The notes: generated from the sequence alone by a model not told the origin. A stretch of DNA of 63,712 bases, filler included, from Reticulomyxa filosa (GCA_000512085.1; 21 parts of 21 records of this genome joined end to end with filler, not necessarily neighbours in it); one strand, 5' to 3'. Positions 1-63,712 are shown, counted from the whole stretch's first letter. A program made the numbers and translations.

Positions 1-476
1 AAAAAAAAAAAAAAAAATGATAAGAAATAACTTGGTCTTTTTTCGGTTGATTTTTGCTCATTAAGTCCCTTGGATTGCAGGTTTGGGTGGTATATTTTTT
101 GGTCATAAGGCTCACCGAAACATCCCTTCAAATAGTTCCATATCTCGTCGTACAACGCCTCCGTCGTCTTGTCCTTTTTTTTCGTCTCTTCCAACAGTCG
201 CATAAAATGCAATTCATTGCGCTTCATCAACTCGTAAAGTCTACCGTAACCGATACCCTTTTGACGGATCTCATTGTGAAGTTGCTGCATCTCTTGAAAC
301 ACGTTTTTCTCGGTTTTCGCGTCGCATGATTCAATTGCTGAGTTCAAGTTAAGTAGTTGATAATAATAATACTCTTCACTTCCTGCCACTAACTCTTTCA
401 CCAACTCTTTGCGATTATCACTGAAGACATAACGCTCCAGAAACCCAATTGGAGAAACTTGCGTGTCAATGTTCAT
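1..476 (-). CDS. N-terminal exon of a large AbpF-like / bacterial-type uncharacterised protein (partial)
   Basis: Not in the ORF track because it has no stop before the window edge. Manual translation from ATG 476 gives MNIDTQVSPIGFLERYVFSDNRKELVKELVAGSEEYYYYQLL...; a probable GT donor lies near position 31. Confidence 0.6.
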   Translation of the reverse strand, partial: MNIDTQVSPIGFLERYVFSDNRKELVKELVAGSEEYYYYQLLNLNSAIESCDAKTEKNVFQEMQQLHNEIRQKGIGYGRLYELMKRNELHFMRLLEETKKKDKTTEALYDEIWNYLKGCFGEPYDQKIYHPNLQSKGLNEQKSTEKRPSYFLSFFFFF

Positions 477-999
477 CCTTTGTCAACTCCTCTGTGTTTC
501 TTGCTAAAAAAAAAACTTGTCGTTTTAGCACGGCCTTCGAACAAAACGACCAAAACAATTTAAAGATATTTTCTCTTTTCATTCTATTAACAGGATACAC
601 AACTTATCCCAATGTCATGTAATATCTGCTTGGAATTAATAAAGATTGTTTGTGTTGCATTACTTTGATTGCAATGAAATAATGTTATAAGTACAGGAAT
701 AAACGATACGTGAACGTTTATTTATTTTCTTCTTTCTTAAAGGATTACTTTGATAATATCAAAACAACAAGTGTTTTTATTTAAAACAGATTTAATTTTA
801 AGCTAACCTTGATTTATTTTTGGAAAAGGAATAAATATATTTCATAACAAATTCTTGTCGACTATAATCATGCCACTGTAATCCATTATTAAAAATTCAT
901 AATTTGTGTTTTCCTAGTCAAGTTACACACTTCAAAGGAGAACCTTTTTTCATGTGTGTCACTTTTTTAAAAAACATAAACTATTTCAATATTAACAAC

Positions 1000-1317
1000 A
1001 TGAGCAATCAAGACTTTCAAACTTTGAAGGAGTTGCTCACTCCACTTTGGTATTCTCAATGTGTGCTACACAAACATAAGCTCCTCATTTGTGGAGGTAA
1101 AGACGAAAGAGCATTGTTATTCTTATCATACACTCAAAAACGAATACAAGTTTATCTGTGAGTTTCTAAGTGATGTTACATTATGGGTACACTGTGTACG
1201 AAACTGGTAGATGACAACAACAATCAAATCACCTTGTTGTCCTTTGGTGGATTATATGAACATAAATTGGTAATGAAATATGTTAGTGTTTGGAGTAATA
1301 CAGTAGATTGCAAAAAA
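1000..1317 (+). pseudogene. Frameshifted Kelch/beta-propeller family fragment
   Basis: MSNQDFQTLKELLTPLWYSQCVLHKHKLLICGG...(C)YSYHTLKNEYKFICE...ITLLSFGG is split over different frames. Confidence 0.65.
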
Positions 1318-1417
1318 NNNNNNNNNNNNNNNNNNNNNNNNNNNNNNNNNNNNNNNNNNNNTTAATTAATTAANNNNNNNNNNNNNNNNNNNNNNNNNNN
1401 NNNNNNNNNNNNNNNNN
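1318..1417. other. Artificial contig linker (N44-TTAATTAATTAA-N44), first of 20 copies
   Basis: Identical 100-bp spacer with stops in all six frames at 1318, 3543, 6535, 7714, 9157, 11086, 13180, 15852, 17030, 24986, 27019, 29799, 36471, 38221, 39343, 41525, 50991, 54497, 58093 and 59867. Confidence 0.98.
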
Positions 1418-1439
1418 TTGGTGCTTTTTTTTTGTTCAG

Positions 1440-3531
1440 CTTATTCTAATTTTTTTTTATTTGATTATTGGAAATGAGCAACGATCGAGGCATTCTTAAA
1501 AATACATGAGTAGTGTACTTTGATTTGTTACAGGTTATTAGTTATCCAGTGTGCAGAAACTTCGGTGACAGAAACAATAAACCCAATTGTAATCAAACAA
1601 ATAACTCGAACATAGAGTGCATGTTTTTTGGATGATACGACGCCGGATACGTAATTATCGATTTCAGAGTACGACCACAGATAATAAACACGAGCAAATA
1701 TAAAAGCAAAAATAAGCAAAAGGCCCCAGAGCCAAGAGCCAACATTGGAAATAACTACTGAAGTATGGAGACCTCTGGAATATAACGACGCTATTGCAAA
1801 CTTTACTCCAATTGCCAACCATGCCAATATTTCTCCACGGAATATCGACACTTGTCTCTGGATCATAAAAAAAAAGATGTAAACATTATAGATTCTTCAC
1901 ATCACCAAAAAAAAAAAAAAGTGTAAAATGTACCTCTCGTATTTTAGGAAAAAAATAGTCTCCACACAACAAGATAAATTGGTACACGACAAAGCCAGCA
2001 TACACTGACCAAGCGGAGCTCAAACCAATTTGATTCCGTCGATAGAGCGCAAACAGACACGGATAAGTCGCCATCAAAGAGAGTTGTGTAACAAGTATTT
2101 GATGTGTCTTGATATCGAAACGGTCCCCATCTTCGAAATAGAAATGGTCGGATAGCTGCTTCACAAAATACACTCCAATCCACATCACCAACACACCTCG
2201 AATGAGAAGCAGCACCACGAGGATATACAAAAACACGGTCCATCCGAAATGAAACTTGGTACTAGCCACCCCAACCAATATCATCGACTGCACCGTCCAA
2301 AACAAGGCTACGCCAATGGCCCGAGACAGCGCATACATTAAGTACGCTCGTTTTGTTTGTTCTTTATTAACTTGTTGAATGAACCACATTCGACCCACGC
2401 TTTCGCTGATCACGACCATCACCCACAAAAAGCTCCACATCAGCACTATCTCCACTTTCGTATCGTGTATTAGTTGTACTAAAATTGTAACGAATAATGC
2501 CAGTGCAGCTGCAATTACTTTTTTTTTTTTTATACGTCACATTTTAATTTTTGTCCATATAAATAAACAAATAAATTTATTTGTTTTTGTTAATATATAA
2601 AATAAAACTCTCAACTGACAGACAACCAAAGCAATTTGGCAGTAATTTTGTATCCAATCATGGTAGATTGCAAACTCAAATAAAGAAAGACTCCAAATCC
2701 ATACCACATGAAGGGTTGAATGATTGCTTGAACGCTTGAATAGGCAAAATTTTGGATGAAGTGCAATGGCACGATCATCAAGCAAGCTGGCCACGACATT
2801 TGCCAAACCTCTTGGATAAAGCATTTGCTGGTGCGTTCCCATACTTCTTTCCGCGTCAACACCACCTCCGGCTGCCACAACTCTTCAATTTCAATATCGA
2901 ACATAGGCTTGGACGTGATCATATCCAGGTCATTCTCTTCGCTATCCGACGTGATCGCTTTTTTGCTATTGAACAACCCGGCGTCTTGTGTGTGCGTCTG
3001 CGTTTGCGTGTGTGTATAGTGGTGCTGCGAGTTGCGCTTCAAGTGGATCTCTTGCACTTCCTCATTTTCATTACGACTTCCCGTTGTGTTGGTACGCTTG
3101 GCCTCGGCAAAATCGGGGCTCGCAAATTTCGGAAATTCCAAAATCGCCGGGTTGCTCGACCCTTGGTACAAATGTGAGGTTGTCGTCTCATTGTTCTCGT
3201 CGTCGCCATCTAATAAATCATCTTGATCGCCTGGGTTCGATTGATGCGTTTTTGCGTCGGCATAATTCACAGAATCTGTTTTTTTTTTTTTTTTTTAATT
3301 GTAAAGACTTTCTCTTTTTGTTGTATACATATATATGCATATACATATATATATATATTTTATACCCATGCCATCACTATATGATACTTCTTTTTCATTG
3401 GCAGTAGTATTGCGACTTTCTGGGATTTCATCTTCGTCGCCATTGTCAATTGCTGTTTGCGTTTTCTCAGCATCAACTGCAAACGACACCACTTTTCTTA
3501 TTGGTGTCGCTTCGGGAATTGCGCTGTTCAT
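1440..3531 (-). CDS. Multi-exon polytopic membrane protein with hydrophilic N-terminus
   Basis: Minus-strand ORFs 3295-3531, 2611-3270, 1886-2455 and 1528-1866 are joined by GT-AG introns (e.g. 3276-3365 keeps frame) and contain many hydrophobic helices. Confidence 0.7.
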
Positions 3532-3685
3532 TCTTTTTTTTTNNNNNNNNNNNNNNNNNNNNNNNNNNNNNNNNNNNNNNNNNNNNTTAATTAATTAANN
3601 NNNNNNNNNNNNNNNNNNNNNNNNNNNNNNNNNNNNNNNNNNTCTCTCTCTCTTTCAAACGTTAAAAATAAATAAATAATAATAG

Positions 3686-5431
3686 AACAATGCACCAATG
3701 AACAATTGATAAAAATATGCGATAATCTACGTGGCATCAGTTATCATCGTCGCGATAAAGTTGTGACAGAAGGCGAAAGAGTAACATTTTTTCAAATTGT
3801 GGTCAGTGGTCAGGCAGAAGGATACAAATTTGACTCCAAAAAGTGTAAAGAAGTCAGAGTGTCGAAATACAATGGAAATGATCCGGAGTCAAGCTACTTT
3901 GGCGACAAAGAAATTGTCAATAATCTCACTCAAGAGTTGACAATCAAAGTGGCATCTCACTCTCTAAAGTGCTATGCGTTGCCTGCACATATATTCAAGC
4001 AAATTGTAAAGGAAATTGAAAAGACAGATGAATTGCAAGAGAAAAAAACTGAGTGCAAGGATGCCTCCGCTATTACTGCTGTCTCTCGTCTTGAAGTGCA
4101 AGGAGGAAAAGAAGAAGAAGAAGATGAAGAAGAAGAAGAAAAAGAAGAAAAAGAGAAAGAGGAAGAAGAAATAAAAGTAATGAATGATGAAACAGCCGAA
4201 AAAGACTTAGAACAAAGTGTACCCTGTAATTTTCGGAGTGGCTCCACACAATTGGATAAAAAGTTTAAAAATCTTGTGCAGTGCCCATTGACGGAGCTGA
4301 AACATATTGGAGTCTTGGGTGCCGGTGCATTTGGTGTTGTGTCCTTGGTTGAAGATCCGTCCACCCAAAAGACCTACTCTTTGAAAAAAATTCGAAAAAA
4401 CAAAGTTGTAGACACTGGGCAAGAAAGACATATTCAAAATGAGAGACGAATATTGGCATGCTTGGACAGCGATTTTTGTGTGCGATTGTATGGTACTTAC
4501 CAAGATATGCTTAATGTATATTTGTTAATGGAACCTATATTAGGAGGAGAGCTCTTTTACTTACTGCGCTTCAACAGAAGGTTTGAAGAGCCTGTTGCTC
4601 GTTTCTATGCCGGATGTGTGGTGTCCGCACTTGAGCATATTCATAGCAAAAACCTCATTTTCCGGGATCTCAAACCCGAAAATTTATTGTTAGCTCCCAA
4701 CGGATATTGTAAATTGGTAGACTTTGGCTTTGCTAAAGAACTGAACGAGTTAATCAAAAAACTTATTCTAATTTATATGCTTGTTTGTAATACTTGATGT
4801 TATTATTTGAATTGCACTTATCAAAAACAAAAGATCTTGTTCATTGTGCGGGACCCCAGAATACCTGCCACCAGAAACGATTCAATCATTACGTCAAGGA
4901 CATACAGTCGATTGGTGGGCTTTGGGTGTCTTTATTTACGAAATGTTATTCGGCTTGCCACCTTTTCGAGAAGATCTCCATGCTCAAGTGAAGATGTACG
5001 AAAAAATTTTAACTTCCCCGGTCGAGTTCCCTGTAAAGCCAAAAGTGTCTATGCAAGCACAACACATCATCGTATCTTTTTTGAAAAACAGCCGCATAAA
5101 CGTCTTGGATGTGGTGCAAATGGCTCAGCTAATGTAAAGCGACATACCTGGTTTCAAGTTGATCATTTTTTATTTTTTTTTTACTGTTACCCTGGGAAAG
5201 GGTATACATAAAAATTTGTACTGAAAATATTCCAACTTCGGTTTTAAATGATTGCAACAGAACCTAAACTGGACCAAAATGAAAAAACAACAATTGCGTG
5301 CTCCGTATATCCCTCGTATTGAAAACTGCAAAGATACCAGAAACTTTGAGCACTTTCACGAGGAGGGTCTCATTGAAGAGCTGTTGGATGATCCCACTGG
5401 TGAAATATATCGTTGGTGTGAAAATTTTTAA
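3686..5431 (+). CDS. cGMP-dependent protein kinase-like AGC kinase (cNMP-binding domain + kinase), 5' partial
   Basis: cNMP domain ([17 protein letters not shown]...YFGD), then [33 protein letters not shown] and an AGC tail (APYIP...DTRNFE...ENF*). Introns lie near 4750-4833 and 5158-5260, with a homopolymer frameshift near 5080. Confidence 0.88.
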
Positions 5432-6021
5432 CAAAAAATTGTGAATCCTTTACGATGAATGGCCATATTCTCCCTTCGACTTAATGAAATATACGCATTT
5501 ATATTGCTTTGTTTGCCCTTGTTGTCCTCCGGACAGACAGCACCAAAAAAAACAAAAAAAAAACAGCCTAGAAAATAAGTGAAAATGTGGTGAATAAATC
5601 CCATTCAGATCATGACTTCACTTCATTACTTTTTTTTTTTTTTGTTGTTGTTTGCCTGTCCTCCAGTGACTTCCCTCATTGTTATTTTGTTTGATATGTA
5701 GGTAGGTATATGTATTGTTTGTTTTTCTTTGTTGTCAGGTGTTGGGTCTCTTTTTGCTTGGTTGTGAAGAGTTTTAGTTTGTTTCCCTTTGTGACAAAGA
5801 TTGCAAAAATGAATTTCTTCCAATATAAACAAAAAGAAACACTGTGATTCAAAATTCGATATCTTGAACGGATAAATAGTTGTTTTTCTTTTTTTTTTTG
5901 AATATCACCGCAAAAACGCAAATAAAAGTAAGACCCAACAAAAAAGGGGTGGCATAACTTTTTGCTATGTACACATACTTTGAAACAATGTGAAACAAAA
6001 CAAAACAATTAGTTTTGAGTA

Positions 6022-6490
6022 TTAAGCATGCGGAGTTCTATCATCAGATTCAATTATCACCACAGGGTCCTCAAATAATGACACCATCTTATGAACTGAC
6101 TCCTCTTGGCTTGTTTGAGTTTGGATTTGATTATTCTCTTCTAATGCTGCACTAGTAGCCTTTACGAGTGCATGCAAAGTTTTGGAAAAACGGCCAGTGT
6201 CATGGAATTTTTCCTGAGTTTGGTGTCTCCGTATGACTTTTTTAAAGATTTCATACTCTTTTGTGTACATGAATCGACAGAAGGATTGTTTCAAAAGGTT
6301 CATTGTTTCAAATGCCGCACGGTCGAAGATAGACGCATTCAAAAACAATGGATTGACACCCCACTCGTCTTCCAAATCTATTTGTGTATTTTTATCAATA
6401 TTAGCAAATGCGGTTTTATTCATCCTTTGTTGCAAAGTTTTTTCACTGCTACTTTCGCCATAAACTTTGGTTAATATCTCTCGTTGAATT
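6022..6490 (-). CDS. RGS-domain protein, last exon
   Basis: ASIFDRAAFETMNLLKQSFCRFMYTKEY matches the RGS C-terminal helices (FD.A..E...L...SF.RF...Y). Confidence 0.7.
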
Positions 6491-6522
<32 letters not shown>

Positions 6523-6634
6523 CCCCCCCCCCCCNNNNNNNNNNNNNNNNNNNNNNNNNNNNNNNNNNNNNNNNNNNNTTAATTAATTAANNNNNNNNNN
6601 NNNNNNNNNNNNNNNNNNNNNNNNNNNNNNNNNN

Positions 6635-7314
6635 TGATGTTGTTGATGTTGTTGATGTTGTTGATGTTGATGCTGGTGTTGATGTTGCAATGAGTGAATA
6701 TCGAGGGACGGAGTCGGGGTATTGGGTTGGGCGAACATGTGCGAATACATGAGCGGATTGAGTGCTGGATTATTGATAGCAAGACTGGTGGACAAGTCAT
6801 GAGTCATATGCATCGACGGCAATTGTCCGGCGGCGGAAGCGAGCAAAAGAGAGGACGCGTTGTTGTTTGGGATGCCATCGGCGGCGTACGATACTCGTAT
6901 TTGCCTGCCATCGATGACTTTTTCCGGCTGGGCCACGGCAGCGGCAGCAGCTTGCGGCGTCTTGAACACGACAAAGCCATAGCCTTTGGAACTGCCCGTG
7001 GCTCTGTCGCGAATGATGACAGCCTCTTCCAACTCACCGTACTGAGAAAAGATCTTTTGTAACTTTTCGTCGGTCGTTTTGAATGACAACGAAGCCACAA
7101 ACAGTCTCCGCAGCTCAATGTTTACTCGATTCGTGTGTCCGATCAGTCCCACTCCCCCGCCGTTGTTAGCACTTGTCAGGCTGCTGTTGAATCCTGCGCC
7201 AATTCGGCTCGTGTTTCCTTTCATGTTGTTGTTGTTGTTGTTATTGTTGTTGACATTGATGCTATTCATATTGTTGCTATTACTCATATTATTCATGTTA
7301 TTTATGTTGTTAAG

Positions 7315-7349
<35 letters not shown>

Positions 7350-7660
7350 TATTATTATTATTATTATTGTTATTATTGTCATTGTTAGGGCTGTTAATGT
7401 TGTTCGCTACATTCATGCCGACATTGGTATTGGCATAGGTGTTAGCATTGGCATAGGTGTTGACATTGCTCACATTGTGCGTGGTGTCTATGAAATTCGA
7501 CAAAAATGTCTCGTTGTAAGCGTTTTGGCTCGCGTTGGTCGGCCCACTGCTCCCACGTGACTTCCGTCCCTTCCACGCCAAATCGGTGCGTATTTCGCGT
7601 CCGTCAATTGTTTGACGGCCTGCCGCAATGGCCGTCATGGCCTCTTCCGCTTTACTAAAG
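6635..7660 (-). CDS. RRM RNA-binding protein with poly-N/QH low-complexity tracts (partial)
   Basis: RNP2 RLFVASL and RNP1 KGYGFVVF; the end of a preceding RRM (IDGREIRTDLA) is also present. Confidence 0.9.
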
Positions 7661-7675
7661 CTGTGTATGTGATTT

Positions 7676-7713
<38 letters not shown>

Positions 7714-7858
7714 NNNNNNNNNNNNNNNNNNNNNNNNNNNNNNNNNNNNNNNNNNNNTTAATTAATTAANNNNNNNNNNNNNNNNNNNNNNNNNNNNNNN
7801 NNNNNNNNNNNNNAATGAAAAAAATGAAAAAAATGAAAAAAAAGAAACTTCAAAATAC

Positions 7859-8194
7859 TTGCACATCGGTGATATCAACAAGTTGATTCCACCACTTCAA
7901 ATTTATCAAAGTGTCGATGACTCTTTTCTTCGTCGACCAAATATATCAAAATCAGAACTGAAAGAGATGCAAAAGTTATTGCAAGCCCAACAACAACATA
8001 ATGTTACATACAAACAAAAAAAAAAGAATCCACCTCCTATGTCTATTCCGAATCCGGGATTTCGAACCAAAAGTCCAATCCGTGAGCTTGAACCTCCAAG
8101 AATCAATCCAGGCTCCAAAAAGGCAAAACGAAAACAACATAAAAACAAAAAAAAAGCACCCCTACGACACAAATTAGACAGAAGTACAAAATAG
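7859..8194 (+). CDS. C-terminal exon of hypothetical basic protein
   Basis: 111-aa open frame rich in K/P, at the start of a contig. Confidence 0.4.
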   Translation: MHIGDINKLIPPLQIYQSVDDSFLRRPNISKSELKEMQKLLQAQQQHNVTYKQKKKNPPPMSIPNPGFRTKSPIRELEPPRINPGSKKAKRKQHKNKKKAPLRHKLDRSTK

Positions 8195-8700
8195 TAACTA
8201 TTCACACAAATGCTTTTAAAAATAATATTTTCTTCCACTCCCCCCTCTCTCTCTCTCAATGCTTTGTTTTCTAGCTGTTGATGTTGCTAGTTGTTCTCAG
8301 TGATTTTATGAGCAATGCAACAGCATCACAACGATTGCAATGTTTATCAAAAATGTTCTTTTTTTTCTCTGAGAAAGTGGTATATTCTGACAATCCTCAG
8401 CGACTTTTTTGTATCACACCTGCACACAGGCTGTAAGATCGCGTAATCAATACAATCAAATCGAACGTGTAACAGCAGCACATTTTTTCTCTTCTGTAAA
8501 TTGAAATTTGTTATTAGTACACTGTGTTGTCACTCTCAATGCAAGCTTTTTTTTTGGGCCTTATGGATGTTTAAGTAGTTTAAATGTACCGACAAAGAAT
8601 TTAGGAAAGGAAAAAATAACATAAAGAAAATTTTTGGCTTTTTTTTCTCCAAGCGAACAAATTTATTGGATTTGCTTTTGGCTTGTGATTAATCCAAGTC

Positions 8701-9060
8701 ATGCTTAAAAAGTTATTTCCTCGTAAAGACGAAAAGGACACAGAAAATGACGGCTCAACACAGGACAAAGAAACAGAAGAAAACGAAAATAACGATAGCA
8801 ACGGAGAAGAAAAAGGCAATCAGACACAAGAGCAAGCAAATGAAGGAGGAAGAGGAGAAGAAGAAGAAGAAGAGCAAAGAGCAAACGTAGACAATGGCGG
8901 GGACGAGGAGCAAACAGACAGCAAGTCACAAGAGCAGTTACAAAAAAGGCATTCACACGCAGGACTGAATGTACCTGGATACCAAATGATGGGATCGACG
9001 GCGACAAATGATCGCATCCAACAATTAATGGAATGGCGCAGTGGTCCAAAAGACACGTTT
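8701..9060 (+). CDS. N-terminal exon of hypothetical acidic protein (partial)
   Basis: ATG at 8701, E/D-rich coding-like frame, probable GT donor near 9057. Confidence 0.55.
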
Positions 9061-9256
9061 TGTCCTTTTCATAACACAAACTAAATGGTCCTATAAAAAC
9101 CGACATTGCACAATTTTTGAGTGCAAAAAATGCACATAACATATATATATATATATNNNNNNNNNNNNNNNNNNNNNNNNNNNNNNNNNNNNNNNNNNNN
9201 TTAATTAATTAANNNNNNNNNNNNNNNNNNNNNNNNNNNNNNNNNNNNNNNNNNNN

Positions 9257-10754
9257 TGTTAGTGTTAGTGTTAGTGTTAGTGTTGGTATTGGTGTTAGCG
9301 CTGGTGTTTATGCTTTCCAACGTCGGATGTGTTGAGTCCGTTGTCGTATTCGTCTTCTCTTCCTTGCTGTCATTGGAGTGACTTGTATCCGAAACAGTCA
9401 CAACGGCTATCGTCTCCGGCATTTTCTCGTCGATACTGGGCAGTGGCGAGGATGCTGGCGTATTGCCCGTCGAAACGTCTTGTTGTTGTTGTTGTTGTTG
9501 GACCAAGTCCTCCAACAAGTCGTACAGTTGCCTGTGATTGGTTTCGTCATTCGATGACAGTTTGTCTTCCAACTTGTTGCGCGCTTGTTTGAGCTTTGTG
9601 TCATTCACGTCTTCCAGCGCTTGCTTTTGCGCCACACCAATTTGGATACTCTGGTGAAATACCTTGTGAGCGAGCGATGCTTCGTAACCCTATGCCAAAT
9701 TTGTGTGTATTTGTTATGTGTGATCGGAGGACAGTCACAGACCACGGTATTGAAGATAGATATAAAGGTATAAGAAACGTTTCATAGCATAAAAAAAATT
9801 GTTAATTTGTTAATTGCAATTTGAAAGTGATAATGCAAGGTGGTGCCATATAGCATACCACGTGGAAGAAGGTTTCAAATCCGGAAAAGCATGCGCACAA
9901 GCTCAGTATCAGATCGTAGCGATAACGATTAATCACCGAGTTCAGCACTTTGCAGTGATCAAATCGTGCCAACTCATATTCCCTTCGATTTGCATGTAAC
10001 TTGGTTTTCATCTCATCGTATCCTGGATGCTCTGTCAGTTTTGAACTCATCTTGACTGTTCATTTTTTTTTTTTTTTTTTTTTTTTTAATAGTGATACAA
10101 TTCAGGACAATCAATAAAAATAAAAATAAAACATAACATAAAAAGTTTTTTTTGTCGTTGCTGGATCTGGTGGATGTTGTGGAGTAAGTAGTAATTGTTT
10201 CAATGTCAATTCATGTTGTGAGTTCAAGCTCTTCAATGCTTTGGACGAAGCGTTTACCTCAGCCAAATGATGTTGTGAAAACTCACGAAATGGTTTTACC
10301 AACACAGCCTTCATCTGGGAAGGGAAGAAGGAAAACAACAGTTGAATATACAAAAAAAGATATAGAGATAGAGATGGTCGCACAAAGTAAACAAAACTGT
10401 GACAGCCAGTTGACGCGATGCAGCAGACATGTGAGCAAACTGTTCTCCCAACTCGTTCATTTGTGCGTTCAGCGACAAAATATCCATGGCGTACTCATTT
10501 TCCACGTCCTCCCATGACTTCTTCACTGCATTATATATGTTCGCACAATGGTCACTAAACTGATTGCAAACACCACAAAAGTCTAATGTCAAATCGCACA
10601 TGTGATTCAGTCGTTTCGCAAGCCGCTTGATACGCCTTTCGCAGTCAATCATTTGTTTCCACCAGAATGGTGAATCCTTTTCAAACAAACACACACAAAA
10701 AAAATCCCTCGTTCTCTGTCTCTTTCGCGCTTGCATGTAACGGAGGGGTTTCTT

Positions 10755-10787
<33 letters not shown>

Positions 10788-10975
10788 GATATCGCAACCT
10801 CTGTGTAAGAAATAGCCTTTCGTGGTTTTCTTTGGATTTCATTGGCAATCTTGGACTTCACAATTAATACGCGTGACTGTCTACGACTTGGATCTCCGTC
10901 ATTTCGATCATCAGCCCCTTTTTTGCGTGAGCTTTCGCACAAGCCATTGGCACAAACAAACAAATGAAACAAGTT
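9257..10975 (-). CDS. BAR-domain protein (ACAP/centaurin/APPL-like BAR), multi-exon, partial
   Basis: Helical exons ...CERRIKRLAKRL..., ...LVKPFREF..., ...LHANRREYELARFDHCKVLNSV...RYDLILSLCACFSGFETFFH resemble BAR_3-type BAR domains. Confidence 0.6.
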
Positions 10976-11837
10976 CAATGGGTCGAAGAACATACAAAAA
11001 AAAAAAAATCATCCACCCCCCTCCCTTGTCTCCGCACCCCTTACCTTTTTGCTTCCCTCCAAGAAAAATATTTTTTTTTTTTTGGNNNNNNNNNNNNNNN
11101 NNNNNNNNNNNNNNNNNNNNNNNNNNNNNTTAATTAATTAANNNNNNNNNNNNNNNNNNNNNNNNNNNNNNNNNNNNNNNNNNNNACGATTGTCAACTTT
11201 TTTAAAGAAATTTTACCAAATCAAATGAATGATTAAAATTTTTGAAAAAATTAAAAAGACTTAATAAAAAACCAAAATGATATTTAAAAACTGCAAGACT
11301 CGTAGATATTTTTAAAAAATTTTGATTAAATGTTGTTTTTTCATGTAGAAACACAATCATCTCTATAAGGTGGCATTTTAGGTGTCAACTTTCTTTTTTA
11401 TCTTAATACTGTTAAGGTCTTGACCTACAGTGTTTAAAAAATTGACGACAGTTACAGCATTAATTATATAGAAAACATAATAAAACTATGATATTTTTTT
11501 GTTTCACAAAGGGATCAGATCCAGTTGAAGTGTTTATAACATATTATACAATATAATTATTAGACCAAATTTCAAATATTCATTTGCATCCTGAAACGGA
11601 GTTACTGATTTAAATGGGAATAAAATTGGAAAAATAAAGAATTGTAATTTGCGATATATTAGAATGATAAAAATACGTATTACAATTATGCTTTTATTGT
11701 TGATAAAGGTGTAAGATTTAAACAGTGGAATTGTTTTTTTTTTTTGGGCGACGAAAATTTGTCCAAATTTTTAAAAGAGCCGAATTTTCCTGCTAAAACG
11801 TGTACCGTTTATCTTTTCTTTACAAATCCAAAGAAAA

Positions 11838-13095
11838 ATGGAGCTTCAGTCAACAAAAACAAAATATGAACCTTTAATCGAGGTGGCATTGAATGAAAAT
11901 GGTAGTCCAAAAGAAGAAGAGTCAGTACTTTCCAAAGACAATCTTTCGCAAAGCGTGTCTGCTCAAGAGACAGCCTCAGCCCGAAAGCAAACAGACGGTA
12001 AAGACAAAGGCCATGCAAGGGGAATGAACGCGCAGGAACAAGAGCTATGGAATATTGCCAGAAACATGTCTTCAGCACAAAAAAAAGTGACCATGTTGCG
12101 ATTGTTGGAGCAAGCACGTCCTGAACGAGGAATTTTATATCTGGGCATTTTCTTGACGTTTGTGGGAGCAGGGGTTTATTTAGGAACACCTGGTATCATT
12201 AATTTTTTTTGTGTGTGTGTTTGCATCCACCTCATTTAAGAAGACCAATGACAAAAAAAAAAATTTATGCGAGTAGTTAAATTTTCCAAAAAAAAAATTG
12301 ATTGGTTGACTGAACATAAAAAAAAAAAAAAAAAAATTGAAGTAATGATGGGAGCAATAATTGACAGCATATCTCAAGGCACAGATGACGTGAACACAGG
12401 AAGCTTGGACCCACCAGTTCGCGCGCTATGCAATATGAGTGTGATTGGGTGTAAAACGCCGACAAAGATGCTGGAGACAGCAGTGTTGACGCTGTTAGTG
12501 ATAAGCATCGTCGGAGGCGTGTGCAGCTTTGGGAAGTGGGTGTGTATGGAAATGGCAGGGGAGCGAGTGGTTGCACGTTTGCGTAAGCAGCTGTTTTGCG
12601 CAATTTTATCGCAAGAAGTGGCCATGTTCGATACCACCAAAACGGGCGAATTGGTTAGTCGTATTTCCACAGACACTACCGTGTTAAAAACGGCTTGCAC
12701 AACGCAAGTCGCACAAGCGTTGCAAAGGTATGTTTGTTTGTTTGTTTGTTTGTTTGTTTTTTTTGATCAGATCAAATTGGACATTGGAATATTCATTTTA
12801 CATACATTTACTACAAAGCTTGGTTCAAGTGATATTGTCGATACTTTACGTGTTCTATTTGTCTTGGAGCTTGACGCTGGTGATGCTATCGATCGTACCG
12901 GTAGTGGTGATCGTCGCCAAATGGTACGGTTTTTATTATCACAAGCTGTCTCGAATCAACCAAGACACTTTGGCACACGCCACAGATGTCGCCACCGAAT
13001 CGATCACCCTTATCCGCACCGTCAAAAGTTTCAGCAAAGAAGACGAGCAAGAAAAAATCTTCTTTGCCGCTATTGACGAAACTTACAAACAAGGT
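11838..13095 (+). CDS. ABCB-family half transporter (ABCB10/TAP-like), transmembrane domain, 3' partial
   Basis: AGERVVARLRKQLFCAILSQEVAMFDTTKTGELVSRISTDT and ATESITLIRTVKSFSKE are hallmark ABCB TMD motifs. Confidence 0.92.
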
Positions 13096-13741
13096 TTGAC
13101 TTTTTTCTCACTAATTAATTGTACTTGCTCTGTTCCAACTAATATATGTATATGTATATAAGCATGTGTGTGTGTGTGTNNNNNNNNNNNNNNNNNNNNN
13201 NNNNNNNNNNNNNNNNNNNNNNNTTAATTAATTAANNNNNNNNNNNNNNNNNNNNNNNNNNNNNNNNNNNNNNNNNNNNTTTTTGTTTTTTTCGTTCGAA
13301 TGGGTTTTTTGAATCTAATTCTTTTTTTTTTTTTTGTGCGTTTTGCTTGGGAGGGGGAACGGCGAATCCTGATTTGTGAAACAGGCATATAAACAATTTT
13401 GACTTTAATTCATGTGTTTGTTTCATTTCAATATTGGTTTGGCTGCAACTCAATCTCTTGCAAAAAAAACTTACTCTTTTCTTAACTTACAAACAATTTC
13501 CATCCCGTGCATTCATGTTTAGCGACAATCGCAATTGGTTTAATTTCATTTGCATATCAAACATTTACGCTTTTTTTTGCACTGATTCCTGATGTCACAC
13601 ACAAGTTAGTTAATCATAAAAGGTTCACAAAAGACTGAATCGACATATCTCCTTTTTTTTAAAGAGAAAGGGGGGAGAAGTATTGATATTTTTTGATTGT
13701 ATTTTAATATATAAAACTATACATAAAATAAACATTCGAAA

Positions 13742-15628
13742 ATGGGTGCAGAAGAGTCGGTGGAAGAGAAAAAAGAAAGTGATGTGAAAGAAGAAACACC
13801 TTCAACAGAAGACGACGAGCCAAGAACGTACACAACGGAAGACATTCAAAAATGGTTTAATTGTGACTTTGCTGTCCATGTATCAGGACAAGTATTTGAG
13901 CTAAAGGAGAAGCTAATAGACGTGCGTCGGTACTTTCACAAAAACCCCGAGTTATCGTGTGAGGAGTACAACACAGCCAAATACGTAGCGAATTGTCTGC
14001 GACAATTCAAGTTGGACTCCGTCACCGAGGGAGTCGCACAAACGGGAGTTGTGGGTCTGCTGAAAGGTGGTTATCCCGGCCCATGTGTCCTTTTGAGAGC
14101 TAAGTGCACAAACGCATTAAACACAAACATAAGACTCTACAATTCAACACACTCTTTTTTTTTTTAGACTCCGTTTTTTTTTTTTTTTTTTTTTTGTATA
14201 AAAAAATAAAGGCCGATATGGATGCCCTACCGATAACAGAAGTTATTAAAAAAAAAAAGATAAAAATTTGGACAACCGACAAACAACACACACTCTATTT
14301 TTTTTTTTGATGTGTGTGTTGGAAGAAAGGTGATTTGGAGTACAAATCGACAAAGGAGGGTGTAATGCACGCATGTGGACATGACTGCCATATATCGATA
14401 TTACTGGGCGCGGCCAAGATCTTGGCAAAGGTACGTAAGCACATGCACGGGAGTGTGAAGTTTGTGTTCCAGCCGGCGGAAGAGGGCGGCGACGGTGCGA
14501 AACGTATGATCGAAGAAGGAGTGTTGGAGAACCCGCACGTCGATCAAGTCTATGGCCTGCACGTATGGAGTTACGTCAAATTTGGAGCGATTCTTTGTCG
14601 GAAGGGGGAACTCATGGCCGGGTCGGGATTTTTCCGGATTGCGATCAAAGGGGTTGGAAGGCATGCTGCCGTACCCAATGGGACCAATGATGTCGTCGTT
14701 GCCATCTCCCAACTCACTTTGCAGCTCCATTCTATTGTTCCAAGAAACCTTTCACGTCCTTGCACAAACAAATCAATCTCACTCTTTTTTTTTTTTTTTT
14801 TTTTAAAAAAAAAATATATATGTATATATTTCCATTTTTTTGTTTGTTTGTTTGTTTGTATTTATGAAACCAAAATAATAGCTTTGGATAGTGCTGTGTT
14901 GACCGTCGGAAAAGTGACCTCTGGGTATCGTGCCAATATTATTGCAGGTTATACATACATACACACACACTCTTTTTTTTTGATTGGAAAAAGTGGAGTG
15001 AAAAATATATAACACATAAAAAAAAGATGAAGGAGTGTTGGAAGGGACGATTCGGTTTTTACGCAAGGACGTGTATGAGACACTCGTGCAACGCATCACG
15101 GAGATTTGCAAAGGCATTGAGGCGTCGTATGGCGTGACGGTGACGCTGGAATGGCCCTATATATATGACCCGCCAACAACGAACCATCAAAGTGGAGTGG
15201 AGTTGGTCCGCCGCGCGGCCAAACAGACCCTGCCTCGGGGATTTCAAGAGTGTCCACCCACTATGGCCGCCGAAGACTTTGCTTATTTTTTGCAACAGAG
15301 ACCTGGAGCCTTCTTCTTTGTTGGCTGTGGAGTCGAGGGCGAGCAGATCGTGCCTCACCATCATCCCTCCTTTCAAGTCGACGAACGTTGTCTACTTGTC
15401 GGATGTCAGATGATGGTCACTTTGGTACTTTTCATTTTTTGTTTTTTTTTGCTTTGATCGCTTGTTTAGATACAATGTTATATTATATATGTGTATACGT
15501 AGGCGTTGGAGTTACTGACTCCAAAGGACAAATCTCACACAACGACCGCCTCCAATGTTACAAAGACTCCAAACCAAGACTCTACAGAGAGCCAAAGCGT
15601 GACACACGCGACACAAAAGACTACATGA
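13742..15628 (+). CDS. M20D family amidohydrolase (hippurate/IAA-amino-acid hydrolase-like), multi-exon
   Basis: [17 protein letters not shown]|[29 protein letters not shown] and [10 protein letters not shown]; the last exon 15503-15628 ends in TGA. Confidence 0.93.
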
Positions 15629-18600
15629 GTAAATCAGTCATCTCACCCATTGTTCATTTTGTGTGGTGTTTTCAATATAAGGTTTTCATACTTCCATTTG
15701 GTCACAAAAATATTTGCTTTTTGAATTTAAGGTGGACTTTTTTTTTTTTTTTGCCATTCAAACACAAAGTTCGTTGGACACTCACTATTCGCTACATTAT
15801 GCATTTTTTTTTTTTGGAAATCAAAAACTTTGAAACGTTACCATTTTTTTTNNNNNNNNNNNNNNNNNNNNNNNNNNNNNNNNNNNNNNNNNNNNTTAAT
15901 TAATTAANNNNNNNNNNNNNNNNNNNNNNNNNNNNNNNNNNNNNNNNNNNNATTAAACAAGTTATTGAAATGATTAAATCCGATACACAATCAACGTATT
16001 AAATAATCTTTTATTATTATTATTTATTTATTATTTTTATTATTTCCAGTCGCAAATTATATTTAGCATGAAACAGATCAAATGTCAAAGTGTTTCAATT
16101 TAAATTGATTTAACTTTGATTTCATTTCTCGAACGAGATTTGGTTTAATGAGCCAATTTTGCTATTTGAATTGACAGTTTGAAATTATCAACACTGTCAA
16201 AAGCTTATATTCGTGCTGATCAATATACAATCTCCAATTTACCTTTGCATCACTTCCAATATCATAATTGATTCTCCACAATTGATATGTCATTGTTAAA
16301 TTGTGATTAGATAACTTTTTACTCAATCGAATATAATTTCACTAATTATTGTTGTCTTCTTAATTATAATGGCAGCATATGTGAAATTACATTTACAATG
16401 TAGGAGAAATGTCAAATATCCAATCATCACAAATTGACAGATTTATCATTTACTAACGGCGTGTATCAAAACAATTGAAAAGTGAATTATTTCTTTTTGA
16501 TTTTTTTTAAATAATAATTTTAATGTTCTTGATATCTTAAACAAATTATATTCATCGTAAAAAATTCCTGAACTTTAATATTTTAAATCTAAAAGAAAGT
16601 AGAAAATATGCGGATAGATTCAATTTGGTTTACTTGTGTCTTTGAATAAACTGATAACTGGAATTAATTACAGGTAAACATACAATATATCTTCTATTGT
16701 TTAAATTTGGTGACAATTTGTGTAATGATAAATCACAAAGAATTATAGAATCGGACGAATAAAATAAAAACAAAAAATTTATTCAAATTTCCAGTTTGCG
16801 CTAACTGTTTTGATTTTAGTATAGAAGTACCCGCTAACTTTGACGTTTTTTGCTTCTTGTCTCGATCTTTTATCACGGTCACCGTTGGTAACTCCCACGA
16901 TATTGAATTTTCTGTCATGTACCCCCCCTCTTTATCCGTCATGTACCCCCCCTCTCTTTATTCATTGATCAATCCCAAAATGATCATTTCCTTTGCCGTC
17001 AGGAGAACACCAAGAATGCGAAGCTTGCCNNNNNNNNNNNNNNNNNNNNNNNNNNNNNNNNNNNNNNNNNNNNTTAATTAATTAANNNNNNNNNNNNNNN
17101 NNNNNNNNNNNNNNNNNNNNNNNNNNNNNAAACATTTAAAAATGGTGTTGGTCATTTTCCATTGAAATTATTTTTGTCGACAAACTCTTTTGTATGGTGT
17201 GGCGAAGTGCTCTTCTTTGACTCAGAATCTTGGCAAATGAACAGAAAATTTGTCCTTATTGGTATTTAAAGACTAGCAGCATTACATAGAAGCAAAGAAA
17301 AAAAGGAATGACCCTTTTCGATTGAAAGCAGAGTATGTTTTGTACTGTTTTTTTATTTAGTTTGATGTTGATGCGATTTATTGACTGAGTATTTTTGTTT
17401 GAAAAGCTTTGAGATTTGAACAACACAAAAGGATCCAAATTGAATGTCAAACGGTTTAGGTGATATCGTCTATTGTGATACACAGAAATTTGATACAACC
17501 ATTTCGTTTGATAACGAGTTATTTCATGTCATCTTTCGGTCAAACTAGATCAATTGTTAAAAATAACTCAGCTGATGATGAAAGCAAATATCAGCTGATA
17601 TCACAATTAATGAAACGTTTTTTTAAAATCAAATTCACCAAACAGTCGATTCTTTTGTGTCCATACCTAAAAAATGTACAAAATAAATTTTCGATTATTG
17701 ACGAAATAATGTCAATCGCTTATGCAAATATATCGAAAACATCTTTAAAGACAAAAAAAACTTAATAACAGACTCTTTAAACTATCTCAGCCACTTACAT
17801 AAATGAAATTTCTTCGGCAATCCGGGAATATAAATTTTCTCCTTGTAAAGTTTGAAAACAAGGATTAAAACAAATGATTCAACATAAAAAAATAAAAAAT
17901 CTGGAACTAGACCCTTTTTAAGGAACTCTTCAACTCATCATAATTTTTTAAAAAATTTTCAATTCAAAAATAAATTTTTATTTATTTATTCGTTCAATTA
18001 ATAATTATTGAGCTGTTTTATCAATCAAATGTGTTGGAGGGGGAGCGCAGTTCAAGTTTTTTTAGTTTCAAGCTTTAATGTCTTTTAACGACAACAGCAA
18101 AGCTTTTGTGTTTGACTAACTTGTAAAGGAACATGGAGAAGGAATTTTTTGTGGATACACGCAAAGTTTTGCGTGTTCGTTGTTATCAAACTAGCTTTTT
18201 TTCGGTTTTAACATTTACCACTTTCAATAACGAACAAAAAAAAAATTGAACGTGTTCATGAATTTTGTGGCAAACAGTTGGGTCTACTTTAAAAAAAATT
18301 AATGGTCTACGACGTCGACCACAAATTGGTATCCACCAATGAAAGAGAAACATCACAACGAAGACTTTACTAACAACTTCTCCAAAAATGGACAGATTCT
18401 TTTTTTTTTATCCGCAATGTTACTGCTTGATGGCCTGATTAAAAAAGTGCTACATCAGATTATGAAAATGCAAATATTGTATTCCTCAATTACATTTTTT
18501 GCTGAAAAAGAACATGATGTACTGATATACTTTGCGGACAAATTGATCGAAAGAAATTAATAGACAATCAACAGCACGTTTTCCGTGTCATTTATTTATA

Positions 18601-19207
18601 AAATCAATTGAGTATTGATCCATTTTATTGTAAAGGGAAAAAAGAATTTGTATAAATTTATTCTTTTGTTCAAAACAAATTCAAGACCACAACACTATTG
18701 TAAAAATTGTGATGAAAGTGCAAACAAAAAGAAAATAGCAAGTCTATATTTTATATATAACAAAAATTAAAAGTTGCTGTTATGCTACAAAAAATTTATC
18801 GAATTTCTGACTCTATTCAATAATGAAAGAGAAATAGAATTATATTAACAAGAAATTTACTAAATAACAGATTTCACGCTCAATCAAAACATCTGATAAA
18901 AACTCTGGACAGGAAAGTTGTTTTTTTAATTTCACTAATTTAAACAAATAAATTGTATCGTTAAAAAGAAGTTGCAAGCACTGCGAGCCAAAATAATGTT
19001 TTCTGAAAAATATTTTGAAATTTGCAATGAAAATGATAATTACAATCTGCATCTACGTTAAAAAAGGAAAAATTTTCAAATTCACTTGCTTTATCTAAAA
19101 TTTTTATTGAATTTTTCATTGTAAAAGAGTTTTGCTGAATGTAACCAGTTTCTAAAACAAACTAACCCAATTTACAAAACGATTCATAAATAAACACAAA
19201 AAATCGA

Positions 19208-22200
19208 TCAAAATGTTCCACCACGTTGTTCCACAAGTCGTTTTTGTTGAGGTGTCAAGCCAATTATATCCTTCCAAGTACTACCTGTAATCGATAAGCC
19301 ACTTTGAACACCACTTCTCCAAATACATTTTCCTATACCGATCGTTTTACTATCACCAATACTCCATAATCGAATTGTTTTATCATTTGAAAATGACATG
19401 AGTTTTGAAGCATCTCGTGATAATTGTATTCCTCTAATGTTACTATTGTGTCCTTCCAACAATTGGATTTGTTGTCGTAAAGACACATCCCATACTCTGA
19501 TATTGTTATCATATGAATAGGAAATAATTTTGGAGCCATCTGGTGAAAATTGCACTCCGTGCACAGAAGTTGAATGTCCTTCTAATACTTGGGGCTGCTT
19601 TTCAGATAATACATCCCATATTCGAATGGTCTTATCATCTGAACACGATACAATCTGAGTACCATCTGGCGAAAATTGTGCTTCATTTACCTTTTCCAAA
19701 TGTCCTTCTAATGACAAAAGTTGATTTCCAGAAGATACATCCCATACTCGTAATATATTATCCGTTGCATATGATGATACAATTTTAGACCCATCTGGTG
19801 AAAATTGCACCTTATCGACGATATCTGGATGTCCAAATTCTTGAAGTTGTCTTCCAGATGATACATCCCACAATCGAAAGTTGTCATCAGAAGAGCAAGA
19901 TGTAAACTTGGACCCGTCTGGTGAAAGTTGTACCCGATTTATGCCATATGGATGTCCATGAAATAATTGGATATGTTTTCCTGATGATACATCCCATATT
20001 TGAATGGTCTCACCATTTGAATAGGATACAAGTTTGGAGCCATCTGGTGAAGATTGAATTTCTCGAATGTCCTCTGAATCTCCTTCTAATATTTGAATCT
20101 GTTTTCCAGACAGTGCATCGCATATTCGGATTGTTTTATCTTCCGAGTGAGATATAATTTTGGAGCCATCGGGTGAAAATAGTACTCCACTAACGTTGTG
20201 TGAATGACCTTCAAAGATTTGGATTTGCTTTCCTGATTGCACATCCCACAATCGAATTGTTGTATCCAATGAGCATGACATAATTTTGGAGCCATCTGAT
20301 GAAAATTTCACTGCTGCTATATTTGCTAAATATTGTTCCGTTAACTGGATTTTTCGTTCTAAGCCAATGTCCCATATTCGAATTGTCCCATCTTCGGAAT
20401 AGGATAAAATTTTGGAATCCTTTGAAAAAAATTGCACTCCAGTTACACGACGCAAATGTCCTTCTAATATTTGGAGTGTCTTTCCGGATGATATGTCCCA
20501 TATTCGAACCGTCCTATCATCTGAGCCAGATACAACTTTAGAGCCATCACGGGAAAATCGCGCAGCATTTATACTGCGCGAATGTCCTTCCAGCACATGA
20601 AGCTGTTTTCCAGATGGCAAATCCCATATTCGAATTACGTTATCATTTGAATAGGACAGGATTTTGGATTCATCTTGGGATACATGAATTCCATTTGTCT
20701 CAGCTGAAATTCTGTCAAAGATTTGGATTTGTTGTCCCGAAGATGCATCCCATATTCGAATCGTGTTATCATAGGAATATGATATAACCTTTGATCCGGC
20801 AGATAAAAACTTTGCTACTCGTACATAATTTGAATGTCCTTCTAACACTTGAAGCTGTTTTCCGGACAATACGTCCCATATTCGAATTGTGTTATCCTTT
20901 GAAGACGATACAATGTTCAAACTGTCGGATGAAAATCGTACTGCACTCACCCAATCTGAATGTCCTTCCAATACCAAAAGTTGTTTTCCAGATGATACCT
21001 CCCATATTCGAATAGTTTTATCCCGTGAGCATGATACAATCTTTGAACCATCAGGTGAAAATTCTGCCGCATTCACGAATCCTGAATGTTCTTCCCATAC
21101 TTGAATTTGTTGACCTGACGACACGTCCCATAGTCGAATGGTGCAATCTTGTGAGCAAGATGCAACTTTAGATCCATCTGGTGAAAACTGGGCTTCATAC
21201 ACTGCATGTAAGTGTCCTTCCAATAAATGAATCTGTTTTTGTAATGATATATCCCATATTCGAATAGTGCCATCGGATGAATATGACAACATTTTGGTCC
21301 CATCAGATGAAAAGACAATTCCCAATATGCCGCCTGAATGTCCTTCCAAATAGGCGTATTCGCCAAAGTAAACTTCATTCATTGATGCATTTGTGAAGTT
21401 CACCTTATTTAGACAAGCTTGAACGAAACGGACGTTATTCAAATTAGCATTAGTAAAGTCGGTTCCTTCAAGAAATGCATGATCTAAGATTGCATGGGGA
21501 ATTTTTATATTACTCCAATCTTGATAATGCATATTGATATTCGCTGAATTGAGTATGGTAATTGCATTTGCTGCTGCGATGCTAACATGCTCATTTGTTT
21601 TGGATGCTCCGATAATTTGGAACAATATTGGCTCTAAATTCACAAATATCGGATTGGTGTCGTGAATTCGTTCTGCAATAAATTGAATAATTCCCATTTC
21701 TTCATTTAATAATTTGCGATTGATAAACAACTGTTGGACATATGTTTCAAACTGTTGTTGCTTGGCAATATTTTCATTAATCGTGTTGGACTTCCATAAA
21801 AGGATATCAAATATCATTTTCTGAGCGACATAATATTCTTGACACGATTTATGTAAAAATTGATATTTATTATCACCAACCCTTCTTAATACAAATTTAG
21901 CAACACTTCCACCTTTGAAATATTTTTCCCAAATATCTTGCACTTTTGTAATTGCAGTGTCAGTAATTTCATCCGTTGTTTTTATTTCTTGTTTTTCATC
22001 CACAATACTTTTATTTTCATACTCATTTTCAATTTCTGGATCTGATTGACTCCAAATTTCATCTTCATTTTGATATTGAAAATCCGATTCGACTGCAACC
22101 TGATTCCCTTGTATAAACATATCCAATCCCAAATCGAGACAATACTGTCTCAATGTTGATTTGATGTTACGAATATTCATTTGAATACGTAATTCTGCCA

Positions 22201-24620
22201 ATTTGGAAATAATGTTTTGACTGTGAATGTCAATCCATTGATCATTGAATGCTTCATATACTTGTGCTTTTGAAATTCTGCTTCCCATACCAAATTGCTT
22301 TACCAATGACGGCAATACGCTTAAAATGAGTTGAAGAAGAAATGGCTCTTCGATCATTTTTTGTAAATTTGGATAATTATTCAATGTTTCCTCATATTTT
22401 GTCGATGTCCAATCACTGCTGTCATCTTTGTTCATATTTTTAGACTTTAATTTTGCAAATTTATCAATGTAGCTATGCATTTGCTGTTTGGTGAATGGCC
22501 ATAGATACACTAGCGATGTACTGTTTTGATTCACGCCAATCAAAGCATTTTTAATATCGTCATCACTCAATACTTTACTTCGACACGTGACAATCACTTT
22601 TGAATTCCACTGATTCAAATTGAATCGATCATAAAAGTACATATCATTTTCATTTTTACGATAAAAGTCGAATATTTCATCAAAGCCATCCATAATGAAC
22701 ACAAATGACACTTTTTCCCGAACTGCGTCCATGATATCTTTATTGATATGTTTACTTTGTAATGCTTGCAAAATGATATCTCTTTCATTTTTTTTATTGT
22801 AAACTTTTGGAAATGAAATATAAACTGGAATAGCTTTTTTTGAATCCGAGATATAATTATTCCATAACGTCTCTTCCAAATGACGACAGAATATACTTTT
22901 TCCCGATCCCGATTTCCCTTGAATGATGATTACCTTTTGTTGATATGCATGTTTCTTTTCATCATCTTCTCCTTGCTGCAAGCATTCAATGGCATGTTGA
23001 TGACAATCAAATGAATCATTTTTTTCATTATCGTCACCATCGATATGTGGATAGTTATTTGCTTGCAATGGAATATATGTTTCGAGTGCCTGAGATATAG
23101 CAATATCTTCATCTATTTCTTGCTTCCTTGACTCTTGCAACAATAATGCAAAGTCGACACAGCTTGCTGGACTCTTATCTCCAATAATATACTTTTTGTA
23201 ATATTCATATAAAATTACATAGATTGCCTTTCCTTTCTTTTTCTCTGGAGTGAATTTGCAAAGCTGTTCATACACAAATAGTGCCATTTTCAATGGCACG
23301 CTATCATTCATTTCCAATTCACTTTTTTTGGACAGCTGTGGCGGTTTCAATATTCCAATATCAAAGTGAGATTTGTAGCGATTTGCAATTTTTTGTATCT
23401 CTTTGTCTTCCAACCATTCACAAATGATATCATTGATTTTCGTCAATGTCTCATCGCTGGCCTGTTTGAAATCTTCTTCAATATCTGAATTCTTTGGCTT
23501 CCATGCTCGAATATGCTCATAAAACAAATGACTCAATTTTGGATTCTCAATTACCGTATATCCCTCCAATGTCGTAAAGTTTTTTAATGTCGCTTGCATT
23601 TCAATATATACATCATCTTTTGGAACAAACAATTTAATGTTATGAAATCTGTGATGTGTTTTCGATTGTCTTTCAAAAAAGTCTTTATCCTCCGACACAA
23701 TCAAATGAAATTTCTCTGCTTTTTTCATCACTGCCACTGCTGTTTGCAATTTGGTTGCATTGTCACATAAGATTGTAAATCTCCCAATATCGAATACTTG
23801 ATTGTAATCTCCACCATAATCGCACTTGATTTTTTCCAGTAATCTCACGCGATCTTTTATCTTGGGTGGCTTCACAACTGTTATCAGATATTTCTGTAAC
23901 TCACACACTAAATTTATTATCTCATTACTCGTCATTGCATGTTCGCTTCGAGTGATTAAATCTTCCAAACTCGTTGCATGCTGTCTTATTTTTTGGGCTT
24001 TTATTTCATAAGATAGTCCTACTTTTATTGCATACAAGCATTGATAGTGTTTGTCATTCACAGGAATTGGATTATCACTCGAGCTGATCCAATGTTCCGA
24101 ATTTAAAATCATTGCTTTTGCAATTGACGTAACAGCCGGTTGTCCACAGTCTGGACAGCGATACGATGTCTGTTCTGAGTTGAATGAAATATTACCAAAT
24201 CCCATATTCACCCACACTGCCAATCGTGCCTTTGCAGCCAAGCAATCAGTGTTTGTGCAAAACCCTTGCAAATTAATCCCAGGCTTAGTTTCTCCAATAT
24301 CTGCTTTTTCATCCTCTTTTTTCAATTGCTCTGATTTCTCATCCATTTCGGGTTGTTCTATGATAAGACTTTGTGTGTGTGTCTATTTGTTTGTTTTATG
24401 TAATGCAAATATTCAAATCAATTTTATTTATATATATATACATATATATATATATTTTTTTTTTTTTGCAACTGTGATCTGCTCGATCACAACTGATACG
24501 TCGCCATTATTTTGTTCGAGCTTTTTCTTTAGATCTTCTTCTTTCATAATGTCGCCGTATAATCTTAGCAGTGCCTTCATTTCCATTTCATATTTACCTG
24601 ATTCGGGCACACTTTGCATT
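19208..24620 (-). CDS. NLR-like STAND protein: helical CUE/UBA-like exon + Cys-rich module + RelA/SpoT-like NTase + NACHT + pentapeptide repeats + 16 WD40 repeats
   Basis: 1712-aa uninterrupted ORF. Walker A GKSGSGKS (~22895-22920), Walker [22 protein letters not shown], pentapeptide [23 protein letters not shown], and 16 x 42-aa WD40. An upstream exon ([13 protein letters not shown]...VIEQIT) joins in frame through intron ~24383-24472; the start codon is uncertain. Confidence 0.92.
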
Positions 24621-25099
24621 CCTCCTAAAAGTTTGCCACAGTGCAATGCATTTGTAAACACATGCATTTTATCATGCATACGCGTACCTTTTTTGGGTTC
24701 AAAATAACCACACAAAACGAACCGAAGGGCACACAAGTGCGCGTGCACACTATATTGTCTTAATTTTTTCCTCTTGTGGAATTTCTCTTATCTCCAGTCA
24801 CAGGTGTCGTCTTGTTTTTCTGCGTTATGCTTCTCTTTGTAATATTCTCTTTTTGCACATTGTCAAGCATCCCAGCAGAAATCACGTCGAACGCAATGTT
24901 ATTTTTAACAATCACACATCAGTAGTTTGACAGAATCATAGCAATATGTTCTATTTTATCATTGTTAGTGTTCGACTATCATTGANNNNNNNNNNNNNNN
25001 NNNNNNNNNNNNNNNNNNNNNNNNNNNNNTTAATTAATTAANNNNNNNNNNNNNNNNNNNNNNNNNNNNNNNNNNNNNNNNNNNNATTAAAAAAGATGC

Positions 25100-26125
25100 T
25101 GTGATTTGTGTCACCTAAAAAAAAAAAAAAATAAGATCCAATGACACATCGCACTGGAGAAAATAAAAGTATTGCCATTCATGTGGACCTTGACAAGTCA
25201 TTCTTTTATCCCTTTTCAAAATTGTGTCCGAAATGGGGTCAGATTCGACAACGCAACTCTGCTTATTTGGAAGCCAATTCCGACAAAAAATTTATTTGGT
25301 TGAAAGAAAAGCTAGCTTCTTCCTTTGCCCACAAAGCATCTGATCTTAATTGGAATTCGTTTGTTTTTTGTTTTTTTTTTTTTCCCTCCATTTTTTTTTT
25401 ATTTTTTTTTTACTACGTATCTCTTTTTTTTTTTTTTTACAAAAGGGACAACAAAAAATATTGAAATAACTTTGGATATAAAAATATTATGCAAAAAAAA
25501 AAAAAAAAAAAAGTTTGGCAGAAGCACTCTTATGTCGAATCGCTTATCAAAAAGATCTTCCGCCTGACATTCCTCAAGAAATGATACTCGAGTATTGCGA
25601 TTACATCGCCCAACGGACGATGTATCAATACTCGTGTGACGAGGAAAGTTGTCGTCTCGTCTTTGGCGTGCTGCTGGACAAACTGGTTCATTCTATGAAA
25701 CATGATGATGGAATGTTACGTATCGCCAGTTGCCATGATGGCACTATTTTGGCCTTGTTAGCTGCTTTGAAAAAAGATAACCTCGGTTGGCCATCTTATG
25801 CAGCAACCATTATTTTTGAAGTTCAATGCATTACACTCTCTTTTCTTTAATATGTATGTATATGTTTATGTATACGTATACGTTTTACATTAAATCAATA
25901 AGTAATGACTCCTTTTTTTTTTTGTAATTGCTTCTTGCACAGGTGTGGGAGAGAGAAAGAGACAAAAAACGATTTATCAAAGCTTTCTATCACGACGATC
26001 CTATCAAATTTAACGGAGCCGAAGAATTTGTCAGTTTGGAAGAACTTGAAAAAAGATGGAGTAATTGGATGGTCTCAGAAGAACAATATTTGGGTAGTGA
26101 GTGCCTCTGTGAATCAAAGTTGTAA
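25100..26125 (+). CDS. Histidine acid phosphatase (His_Phos_2), C-terminal part
   Basis: LRIASCHDGTILALLAAL...WPSYAATIIFE(V)W carries the HD motif and the PxYA motif of branch-2 histidine phosphatases. Confidence 0.82.
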
Positions 26126-27118
26126 ATTGATCTTGTTTGGTTATGAGTTCTTTTGAAAGACCCTCCCATCCTTGCAAAGTTTTGGTTAATTTGCTTGAGC
26201 TTTCTCATCATTCTCGATTGCTAGCAAAACAATTTTACTGATCTGTCTCAAAATACTTTTCTTAAATGCATACTGAGGAAATGGTATTTCAACAAAACAA
26301 GTGTATTTTGGGAGTCTCGTGGGTTCCCAATGTTCGACTAAAAAAACACACTCGAAATGTGAATGTTGCTGTTTTTTCATTAATTAGTTTCCTTTGTTGA
26401 AAACTTTACAAAAAACAGTAAGGATTTGTTTATTTTTTTTTGACTTTTTGTTGATGAACAATCCGAGACTTAAACTTTTTTCTTGTTCGACCCCTTTCAT
26501 TAAAAAAAAGAGATGATACTCTCGAATGTCGAAAGTAAAGAAAAAAATTGGAAAACCAAAAAGAAACATTTTTCCTTTCTGGTTGCTTCCCCAAAGAGTG
26601 GGTATCGCTGACAAATGAATCAAAAAGATTGGAGACTATTAAATCTTTACAATTTGGTCGCAAAGATAGCAAGTTAAAGTCTTTATTGTTGTTGCAAAAA
26701 AGAGTTTAACGATCTTTTGTTTATTTTGAATTTGGAAATAACAACAAAAGGCCTTTCAATAAAATGTTGTATATGTGCGATTACTTTTCGCAAACAATAT
26801 TCTGTCATTCAATGTGTTTCTTTCTCCAATTACGTTTTGTCATTTCGTTTGTTATTTCATTTGTCTAGAGAGTATCTTTGTATATTCCATTGGATGCAAT
26901 TTTGGATAGTTATAGATCGAGAATCTTTCGAATATCGTTACTTTTTATTTCAATTGTTTTATCATTATTCATAACAGCGTTCAATGACTATCAGTTGATC
27001 TAAACAAAAAGGAAAAGGNNNNNNNNNNNNNNNNNNNNNNNNNNNNNNNNNNNNNNNNNNNNTTAATTAATTAANNNNNNNNNNNNNNNNNNNNNNNNNN
27101 NNNNNNNNNNNNNNNNNN

Positions 27119-27151
<33 letters not shown>

Positions 27152-27249
27152 TTAATTTATTTGTTTGCTTGCTTTTTTTTCTTCCTTGTTCCGGAAATGT
27201 TCCTTTTGTTTCCGACAAAGAAAAATATCTCCACAGAACACCATCTCTT

Positions 27250-27494
27250 CCTGTAAAGTGACTTAACGCTAATTTGGTCCCAAATGGAGTTGACTTGTCA
27301 TTGTTCATTTCTTCCAAATCCTTTCCCACTCGCATTTCCTCCTTGGAAGGAAACTTGGACTGCTTTTCGCTTAAGAACGATTGCGAACGGGTCATCCTTA
27401 GCTTTGAAAACAATGTCAATGGAACGTCTTCATCCATTGTTTCACAGGAAAAATTTGAAGATTCAAAAGAAACATATGAGCTATCAACATCCAT
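27250..27494 (-). CDS. N-terminal exon, possibly UBC/E2-like (partial)
   Basis: ATG at 27494; EEMRVGKDLEEM resembles E2 helix 1 (R..KD..E). Weak. Confidence 0.3.
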
Positions 27495-27757
27495 GTTTGA
27501 AAACGCTACAGCATTCTTTCAAAAAAAGAAAACCCCCTTTTCTTAAAAAAATTTTGGAAGTTTGATGTCAAAGTTTTTGCTCTTCTACAAGCAAGTAGAC
27601 AGTAAGAAAAAAATGTTGCAAATAAACTATGGAAAATTTTTATGAATTCGAAAGGTATTGTCTGGGAGAGAGATGAACAAGTGAGTTTGGTACAATTTCA
27701 CAAAAAAAAGTTATTTTTGTAAGTACAAATTAAATGACAATTGTAATAATATGGAAC

Positions 27758-28598
27758 TAAAAGTGGGCGATGGACAATGAAGAAAACGAAAACTTGTCCC
27801 CTTTGATAAAGCAAAAGCCTCTAAAAACGCAAAAGGAATACCTTAGCACAAACATAAATCTTAAAAAATCTATCAACAAAAGCGAAACGAAAATAAATAA
27901 ATAAATAAAGAATAAATAAAAAAAGACGTTGATAATCTGTTGTTTAAGCTTTTTCTGAGAAGCGATCTTTTTTTCATATTGAAAGATGATCTGTAGATAC
28001 ATACTGTGATTGAAACTGTGGGTCGACTTGTTCTTTTGTTTGTTGTGGACCGTCATCTGAAATGTTGTTTTTTTTTTTTTTTTTTGCGCGTACGTATACA
28101 TTTTTTAAGGATACGTATTTCTCAAACAAAGAAATAAAAAAAAAAAAATTAAGACCTGTGTACTCCAGAGAAATCAAAAGGGGTTGTGCGACTTCCATAT
28201 CTTCCATAGTGGGAAAGCCAATAACAAAGGTGGGAGAGAGACTAAGGTTGGCCATCAAATGATGTGTGAGTTGCTCGGCCCTCTCTGGGAATAGTAGTTG
28301 CACGTCCTTGGGATTAATGTACAGAAAACATCGGTTTTGGATATTAACCAAATGAGTGTGAACTGTCTGTTGTTGTTGTTGTTGTTGTTGTATTGCTGGC
28401 TGTGATGCATTCACTACTGCAGTCGTCGTCGTCGTCGTCGTCGTCGCAGACGATAAGGGCGGCCATGACGCTGCATGATGATTCGACACAGGAAGCATCA
28501 TCGCACTCTGTTGTCGATAAAACGTTTTCCATTGTTGGTATTGTTGCATGCAAAAGTTCAACTCCATTTCGACATTTGATTGGATCCATTTCAAGTGT

Positions 28599-28636
<38 letters not shown>

Positions 28637-29089
28637 TGTGTTCTCCACTTTATATCTTTGAGTGGTTTGCAATTGTTGCTGCAATGTGTTGATATGAGCG
28701 GCCATCCTTTGCAGCTGCTGATGTAACATACTCAACATCGTCGCAGCGGCAGTCTCCACCGAAGGATACGTTTCAAGTGCCTCTTTCTTTATCACCTCCT
28801 CGCTCTCTTCCTTTTCTTCACCTTTTGCACTTCCTTTTTCTTTTTCTTTTTTTTTTTCTTTTCCAGTTTTTTTCCCTACTCCTACTCCTCCCTCTGTTGC
28901 TGTTGTTGTAGTAAGGGGTCCTTTCTCGAGAGTATCTGCTGCAAGTGTCAATGGCTTTTCGTTCGCTTCATTGCCAGCACTTGTGGCAGTGTCAATCCGT
29001 TGACTCTTTGTTCGTGTCTCTGCTTCTGTTGTTGCTTCTTCTTCTTCTTTTTTTTTTTTTAGTTTCAATGAGTTTTTTTTACTTATACA

Positions 29090-29127
<38 letters not shown>

Positions 29128-29660
29128 TATGTCAAATACGCTTGGCGGATATAAAACAAAGTGAAAACAAATGCATTGTCAATCATGAACTCGGGTGTTG
29201 CAAACAGGCTTGCACTCGGTCAGTTGGGACAGTGGAAGAGAGTCCCTTTGGTTGAGCGACGTCCGTGTTGTCGTCTGCACTACTCGGCTCTTCCACACTC
29301 TCGCTTTCCTCACTCGTCTATATATGTATATATATGTATATATATATGTATATATGCATATATGTATATATACACACACAAACACAAATACACATATTCA
29401 ATGCATACAATAACATAGAGCCTCTAAAATAAAAATAAAAATAAAAAAAAAAACGACGTATACCTGCAGACTCCAAGGTTCAAAAAGCAAAACGAACTTA
29501 CGAAAGAGTTTGAAGTTTAAGGTTTTCATGATCTCTTTGGCATCGGCTTTCTTTTTGAACAATATCAGTGCATAATTGCCTGGTTTGTTCGCGAGTATCT
29601 TGAAGTTTATATCCACGCCTGCGACCGTCTCGTCTCCTGTTTCATTGTCACAGTGACAAA
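27758..29660 (-). CDS. Multi-exon RRM-containing low-complexity protein (partial)
   Basis: KPGNYALILFKKKADAKEIMKTLNFKLF (RRM-like) and VHLVNI...FVIGFPTMEDMEVAQ (second RRM-like), with polyQ/N/T tracts. Confidence 0.55.
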
Positions 29661-29702
29661 AAAGAAACAGAGTTGGGTTGTCAATTGCACAATAATGAGA
29701 TG

Positions 29703-29703
29703 A

Positions 29704-29763
<60 letters not shown>
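29703..29763 (+). repeat. (TAT)n microsatellite (intronic)
   Basis: About 20 perfect TAT units. Similar tracts at 7316-7375 and 28601-28635 encode poly-Asn on the minus strand. Confidence 0.9.
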
Positions 29764-30639
29764 GCGGAACACACACACACACACACATACACACAAAANN
29801 NNNNNNNNNNNNNNNNNNNNNNNNNNNNNNNNNNNNNNNNNNTTAATTAATTAANNNNNNNNNNNNNNNNNNNNNNNNNNNNNNNNNNNNNNNNNNNNAA
29901 AAAAAAATAAAAGAGTTTGTATTTTTTTATTTTATTTTTTATTTTTTTAATAAAAAGTATGTTTGTTTTTTTGAATAGGCATGCCCCCATCAAAAAAAAT
30001 ATATGTGTCCCCCTCCGCTTGCAAAAGAAAAATATATATAGGAATATTGGAAATTGAGCTTTTAGCTCCGATACAAAAAGTATGTTATTTTGTTTTTTTT
30101 CTTAAAAAATGAAAAACTTTATTTTGTGATATATTTACAGGAGTCAAGATCAAGAAAAAAATTGGAAGTTTTTTTTATTTTTATTTTAGATTAGATTGAG
30201 ATGGGAAATAGGGGAAAAAAGGGATGGAAAAAGGATTGGGAAAAAAAGTGAAAAAAAGTGCAAAAATTAAGATGAAAAAATGTAGAAAATTTTATTTAAG
30301 AAAATGAAAAAGAATGATAAAATAAAAAAATGAAAAATATTGAAAAATGAAAAAAAAAGAAGGGAAAAAAGGTGATTGGAAAATTTTTATTTGAGAAAAG
30401 AAAAAATGAGAAAATTAAAAAAAGAATAGAAAATTTAAAAAATGAAAAAAAATAAAATTGACAATGAGAAAAAATGAAAAAAGATTAAAATGAGAAAAAA
30501 AAAAGAGAAAGAGTTAAAAAAAGAAAATGAAAGGGAAAAATGTTGTGAAATGAAGAATGAAAAAAATAAGAAAAATAAGAAGAAAAAGAATAAAAGAAGA
30601 AAAAGAAGAGACAACAGCGACAACAGTTTGATGCGGAGA

Positions 30640-33600
30640 TGGATCGCTTATATCGTGTACGTGCGCACATGCGCAACTTTGATCTTTAGTATGGTGTTGT
30701 GGTGATAGTAGTTGTGTGATTTGCATTTGTCGAACAGCGCCGATTATCTTTGTGGAAACGCATGTGTCAATTCGACAAGGCCAAATTGTGTCACTAAGCA
30801 CAATGTCGACTACACAGATGGACTTCGTGCAATACTCTAACAGTTCAATCAAGGATAATTTGGATATTGGTGTTGCCAGACGACGAAAGCAAGCTCGCCA
30901 AGAGAAAAAAAGAAAGAATTCGGTGAATGAGCTGTGACGATACTGGTAATTAAGAAGATGAAAATGATTAGAAGAAGAAAGAGAATCTCTAAGGCATATC
31001 GCGTTGGATTGTTTAAAAAAAAACTTGTCGACTGGCTTCTGAGTTTGGTTATGGAATTTCTCTTCATTCGGAAACGCGCAAAGTTGCCACTCGCGGGGGT
31101 GAACTAACTTCAACACGCTCCAATGGAAAGTTTAGAACGAGTGTGGCAACCTGAAATACTTGAAAAACTTGTTTGCCATAACTGGTGCACACAAATCTCT
31201 TCAAATAATTGTTGAAGTGTCAAAGCACCAAAGACAGAGCCGAATTGCGATATACATGTGCCAACAACAATGAAATTCAGTCGTAATTGAATGGCGTAAT
31301 TTTATCGACTCATGAAGACAAGCGAAATTAGTGGTATGCGTGCGCACATTCGCAACTCTGTGTTTTAGATTGTGCATGTGCAGATGGAGGGAATCTTGGC
31401 AACGAATACGCCTAAAAAAAAAAATAATAAGAATTGTGCTCACTCAATCTTTAGATTGCAAATAGGAACATTGAATATACTGGAAGTACTCGCGCAAAGT
31501 AGAAAGATACCGACATTGTGATATTGCAACGGCGGCAGAGAAGAAGTGGAAGTTGAGGAAAAAAAGAACGTGGAACTTGTTAGGAATACTTGTTCATGGA
31601 GATCGAAAAAACCACCACATTGGATAATCGTTCCATGTGATAGTGGTTCAACTTGGTGGAGGAGTTTTGTAAAAATCCGCAATACATTGTCAAGCAAGAA
31701 GATGGATACGGTGAGGATGAAAAAAGAAAGAGGACATCAAAATAATATCGCATTTGATCTGTGTTTTTTTAAAAAAAACACTTGTCTGCAAGATTTATTG
31801 ATCGTTGCTATTGTATTGGCTTTTCACGTTCGCAAGTGGAGACTTTGCGTGTTTCAAGATATACACTACCTTCCCGTCAATGAACGAGTGTGGTAGTCAG
31901 AACAATAGGAACGAAATTGTTCGCCATCAACATAGGCGCAAAGAAATCTCTGCTGACAATTGTTGGCGTGGCACAGCGCCAAAGATGGCATCGAACTGTG
32001 ATTTACCGGCGCCAACAATAAATGAAGCTCGGTCGTCATGAAAATTTTGTTTCGATTGTTGATAAAGTTATCACCGATATTGGGAACTCATGTCAAAACT
32101 TGTTGTGTGTGTACGCGCATTCGCAACTTGGAGTTTGGTCAGTGCATAAGCTAATGGGATGAATCGTTTGCAATGAATACATCCAAGAATGAAAAAAAGT
32201 TATACTATCTCCATCATTAAACGGCAAATCGAAATATTAGATGTACTGGAAATACCCGCGCAAAGTGTGCTATCATCAAAAGTAAGATAATTTTTTTTCA
32301 AGTGGAAGTCGATGAAGAAAAGAACGTGGAACTTGTTAAAAAACACTTACTTATCTCAATCGAGAAAACCACTGCATTGGGAGAACATTCCATGTGAGAG
32401 TGGTTCAACTTGGTGGAGGAGTTGTGCGAAACTCCGTGAAGACATTGACAAGCAAGAAGATGAATATAAGGAGGAAAAGGAGGAGGATGAAGAGAATATC
32501 GAAACCATATCGCGTTGGGCCTGTTAAAAAAAAACAACAAACAAACAAGTCTGCCAGATGTACTAATTGTAGTTATATACTGGCCCTTTACGTTTGTGAT
32601 TGAACACTTGTGCATTTCCAGATATGCACTACCTTCACATAGAGCTCATCAACCAAAGAATGAATAAGTGTGTGAACATGTCTTGCAGTGGTAACTCAAG
32701 CAACTGAAAAGAGCTTGTTCGCCATCAACATAGGTACACACAAGTCTCTGGCGCTGTGCCACGCCAACAATTATTCTCAAAGAGGGTGCCAAACCGCGAT
32801 TTACAAATTCTAACGAACAAGAAAACATCGGTTGTTAAAAAAAATGGTGCTAACTACTCGTGTCGAAACTGGTCGTGTGCGTACGCACATTCGCAGCTTT
32901 GAATTTTTAATTTGTGCGTGTACTGCCTATAGTAAAAATGATGAACTTGCTATTGACAAAAGCATTGCAACAAGCCCTCTCTATCTCTCTATCTTTTCAC
33001 AAATCATAATTTTCTGACTTAGTTGGCAAAGACTATCGGCATTTATTCGACAGACGCAAGGCACGCAACTCTTGCAGTGATAATATCCGGGATTGACGAT
33101 GAACTACAGATGGCGTGTTGAATGCGACGCAATAATTTATATTCGTTGCATTATCCTAGTACTTAAAAAGAACAATAAAGTGATGGCTGCCAATTTGAGT
33201 TGAATTCGAGTCGACGTAGTTTTAAATTGTAAATCGCGTGGTGATCTCAAAAATCGTTGAACCAGGGCACTCAAGAATGACCAGAACAAATACGTCGAAT
33301 AATGGAGAAGAAAATACGAATTGTACCCTACCTCCGTCATTGAATCGCCAATCCAAATGTTACCGAATGGACGCATAGTGATGGATGCAAAAATTTCGAA
33401 AAACGACCATTATCCAACACCAAGGTGTATCCCTCATCATAAGGGCTGCAAGAGTGGATGAACGTCGTATTGTCAAAATATCCCATCATATGATGGCATT
33501 GGAATAATTGGAAAAAAAACATTGTCCCAGTTCAATCGTGGACAATCTTTCTGTTTGGTAAGCTTGCTTTCGTAGTCGGGTAGCACCAAGATCCAGAAAG

Positions 33601-34000
33601 AAAGATGTGAAAATAACGCTCAAAATAAAAACGATATCGATATCACGGTATCGAAACAGCAGCGGCGACTGGATTGATCAAAGAAATGGAAAAAATAGAA
33701 GACAAAGAAAAAGAAGATGTCGACGTTGTATGAAATAACCACATATGGCGGTCCAGTAAGCCATTCTCACATGGAACCATTATCTCGATGCTGTGGCTCC
33801 AATTTGGTGGATGAGTTTTGCGATACTCAAGATCATTAGCAAATAAGAAGAAGAAGAAGATTTAGAAAAAGATTATTCCAAGGCCATACCATTGTTGAAT
33901 TCTTTTTTTTTAAAAAAAAGACATTCTGTCGACGTTACTTTGATTATGGAATGGCTCTTCACACCCACAAGCGGCGACTTTACGCATTTTTAACATGTAC
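30640..34000 (+). repeat. Degenerate tandem array of ~700-800-bp units (decayed repeat-protein pseudogene)
   Basis: The motif gtgcgcacattcgcaact recurs at ~30660, 31340, 32110 and 32880. The block gtggaag...aagaacgtggaacttgtta...tggttcaacttggtggaggagtt recurs at ~31546 and 32302, and more divergently at ~33716. Confidence 0.75.
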
Positions 34001-35809
34001 TAATTTCATATAGTGCGCCCCCAATGCAAGCTACTGGATGGTGTGTGATAATGTCAAGCGCATTTCCAACAATGATGACAACGACAACAACGATAATGCA
34101 GTCCATGTTCCTTCTATTCATTTGTCAATTACTTCAATACCTTGGACTGGTGTTGTTGTGCTCCAATATTTGAGTGCCACTGTGCGCGGAAGAGAGCTAA
34201 TGCTGTTACGTGCTTATTACAAAAAGCAACAAGGTCGTACCAACCGATAAATGAATCGACAATTCAAAAGTCGCTCCATTATTTGCCGAACGAAACAAAA
34301 GTTTGGATATTGGCAATGTATTGGCGGTGCTGGGCCCTGCTGAGTCAAATACGTGAGCAATATTTTATGTCTGCAGTCGAGCCCATCATCTCTCATCTCA
34401 AAGAAGTGGTCGCTGACAAGACCGCCACTCAAAAAAAATGTTTGCTCTAGGGGAAGAGCCTTTCAGTGATATTAGCTTCCTTCAAGTCAGTTTAATTGTT
34501 CCAAATAATGGAATACTTGATGGAGGCATTATCATTGAAATCAACGTACACATTCCAACACAAGAGCTCAAAGTATTTCGTTGGTCATTTGTGCACCTGT
34601 CTCTTTCCTGTTATCTGACGCCATAATTCGTGATTGGGTCCATCGCTCGAAAAAGTTTTTGTTTTATGTGTACATATTTAATATATAACATCTTTATAAC
34701 GTATATTTATTATTTATTTATACATATTTGTTATGTGTTGCTTGAACTTTTTGAATAGATATTTAAAGGCATGCGAATGGAAATGGGCAAGTTGTTGCTG
34801 TTAATATTGTCATTTGTGCTGAAGTGAATCCCCGGCAATAATGGTAATAGTAATGGCAACGGCGTGCATTGATTATGGATCATGGCATTATGCTCTGAAT
34901 AACTATAATTTGGAAAAAAAAAATTAAAGGTCCATATTCGTGTAATGTGCTCATGATTGATTGAAAGTGGTGAGCTGCGCAACCTGTATTCCAAGTTATA
35001 ATATTTTTAAAAAAATAATTGGAAAATACTTAAAACATGTACGATGAATACACACATATATAACATAGATCATATTCGAACATTAGAAAGTGGTAGTTGC
35101 GGTGCAGCAAGCAAGGGTGAAGTCAAACAATGCCAAGTTTATGGCATATCCGATTGCAAGTATCGATACTTGCCCCAAATATTGTTTGTTCCAATTATAA
35201 CTTCTTTGGTTTTTTTTTAATAATGTCAATTTCTTTCTCCAACTCACCTAATTCATTTCTCATCAAATCATATCTATCGTAAAAAATTTTTGAATTTTAA
35301 TATTTTAAATCTAAGAAAGTTTAAATCGAATCTATCTGTATCTTTTCGGTTTCACTTGTCTTTGAAAAAACTGACAGCTTGAATTAATTGCGTGTGATAA
35401 TGTGCAATATGCTCTTATATTGCTTAGAGTTGGTGCCAAGAAAAAAAATAAGTACTCTAAAAGAGCAACGCGTAAGAGTCGACTGTACAAAATAGGAATT
35501 AATTCTTGCCACTATTCCTCGAGTAGTATCTTTTTGCTGTCATGTAAGAATAAGAATACCATAAGAGAAAGGAACAAAAAGAGGAAATAGAGCTGAATCC
35601 AATGAAGCCAATTAGAACAAAAATATCAGTAATATTGGTGATCGGAAGTTGGTAAGATGTGCAAGTTCTTTGGCCATGAAAATGAACAAAGGAAAAAAGC
35701 AGAATAAGCGATAAATACATGAATAGTAAAACAAGATTTAAAAAAAAGCGATACAAAATATTAATTTTTCATCATTCAATTTGACAAGCTAAATCTTTTT
35801 TATTTACAT

Positions 35810-36130
35810 GGCATAAAAGATACGTTTCAAGAGAAGATTTTATATAACGTTTTGAGTATGAATGTCGATCCATTGATCATCAAATACTTCATATACTTGT
35901 GCTTTTGGAATTTCACTCTCTAGACCATATCGTTTTACCAATGATGGTAAGATAGTTAAAATAAGTTGAAGAAGAAATGGTTCTTCTACCATTTTTGTAA
36001 GTTGATAATTATTTAATGTTTTTTCATATTTATTTAGTGTCTAATCATTATTATCAATCTTTTTCTTATTTCTAGATTGCTTTGTTGTTTTGTAAATGGC
36101 CATGAGTACATCGTTGATGTGTTATTTGAA
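35810..36130 (-). pseudogene. Decayed fragment of a NACHT-WD40 paralog
   Basis: Aligns by eye to ~22130-22520: ...[44 protein letters not shown]..., with stops and frameshifts. Confidence 0.85.
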
Positions 36131-36699
36131 TTAAATTATTTTTAATATCAATGTATAGACTATCTTTTCAATGATCGCAGGTATATTACCCATTATTTTC
36201 TTCTTCCATTACATTACCACATAATCGTATTAATGTTTTCAACTCCGTTGGGTACTACAATATTGCATTCCTCCCACAAGTCTATCATTGTTTTTGCTTA
36301 CAGAGCTCATCACTTGTTCATCTTTATATGTATACGCATACATTTCCTCTTTAGCCTATGTGATCACAAGGACAATCACGTGCGCACAATAAAAAGAACG
36401 ACCAACTCGTGTATTTATTATTCATCCTCTCACATTAATTACATCTGGATTGTATATTCTCCAAATAGTTNNNNNNNNNNNNNNNNNNNNNNNNNNNNNN
36501 NNNNNNNNNNNNNNTTAATTAATTAANNNNNNNNNNNNNNNNNNNNNNNNNNNNNNNNNNNNNNNNNNNNGGAGACAAGAGGGCAGACGATAATACATGA
36601 ATAGATTTTACCACGCGAAAAACACTCGGTAATGACTTAAACAAACAAATATTTTTACTTTTTTCACAAAAAACGATAATACTGAAAACAAAACAGAAC

Positions 36700-37330
36700 A
36701 AGTGGCAAATTTAATAGTGGAAAAATGGATTCGACCTGCAAGAATTAAAAGAGGATGGATTAATGAGTTTAATAAACTCATTGCAAAATGTTAAGTGTGT
36801 TTTTTTAAAAAAATTCAGATAGTATTAATTGACATGTTTTAACATAGGCAAAAGATTTAAGTTATTTAAAGAATTGCAAGTGCACTCAAAAAACGTAATG
36901 ATGGCAGCATTTTCAGCAGACAATTACAATGTCATTGTGACAAGAATTGATGAATTTTAAAGGAAGTGCACTGCATTATGTGAAATTTTCTTCAAATAAT
37001 AAATATATTGCGTTAAGTTCACAAAATGGAATATAATTATGGGATGTAAATTCTAGAAATGAGACAAACCTGCATCATTCAGGGCCATTACATGGTATAC
37101 AAATTTCACCTAATGGTCAAATGCTTCTATCAGCTGATTATAAAACAATTTCGTTATGGGTATACAATCAGGTGAATAGTGAAAAAATGAAAAATTCTAT
37201 TAGTTTTACACGATTTACACAATTTCTCCAGATGGTAAATATATTATGATTTACGAATACTGATTGATACAAACATGAGATGTAGAGTCAGGGAGATTAT
37301 TAGAACAAAAGTGCATATCTCCATTTATGA
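36700..37330 (+). pseudogene. WD40-repeat family pseudogene
   Basis: EKWIR...GWINEFNKLI leader, then LFKELQVHSKNVMMAAFS, GIQISPNGQMLLS and QFSPDGKYI, broken by stops and frameshifts. Confidence 0.75.
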
Positions 37331-37449
37331 TCGGAATGATATATTTCCCATATAATTAAATTTTTGTATTTTGGTTATGTGATGATTGGATACATCATTT
37401 TACTTAGTCATTTTCTTCGACCACATAATTTTCTTATATCTTTTCATTG

Positions 37450-38220
37450 TGTCAAATTGACTAATCAAACACAAAAGAATATGTCTGATAAAGTAGAAGT
37501 ATTCAAAGTTCCAACTTTAGCTTTAAATCGAGTTTAAGCGAAGCAAAAAAGGACAATAGTTGCTTCATTCAAAGGTATGGACCCCATTTTGTTTCTATTG
37601 TTTGTCCAGCAAATATATTCCAACATTTGACAAAATCTTTCCACATTTGAGTAAGATTTGTCTCTTTACAATCATCGCAAATGATATCTTAACAAATTTT
37701 TGTTGAACTTGATATTTGGTTAACTTTCCAGAGTATTGCACATAGCAATGCTTCATCCATTGTGCAACGGAAGGTAACAATTTGACACATTCAAGTTTGT
37801 CAATCCATTTTAATGTATGAAACAGCAATGGATATCTATGTTGTAATTCGGTATCATTATAAAATTGATTGGCCAAGTTTGATGCAAAGAGATGGTGAGT
37901 GACCAAAAATAAATGAGGGGTATATTGTCTTTTAAATGATTCATGACTTTCTTTTATCTCACAAAGAATCTTATTCATTTCCTTTGATTCAACAGATATC
38001 TTTATCTCATCATACAAATTTTTAAATTTAATAAAAAATGGAGCATAATAACTTCCAATTCTCCTTTCAAAATCTAATACGTTTTGATAATTATTGCTTT
38101 CCAATTGTTTGGGATATGCTTCTTCCCACCATTGTGGAAAATTTGACATCCAACAATGTAAGGCAACGCAAAGTTGCTCTTCATTCAGTTCTGTCATTTG
38201 TGATAGCTGTTCAAATTTTG
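37450..38220 (-). CDS. Fragment resembling the C-terminal region of RNF213-like giant E3/AAA proteins (possibly pseudogenic)
   Basis: CVKLLPSVAQWMKHCYVQYSGKLTK..., then after a frameshift MWKDFVKCWN, resembling the LP.....F...WN segment of RNF213-like proteins. Confidence 0.35.
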
Positions 38221-38391
38221 NNNNNNNNNNNNNNNNNNNNNNNNNNNNNNNNNNNNNNNNNNNNTTAATTAATTAANNNNNNNNNNNNNNNNNNNNNNNN
38301 NNNNNNNNNNNNNNNNNNNNGCAGTACTTCTTACCTTTCATTTTCGTCAATCAAAAAAAAACAAAAAAAAAACAACCTTTTTTTTAGAGTT

Positions 38392-38720
38392 TTATTTTTT
38401 AATATGCTTTGACAGTACCGTGTTCTCCAGAGACAAAAAGAATGATCCTTTTTTATCCTTTTCTGCAAAATCTAGGACTATTATTGCCCGTCCTGTGTGC
38501 ATCTTTACGCACCAATGTCGAAATATTCCATTGGCTATGTTTGGAATTGGACGAGCCAACAACCACACTGCCAATATATCGTCGTCGTACTCTGCGAGTG
38601 AGTCTGCTGCGTACTCGACATCCTCCTTGTCAATTTCAAAAGCTGTGCTTGATGTCCATGATCCTTTTGAAATAATTGATGATGTGTATAAAATATTTGA
38701 TGAACTAAACATTTTAGGAA
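38392..38720 (-). CDS. Hypothetical protein exon with HW motif (possible permuted papain-like fold)
   Basis: ILAVWLLARPIPNIANGIFRHWCVKMHTG. Confidence 0.3.
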
Positions 38721-39442
38721 GAAATACCAGTAAATAAACGCTTTTTTTTACAAGGCTAAAAAACGCCAAGATGTTGCGTATTATGGCTTTATTACTTGAT
38801 GACCATCTTCAACTAAAATTTATAATGTCCAAATGAAAATAGATGAAAAAAAACAAATAAGATATGTCAAATAAAATGTACATATCAATATGAAAATTAC
38901 AAATCAAACAACGTTATTTATTTGCTCTTGTTGTGTAGGAAGAGTGATTGTAATACGAAAATAAGTTTATTCTGTCAATAATTTTCAGTAAGCAAAACAA
39001 ATTTAATAAAAGTAATAATCAAAACAAAAGACAAGAAAACAAGAAAAGCTTGATTAAAGTGAAAAAGGAAGTCTTAGGAACAAAGGTCCGTACTCTCTAA
39101 ATTACAACTGTTGGAAACAAAATTTTGTCCTGAAGTATTCCAGTCGCTTTCTATCGAGTTCGAATAGTACTCGCATAACTGCAACATCAGCTCTGTTCTC
39201 GTCGTGCAATCCAAGTAAATCGTGATGTAGGGCACTTTGCGCACTTCTTTCATCGGAATATACTTGCCATCTTTGAATACATTGCACTCGCTGTCGTTCA
39301 CCAAATACATACACGCCAACAGACAACGGTACAATCAAAGCANNNNNNNNNNNNNNNNNNNNNNNNNNNNNNNNNNNNNNNNNNNNTTAATTAATTAANN
39401 NNNNNNNNNNNNNNNNNNNNNNNNNNNNNNNNNNNNNNNNNN

Positions 39443-40382
39443 GCGATGAGATGACGGGAATAAGTCACTGTTATTCCATTCACTGTCATATCTCTTACTT
39501 ACACCATGCATTGCTGTAAGAGGTTTCCACATGTCTTCCAATGGAGTTGCCGTTTGATTTAAGCTGTTGGATTCAATCGTCGTATGATGAACAGGTGAAA
39601 CAGGTTTACGAAGGATATTCCAGCTCTGACAGATTGGGGGTCTGCGTTTTTCTTTCGTTTGTAACAGAGACAAAGAGAGATACACAATCAGAAACATTTA
39701 AACAAAAAAAAAAGAAACTGGGAGTGGACAAAGATAGTCTCTCGTCAGCAATGATTGCGATAATAAGAGAAGAAGAAGTGGTCAGTATTCTAATATTCGT
39801 ATTGATATCCAACTGCGAATATTGATTATGATTATCATACTGCTCTTCGTGTTTTTGGACGACCGTTCATGAGTTCATTGCTGCAACAAAGACTAACTGG
39901 GGATGTCTGGTCTTTGGCCGAGTTGGCTGCATTACTTGCTAGTTATCGACATATCATTGTCAATTATACCTTTTTTTTGTAAACATAAACAAACAAATAA
40001 GAAAGCGTAACAAAAATCGTGATCGAGCAGGATGAGCCATTCATCTGTTTGTGTTTGGATAAACAGTAGTGTTGTTATCTGCATTATAATACTCTTCACA
40101 TGGTTTGTCTCTTTCAATTGCATCATCCATAGACAACGACAGCGGCTCTTGAAACGGATTATTCTTTTGATTATCTGCAAATAAGTCCTCCCTTGTTTGT
40201 GAGCTCATATCGTTGTAATCGAACGAGGGAACAGTTGCATTTGCAATGTCTTTGACAAACAACTCCAGCTCCAGTGTTAGTAAAAGAAGAAGAAAAGAGG
40301 GAGGTACTTGGATCTTGGTTTCTTCCGCCTTGTGCATGGATAGTGGCAGAAGCAAGCAATCCATATCCTCATCCCCGCTCAT
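39443..40382 (-). CDS. Hypothetical multi-exon low-complexity protein (partial)
   Basis: ATG at 40382, with coding-like exons separated by A-rich GT-AG introns. Confidence 0.4.
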
Positions 40383-40799
40383 TATTGAATTATATATATA
40401 TATATAAATAATTGAATCGCTTTATCCCTTGAACATTGCATAATTTTAGACTTATCTGACAAAAATTGCAATCTTGTTGCATAATGTGAATGTATATAAG
40501 TATTTACATTCTATAATCGAATTTTGTAATCACTTTTTAAAAATATTTTTCTTGATTGTCGGATACTTCATTGAATCAATATTTCAAATGATAAATCTTG
40601 ACAATATTGTTCGATTTAGAAATAAAATTTTTACTTCATAACAGTCTAGTGTTTGTTATCACTTGTGTGAGCTTTGTAAGTTTAAATTAGAAAGGGAAGT
40701 TCAAAATTTTAGTTTAATTTTTTTTAATAAAAAGATTTCCCTTCCAATTTCTTAAACTCATGTAATGCTGGTGTCTTTGTTTTTTTTCAGTTTTATGAA

Positions 40800-41524
40800 T
40801 ATAGCAATGTAATATTAAACATAGGATCCAACACCAAACAAAACAAGATTTTGTCATTGAAGATTCAGAAGATGAAGTAGTGACAGAAAAAATGAAAAAG
40901 AACAACAAAGGTATGAACAAAAAGATATCTTACTATGTAGACTTAGACAATATAACAACCATTACACATACTATTAAAGATATTGACAAAAGTGATACTG
41001 ACACTTCAGCTGTTCATTTAGAACAAATCGATGATGATAATCAAAGTGAACCTGAAATGATTAATGATGAATTATTAAAGCAAAGGCAATATTGTTTACA
41101 TTATAGCCAACAATATGAAGATTGGACAGAAAAGTATCAAAGATATTTCCAACAAGAAAAAGACGAAAAAAAAATATACAAGGTTAATTCCATGGAAAAT
41201 AAAATGAATGCAAGTTGTAGTGGATTTTATTCAGAATTGTTGAAAAAAAGAAAGGGAACTGCCTTCAATGAATTTGTCAAAATGGCAAATTTACTACCTA
41301 GTGAAAATTTACGTGATATCGCTGCACAATGTAATCGTATGACTAAAATTGGTTATTTTGGCAAAAGTCAAAAGGAGAAGGAAAATGTGATATCATACAA
41401 TGGTGATCCACGTAATTTTTTTGCATCGTTGTCTAAATTACGTGGATCAACCGTATTTTATAACGAAAAAGGAAATTTATATTATACTTCTTTTCCATTT
41501 CCTTGTCGCAGATTGCAAAAAGCA
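40800..41524 (+). CDS. Hypothetical protein (partial)
   Basis: Open frame of more than 215 aa running into the linker. Confidence 0.5.
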
Positions 41525-41771
41525 NNNNNNNNNNNNNNNNNNNNNNNNNNNNNNNNNNNNNNNNNNNNTTAATTAATTAANNNNNNNNNNNNNNNNNNNN
41601 NNNNNNNNNNNNNNNNNNNNNNNNAAAAAAAAAAAAAAGATGAATTACAACTTTCCTTGCTTGCAACTGTTTTACAAATAAGTCAATTTGTAGCCCGAAG
41701 GATTAAAAAAAAACGATTAGTTTTTCCTGTTTTTTACTCTCCTTCTTCTCCCCCTTTACAAAGGCTGAATC

Positions 41772-44253
41772 ATGCCTATTGAACGTTTGTACGAGCATTT
41801 GTATAAATATAAACATTTGCGTAGCATTTTTTTTCCGTATCAGCAGTATAAGGATAAAAATGCTTACTTTGACTCGCAAATACAGTCAGTACATAGTGTA
41901 CTGTGTGAGTGTTACGCAGACTTGGAGATTCCTCAAGATATGGTGAAGTTGTTGATGAATTTTGTGGACACTCCAGAGGTACTGCATTTGCGATATTTGG
42001 AACGCAATACCCCGCACTACTTTTTGACATTTTACGGTCAGCCAATGTATTGGACCATGCGTCTGCTGAACAACACGAATTACATTTTGATGTTAGTGTC
42101 GACATATTTGTTTCTCGACACATGGTATCAGCACTACGCCACACTGCCAAAGGACCCAAACATTGCAAATAAGAGCAAATTACCACCCTTTTTGCAACTT
42201 CGATCAAAACTCGGTTTTGTGGCCAATGAAAAAGATTGGCGAGTTTGGTGTGTCTTTGTTTTCTGTATTGCAATTTCGTTGTATGTATATTCTTGTTATA
42301 ATGTCGAATGCAATCCATTTGATACATATACATATATGTTTATATATATGTACACATGTATATACATATGTGCATATATGTAATGTAACGTAATGTAGAT
42401 GCTGCCGGAAAATTGGACAAAGAGTTTAACAACGAAAGTATTGTTATTATGGACAGGCTTGGAATGGGTGGAGAATTTGCTGTCTTTGCACGTGAAACAT
42501 CGAGTGCAATATTATAATCAACGCCTTACATTTTTTGATACTTTTCCGATTAACAGCACAGTGGAAAGAAAAGAAGAAGAAAACGACGAACCAAAAGAAG
42601 CAAAAGAGGATGAAGAGGAAAAACTTTTGATGAAGAGAAATTTCCTTTCGCATTGGCATGAGCCTTATGAAGGAAAGTTGGAGAACTTGAAAATGCGCGT
42701 GAGTGATTCGGAGAAAAAAGCACTTTGCAAAAGTGAAGAAATGCTTCAGTCATGGCAATTGTGGTATTGTTGTCAAGACGATGCACGGCCTTATTATAGT
42801 TTTAAAGGTTGGTCAAATCAACTTCATCTTCGCTCTCGTCATCCTCGTCTTCAACCTCAACCTCAACCCCAACCTCAATCTCAATCGCAATCGCAATCGC
42901 AATCGCAATCGCAATCCAAATCCCAATCTCAATATCATTCCCAATCCTCAGTTCAATATCCCTATCCACACTCACATCTCACTCCGCCAACGAAAGTGAA
43001 AGACTATATCCGTTGGACTTGGAAGGATGTCTTTTGGGCCCACATGAGAAGACTGCCTATTGCTATCTTATGTGGTTGAATTTCGTTGCGCCTTTTTCTC
43101 GATTTTGGTTGCAACATTGGTCGCATGGATCAAATGCCTCCATGTTTTTTTAAACACTGCACAAAATAAATAAATATTATTAAAAATTTGTCTTTTAATC
43201 CTTCTTTTTTTGCGAATGACAATTGGACAAATGAACAAAAAAAATAAACAAATAAATAAGATATTCGAGTGGCGATTCTTGGAAGGCTGTGGGATTTACT
43301 CATGGCATAGCATTGCTCCATAGCATGATCCATTGTGTTGCCCCAATACTATTGATTCGTTACTATTATTACAACGGCTTTCGCCAATCGTTTTGGACCA
43401 ATCCATATGCCAAAATTGCAAATAATTTGGCTTCCTTGCATTGTGTATTGTCCACTGCTCCTTACACTAGCAATTTTTATTCCGTTATTCCTGTTTGTCT
43501 TTTTGGTTCGTTTTTTTGTTTTATTTTGTCCGATTTGTTCAATGTGTTTAATTAAAAAAAAAAAAAAATGGACGTTTGTTTTGATGGAAATCAATCAGGT
43601 ATGCATATCGGCGAATGTGAAGATATTATCAAAGTGCAAACTCTCACTTTTCGAAATTACTATCCCCGACTACACACTCCAGAAATGAGAATGTGCTTTG
43701 GTATGCATAAATTTTTTGTATTTCTTTCCTTCTTCACACAGCATTGGACACTAATAACACACCAACAGGAACTAGAATATCGCCATTTCTATTTGGCATG
43801 GTCACTCTCGTCTGCTCTTTTCCACTTAGCATTTGGTCTCGAACAGGTCCGCTTTGTCTTTTTTTCCTGGTTTTTTGATTGTTAAACATCATCTTTATTC
43901 ATTGTGTGACACTTTTGTGCTCATATATTTTATTAGAAGAGGCTCCTCAAAGTACTGCCAAAAATGTAAGAAAAGTTTGTTTACTCGCCGCATTAACAAT
44001 GCTTGCATTGATGTTCGGCAATCGAAGCTACCTTGACAGCAATTATTTCCTCATTGGCGTCGATCCTATTCTCTACAGCAACCAAAAATCAAATCAACAA
44101 GTTGATGAGTTGGCTCCACCTAGGAATATCCTAGAATATGCCACTCAAATCACTTGGAAAATAGAGAGATGGTCTCGTCGCAGCTTATCGGCTTTGAAAC
44201 GCACTTTCACTGATTGGTACAATCATGAGAATAAACCTGCTGTGCGCTTCTAA
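41772..44253 (+). CDS. Multi-exon hypothetical membrane protein with QP/QS repeat
   Basis: Consecutive plus-strand ORFs 41772, 42399, 43289, 43568 and 43879 are separated by intron-like AT tracts and contain hydrophobic segments. Confidence 0.65.
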
Positions 44254-45176
44254 TAAACTTATCTATGCTATTTTCATTGCATCATCTTTTCACTTACGTG
44301 TTATCTTCAGATCTTTACTTCGATTTCAATTTTATTTTTTTTATTTCATAAATAGAAAATTTTCGAAAATTTATTGTCAATTGTTATGTTTCTTCCACAA
44401 TAAGGACAGTCTGGCCATTTTTTGATATTCTGTTCCTGCAGGACTTAATATGACTATTGTTTTAAAACTGAATTGCACTGTGATAAAAGTTGCACATCAA
44501 TAAAAATATATCATTTGTGTTATAGATGAACAAATTTAAGAAAATGAAAAAACGACAACTAACAAACACTTTAAAATGAGATTAAAAAAAGATTTTATAA
44601 TTGTATGCACGCATACAAGCACATATTGTCGACTATCAGTCTCCGCTTTATCAGGACTAACCAGGACTTGAATAGAAAGAAGCAGTTATGCAAGCAACAT
44701 TATAGTTACTTACAAGCTAACATATTTGTGATAGAGTTAAAAATAACATCAGTTCTTGATATATGTATGCAGGTGTAATTTATTTAGCACGCCTGCTTCA
44801 GGATCACAAACAAGAGAGAAAATTTTTGCTGTGGAAAAAAATGTAAAGAAAACGATCAAAAAATATAACACGACAGTCCAACTTGTGATAGTTACAACAA
44901 AAAAGGAGTTTTTCATTAAAAACAATTTCTACTCTTCAATTACAGAATATGACTACGACAACAAAAGCAAAAAAACCCAATGCGGAACTTGCTATGAGTG
45001 TGTTTTCTTTTAATCGTTTTCATATAAGAGAGCATGGGTAGAAGAGAACAACAAACACAAAAGGATAAATTAGGATCATAAAAAAAAATGGGATAGCTAG
45101 CACAAGTGACGCCCAATCCCCGTCTCTCAGTAGAAGCGATTCACAACGCTCATCAACCGAAGAGAACTGGTTGGAC

Positions 45177-47016
45177 ATGGACGCCATAAAAAAAGATGCA
45201 GACTATAAGCCAACGGAAGGGGGACATATCAGTTTCGACGCATCCCTCTTTTTTTTTTTTTTTTTAATAATTAAAAAACCAAACAAACAAAACAACAAAA
45301 TGAAAAAGACCACGACGACCCATTGCTATCAGTCACAATTGATCGATATGGATTTCCAATTGAAAACGTCTCACAAATAAACGAAGAAGAGCACCGATCC
45401 AAAATTAGAAAAGAAAACGCACGTTTAACGAAATGGCAAAAGTTTTGAAATTTCCAAATTAATTTTTTGTACAAGTATATTTGTCCATGGTGTTGTACAT
45501 TACGTGTTATCAACATGATTGATCGGAGGGGGGGGAAAAAAAAAAAGGATGCTCTATTCGAACAAACAAGGAAAGATGTTCACGTTGTCATCAACGGACA
45601 CATTGCAAGCGCAAATAAAGCAATGGAATTTGGTGAAAGCACATCGTAAAGTGAAGAAGCGCATACGCAAAGGCATCCCACAGGCGTTGCGCGGAACAGT
45701 ATGGCCGAATCTGTGCGGCGCAAGAGAGCGTCAGTATAAGGCGTACCAAGAACAAGGCTCGACGCGTATCTATCAGGATCTGGTAGAACGTGAGGAATCG
45801 CCTTATCATGATCAAATTTGGAAAGATATCAATCGCACGTATCGAAAGCAGGCGCGGTTTGGAATGATTGGACTGGCCAAGTCAAAGACGCAATCGCGAC
45901 TACAGACGCCATCGAGGGCAAAAGTCAATGAAAATAGTCAAATGAATATCTCTGCTATCGCGCCCCCACAAAACACCGAGCATAACAAATCTCTTCCCAC
46001 CGTCGATGATGAGCCCCTTTCTCTCTCGCCCTCGGTTACCAGTCCGACCGGACTTCAATCCAATGTTGCTCAATTGACGCTTCAATCTACTCTTGAAAGC
46101 AGTCATTTACCTAATTTGGATTCTATTCGACAAGACGAACAAGAGCAAGTACAAGCACATAAATACGAACACGAACGAGAAGAAAAAAAAAGTCGTAAGA
46201 ATCATGCGGAGGACGATGATGACGAGCAAAAGAAAGTGGATGATTTTGCTTATTTGCATCGAGATATGATTCAAGACACTGAAAAAATTATCACTCCGAG
46301 CGATTTGGAAAAAAAATTCGACAGACGCTCAGAAGCAATTGTATAATGTTTTGAAAGTTTAGATTTTTTTTTTTTTTGAATAAGGGCTCAAATAAAATGG
46401 AGTGAACAAATGATAGGCGTTCAGTCTGTATCGCCAAGACATTGGGTATTGTCAGGGAATGCAATCTATAACAGCACTAATGCTCATGTATTTAACGGAA
46501 GAAGAGTCATTTTGGGTGTTGGCTTCATTGGCGGACGATCCAAAGTATTCCATGGATATCTTGTGGAAACCTTTGATGCCTGGAATCGATTTGCGATTTT
46601 ATCAAATGGAACGATTGTTACGATTGAAAATGTCGAAATTAGGGAGACACATGGAAAAACAAGGTGCATACAATCCCGCCACGTATCAGGCGACACAATG
46701 GTTTGTCACTGGATTTTTAGCTACTTCGATGCGATTCGAATGTTTGATGAGGGTTTGGGATATATATTTCAGTGAGGGTCTAAAAAGTATTTTTCGATTT
46801 GGATTGGGATTGCTCAAATATCATGAAAAAGAGCTGCTTAAATCCGAGTTTGAAGAAATGACTGAAATTTTTAGAAAGACTCCTGCGACTGTCGATATTG
46901 AAAAATACATCGATTTATCTTTGAACAAAATCAAAGTCTCTCACTCTGAATTAAGCACCTTAGAAAGGCAGTATATTCGCAACAAAAAAAGATCTGAACA
47001 AAATTCCAAAACATGA
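45177..47016 (+). CDS. TBC-domain Rab GTPase-activating protein
   Basis: IDRYGF, RIRKGIPQALRGTVW, IWKDINRT (R-finger), IGYCQGM (Q-finger), EEESFW, WFVTGF and RVWDIYFSEG. Homopolymer frameshift near 46310. Confidence 0.92.
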
Positions 47017-47596
47017 AGCACTTTTTTTGTCATTTGAAACTGCATAAGTAACATGTTTGGTTCCTTTTGTTTGGCTTTGTTTTTTTGTCTCTCACAAAAA
47101 TTAAAAAACGTGTCGCGTTGTGTATAAACATAGTGTTCATTTTCACCTTATTTTTTTTGTTTGTTTTTTAAGAATCCTGTGCTCAGTTTTCTCTCTGTCA
47201 AGCCAACTTTGTGATGTAGGTAGACACTGATGTTTTTGCAAGTAAAGGAGAAAGCGTTTTCAAGTCGTTTGGACTTTTTTTTGTGAAGTTTTGCAAAAGT
47301 AGTAGTTTTTTTTGTTAATGCGTTGCACTTTGAATTACCCCAAGCTTTTTGAGAGACGAGTTTGTGTCTTGTAATCAGATCTAAAAAAAAGTGCGCAGTA
47401 GGCAATCACAAAAATATCAACAAAAATATGAATTTTTTTCCCGACCCGCCTCTTGTCATGAGAACAAAAAGGGAAAGACAACGCCCATCAATTGTGATAT
47501 TAAAAATTAACATTTTCAAGTGCCTTTCTCACACAATTGAAAATATTCTCCGATAACCCACCGAAAGCCTAAAAAAAGTTTGTATTTACAGCAGTT

Positions 47597-50500
47597 TTAA
47601 GGATTAACCCGGACAGTGACAATAACGACTTTTCGTTGGGGCGTTTTTATAATCTTTTTCAACTGTTTAAAGACTTTTTTGCCCTTGCCAGACACGATAA
47701 TAGAGCCATTTGATGTCAATGCCCAATCCAATTTGTTACCATCAGCTGTTTTTGCCTCAATATTTAACAATTCAACTGGTAGTTTGTATTTTGCCTTCTC
47801 CGTGTTTTCAAATGCCTCTTTCACACCTTTGGCAAACGAGCTTGCTTTTTCATCATTTCGAAGGAATGCCATTGCAACAATTTCAATCTGTTTAGACTTG
47901 ATCTGTTTCAATTCAATAGTGCGACTCAAATCACGAAAAGTCAAACAACAATACACTTTGTCTGGGACTTGTTTGCTCAGTTTTAGTCTCTTTGTTATCA
48001 TTGATCGCATGCAATCTTCCACATTCGACACATTGTCTGACCTTTTTTTTTATGAAGACAAAAATTTAATAGGAGAATTGTTCAAAATAACAAACTTAAA
48101 AAAAAAAAAAAAGTAACCATAAAAAGTGTTGTTGTTGTCGCTTCATATGGATAATAAACATTGGCAAAATACGTCTGGCATCTTTGACGACATATTGATC
48201 AACGAGCATGCTATGTGCGTCCACTTCGTCAGTGTCAGCGCTTGCACCAACGCTGAGACTAACTTTGGCAATAGAGCCAAAAGTGTCGGAGCCCCATTTT
48301 CCGTCGATATTTTCGACACAAAAGCAATCAGTCTTTCTTGGAATGGCCTCCCCTCGAGCGGCTTTCTCTAGCACTTGGACAGTGCCAACATTGACAGCAC
48401 AGACACAGGCGACATATCTTCGCTGCCAAGACTCTTTTTCTTCCTCCGTATTCGCATCCGTCCATCTCTCCGTGCCAATCATTTCATTCATGACATACTC
48501 GCAATTGGTGCTCAAATAATGTCCTTGTCCGTACTCGCCTCCGCTGGAGTAGGTGCCAAACTCTCGATTTCGATTTGTGTAGCAGTTGTAAGCAATGGAG
48601 CTGACATCTCTAGGGAAGGGGTAGTCGAACATGATTTTGGTGTTTTCGGTAAAGTTGTCCAAGCGTGCAAAGGGTTTCATCACGCGATCGTTGTAGCAAT
48701 AGGTGATACAATCAATCTCAAAGTCAAAAGGGACGTACTGCATGCATTTGTAAAAGTAGTCACGAACGGCAGTTACCTTCAAGTCAATGTCCGAAGGGGC
48801 TGACGTGTACTGTAGATATGCATGGATATATGTGATCGGGAACATTTGCAACAGCTTTTTAACGGTATAGCTCTGTTTCCAAACCAAGAACTCGCGCGGA
48901 GAAATTTGTCCGTCGCCGTTGTCGTCCAAATCGTTGAATAAACGTCTGTACACACAATCGAGCAGAGGTTCGACGCATCCCTCGGCGATATAGTTTTTGA
49001 ACTCCTCAAAATCAATGCGATGGTTGTTGTCTGCGTCCAGCTTTTGAAAATCCAAGTCTCGCAATGTCTTGACTAGCCACACTTCATCCTTGAAGGTCCT
49101 CCTCCATGAAGCCAGCTTTTCGCTGACCCACGACTGTATCTTGGTGCACACCGTGATCTCTTCTTGTTCGTTTTGCGGACGACGGCCCTCGAAAGTCCAT
49201 TCCGACGCCGTTCTGCAGAGGATAAAGTGGATGGTGCAGAAGCCCTCCATCGTTTCGTGCTTGTCAGAAGCGAGCAAAATGACGTCGTTGGGATCTACCT
49301 CCAACAGCTGTTGGAAGTTGCTCATGTATTCTTTTTTTTTCTCATCAAACACACTCACAGGAATTTCCATGTCGAGTGAAATGACAGGATATTTACTCAC
49401 CGGGATCATTGTGTACCCACTCGTTTTGTCAAAGAACCCATATTTCAGCAGATACGATTCGGTATCGAGGAGCATGCGTTGGGGTACTCGTACCCTTCCC
49501 AACAATGCGTCTTCCAACTCTCGACTGTGCATGTCGTGCACCTCCGGACTGTGATCGCGCACTTCCACCACCGTACATTTGTTTGCAAACAACGAATTCC
49601 CCACAGGAATGCGGTCCTTCCGACGTGATATTTGCACTTTGCGCTTCTCCAATTCCTGTAATGTCATTTCCTTGTTCTCCTGTTCCTCCTCCATTGCCTT
49701 TTCCTCCGCTATTTTCTCGTCCTCATTCAGGCCTACCGCGTTGCCTGTCACGCTCGATCTTTGCTCTTCTTTTCTTAGCTCTGCCAACTCACTCGGCATG
49801 CGAGTGCGAGTTTGAATTACTGACAAACGAACTGTTTGTCCTTGTGGTTTTTCTTGCTTTTCTCCCCCGTTTGTCCCATTCCATTCCATTCCATTCCCCA
49901 ATCACCCACACAGAGTTTTGTCTTAATTAGATTATGTACACATAATAAACAATTACGCATATACAATATGCATAAACTACATTTTGCTCCGTCATCATAT
50001 CCTCCATTTTTCGAAGTGTCATTTTATTTTGCCAGTGATGGAATTCCAAGGGAGTGATGGTACCATCTCGATTGACATCGATGGTTTGAAAGACCGTATC
50101 TAACACTTGTTCAGGAACCTCCTCTGCAAATTTCCCTCGAAACTCGTCCACTGATATTTGTTGATCGTCATTTTGATCCATTTCGTTGATTTTTAATGCT
50201 TTCAAACGGTGGTACAAGTATTCATGTCCTCCCTTTTATATTTGGTGACGTTGTGATGGTTCAGAACTACATGTGGACACAACTCAACAAGAGAGAAGAA
50301 ACAAAGAGAGTAACACGCACTTGAAGCATTTTTTCTTGTCGGATTCCCTTATCGTTGTTGTGTTCAGATATCATAGTGCACACACACACACACACAAAAC
50401 AACGGGTACATCAATCAATGGTTCATTTTGTCATTTGCAAAATGTATATTTATATATTTGTATTTACATTTATATTTGTATTCATCACATTTATGTGTTC

Positions 50501-50900
50501 ATATTATTTGTTTATTTGTATTAAGAACTGTGACACGTTTGGTGACTTCTTCCATTTTTTCCAAAGTAATGGCATCTTTCCATTTGCTGAAATCCAAAGG
50601 CTTGACAGTGTCACCACTGAATTCATCCAACAATACATCCAATACATCTTCTTGAAACAGGTCGGCATTTTGTTCACGAAAGTGATTACGAAATGCTTGT
50701 TTGTCCACTGCCAATTGATTCATATCCGTTTTTTTCACGTCTCCCAAATTCATTGCCACCACAAATTGTATATTTGGATATGAACCTATCCATTTTTATT
50801 ATTTCTTATTTTTATTTTTTATTTGTTATTTGTTTGTACCTTCCTTTTCTTTCTCTCTTTCATTTAATTAACTGGCAGTTCTTCTGGTTGCGGCACTGTT
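47597..50900 (-). CDS. Multi-EF-hand protein with degenerate PARP-catalytic-like domain, multi-exon, 5' partial
   Basis: EF-hands DQNDDQQISVDEF, DVNRDGTITPLEF, DADNNHRIDFEEF and DDNGDGQISPREF. PARP-like MFDYP...GEYGQGHYLS...VCAVNVG...DQYVVKDARRILPMFII. In-frame intron 48042-48117 joins the last exon 47597-48041. Confidence 0.75.
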
Positions 50901-50952
50901 TTTTTCTTTTTGTGTTTTTGTTTTTGATTTATGTTATGTTATGTGTTTTATT

Positions 50953-50990
<38 letters not shown>

Positions 50991-51125
50991 NNNNNNNNNN
51001 NNNNNNNNNNNNNNNNNNNNNNNNNNNNNNNNNNTTAATTAATTAANNNNNNNNNNNNNNNNNNNNNNNNNNNNNNNNNNNNNNNNNNNNAATAATAATA
51101 ATAATAAAGAAAAAGTAAATGATAG

Positions 51126-51868
51126 AAAACGGCCAAAAATAAGACGTCAATTGACATCGGACATTTCAAAGAGTTCAAGCGCTCGCAAACATCAATCAAC
51201 GAAGAACACAGGAGTAATTGATGGGGTGGGTGTGCTGAACTCTCAATGGATATTGGAACAAATGATAACCCCATTGGCAAGTGAGTATGGGACAATGGAG
51301 CCCATTCACATTCCAAGTATTGATTGCCATGACATGAAGTTTCTCCTGTCCAATCCACACACTTTGCAAGATTGTGGCAAACTAATTTTTGCATTGGCCA
51401 AAGCTCAACTCTCCATAAATGAAAAGACTTCAGTTCCAATGCTTTTCTTTTTCTTCTCCTCTCTAAAAGAAAGAAAAAAAATATTGCTTTTTTTTTTTTT
51501 TTTTTTTTTGTTGGTGAACAATTCAAATAGTTTGTAAAATTGTGGAGTCAGTTGTGTGATCACATGTTTGGAGTCCAAGTGTGTAACCAGTTGAAAGCAA
51601 CATTGCTGTCTGGCCCCGGTTCGTTTCAAGACTACGACAAAAAAAGCAATCTGAAAGTAAGAACTGTGGTGTTGGTGCTGGTGATGTTGATTTGGATAAG
51701 CTCATTCCGTTGTTGGATGTGAATCAACTTTCTCAGTTGGAAGACCAATGTTAGAAGTCCGCATCCATAAACATTATACATTTATATATGTATACACATT
51801 TTATTTTGTTTGCTTGTGTGTTTCAAAGAGAGCAGTGGCAATAAGAGAAAAAATTTCTTTTTTGACTC

Positions 51869-51902
<34 letters not shown>

Positions 51903-52830
51903 AAAATGACGCTTTTCAGACTGGAGAAACAAGAACTCCAGGATGTGATGCCTGAGCAAGAGATTGCAACAGATCCCAATCTGTCTTGTCAAGTTCTTTT
52001 TTTCGGAAATGAACATTATTATTTGTTGTACCGTTATCTGCAAAAAATTTATGCCAAACTAGAGCATGCGAAACATTGCTGTGCTTTAGACTACACGTTG
52101 AAGCACAGTCTTACTGAACAAGAAAAGTCGCGCAAGTATCTGCAACTCATGGAAACTACCATGGCACAAATTTCAAAAGAAAAGCAAGAAGATTTGTTCC
52201 AAGATACTGTGCGCCAATTGTTGGGATTACAAGGATATCACTTTTTTAGTGTTCCCAAAATTGTTCAATTGCTCGTTCATAATGTTGGTTTTTTTCTTCT
52301 CCTTTTTTTTTTTTTCCCCTCCCTCCTCTCCCCTTCTTGCTCTTTTCACATTGAAATTTTTCTTAAAAAACTAAAACATGATGCGACGAAATATCCTAAC
52401 GTGTAGACCCGCGAAATTTGGAATAATGCAGACAAGTCTCATGAATACTTGGCATTGTTTTTATTCATGTCACAAAAATTCAATTCGATTAAAACTCTGC
52501 AAGAGTTAAGAATCTATTTAAACACAAAAACAATGTGGTCTCCAATAATTTTGCTTTTTTTGTCGTGTTGTTTGAATGAATCAAAATTGCAATTGTTTCT
52601 ATTGAAATTAGATATCGTTTGTTATGCAAAGTATATCAAAGCATGGCTACAAAGATTGATGACCGCGATCTGTACTGCTTCCAATTTGTAAGTAACTGTG
52701 TATACATTTGTCTCGTATATTGTTCGTTTCTTGCATTATTTGTTTGAAAAAAAACAGTTTCCTCGCAATTACATATTTGGAGTATCATTGATAAATCGAG
52801 AGGACTATCTTGTTGAGCAAAGAGACGAGT
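51126..52830 (+). CDS. Sin3 co-repressor C-terminal region (Sin3a_C), multi-exon, partial
   Basis: VLFFGNEHYYLLYRYLQKIYAKL and FQDTVRQLLGLQGYHFFSVPKIVQLL match the Sin3 HCR consensus. The 3' end is approximate. Confidence 0.7.
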
Positions 52831-54706
52831 AACAAGTTACCTTTTTGATCACTCCACTTCCTGTCCCAAGGAGCTACAGTTTTTTTTTCTTGCTGAGGGA
52901 GAAGCGAATGAAGTTGTTTACACTTTATTTGTGGGGAGAAAATCATATTTGGTGAAATTGTTAAAAGTAACACTATTTGTTGCACAAACAATGTATTTGC
53001 TGGCAGTGCAAAGCAATATAGTTGCATTGACAAGATTTTTGTTTGTAAATTTTCAGTTTTCTGAAAACCCTTGCAAAATATGTATTGTTTTGTTTGGCGA
53101 GAGCAAAACCAGGCTGAGTTTTGCTTGTCCCTTTTCCTTTCAATTTTTGGGAAGAATTGCCTTTTTATTGTTATTTATCATTTTTAGGTCTCGAATGACA
53201 GATTTTCACTATTTCTCTGAAAACATCAGCTTTCTGTAAATACCAAATAATATTTACAAATGAATCGTTTGTTTCTAGTATTCGTTTTAATGTGCACACT
53301 GTGGTGTGCTGACTGTCATTGACCGACACAAAGTGTAATACGAAAATATTGTCCTGTCAGCAACTTTCAACAAGAACAAGTAAATTAAATCAAGGAGAAT
53401 AGAAATAATAACAAGCAATAAAAAAAGAAAAAGAAATTAGAGAAAGTGATAAGTAAGTGGTAGAGAAGCTTTGTGGGAAAAGGGATTTCAAGATTATTTG
53501 AACTTTGACACCAAACGGTAGGATCTTGTCCTGCACTACAATAAAGAAAAGAAGTCAAAACATTAAATTTAATCTCTTTGTCAACAATGCGTTTTGTTAA
53601 ACTGATGAACAAAATGTAATAATTGAAAGTTGGCTTATTTTGAATGTCAACTTAGTATGAATCAATCATTTTAACAAAATTATTTTCAAATATTTTTTTT
53701 GTTGGATAAAATGCTTTTACCATAGCAACAGTTGCCAAACTTTGTGCAAAAGTTAGTGCTCTTTTATTGAAAAGAAAAACGTCTAACTCGTTAAATGTCA
53801 TGTAATTATTGAGTGTTTATGCTTTCATTCTTCTAAGACTAACATATTGACTTAGTATCGCTTTACACTGAGATCATGTCTTCCATTGACTACAGGTGTC
53901 ACGACATGTAAGTGATAATACAGAAACTCGATGAAAACATATACTCCAAAAAAATCTTCGTTTTCGGTTTCCGTTAGACTTTGACTATATGACGAGTAGA
54001 ACATATAATTGATTTTGATCTAGCGTTCTTATTGTGAGCTGCTTTTTTTTTACTGCTTTTCATATCTTTGCTTCGTTTGCTTTAGCGCTCTTTGTAAACA
54101 TGTTTGCTCTTTTCGCTAAGCTTGTGCGTGCCGTTGTTCCGAATTTCTTCCAAAACACAGTTATTTATTGATCTGCTTTTGGCCCCCTTTCACATATTTA
54201 CACACCGGGACATCACACAAGCGTAGTTTCACTCGACTATCTCGAATCTTGTGCTTTTCATCAATCATTGCGAGTGTATGATAAACAAAATTATGTTTAA
54301 CTTTTTTAAAAGCATGTATTGACAGTACCACATCAAAGAAAAACAAAGACATGTTAACTAATGCTAAAACATAATTTGTTTGATTACCGTTTGGTAAAAA
54401 TTAAAAATAAAACAAAATTAACAAAAAGTTATTCTTTCTCAAATGTAGAACACTTAAAAAAAAGTTTTCGAACTCGAACTTAAAAAAGTAAAAGCGNNNN
54501 NNNNNNNNNNNNNNNNNNNNNNNNNNNNNNNNNNNNNNNNTTAATTAATTAANNNNNNNNNNNNNNNNNNNNNNNNNNNNNNNNNNNNNNNNNNNNTTAT
54601 TATTTATTATTATTTATTATTATTTATTATTATTATTTATTATTATTTATATATGCTTATTTATTTTTTTTTATTAATTCAAAACAACAACAACAACAAC
54701 AAATAG

Positions 54707-55594
54707 TTAAAGTATTTCAAACAATTAAAAGTATTCCAAGGACATTCAAGTGCGGTAAATAGCGTAAGATTCTCTCCTGATGGTACCAAAATTGTTTCAT
54801 CTTCGAGTGATAAAACAATCAAAATATGGGACATCCTTTCAGGAAATGAAATGTATGCATTGAATGGACATTTGAAACGTGTTAATAGTGCACAATTTTC
54901 GCCAGATGGAAGCATGATTATATCGTGCTCTGTTGATGACACAATTCGCTTGTGGGATGCGAATTCAGGCGTGGAAATAAGAAAATTTGAAGGACATGAA
55001 GATTGCATAACGTGTGTACAGTTTTCACCAGATGGGAGAAGTATTGCTTCTGGGTCAAATGACAGAACAATAAGAATATGGGATGTTCATACTGGAGAAG
55101 AGATTAAAAGATTACAAGGACATACAGGTCAGGTGAAAGATGTGCAATTTTCGCCAGATGGTCAAAAAATTGTATCTGCTTCTTATGACAAAACACTTGG
55201 AATTTGGGATGTAAATTCAGGCGAAAGGATACACGAAATGAAAGATAATTTAGATTATGCAGTAAAAGCTCAATTTTCTCCAGATGGTCAATATATTATC
55301 TCTTGTTCAACAGAGGCAATAATCCGAATCTGGGATGTTGAATCGGGAATACCAGTCAAAAAATTCAAACACAGATGCTGGATAAACGATGCAAAATTTT
55401 TTCCAAACGGACAAACTATCGTAATGTGCTTAAAAGAGAATACAATACGATTGTGGGATGTAAAATTAGAAATGGAAATACAAAAATTGGAAGGACATTC
55501 CCGATATATCACAAGAGTAGATGTCTCTCCAGATGGCAATGCTATCGCATCATCTTCTTGTGACAAAACAATTCGATTATGGGGACTATTGTAA
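54707..55594 (+). CDS. WD40-repeat protein (7 repeats), last exon
   Basis: Seven GH...FSPDG...S.S.D.TIR.WD units of ~42 aa. Confidence 0.92.
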   Translation, partial: LKYFKQLKVFQGHSSAVNSVRFSPDGTKIVSSSSDKTIKIWDILSGNEMYALNGHLKRVNSAQFSPDGSMIISCSVDDTIRLWDANSGVEIRKFEGHEDCITCVQFSPDGRSIASGSNDRTIRIWDVHTGEEIKRLQGHTGQVKDVQFSPDGQKIVSASYDKTLGIWDVNSGERIHEMKDNLDYAVKAQFSPDGQYIISCSTEAIIRIWDVESGIPVKKFKHRCWINDAKFFPNGQTIVMCLKENTIRLWDVKLEMEIQKLEGHSRYITRVDVSPDGNAIASSSCDKTIRLWGLL

Positions 55595-55837
55595 AGGGTT
55601 TATTCATTAGTTCAAAGACATAAGTATTTTTTTTTAAGTAAATAAGTAGTTGATTCTTTTGAGAACAAATTTATTAAAAAATTGAAATAATTCTTTTTCC
55701 CATTTGAGTTGTTTCGACAAATTTCAATAGCAATCACTTTTTTTTTTTTTTGTATCACTTCTTTTTAAAACAAAAAAAGGAACAAAGAATCAAAACTTTT
55801 TATGATGAATTGATAATCTTAAACAAAAGAGTAAATA

Positions 55838-57283
55838 ATGTCCTCTAAACTCACTGTTACAATTGGCTCGAAGCAATATCAACTTGATTTGTCTTCCTTG
55901 ACATTTGAGACATTAAAGCAACAAATCATCGAACTAAGCAAAGAAGACAAGCAAGGAAGCACATTAGTTAAAATAACTGATGCAGATGGTTGTGACATTG
56001 AAACCGACGAAAATTTGCAAAGTGTTGTCACAAGCGATCAAAAAACTGTGAACGCTTATTTTCAACCAAATGAGAGTGTTTTATCCGATACTGATATGAA
56101 AGATAGCCAACTACGAATGCAAAGCTCTGACAAAGTAGTAGCTTTGAGTTTGAAGGAGCATTGCAATCGAAGTTGGAGAAAAGCAAACGTAGAAGCATCA
56201 AAGATGGTTCAGCAAATGATAAATAAAAATGAGCAAGGATTAATAATAGTAGCTACAAACACATTAAATTGGCAAAAAAAAAAAACAGATCCAAATTCAA
56301 GCAAGACTAGCAGCAACCTTTCTTCTTCTTCTTTTTCTTTTATTGAACTGGTGAATAACAACAACAAAACAAATAAAAAACAATTTGCAGAATACTATAT
56401 GTATTTAATTAAAAGTGAATTGATAATTTTGGAAGGAATAACTATCGATGGGAATGTATATGCAATTGATTGTGAAATGCAATGCAAAGAAAATGTGAAT
56501 ATTACATCACAGTTATTTGTGACAAAGAATTCAGTAATTGATCAGCAATCAAAACAATCGGTGATACCTATTGAATGGAATACCAAAATGAATTGTGATA
56601 TCCCAATACGACTCCAAGATCTTGAATACAAAGAAGAGGAGTCCTCACAACAAAGACACTTTGATGACTCCATTCTTTATTCGCAAGAACATTTGCAACT
56701 GTCAACAAACACCTTTGGCTTTGATCATCCTTATGTCGCTGTTTCGTTTAATATGATTAGCAATTGCTATTACAATAAAAGAAATTACAAAAAATCCATC
56801 GAATTGTTATCCAAAGCCTTGAACATTGTGTTGAATGCTTTGGGGGTTCACTGCAGATTTGCAGCTCAACTGAATTACAATTTCGGCAATACGTACAGTC
56901 AGAAAGGTCTTTGTGATATTGCAATTGGATATTATCAAAAGGCATTGGAGATCCAATTAGATATCCCTGGGATTAATTACGACGATATTTCTAGTTCCTA
57001 CAATAACTTAGGAACTGCATATCTTACAAAGAGGGAATTGGACAAAGCGATTCAATATCTTGAAAAAGCATTACATATAAGGAAGGAAAATACGGTACAT
57101 CAAATGAGCAGAAATATCGGGGACAGCTGTTGGAATTTAGCAAATGTATTTAGTCAAAAAGGAGAAACTCACACTGCATGCAAATATTACCAAGAGGCAT
57201 GGCAAATTTTTAGCGCCACTTTAGGAGAGTGGAATTTTGAAACGGTTCTTGCAAAAAAAAGAATAAAGAGGTTGAATGGATGA
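55838..57283 (+). CDS. PB1-like domain + TPR-repeat protein
   Basis: Intronless 481-aa ORF. N-terminal LTVTIG...TFETLKQQI...ITDADGCDIETDENL (PB1-like); C-terminal kinesin-light-chain-type TPRs (HPYVAVSFNMI, SYNNLGTAY). Confidence 0.85.
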   Translation: MSSKLTVTIGSKQYQLDLSSLTFETLKQQIIELSKEDKQGSTLVKITDADGCDIETDENLQSVVTSDQKTVNAYFQPNESVLSDTDMKDSQLRMQSSDKVVALSLKEHCNRSWRKANVEASKMVQQMINKNEQGLIIVATNTLNWQKKKTDPNSSKTSSNLSSSSFSFIELVNNNNKTNKKQFAEYYMYLIKSELIILEGITIDGNVYAIDCEMQCKENVNITSQLFVTKNSVIDQQSKQSVIPIEWNTKMNCDIPIRLQDLEYKEEESSQQRHFDDSILYSQEHLQLSTNTFGFDHPYVAVSFNMISNCYYNKRNYKKSIELLSKALNIVLNALGVHCRFAAQLNYNFGNTYSQKGLCDIAIGYYQKALEIQLDIPGINYDDISSSYNNLGTAYLTKRELDKAIQYLEKALHIRKENTVHQMSRNIGDSCWNLANVFSQKGETHTACKYYQEAWQIFSATLGEWNFETVLAKKRIKRLNG

Positions 57284-57690
57284 GTTTTGTAAAGAACATT
57301 TTGTTGTTGCTGTCGTCATGTAATATTTTACACTTGTTTCAAATGAAAATTTCGATTACTTTGACATTGCCTCTATTTTAATGCATTCAGTTGATGAGCT
57401 TCTCAACAAAAATCTTGGTTTTTTTTTACAGTTGACGAAGAAGTAAAAGTTTTTTTTAACGCTAGGTCAAAGTAAACCCCTTCCCCCAATGTTGTTGGTC
57501 CCTTCCTCTTTCGTTTCGTTGCAATTTGAATTGTGTTGTTCAGCACAAAATAAAGTTTTTAACATCTGAAAGACACAATAATAGATACTACACTTGCCAT
57601 ATCCAACACTTTTCAGAGTGTTGCTACGTGGGTTTCGTACGTTCAGTTGCCCAATACAAACTTTCGTTCCCAACTCAATTCTCCAAATCA

Positions 57691-57993
57691 ATGACTGAAG
57701 TCGCTCCAGATTTGAAACAAACTGTGGGTCAACCAGACGAAGAAAAAAAAGAAAAGTCGGAAGATAACAAGCCATATTATTACAATGCGAATCCGTCGCC
57801 ACTGAAGGCAAGCCCTGTTGAGCATGTGCAGCAAGTAACCGCAGCAGATAATCAAATGACAGCCTATCTGCAAAAGCACTTTGGTGACAAGTTGAACGCA
57901 ATTCCGCCGGACGTGGTTACACGCTTTGTGAGGGGTTACGCCCACGATAAGGATAGAAAAAAGGCGACGGTTGAGCGACTTGGCTATTATTTG
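57691..57993 (+). CDS. CRAL-TRIO/Sec14-like N-terminal exon (partial)
   Basis: AIPPDVVTRFVRGYAHD...ATVERL resembles CRAL_TRIO_N (D..l.RFlRa...a...l); GT donor at ~57994. Confidence 0.55.
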
Positions 57994-58048
57994 GTAATTA
58001 TTATTATTATTATTATTTGTTTGTTTTCCTCCGAAATGTTTTTGTCCA

Positions 58049-58092
<44 letters not shown>

Positions 58093-58949
58093 NNNNNNNN
58101 NNNNNNNNNNNNNNNNNNNNNNNNNNNNNNNNNNNNTTAATTAATTAANNNNNNNNNNNNNNNNNNNNNNNNNNNNNNNNNNNNNNNNNNNNTAAATTTT
58201 CATAACATCATTTTTTACAATTTGTATATTTAAAAAAGACTGATTAAACGTGAAATTTGGTACTTTTCGGCAGCTTGCTCCTGACTTGAGACAATTGGAA
58301 CAATAGACTTGGCGTGACTGACTCGCTGACTGGACGTTCGTCCTTTGCAGCCAGACACGCGAGATTTTTCTCACATAGCATATAGATTCGATTGATCTCG
58401 CCAAAGTGAATGCTTTTGCACTTATCGTACTTAGTAAAGCATTCGCCACATAGTCTGCTCATCAATGGCAACAGCACTATTTCCGACTATTCTTCTTTAT
58501 TTATTTCTCCATTAAGTCATTTATATCCATATTCAATCTCCACAGCATTTGCGACATCTAGCTACATACAAATATTAAAAAATTATGCGAGTACCGTACT
58601 TATAGTAACTAACTTGGCAAATTTTTTTTAAATAATTGATTTTTTAAAAAAATTACATTTGCAATTTTTTGATCATCGCTTATCTGATCGATTTGGCATT
58701 GACACAGCTTCGGAACTTGGCAGCGCTAAAATATATTATATGCGATGTAATGTCTTGCAAAGTTAAGCTCCCGAATTACACGGTTCCGAAGCCGGCATAC
58801 CCTTGGTAGTTTTGTGAATTTTCTAATACTCTTATTGTTCAGTGGATTTGTGGTTATGCAACCTCGTTGTAAGACAAGCACAATGAAAAAAAAGAAGCAA
58901 AAAGAAGCACATGAATAAAATCTTAAAAACGGAGGTAGCACAAGAATGG

Positions 58950-59800
58950 AAAAACCGAACATTGTTATCAATGTAAGATATATTACTGGAAGATATATAA
59001 TTGTTTTTAGAATGTACAAACGAGATGAAGGGGCTAGTGTTACACAAGAACGGATCGCTTATAACGATTGCACTAAACAAAATATTTGGATGAGCACTCG
59101 ACAATGACATGAAACTCTTTCCAAGCAGCGATTCGACGTTTGGGAGGGAAGCTAATCCCCATCAAGGACGTGCAAAGCAGCAGTGTGAGAAAGGCGATAT
59201 ATTGTGAGCCAATATTGCAACGCAGTGTGTATAAGTCATCATACCAAAGGTGCAGCAAAACAAACTGCTATTGCCACATAAGTTTCGAAGAGTTGTGGAA
59301 GGAAAAAAAAAAAGAATTTGTTAAAAAGTATAATTTTTTTTTTGTGCAAAAACGCAGAAACAATAGAATGTCCCTTTTTTTAAAAAAAAAGAATTAGAAA
59401 GATAATATCCAGGAATTAATGCAGGTGACGGAAGCAGTGAATATCCAACGCAAGTGCTATTGAATTTGTTTACGATATTTGAATACAGCGAGAGATACTG
59501 AATCGGAAGAGATTACTCAAACAATTCTTCAAAACACTGATGCCATGTATGTTACCCGAATCCAAAAAGAGCTCTTTTCTGACAGCAGCATTTACGAAAA
59601 GTTTAAAGGCACATACGTTATTGATAATTCATTGCCGAACAAATGCAAATCTACAATGATTTTAATCCATCCTTCGCCACGAGTTGATGAAATCACTACC
59701 GAATGTGATGATAATCACAGAGCTAAGTACTTTCAACGATGAAATGTGGAATGTAAGTACAAGTGGCTTTACTGGCCCTTATCATTAATCAATGAGTGAT
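58950..59800 (+). pseudogene. Aspartate carbamoyltransferase pseudogene
   Basis: ST..*NSFQAAIRRLGG, SSVRK, INAGDGSSEYPTQVLLNLFTI, DAMYVTRIQKELF and HPSPRVDEI...RAKYFQ are ATCase motifs with stops, frameshifts and an internal deletion. Confidence 0.85.
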
Positions 59801-60074
59801 CAAACACTCTTCGAGCAAAGATAACACTATGCTTATGATAATATCTTATTCCTTTGATTATTTATCNNNNNNNNNNNNNNNNNNNNNNNNNNNNNNNNNN
59901 NNNNNNNNNNTTAATTAATTAANNNNNNNNNNNNNNNNNNNNNNNNNNNNNNNNNNNNNNNNNNNNAAAAAAAAAAAAGGGGGTAACTGCATAAGTTCAA
60001 AAAAAAAAAACTACTTAGCCATTTCCCTCCCCCCCTTTGCCCCCTTCTTTCTCTTTTTTGAAAAGTGTATGTGA

Positions 60075-60434
60075 TTGGTTGATTTGAAAGGAATCCACTT
60101 TGAGGAAGAAAACAATGCAAATGCGAACCAGGCAGCGAATGGCAATCGCAATCAGCAAGTAAAACCTTCGGGCCCCAATCCGTCATCGTACGGACGTCCA
60201 AGCTTTAGCGAGAACCAACCGATACCCTCACGAACTTTGACACAAAAAGAGGAACCGACGTTGGACGAGTTCTTCGCCCAGCCTGAAAATAATGGCCTTG
60301 CCTCTGAGCAACAGCGACAAGCCGAACAGTTTTATCCAGCATTGTCTCCAAAAGAAAATGAAAATGCTGACGATTTTTTAATAGTCAACCCTGAAAACGA
60401 AACTGATGTTCAAGGCAAAATTGAACAGAGATAA
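60075..60434 (+). CDS. C-terminal exon of hypothetical protein
   Basis: 119-aa hydrophilic coding-like frame at the start of a contig. Confidence 0.45.
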   Translation: MVDLKGIHFEEENNANANQAANGNRNQQVKPSGPNPSSYGRPSFSENQPIPSRTLTQKEEPTLDEFFAQPENNGLASEQQRQAEQFYPALSPKENENADDFLIVNPENETDVQGKIEQR

Positions 60435-60789
60435 ACTTTTCCTTTTTAAAAAAGTGTGTTACAACAAACTAATTAACTAATTCAAAAAACAAGTTTTTTT
60501 TTTGATGGGGCTAGGTTGGGTAGAAGAAGATTCAAACAAGGAAACAAAAATAAAATAAAATAAGCCATTGAATTCTTTTAATTGTTATTTTATTTTTTTT
60601 GTACTTCTCATAACAACCTACATTTTTTTGCTATGATAGAATGTTCGTCCTATGAATGTTGTTAAATGAGTTTGCAATGTACATCCGCCAAACTGTCACT
60701 CTAAGTTTTTAAGGATCACACTTCTTTTTTTTTTTTTTTGCAAGTTTCTTTCCTTAGTCAAGAATCGAGCAAAACAGATACATTTGACA

Positions 60790-61885
60790 GACATATGCAA
60801 AATACTAAATTGTTGAGCTCTGTAAATAAGGACAAACAAACTTTGACGGAGCTTAAATATCGTCTACAATATGAATAGGCAATGTGATAAATGTAAGTAT
60901 GGCAGTGAGAGTAACTTTTCACACAAAGGAGTTCAAGGGAACAAAAAAAATCTGGATGGGCAATCGTAATTCTAAAAAACCTCATCATTGTGATGAAAAA
61001 TGTCTTGGAAAGGACAGCCGGACTTCAATCTCCTTATCTCAGCATCAAATCCAGCATTGGCAAGTGGTTGGCAGTTTTCGGACAAACACAAAAGGTCACT
61101 TTTCCAAGTTTTGTCGGAGTGGAACTTGCAAGACTTACAACATATCTTTACATCGTTATTGAGTGTGGATGTGGATTTTCCAGTGTATTATCGCTTCACA
61201 TGTCCTGAGTTCTGCGACATTGACGACAATGGGCAAGTCCGAACACCTTTTAACGTGTGCCCACAATGGCTTGAGTTTGCTTTTTCACTTCATCTTTTTT
61301 GTAAAAAAAAAACCAAAAGTGAATTCGCCATTGTAATATATTAAAACATGCTCGCATGCCAGTGCAAGATCTAGAAGCTTTAAGGTAGTATTATTTGGAC
61401 TGGGTGGCTCTGGAAAAAGTTGTTTAGCGTTCCGATGGTTGATTGGGCAATATCAGCAGTGGGATCCAACGATAGAAGATGCTTATATCAAAAAAGTGGC
61501 TATTGACGAAACACATAGTTATTCGGTAGAGATCCTTGATACTGTCAACGATGAGCCGTGCTTTGGAACAAGACCAATCTACGGCTTTGGTGATGTTGCC
61601 ATTATTGTGGTGGATGTCACCAATACATCTCGTGTCCGACGTGGAATTGTCCCCTTTCTCGAAAAAGTGGAGCACGTTCCTAACAGACCCTTTTTCCTTG
61701 TCGGAACAAAGATTGACACAAGAATTGGACTTCCTTCCGAGAACAAAGAATTTGATGAAATCATTGCATTTTGTAAACAACGAAACGTTTCTTACATTGA
61801 AACATCTGCAAAGGAAAACATTAACATCGATTTTTTGTTTCAATATATTATTTACAAAATTTGGCTTAATTCTTGTTTTCGTTGA
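60790..61885 (+). CDS. Atypical Ras-family small GTPase with N-terminal extension
   Basis: The final exon (from ~61363) has G1 GLGGSGKS, G2 WDPTIEDAY, altered G3 ILDTVND, G4 GTKID and G5 ETSAK. Upstream exons are approximate. Confidence 0.8.
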
Positions 61886-62067
61886 TTAAAAGTGCATGTT
61901 TTTTCTCCCTTTCTGTTTATGATTGGAACTGTAATATATTCACCTGAATTTGGCGATGTTTCTTCGTTTTAATGGTAATGAAGTTGCAATGTTTAAAAAT
62001 CAATCAAAAAAACTACGTCCTAACAACATTCAAAAGACCCTTTTTTTTTTTGAAGTTTAAGAGCACG

Positions 62068-62523
62068 CTACTTCCATACCCACCACAAATACCAGCCTAA
62101 AGCAAAATCAGTGATGGCACAAGTCAATGGGTAGTCGCCTGGCACATGCTCAGTCCAAGGCAAAACATGAAAGTGATGCAACAGATCGTAGAGCCCATGC
62201 AACGCAATGCCAAAACCGATTTGTCCAGTGTCACTTGTTCCGAACCACCAACGACGGTTGTGAAAGACTGTCATCAAAATTTGGGATGAGATAAACATGT
62301 AGACTCCACAAATTACACTCTCTTGCAACAATGCGTACAATTTCGAAGACTTCCACGCAAATCCCCAATAAACCCCTTGCATTACACTTATAAGTATGGT
62401 TGCCATAAATTGTGATACTTGAGTGTTTACTACCACAAACGTAAATATAAAGCCCATCAGCGCTGCAAAAATTAAGCCAGCTACGACTGGATTTCGGAAA
62501 AGATCTTCAAGCTGTCTGGACAT
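62068..62523 (-). CDS. DUF6010-like small membrane protein (intronless)
   Basis: GIALHGLYDLLHH...VPGDYPLTCAITDFALG matches the H..wD..HH...P....C...D pattern of that mainly bacterial family. Confidence 0.6.
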   Translation of the reverse strand: MSRQLEDLFRNPVVAGLIFAALMGFIFTFVVVNTQVSQFMATILISVMQGVYWGFAWKSSKLYALLQESVICGVYMFISSQILMTVFHNRRWWFGTSDTGQIGFGIALHGLYDLLHHFHVLPWTEHVPGDYPLTCAITDFALGWYLWWVWK

Positions 62524-62935
62524 GATCAACTATAAACTATTCGACTTTATTAAAGAAAAATTATTTTAAGAGTTTTTAAAATCTTACGTTCGCCGTGTAA
62601 AGGTTTTGTAAAAATGAAACTAACTTTCCCGATCAAGAAACTGCTGCATTGCCAAATACACAAAATGAAAGAAAAATTTCAAGAGATTATATTTGTAATT
62701 AAATTGTACAATTTATTTTATCGTTCATTCCATTTTACAACAATATATTTTGAATTTTCTTCCAAAAGGTAAAAATTAAAAAGGAACCGTTTATTTTTGC
62801 AATTTAGTAATTTTTTTTCTTTATATTGTTTAATAGGCAATACTTTGTCCTACAAGTACCTGCTGCAACTGGTTCTGTTGGGTGGCTCAGTTTGATTTTT
62901 TGACTAAAAAAAAATCTAGTCGATAATTTTTTGGC

Positions 62936-63593
62936 ATGAGACAATCTGCTTCTCGCTCGTCATCAACAGCAGCCCCATCATTGCCTTCACGACAACAAGT
63001 GAACAACCAAGTCACATGGGTAACCATATCCATCGTGGGACTTTTTTTCCTGGCGATACTACTGCTTTCCGTACTGATCGGATTTCATCCTCCGCAGCCA
63101 GATACCCCAGTGATAATGAGACACCACGGCCACTTTGGCGATCATTTGCATCGAAGTGGACATGACACACAAGAGATCAAAGATGAAAAAAAAGAATACG
63201 TGTTTCCATCGGATTCGATTTTTGTCGCAATGCCAAGTCTAAATGACCCAGGCAAATGAGCCCCCTTTTTTTTTCTCCCTTAGTTCAAAAAATTTTTTTT
63301 GTTTGTTTGAGCAACGCAAATGCGAACAATGTGGGAAAAACACTTACAAAAAAAAAAAAAAAAGATAGATTGTGCAGCCTCGGTGGCGTCCGCATTTGAA
63401 GCTGCGAATAATCCAGATCGCATATTTTTTGGAATTTACCAACAGTCAGACACAAAGCAATACCGAGATTGCACCAATGTAAGCACATTGAATTGTCCTC
63501 GTCATCCATTGTGCTCCCGTTTGTGGCAAGTGCGAATCAACCGCGTATCGCCAAGCGATGCTCAAGGACCGACGTGGGGGCGTTATATGGCTG
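62936..63593 (+). CDS. GT60-family (Gnt1-like) GlcNAc transferase, type II membrane protein, 3' partial
   Basis: N-terminal TM helix, then SIFVAMPSLNDPDCAASVASAFEAANNPDRIFFGIYQQ...AQGPTWGRY, matching the GT60 IFVs.aSyRD.eC...A..P.rif.G..Q...rGP..aR pattern. Confidence 0.82.
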
Positions 63594-63712
63594 GTATTAT
63601 CCTTTTGCTTGTTCTCATTGTATGTCTTTTTTTTGTTTGATTGTTGAGGGATGCTTGTTTGTTTGTTTGTTTGTTTGTTTTTTTCTCATTTTTTTTTTTT
63701 TTTTTTTTTTTT

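What the first reader, a model, noticed from the sequence alone, without database searches (positions are those of the whole stretch)
19208..24346. NLR-like receptor with a RelA/SpoT (alarmone-synthetase-like) effector: candidate nucleotide-signalling immune system in a protist
Seen: N-terminal to the NACHT P-loop, at ~23520-23900, the protein reads [14 protein letters not shown]...[16 protein letters not shown]...[18 protein letters not shown]...YIEMQAT. This keeps the order and spacing of the RelA/SpoT synthetase motifs (K..S/R...K, DxxxR, Y/H-x-x-H/N, EiQ). It is followed by NACHT, pentapeptide repeats and 16 WD40 repeats. Established: effector-NACHT-repeat is the NLR/STAND architecture; RelA_SpoT N-termini are known in some fungal NLRs; bacterial toxic small alarmone synthetases act in phage defence by making (pp)pApp or pyrophosphorylating tRNA. 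Inference: ligand binding by the WD40 sensor oligomerises NACHT and activates a pyrophosphokinase that produces an alarmone or a toxic modification. To my knowledge this has not been characterised in Rhizaria.
Basis: partly seen in the sequence, partly recalled or inferred. Interest (0 to 1): 0.88.

Follow-up and report, generated by a model that had tools for sequence, protein, structure and literature searches.

The report
Foraminiferal NLR-like receptor with alarmone-synthetase effector
This Reticulomyxa filosa gene encodes an NLR-type receptor (NACHT ATPase plus 16 WD40 repeats) whose N-terminal effector is a conserved, apparently active RelA/SpoT-type pyrophosphokinase closest to bacterial toxin enzymes; the same layout is annotated in a few fungal NLRs but has not been described or tested in protists.

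Summary
Window 19208-24346 (-) is one intact 1712-codon ORF of Reticulomyxa filosa. Residues 121-310 are a RelA/SpoT-homologue (RSH) synthetase domain. Pfam alone is sub-threshold (19 bits against a cut-off of 27). The link becomes solid through four other results:
- phmmer reaches bacterial RelA_SpoT proteins at E down to 8e-8.
- A family profile hits Tas1 at 2.8e-17.
- The top 50 Foldseek matches are all RSH enzymes.
- An independent structure aligner gives Z 8.8-14 for RSH enzymes against at most 8.3 for other nucleotidyltransferases.

The catalytic Asp186 and Glu249 and the basic and aromatic motif residues are conserved in 41-43 of 43 paralogs. This domain is also the most constrained part of the gene (dN/dS about 0.05, against 0.33-0.44 for the WD40 part).

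NACHT, pentapeptide repeats and 16 WD40 repeats follow. The genome carries at least 57 long paralogs plus dozens of fragments. A conserved upstream exon encoding a CUE-like domain, and a four-cysteine beta-sandwich, precede the enzyme, so the gene probably starts near 24619.

The same domain order is already annotated in rare fungal NLRs, so this is a new member of a known kind. Enzyme activity, substrate and immune role remain inferences.

The parts
24473..24619 (-). Probable first exon (49 codons, ATG at 24619-24617) encoding a CUE/UBA-like helical domain. It is conserved upstream of many paralogs.
   Evidence: tblastn of the paralogs' N-terminal extensions hits this stretch at E 1e-9 to 2e-27. 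The same exon lies upstream of the paralog genes in L001 (2657-2803) and L002 (2574-2714). Pfam CUE gives E 0.029 here; paralog P0010 scores 21.3 bits against a cut-off of 21.1. It was searched by reference as a separate exon and was not joined to the main ORF.
24383..24472 (-). Putative 90-nt intron containing an (A)n(TA)n tract. The acceptor is TAG|ACA at 24383/24382. The donor is uncertain.
   Evidence: Sequence read directly. The acceptor context AAATAG|AC is shared with paralog locus L001. The only in-frame GT donor is ACA|GTTGCA at 24472. No RNA run was listed to confirm it.
19208..24346 (-). Main ORF, 1712 codons plus stop. The reading frame is open upstream to 24382.
23987..24295 (-). 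N-terminal all-beta module (aa 18-120) with four conserved cysteines (C30, C35, C64, C67), probably zinc-binding.
   Evidence: AlphaFold model from 43 paralogs has pLDDT about 90 over this stretch, all strands. C30 and C35 are invariant; C64 and C67 are at least 90% conserved. Only a generic beta-sandwich match was found, Z 6.5. No Pfam family.
23417..23986 (-). RelA/SpoT-homologue (RSH) synthetase-like domain (aa 121-310), the putative effector. Key residues are K164, R168, K172, D186, R189, K221, R233, E249, Q251, H273 and Y276.
22967..23416 (-). Helical linker region (aa 311-460) between the enzyme and NACHT.
   Evidence: AlphaFold secondary structure. Only generic four-helix-bundle matches, Z about 6.
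22460..22933 (-). NACHT NTPase domain (aa 472-629). Walker A is at 22895-22918 and Walker B at 22676-22705.
   Evidence: PF05729, E 6.9e-9, 36.2 bits against a cut-off of 26.7. Motif positions.
21524..22459 (-). Region after NACHT (aa 630-941), presumed helical/winged-helix arm of the STAND module. It has no family assignment.
   Evidence: No Pfam hit beyond the NACHT/nSTAND models. dN/dS 0.11-0.15.
21359..21523 (-). Pentapeptide repeats (aa ~942-996) bridging NACHT and WD40. By coordinates they overlap the first WD40 unit.
   Evidence: PF00805, 29.7 bits against a cut-off of 20.2
19361..21376 (-). Sixteen WD40 repeats (aa 991-1662) at a strict 42-residue period, the putative sensor.
   Evidence: Variability concentrates at repeat positions 15, 16, 18, 21, 32, 34 and 36. 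dN/dS is 0.33-0.44, the highest in the gene.
19211..19360 (-). C-terminal tail (aa 1663-1712), ending ...[17 protein letters not shown].
   Evidence: No family assigned.

Best explanation
The gene encodes a STAND/NLR-type receptor of the foraminifer Reticulomyxa filosa. Its layout is (CUE-like exon) - four-Cys beta-sandwich - RSH pyrophosphokinase domain - helical linker - NACHT - pentapeptide - 16 WD40.

Shown here:
- the domain identities;
- the RSH fold;
- the full set of catalytic and ATP-binding residues;
- strong purifying selection on the enzyme and relaxed or diversifying evolution of the WD40 part;
- membership of a family of more than 57 paralogs.

Inferred:
- The WD40 propellers bind a non-self or danger ligand.
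- This releases NACHT-driven oligomerisation, which switches on the clustered RSH domains.
- The RSH domains transfer pyrophosphate from ATP to a nucleotide acceptor. The nearest solved relative is the (p)ppApp-synthesising toxin Tas1, so the acceptor is most likely an adenine or guanine nucleotide.
- ATP is drained and/or a toxic or signalling alarmone is made, shutting down the affected part of the syncytial cell.

The RSH domain is closest to bacterial toxin-type and small RSH enzymes. It was probably recruited from bacteria.

The confidence given (0.55) is for the whole mechanism. Architecture and fold alone stand at about 0.95.
For: Fold and homology:
- Pfam RelA_SpoT E 0.0018 at aa 163-251.
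- Best PDB sequence hit is Tas1.
- phmmer against 1.8e9 representatives reaches P0128, P0132, P0133, P0138, P0141-P0143 and P0146 at E 8e-8 to 5e-4. Six of these eight match RelA_SpoT over the aligned part, and P0138 scores 30 bits against a cut-off of 27.
- BLASTP against P0138 gives 31% identity, E 1e-14.
- The family profile hits Tas1 at E 2.8e-17 over 169 positions, YwaC at 3e-7 and RelP at 8e-4.
- The domain model has core pLDDT above 90. The Foldseek top 50 are all RSH, with Tas1 at 1.1e-8.
- The independent VIA search gives SAS2 Z 14.0, Rel 13.8, RelP 12.8, Tas1 12.6 and CapRel 11.9; other nucleotidyltransferases score 8.3 or less.

Active site:
- K164, D186, G188 and R189 are invariant in 43 paralogs. 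R168, K172, R233, E249 and Q251 are present in 42 of 43; K221, H273 and Y276 in 41 of 43. The exceptions lie in gapped gene models, or are a Lys-to-Arg change at K221.
- These residues align with the DIAG-R, KDY...GYR, E-I-Q and H-x-x-Y motifs of the solved enzymes.

Constraint: dN/dS for RSH is 0.04-0.05, for NACHT 0.05-0.15 and for WD40 0.33-0.44.

Receptor part: NACHT, pentapeptide and 16 WD40 repeats with variable positions typical of a binding face.

Family size: 57 long R. filosa proteins plus dozens of fragments.

Bacterial context of the nearest outsiders.

Precedent for the layout in fungi: PMC4986451.
Against: - No activity, substrate, ligand or phenotype is known for this or any fungal RSH-NLR.
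- Pfam PF04607 is below its own cut-off for this protein.
- The acceptor-base loop is altered. Canonical G-Y is H231-H232 here (Tyr in only 4 of 43 paralogs), and the Q-I-R-T of (p)ppGpp synthetases reads Q-A-T-L. The acceptor therefore cannot be read off.
- dS is near saturation (0.75-2.8), so the dN/dS values are rough.
- No RNA run was listed, so expression and the exon 1 junction are untested.
- The profile hit to Tas1 draws part of its strength from the bacterial rows of alignment A2.
Confidence: 0.55

Rival explanations
1. Same receptor, but the RSH domain acts on tRNA. It would pyrophosphorylate the 3'-CCA end, as the toxSAS/CapRel enzymes do, and so arrest translation rather than consume nucleotides.
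For: CapRel is a strong structural match (Z 11.9, 198 aligned residues; Foldseek E 2e-5). CapRel is an immune effector triggered by a pathogen protein (established knowledge). The altered acceptor loop (H231-H232 in place of G-Y) leaves the acceptor open.
Against: By sequence, Tas1 and the small nucleotide-directed synthetases are clearly closer than CapRel, which does not appear in the sequence searches. The domain is near neutral (pI 6.5, 28 K+R against 30 D+E); this is only weak evidence against an RNA-binding surface.
Confidence: 0.2
2. The enzyme makes a second messenger (an alarmone-like nucleotide) that is read by a separate downstream protein. The NLR would then be a signalling hub and not itself the executioner.
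For: RSH products are signalling nucleotides in bacteria and plastids (established knowledge). Nucleotide second messengers are common in immune pathways.
Against: No candidate receptor or hydrolase was seen. The 7.9-kb contig holds nothing else recognisable. The nearest relatives are toxin-type enzymes (Tas1; eCIS_core-linked multidomain proteins).
Confidence: 0.15
3. The family is not anti-pathogen immunity. It would serve self/non-self recognition between fusing plasmodial networks, analogous to fungal heterokaryon incompatibility, or some other stress control.
For: R. filosa is a syncytial organism with a fusing network (established knowledge). Fungal NACHT-WD40 proteins with variable repeats act in allorecognition (PMC4986451). 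The large, fast-diverging paralog set fits either role.
Against: Nothing here separates the two roles. This rival concerns the trigger, not the biochemical mechanism, and is compatible with the best explanation.
Confidence: 0.2
4. The RSH-like domain is a catalytically dead scaffold or nucleotide-binding module.
For: Pfam score is below threshold. The acceptor loop and the Q-I-R-T motif are diverged.
Against: All Mg/ATP-binding and catalytic residues are kept in 41-43 of 43 paralogs, and this is the most constrained domain of the gene (dN/dS 0.04-0.05). Dead enzymes usually lose such residues.
Confidence: 0.05

Closest known systems
Fungal NLRs with an N-terminal RelA_SpoT domain (RelA_SpoT-NACHT-WD40/unknown; Dyrka et al. 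2014, PMC4986451; Sordariales survey PMC12258605)
   Same: Same domain order: RSH enzyme, then NACHT, then WD40 repeats. Both are read as a direct enzymatic effector on an NLR scaffold. Neither has been characterised functionally.
   Different: - Different supergroup (Rhizaria).
- The RSH domain here is below the Pfam cut-off.
- It is preceded by a CUE-like exon and a four-Cys beta-sandwich, and a pentapeptide stretch precedes the WD40 repeats.
- The family is large (at least 57 long copies in one genome), whereas it makes up less than 1% of annotated fungal NLR N-terminal domains (17 or so in Sordariales).
- Of the two non-foraminiferal phmmer hits above 900 aa, neither has a NACHT domain. 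This hints at independent assembly.
- No fungal sequence could be fetched for a direct comparison.
Tas1, the type VI secretion (p)ppApp synthetase toxin of Pseudomonas aeruginosa (PDB 6OX6)
   Same: Best match by sequence (E 0.11 single sequence, 0.015 with the paralog profile, 2.8e-17 with the wider profile) and by Foldseek (E 1.1e-8, 21% identity). It shares the K-x3-R-x3-K, D-x-x-R, E-x-Q and H-x-x-Y motifs.
   Different: Tas1 is a secreted interbacterial toxin with an immunity protein and has no NACHT or repeats. Its acceptor loop reads G-Y-S-G, against H-H-R-F here. The product of the foraminiferal domain is unknown.
Small alarmone synthetases (RelQ/SAS1, RelP/SAS2/YwaC, exported Streptomyces SAS; ~260-aa RelA/SpoT-domain proteins of Vibrio, Shewanella and Moritella)
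   Same: Same fold (Z 10.9-14.0) and the same catalytic Asp and Glu. The profile reaches YwaC at 3e-7 and named Vibrio/Shewanella proteins. BLASTP to a Vibrio cholerae 257-aa member gives E 4e-6.
   Different: These are stand-alone bacterial enzymes. G-Y is H-H here and Q-I-R-T is Q-A-T-L. Identity is 12-16% in the structural alignments.
CapRel and other toxSAS defence enzymes (fused toxin-antitoxin tRNA pyrophosphokinases)
   Same: An RSH enzyme used as an immune effector, held off in cis and released by a trigger. Structural match Z 11.9.
   Different: In CapRel the sensor is a small C-terminal domain, not NACHT-WD40. CapRel's substrate is tRNA. It is not detected in the sequence searches.
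Bacterial NACHT/Avs STAND anti-phage receptors
   Same: Same logic: repeat or sensor domain, then STAND NTPase, then a variable N-terminal effector.
   Different: A text search of one of the listed STAND survey papers (PMC13581612) found no RelA/SpoT effector. The gene here is eukaryotic, with an intron and eukaryotic neighbours in the paralog loci.

Membership tests
RelA/SpoT homologue (RSH) synthetase domain, Pfam PF04607 | Score at or above Pfam's gathering cut-off (27 bits) | tested here: not met
   19.0 bits, E 0.0018, aa 163-251. Paralog P0001 carries a precomputed PF04607 hit. The bacterial relative P0138 scores 30 bits.
RelA/SpoT homologue (RSH) synthetase domain, Pfam PF04607 | RSH-type alpha/beta nucleotidyltransferase fold | tested here: met
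   Foldseek top 50 are all RSH, with Tas1 at E 1.1e-8. VIA-align gives Z 14.0-8.8 for 11 RSH entries and 8.3 or less for other nucleotidyltransferases.
RelA/SpoT homologue (RSH) synthetase domain, Pfam PF04607 | Basic ATP-phosphate-binding motif (K/R-x3-R/S-x3-K) | tested here: met
   K164 (43 of 43), R168 and K172 (42 of 43), aligned with IKSRERAMQK of Tas1.
RelA/SpoT homologue (RSH) synthetase domain, Pfam PF04607 | Mg-binding Asp in the D-x-(x)-G/A-R strand | tested here: met
   D186, G188 and R189 are invariant in 43 paralogs. They align with DLAR of Tas1 and DIAGVR of YwaC.
RelA/SpoT homologue (RSH) synthetase domain, Pfam PF04607 | Catalytic Glu of the E-x-Q motif | tested here: met
   E249 and Q251 are present in 42 of 43 paralogs. 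E is invariant and Q near-invariant in the 24-row alignment that includes the bacterial relatives. They align with GEIQV of Tas1 and AEIQIRT of YwaC.
RelA/SpoT homologue (RSH) synthetase domain, Pfam PF04607 | G-Y acceptor-base loop of (p)ppGpp synthetases | tested here: not met
   H231-H232 stand in place of G-Y, with Tyr in 4 of 43 paralogs. R233 after it is conserved. The acceptor specificity is therefore open.
RelA/SpoT homologue (RSH) synthetase domain, Pfam PF04607 | Pyrophosphokinase activity | not testable with these tools
   Needs an enzyme assay.
NLR / STAND receptor (NACHT clade) | NACHT NTPase with Walker A and Walker B | tested here: met
   PF05729, 36.2 bits against a cut-off of 26.7. 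GKSGSGKS at aa 477-484 and [10 protein letters not shown] at aa 548-557.
NLR / STAND receptor (NACHT clade) | Tripartite layout: N-terminal effector, central NOD, C-terminal superstructure-forming repeats | tested here: met
   RSH aa 121-310, NACHT aa 472-629, 16 WD40 repeats aa 991-1662.
NLR / STAND receptor (NACHT clade) | Ligand-induced oligomerisation and a role in immunity or non-self recognition | not testable with these tools
   Only indirect signs: a large paralog family, and a conserved effector against a fast-evolving repeat domain.
Fungal RelA_SpoT-NACHT NLRs | Common descent of the RSH and NACHT modules with the fungal proteins | not tested
   No fungal sequence could be retrieved. 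Of the two non-foraminiferal phmmer hits above 900 aa, neither has NACHT.
Tas1-type (p)ppApp synthetase toxins | Adenine-nucleotide acceptor and very fast ATP consumption; secretion-system delivery with an immunity protein | not testable with these tools
   Closest solved relative. There is no delivery domain or immunity gene here, and the acceptor loop differs.

The most novel reading that the evidence does not exclude
Rhizaria assembled, independently of fungi, an NLR family of more than 100 gene models. Its death or signalling effector would be a bacterial-toxin-derived (Tas1-like) pyrophosphokinase. (p)ppApp-type nucleotide poisoning or alarmone signalling would then operate as an innate-immune or allorecognition output in a eukaryotic cytoplasm. 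The CUE-like head might couple the receptor to ubiquitin-marked targets.
Probability: 0.35. Interest if true: 0.8.

Novelty: new member of a known kind. Interest (0 to 1): 0.62.

Why it matters
RSH enzymes are known as bacterial and plastid stress signallers and, more recently, as bacterial toxins and anti-phage effectors. Their presence on eukaryotic NLR scaffolds is so far only a domain annotation in a few fungi.

This foraminifer has made the combination a large family. The active site is conserved and strongly constrained, and the enzyme is closest to a bacterial ATP-draining toxin. That gives a second, probably independent, eukaryotic case and plenty of natural sequence variation. It also gives a clean, testable question: do eukaryotic NLRs kill or signal through (p)ppApp/(p)ppGpp-type chemistry or through tRNA pyrophosphorylation?

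The finding also adds to the picture of bacterial conflict enzymes being re-used in eukaryotic immunity.

Tried and rejected
- RNA evidence: no RNA run was listed for 23400-24700. Expression and the exon 1 junction are untested.
- Literature: no paper in the library links Reticulomyxa with NACHT, NLR or RelA. A search for bacterial NACHT plus RelA mostly matched the word 'related'.
- NCBIfam gave nothing for the N-terminus.
- ESM Atlas feature searches gave only weak leads: rotifer hypothetical proteins for aa 15-120, and mixed bacterial, diatom and phage clusters for the RSH part. The Atlas shape search found RelA_SpoT clusters and unnamed giant-virus and diatom clusters at TM 0.5-0.6.
- Downstream 2.1 kb (17130-19207): AT-rich (GC 24-32%), with no ORF above 101 aa, no Pfam family, no tRNA, no Rfam family and only chance-level repeats.
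- Bacterial contamination was considered and rejected. The paralog loci lie on R. filosa contigs with eukaryotic neighbours (VASt, Kelch), and the family has a conserved upstream exon and intron.
- WD40 repeats are only about 45% identical to each other (75% at DNA level over 2.9 units). The near-identical, concertedly evolving repeats of some fungal NLRs are therefore not seen here.
- No complex prediction was run, since no specific protein-protein contact is claimed.
- The joined exon 1 plus main ORF protein was deliberately not built or searched. Each exon was searched by reference.

Full report
WHAT IS THERE

The piece (window 17130-24985) is a whole 7856-base contig. It carries one dominant feature: an uninterrupted 1712-codon ORF on the minus strand, 19208-24346. 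A search with its first 449 residues returned the identical protein plus 56 relatives. Every one that carries a name is from Reticulomyxa filosa, and paralog loci map to assembly GCA_000512085.1.

THE RECEPTOR PART

Pfam gives three domains in order:
- NACHT at aa 472-629 (36.2 bits against a cut-off of 26.7), with Walker A GKSGSGKS and Walker [11 protein letters not shown].
- Pentapeptide repeats at aa ~942-996.
- A very strong WD40 signal.

Cutting the C-terminal part at a 42-residue period gives exactly 16 repeats, aa 991-1662. Their consensus is vsSGkQiQ.LEGHs..v.[11 protein letters not shown].SyS.D.TIRIWD. Variability concentrates at positions 15, 16, 18, 21, 32, 34 and 36. This is the usual pattern for a ligand-binding propeller face; that reading is my inference from general WD40 knowledge. 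The repeats are about 45% identical to one another. They are therefore not the near-identical repeats of some fungal NLRs.

THE DOMAIN IN QUESTION

On its own the Pfam evidence is marginal: RelA_SpoT E 0.0018, 19 bits against a cut-off of 27. Four further lines make the assignment secure.

(i) An exhaustive phmmer search of 1.8 billion representatives with aa 1-449 finds the foraminiferal family and also eight outsiders at whole-library E 8e-8 to 5e-4. Six of them match Pfam RelA_SpoT over the aligned stretch, and one (P0138) scores above the cut-off. BLASTP to P0138 gives 31% identity over 134 residues, E 1e-14.

(ii) A profile of the domain (alignment A2: the query, paralogs and these outsiders) hits the (p)ppApp synthetase toxin Tas1 (6OX6) at E 2.8e-17 over 169 positions. 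It also hits B. subtilis YwaC at 3e-7 and S. aureus RelP at 8e-4. The paralog-only profile and the single sequence already put Tas1 first.

(iii) An AlphaFold model of aa 100-345 (mean pLDDT 75.6, core above 90) gives a Foldseek list whose top 50 are all RSH enzymes: Tas1 at 1.1e-8, then RelP, RelQ, an exported Streptomyces SAS, Rel, SpoT, RelA and CapRel.

(iv) A second model of aa 1-460 (pLDDT 81.6) was searched with an aligner that does not depend on Foldseek. Eleven RSH entries score Z 14.0-8.8. The next class, other Pol-beta-type nucleotidyltransferases, scores 8.3 or less.

IS THE ENZYME LIKELY ACTIVE?

In the alignment with bacterial relatives and solved enzymes, the query keeps these residues:
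- the basic ATP-binding motif (K164, R168, K172);
- the Asp strand (F-D186-I-G-R189, against DLAR in Tas1 and DIAGVR in YwaC);
- K221 and R233;
- the catalytic E249-x-Q251 (GEIQ in Tas1, AEIQ in YwaC);
- H273-x-x-Y276.

Across 43 full-length paralogs, K164, D186, G188 and R189 are invariant. The other motif residues are present in 41-42 of 43. The exceptions are gaps in individual gene models or a Lys-to-Arg change at K221. The 100 residues around the active site are the best-conserved part of the N-terminal 460 (85-87% identity to the query, against 47-78% elsewhere).

Codon-level comparison with two paralog loci gives dN/dS of 0.04-0.05 for the RSH core, 0.05-0.15 for NACHT and 0.33-0.44 for the WD40 region. 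dS is close to saturation, so only the ranking should be trusted.

Two features depart from (p)ppGpp synthetases. The G-Y loop that holds the acceptor base is H231-H232 (Tyr in 4 of 43 paralogs). Q-I-R-T reads Q-A-T-L. The acceptor therefore cannot be predicted. The domain is near neutral (pI 6.5), which weakly favours a nucleotide over tRNA.

RELATIVES AND ORIGIN

The nearest outsiders lie in bacterial-style gene arrays. P0138 is a 211-aa protein next to a histidine kinase gene. P0128 is a 3127-aa protein with an eCIS_core domain, two tandem RSH-like domains and a calpain-type peptidase, in a tightly packed same-strand gene array typical of bacteria. P0142 also combines eCIS_core with RelA_SpoT.

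The wider profile reaches ~260-aa 'RelA/SpoT domain-containing proteins' of Vibrio, Shewanella, Moritella and Photobacterium, and cyanobacterial proteins. From memory, the Vibrio ones may be the RelV class; this was not tested.

Recruitment of a bacterial toxin-type or small RSH domain into a eukaryotic STAND scaffold is thus the likeliest origin. This is an inference: no rooted tree was made.

A few metagenomic proteins at 42-59% identity (P0069, P0074, P0084, P0086) suggest relatives in uncultured organisms.

WHAT LIES IN FRONT OF THE ENZYME

Many annotated paralogs carry 70-130 extra N-terminal residues. These hit the window upstream of the ORF at E 1e-9 to 2e-27.

The conserved stretch is an ORF segment at 24473-24619 (-), starting with ATG at 24619. 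It reads [49 protein letters not shown]. It matches the CUE domain weakly (E 0.029), and paralog P0010 reaches the Pfam cut-off (21.3 against 21.1 bits). The same exon lies upstream of the paralog genes in L001 and L002.

Between it and the main ORF lie about 90 bases with an (A)n(TA)n tract. The acceptor context AAATAG|AC (24383/24382) is shared with L001. The only in-frame GT donor is ACA|GTTGCA at 24472, whereas the paralogs use GTAATT or GTATAT further on. No RNA run was listed, so the junction stays open. I searched exon 1 and the main ORF separately by reference and did not build or search the joined protein.

Residues 18-120 fold as a confident all-beta module (pLDDT about 90) with four conserved cysteines (C30, C35, C64, C67). 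It has no Pfam family and only a generic beta-sandwich match (Z 6.5). Residues 311-460 are helical.

SURROUNDINGS

The 2.1 kb downstream (17130-19207) is AT-rich (GC 24-32%). It holds no ORF above 101 aa with a family, no tRNA, no Rfam family and no meaningful repeats.

HOW IT MOST LIKELY WORKS

Shown: an NLR-type layout, with a conserved and apparently competent RSH pyrophosphokinase where other NLRs carry their effector; a fast-evolving WD40 domain; and a large paralog family.

Inferred, by analogy with STAND/NLR proteins and with Tas1 and toxSAS enzymes: the WD40 propellers bind a ligand and NACHT oligomerises. The clustered RSH domains then become active and transfer pyrophosphate from ATP to a nucleotide. 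This drains ATP and/or makes a toxic or signalling alarmone.

Rivals:
- tRNA 3'-CCA pyrophosphorylation;
- a messenger read by a separate partner;
- an allorecognition trigger rather than an anti-pathogen one, in this fusing syncytial organism;
- a dead scaffold, which the conservation pattern makes unlikely.

I put architecture and fold at about 0.95. The activation-to-toxic-or-signalling-pyrophosphokinase mechanism as a whole I put at about 0.55.

COMPARISON WITH WHAT IS KNOWN

RelA_SpoT-NACHT-WD40 NLRs are already listed for fungi (e.g. Gaeumannomyces graminis), as a rare class making up less than 1% of annotated N-terminal domains. The paper's functional note for the domain is 'ppGpp synthesis', with no experiments (PMC4986451). 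They are counted among the canonical N-terminal domains in Sordariales (PMC12258605). A later clustering study could not recover them as a cluster.

The layout is therefore not new. What is new:
- the lineage;
- the size of the family (at least 57 long proteins and dozens of fragments);
- the Tas1-like character of the enzyme, which Pfam misses;
- the CUE-like and four-Cys modules and the pentapeptide bridge.

Neither of the two non-foraminiferal phmmer hits above 900 aa has a NACHT domain. This hints that the foraminiferal and fungal fusions arose separately, but I could not fetch fungal sequences to test it.

No paper in the searched library connects Reticulomyxa with NACHT, NLR or RelA.

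VERDICT

I file the finding as a new member of a known kind and score interest at 0.62. It is a solid, testable case of an alarmone-synthetase-type effector on a eukaryotic NLR, but it has a published architectural precedent and no functional data.

Noticed in passing
window 24473-24619 (-): A conserved upstream exon encodes a CUE/UBA-like domain. It is found in front of many paralogs and is sometimes annotated as a separate small gene. The gene start is probably 24619, not 24346.
   Followed up: partly
window 24440-24467 (-): An (A)13(TA)n microsatellite sits exactly where the paralogs have the end of exon 1 (…TLMNQN|GT). The exon 1 donor of this copy is therefore unclear, either from a real change or from an assembly error in the low-complexity tract.
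   Followed up: partly
window 23987-24295 (-), aa 18-120: A confidently modelled all-beta module with four conserved cysteines (C30, C35, C64, C67) and no Pfam family. Language-model look-alikes are unnamed rotifer proteins (score 0.94). The module also occurs alone or in other contexts among the short hits.
   Followed up: partly
window 19211-19297 (-), aa 1684-1712: The C-terminal tail [29 protein letters not shown] follows the last WD40 repeat. From memory it resembles the tail seen after pentapeptide or WD40 arrays in bacterial proteins, which would fit a bacterial origin of the scaffold. This was not tested.
   Followed up: no
P0128 (metagenome contig of 234857 bases, no DNA fetched): A 3127-aa protein in a bacterial-type gene array with an eCIS_core domain, two tandem RSH-like domains (aa ~2276-2459 and ~2592-2781) and a calpain-type peptidase. 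It looks like a multi-warhead toxin.
   Followed up: partly
L001:3001-8379 (paralog P0003): The closest paralog's reading frame breaks near 6970: an ORF of 1339 aa is followed by a second frame. The public gene model bridges the break with an intron. It may be a pseudogene or an assembly error.
   Followed up: partly
P0001 (RFI_08856), aa 1-385: This gene model carries the C-terminal part of a second RSH-linker region in front of the full N-terminus. It is probably two tandem paralogs merged into one model.
   Followed up: no
P0069, P0074, P0084, P0086 (metagenome contigs of 1-2.5 kb): Environmental proteins 42-59% identical to the N-terminal region. They suggest the family exists in uncultured relatives of R. 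filosa.
   Followed up: no
Fold search atlas, model m65a60636d67c: Among the nearest predicted structures are unnamed clusters from giant viruses (Nucleocytoviricota) and diatoms, TM 0.56-0.59. These may be further unrecognised RSH-like domains in eukaryotes and their viruses.
   Followed up: no
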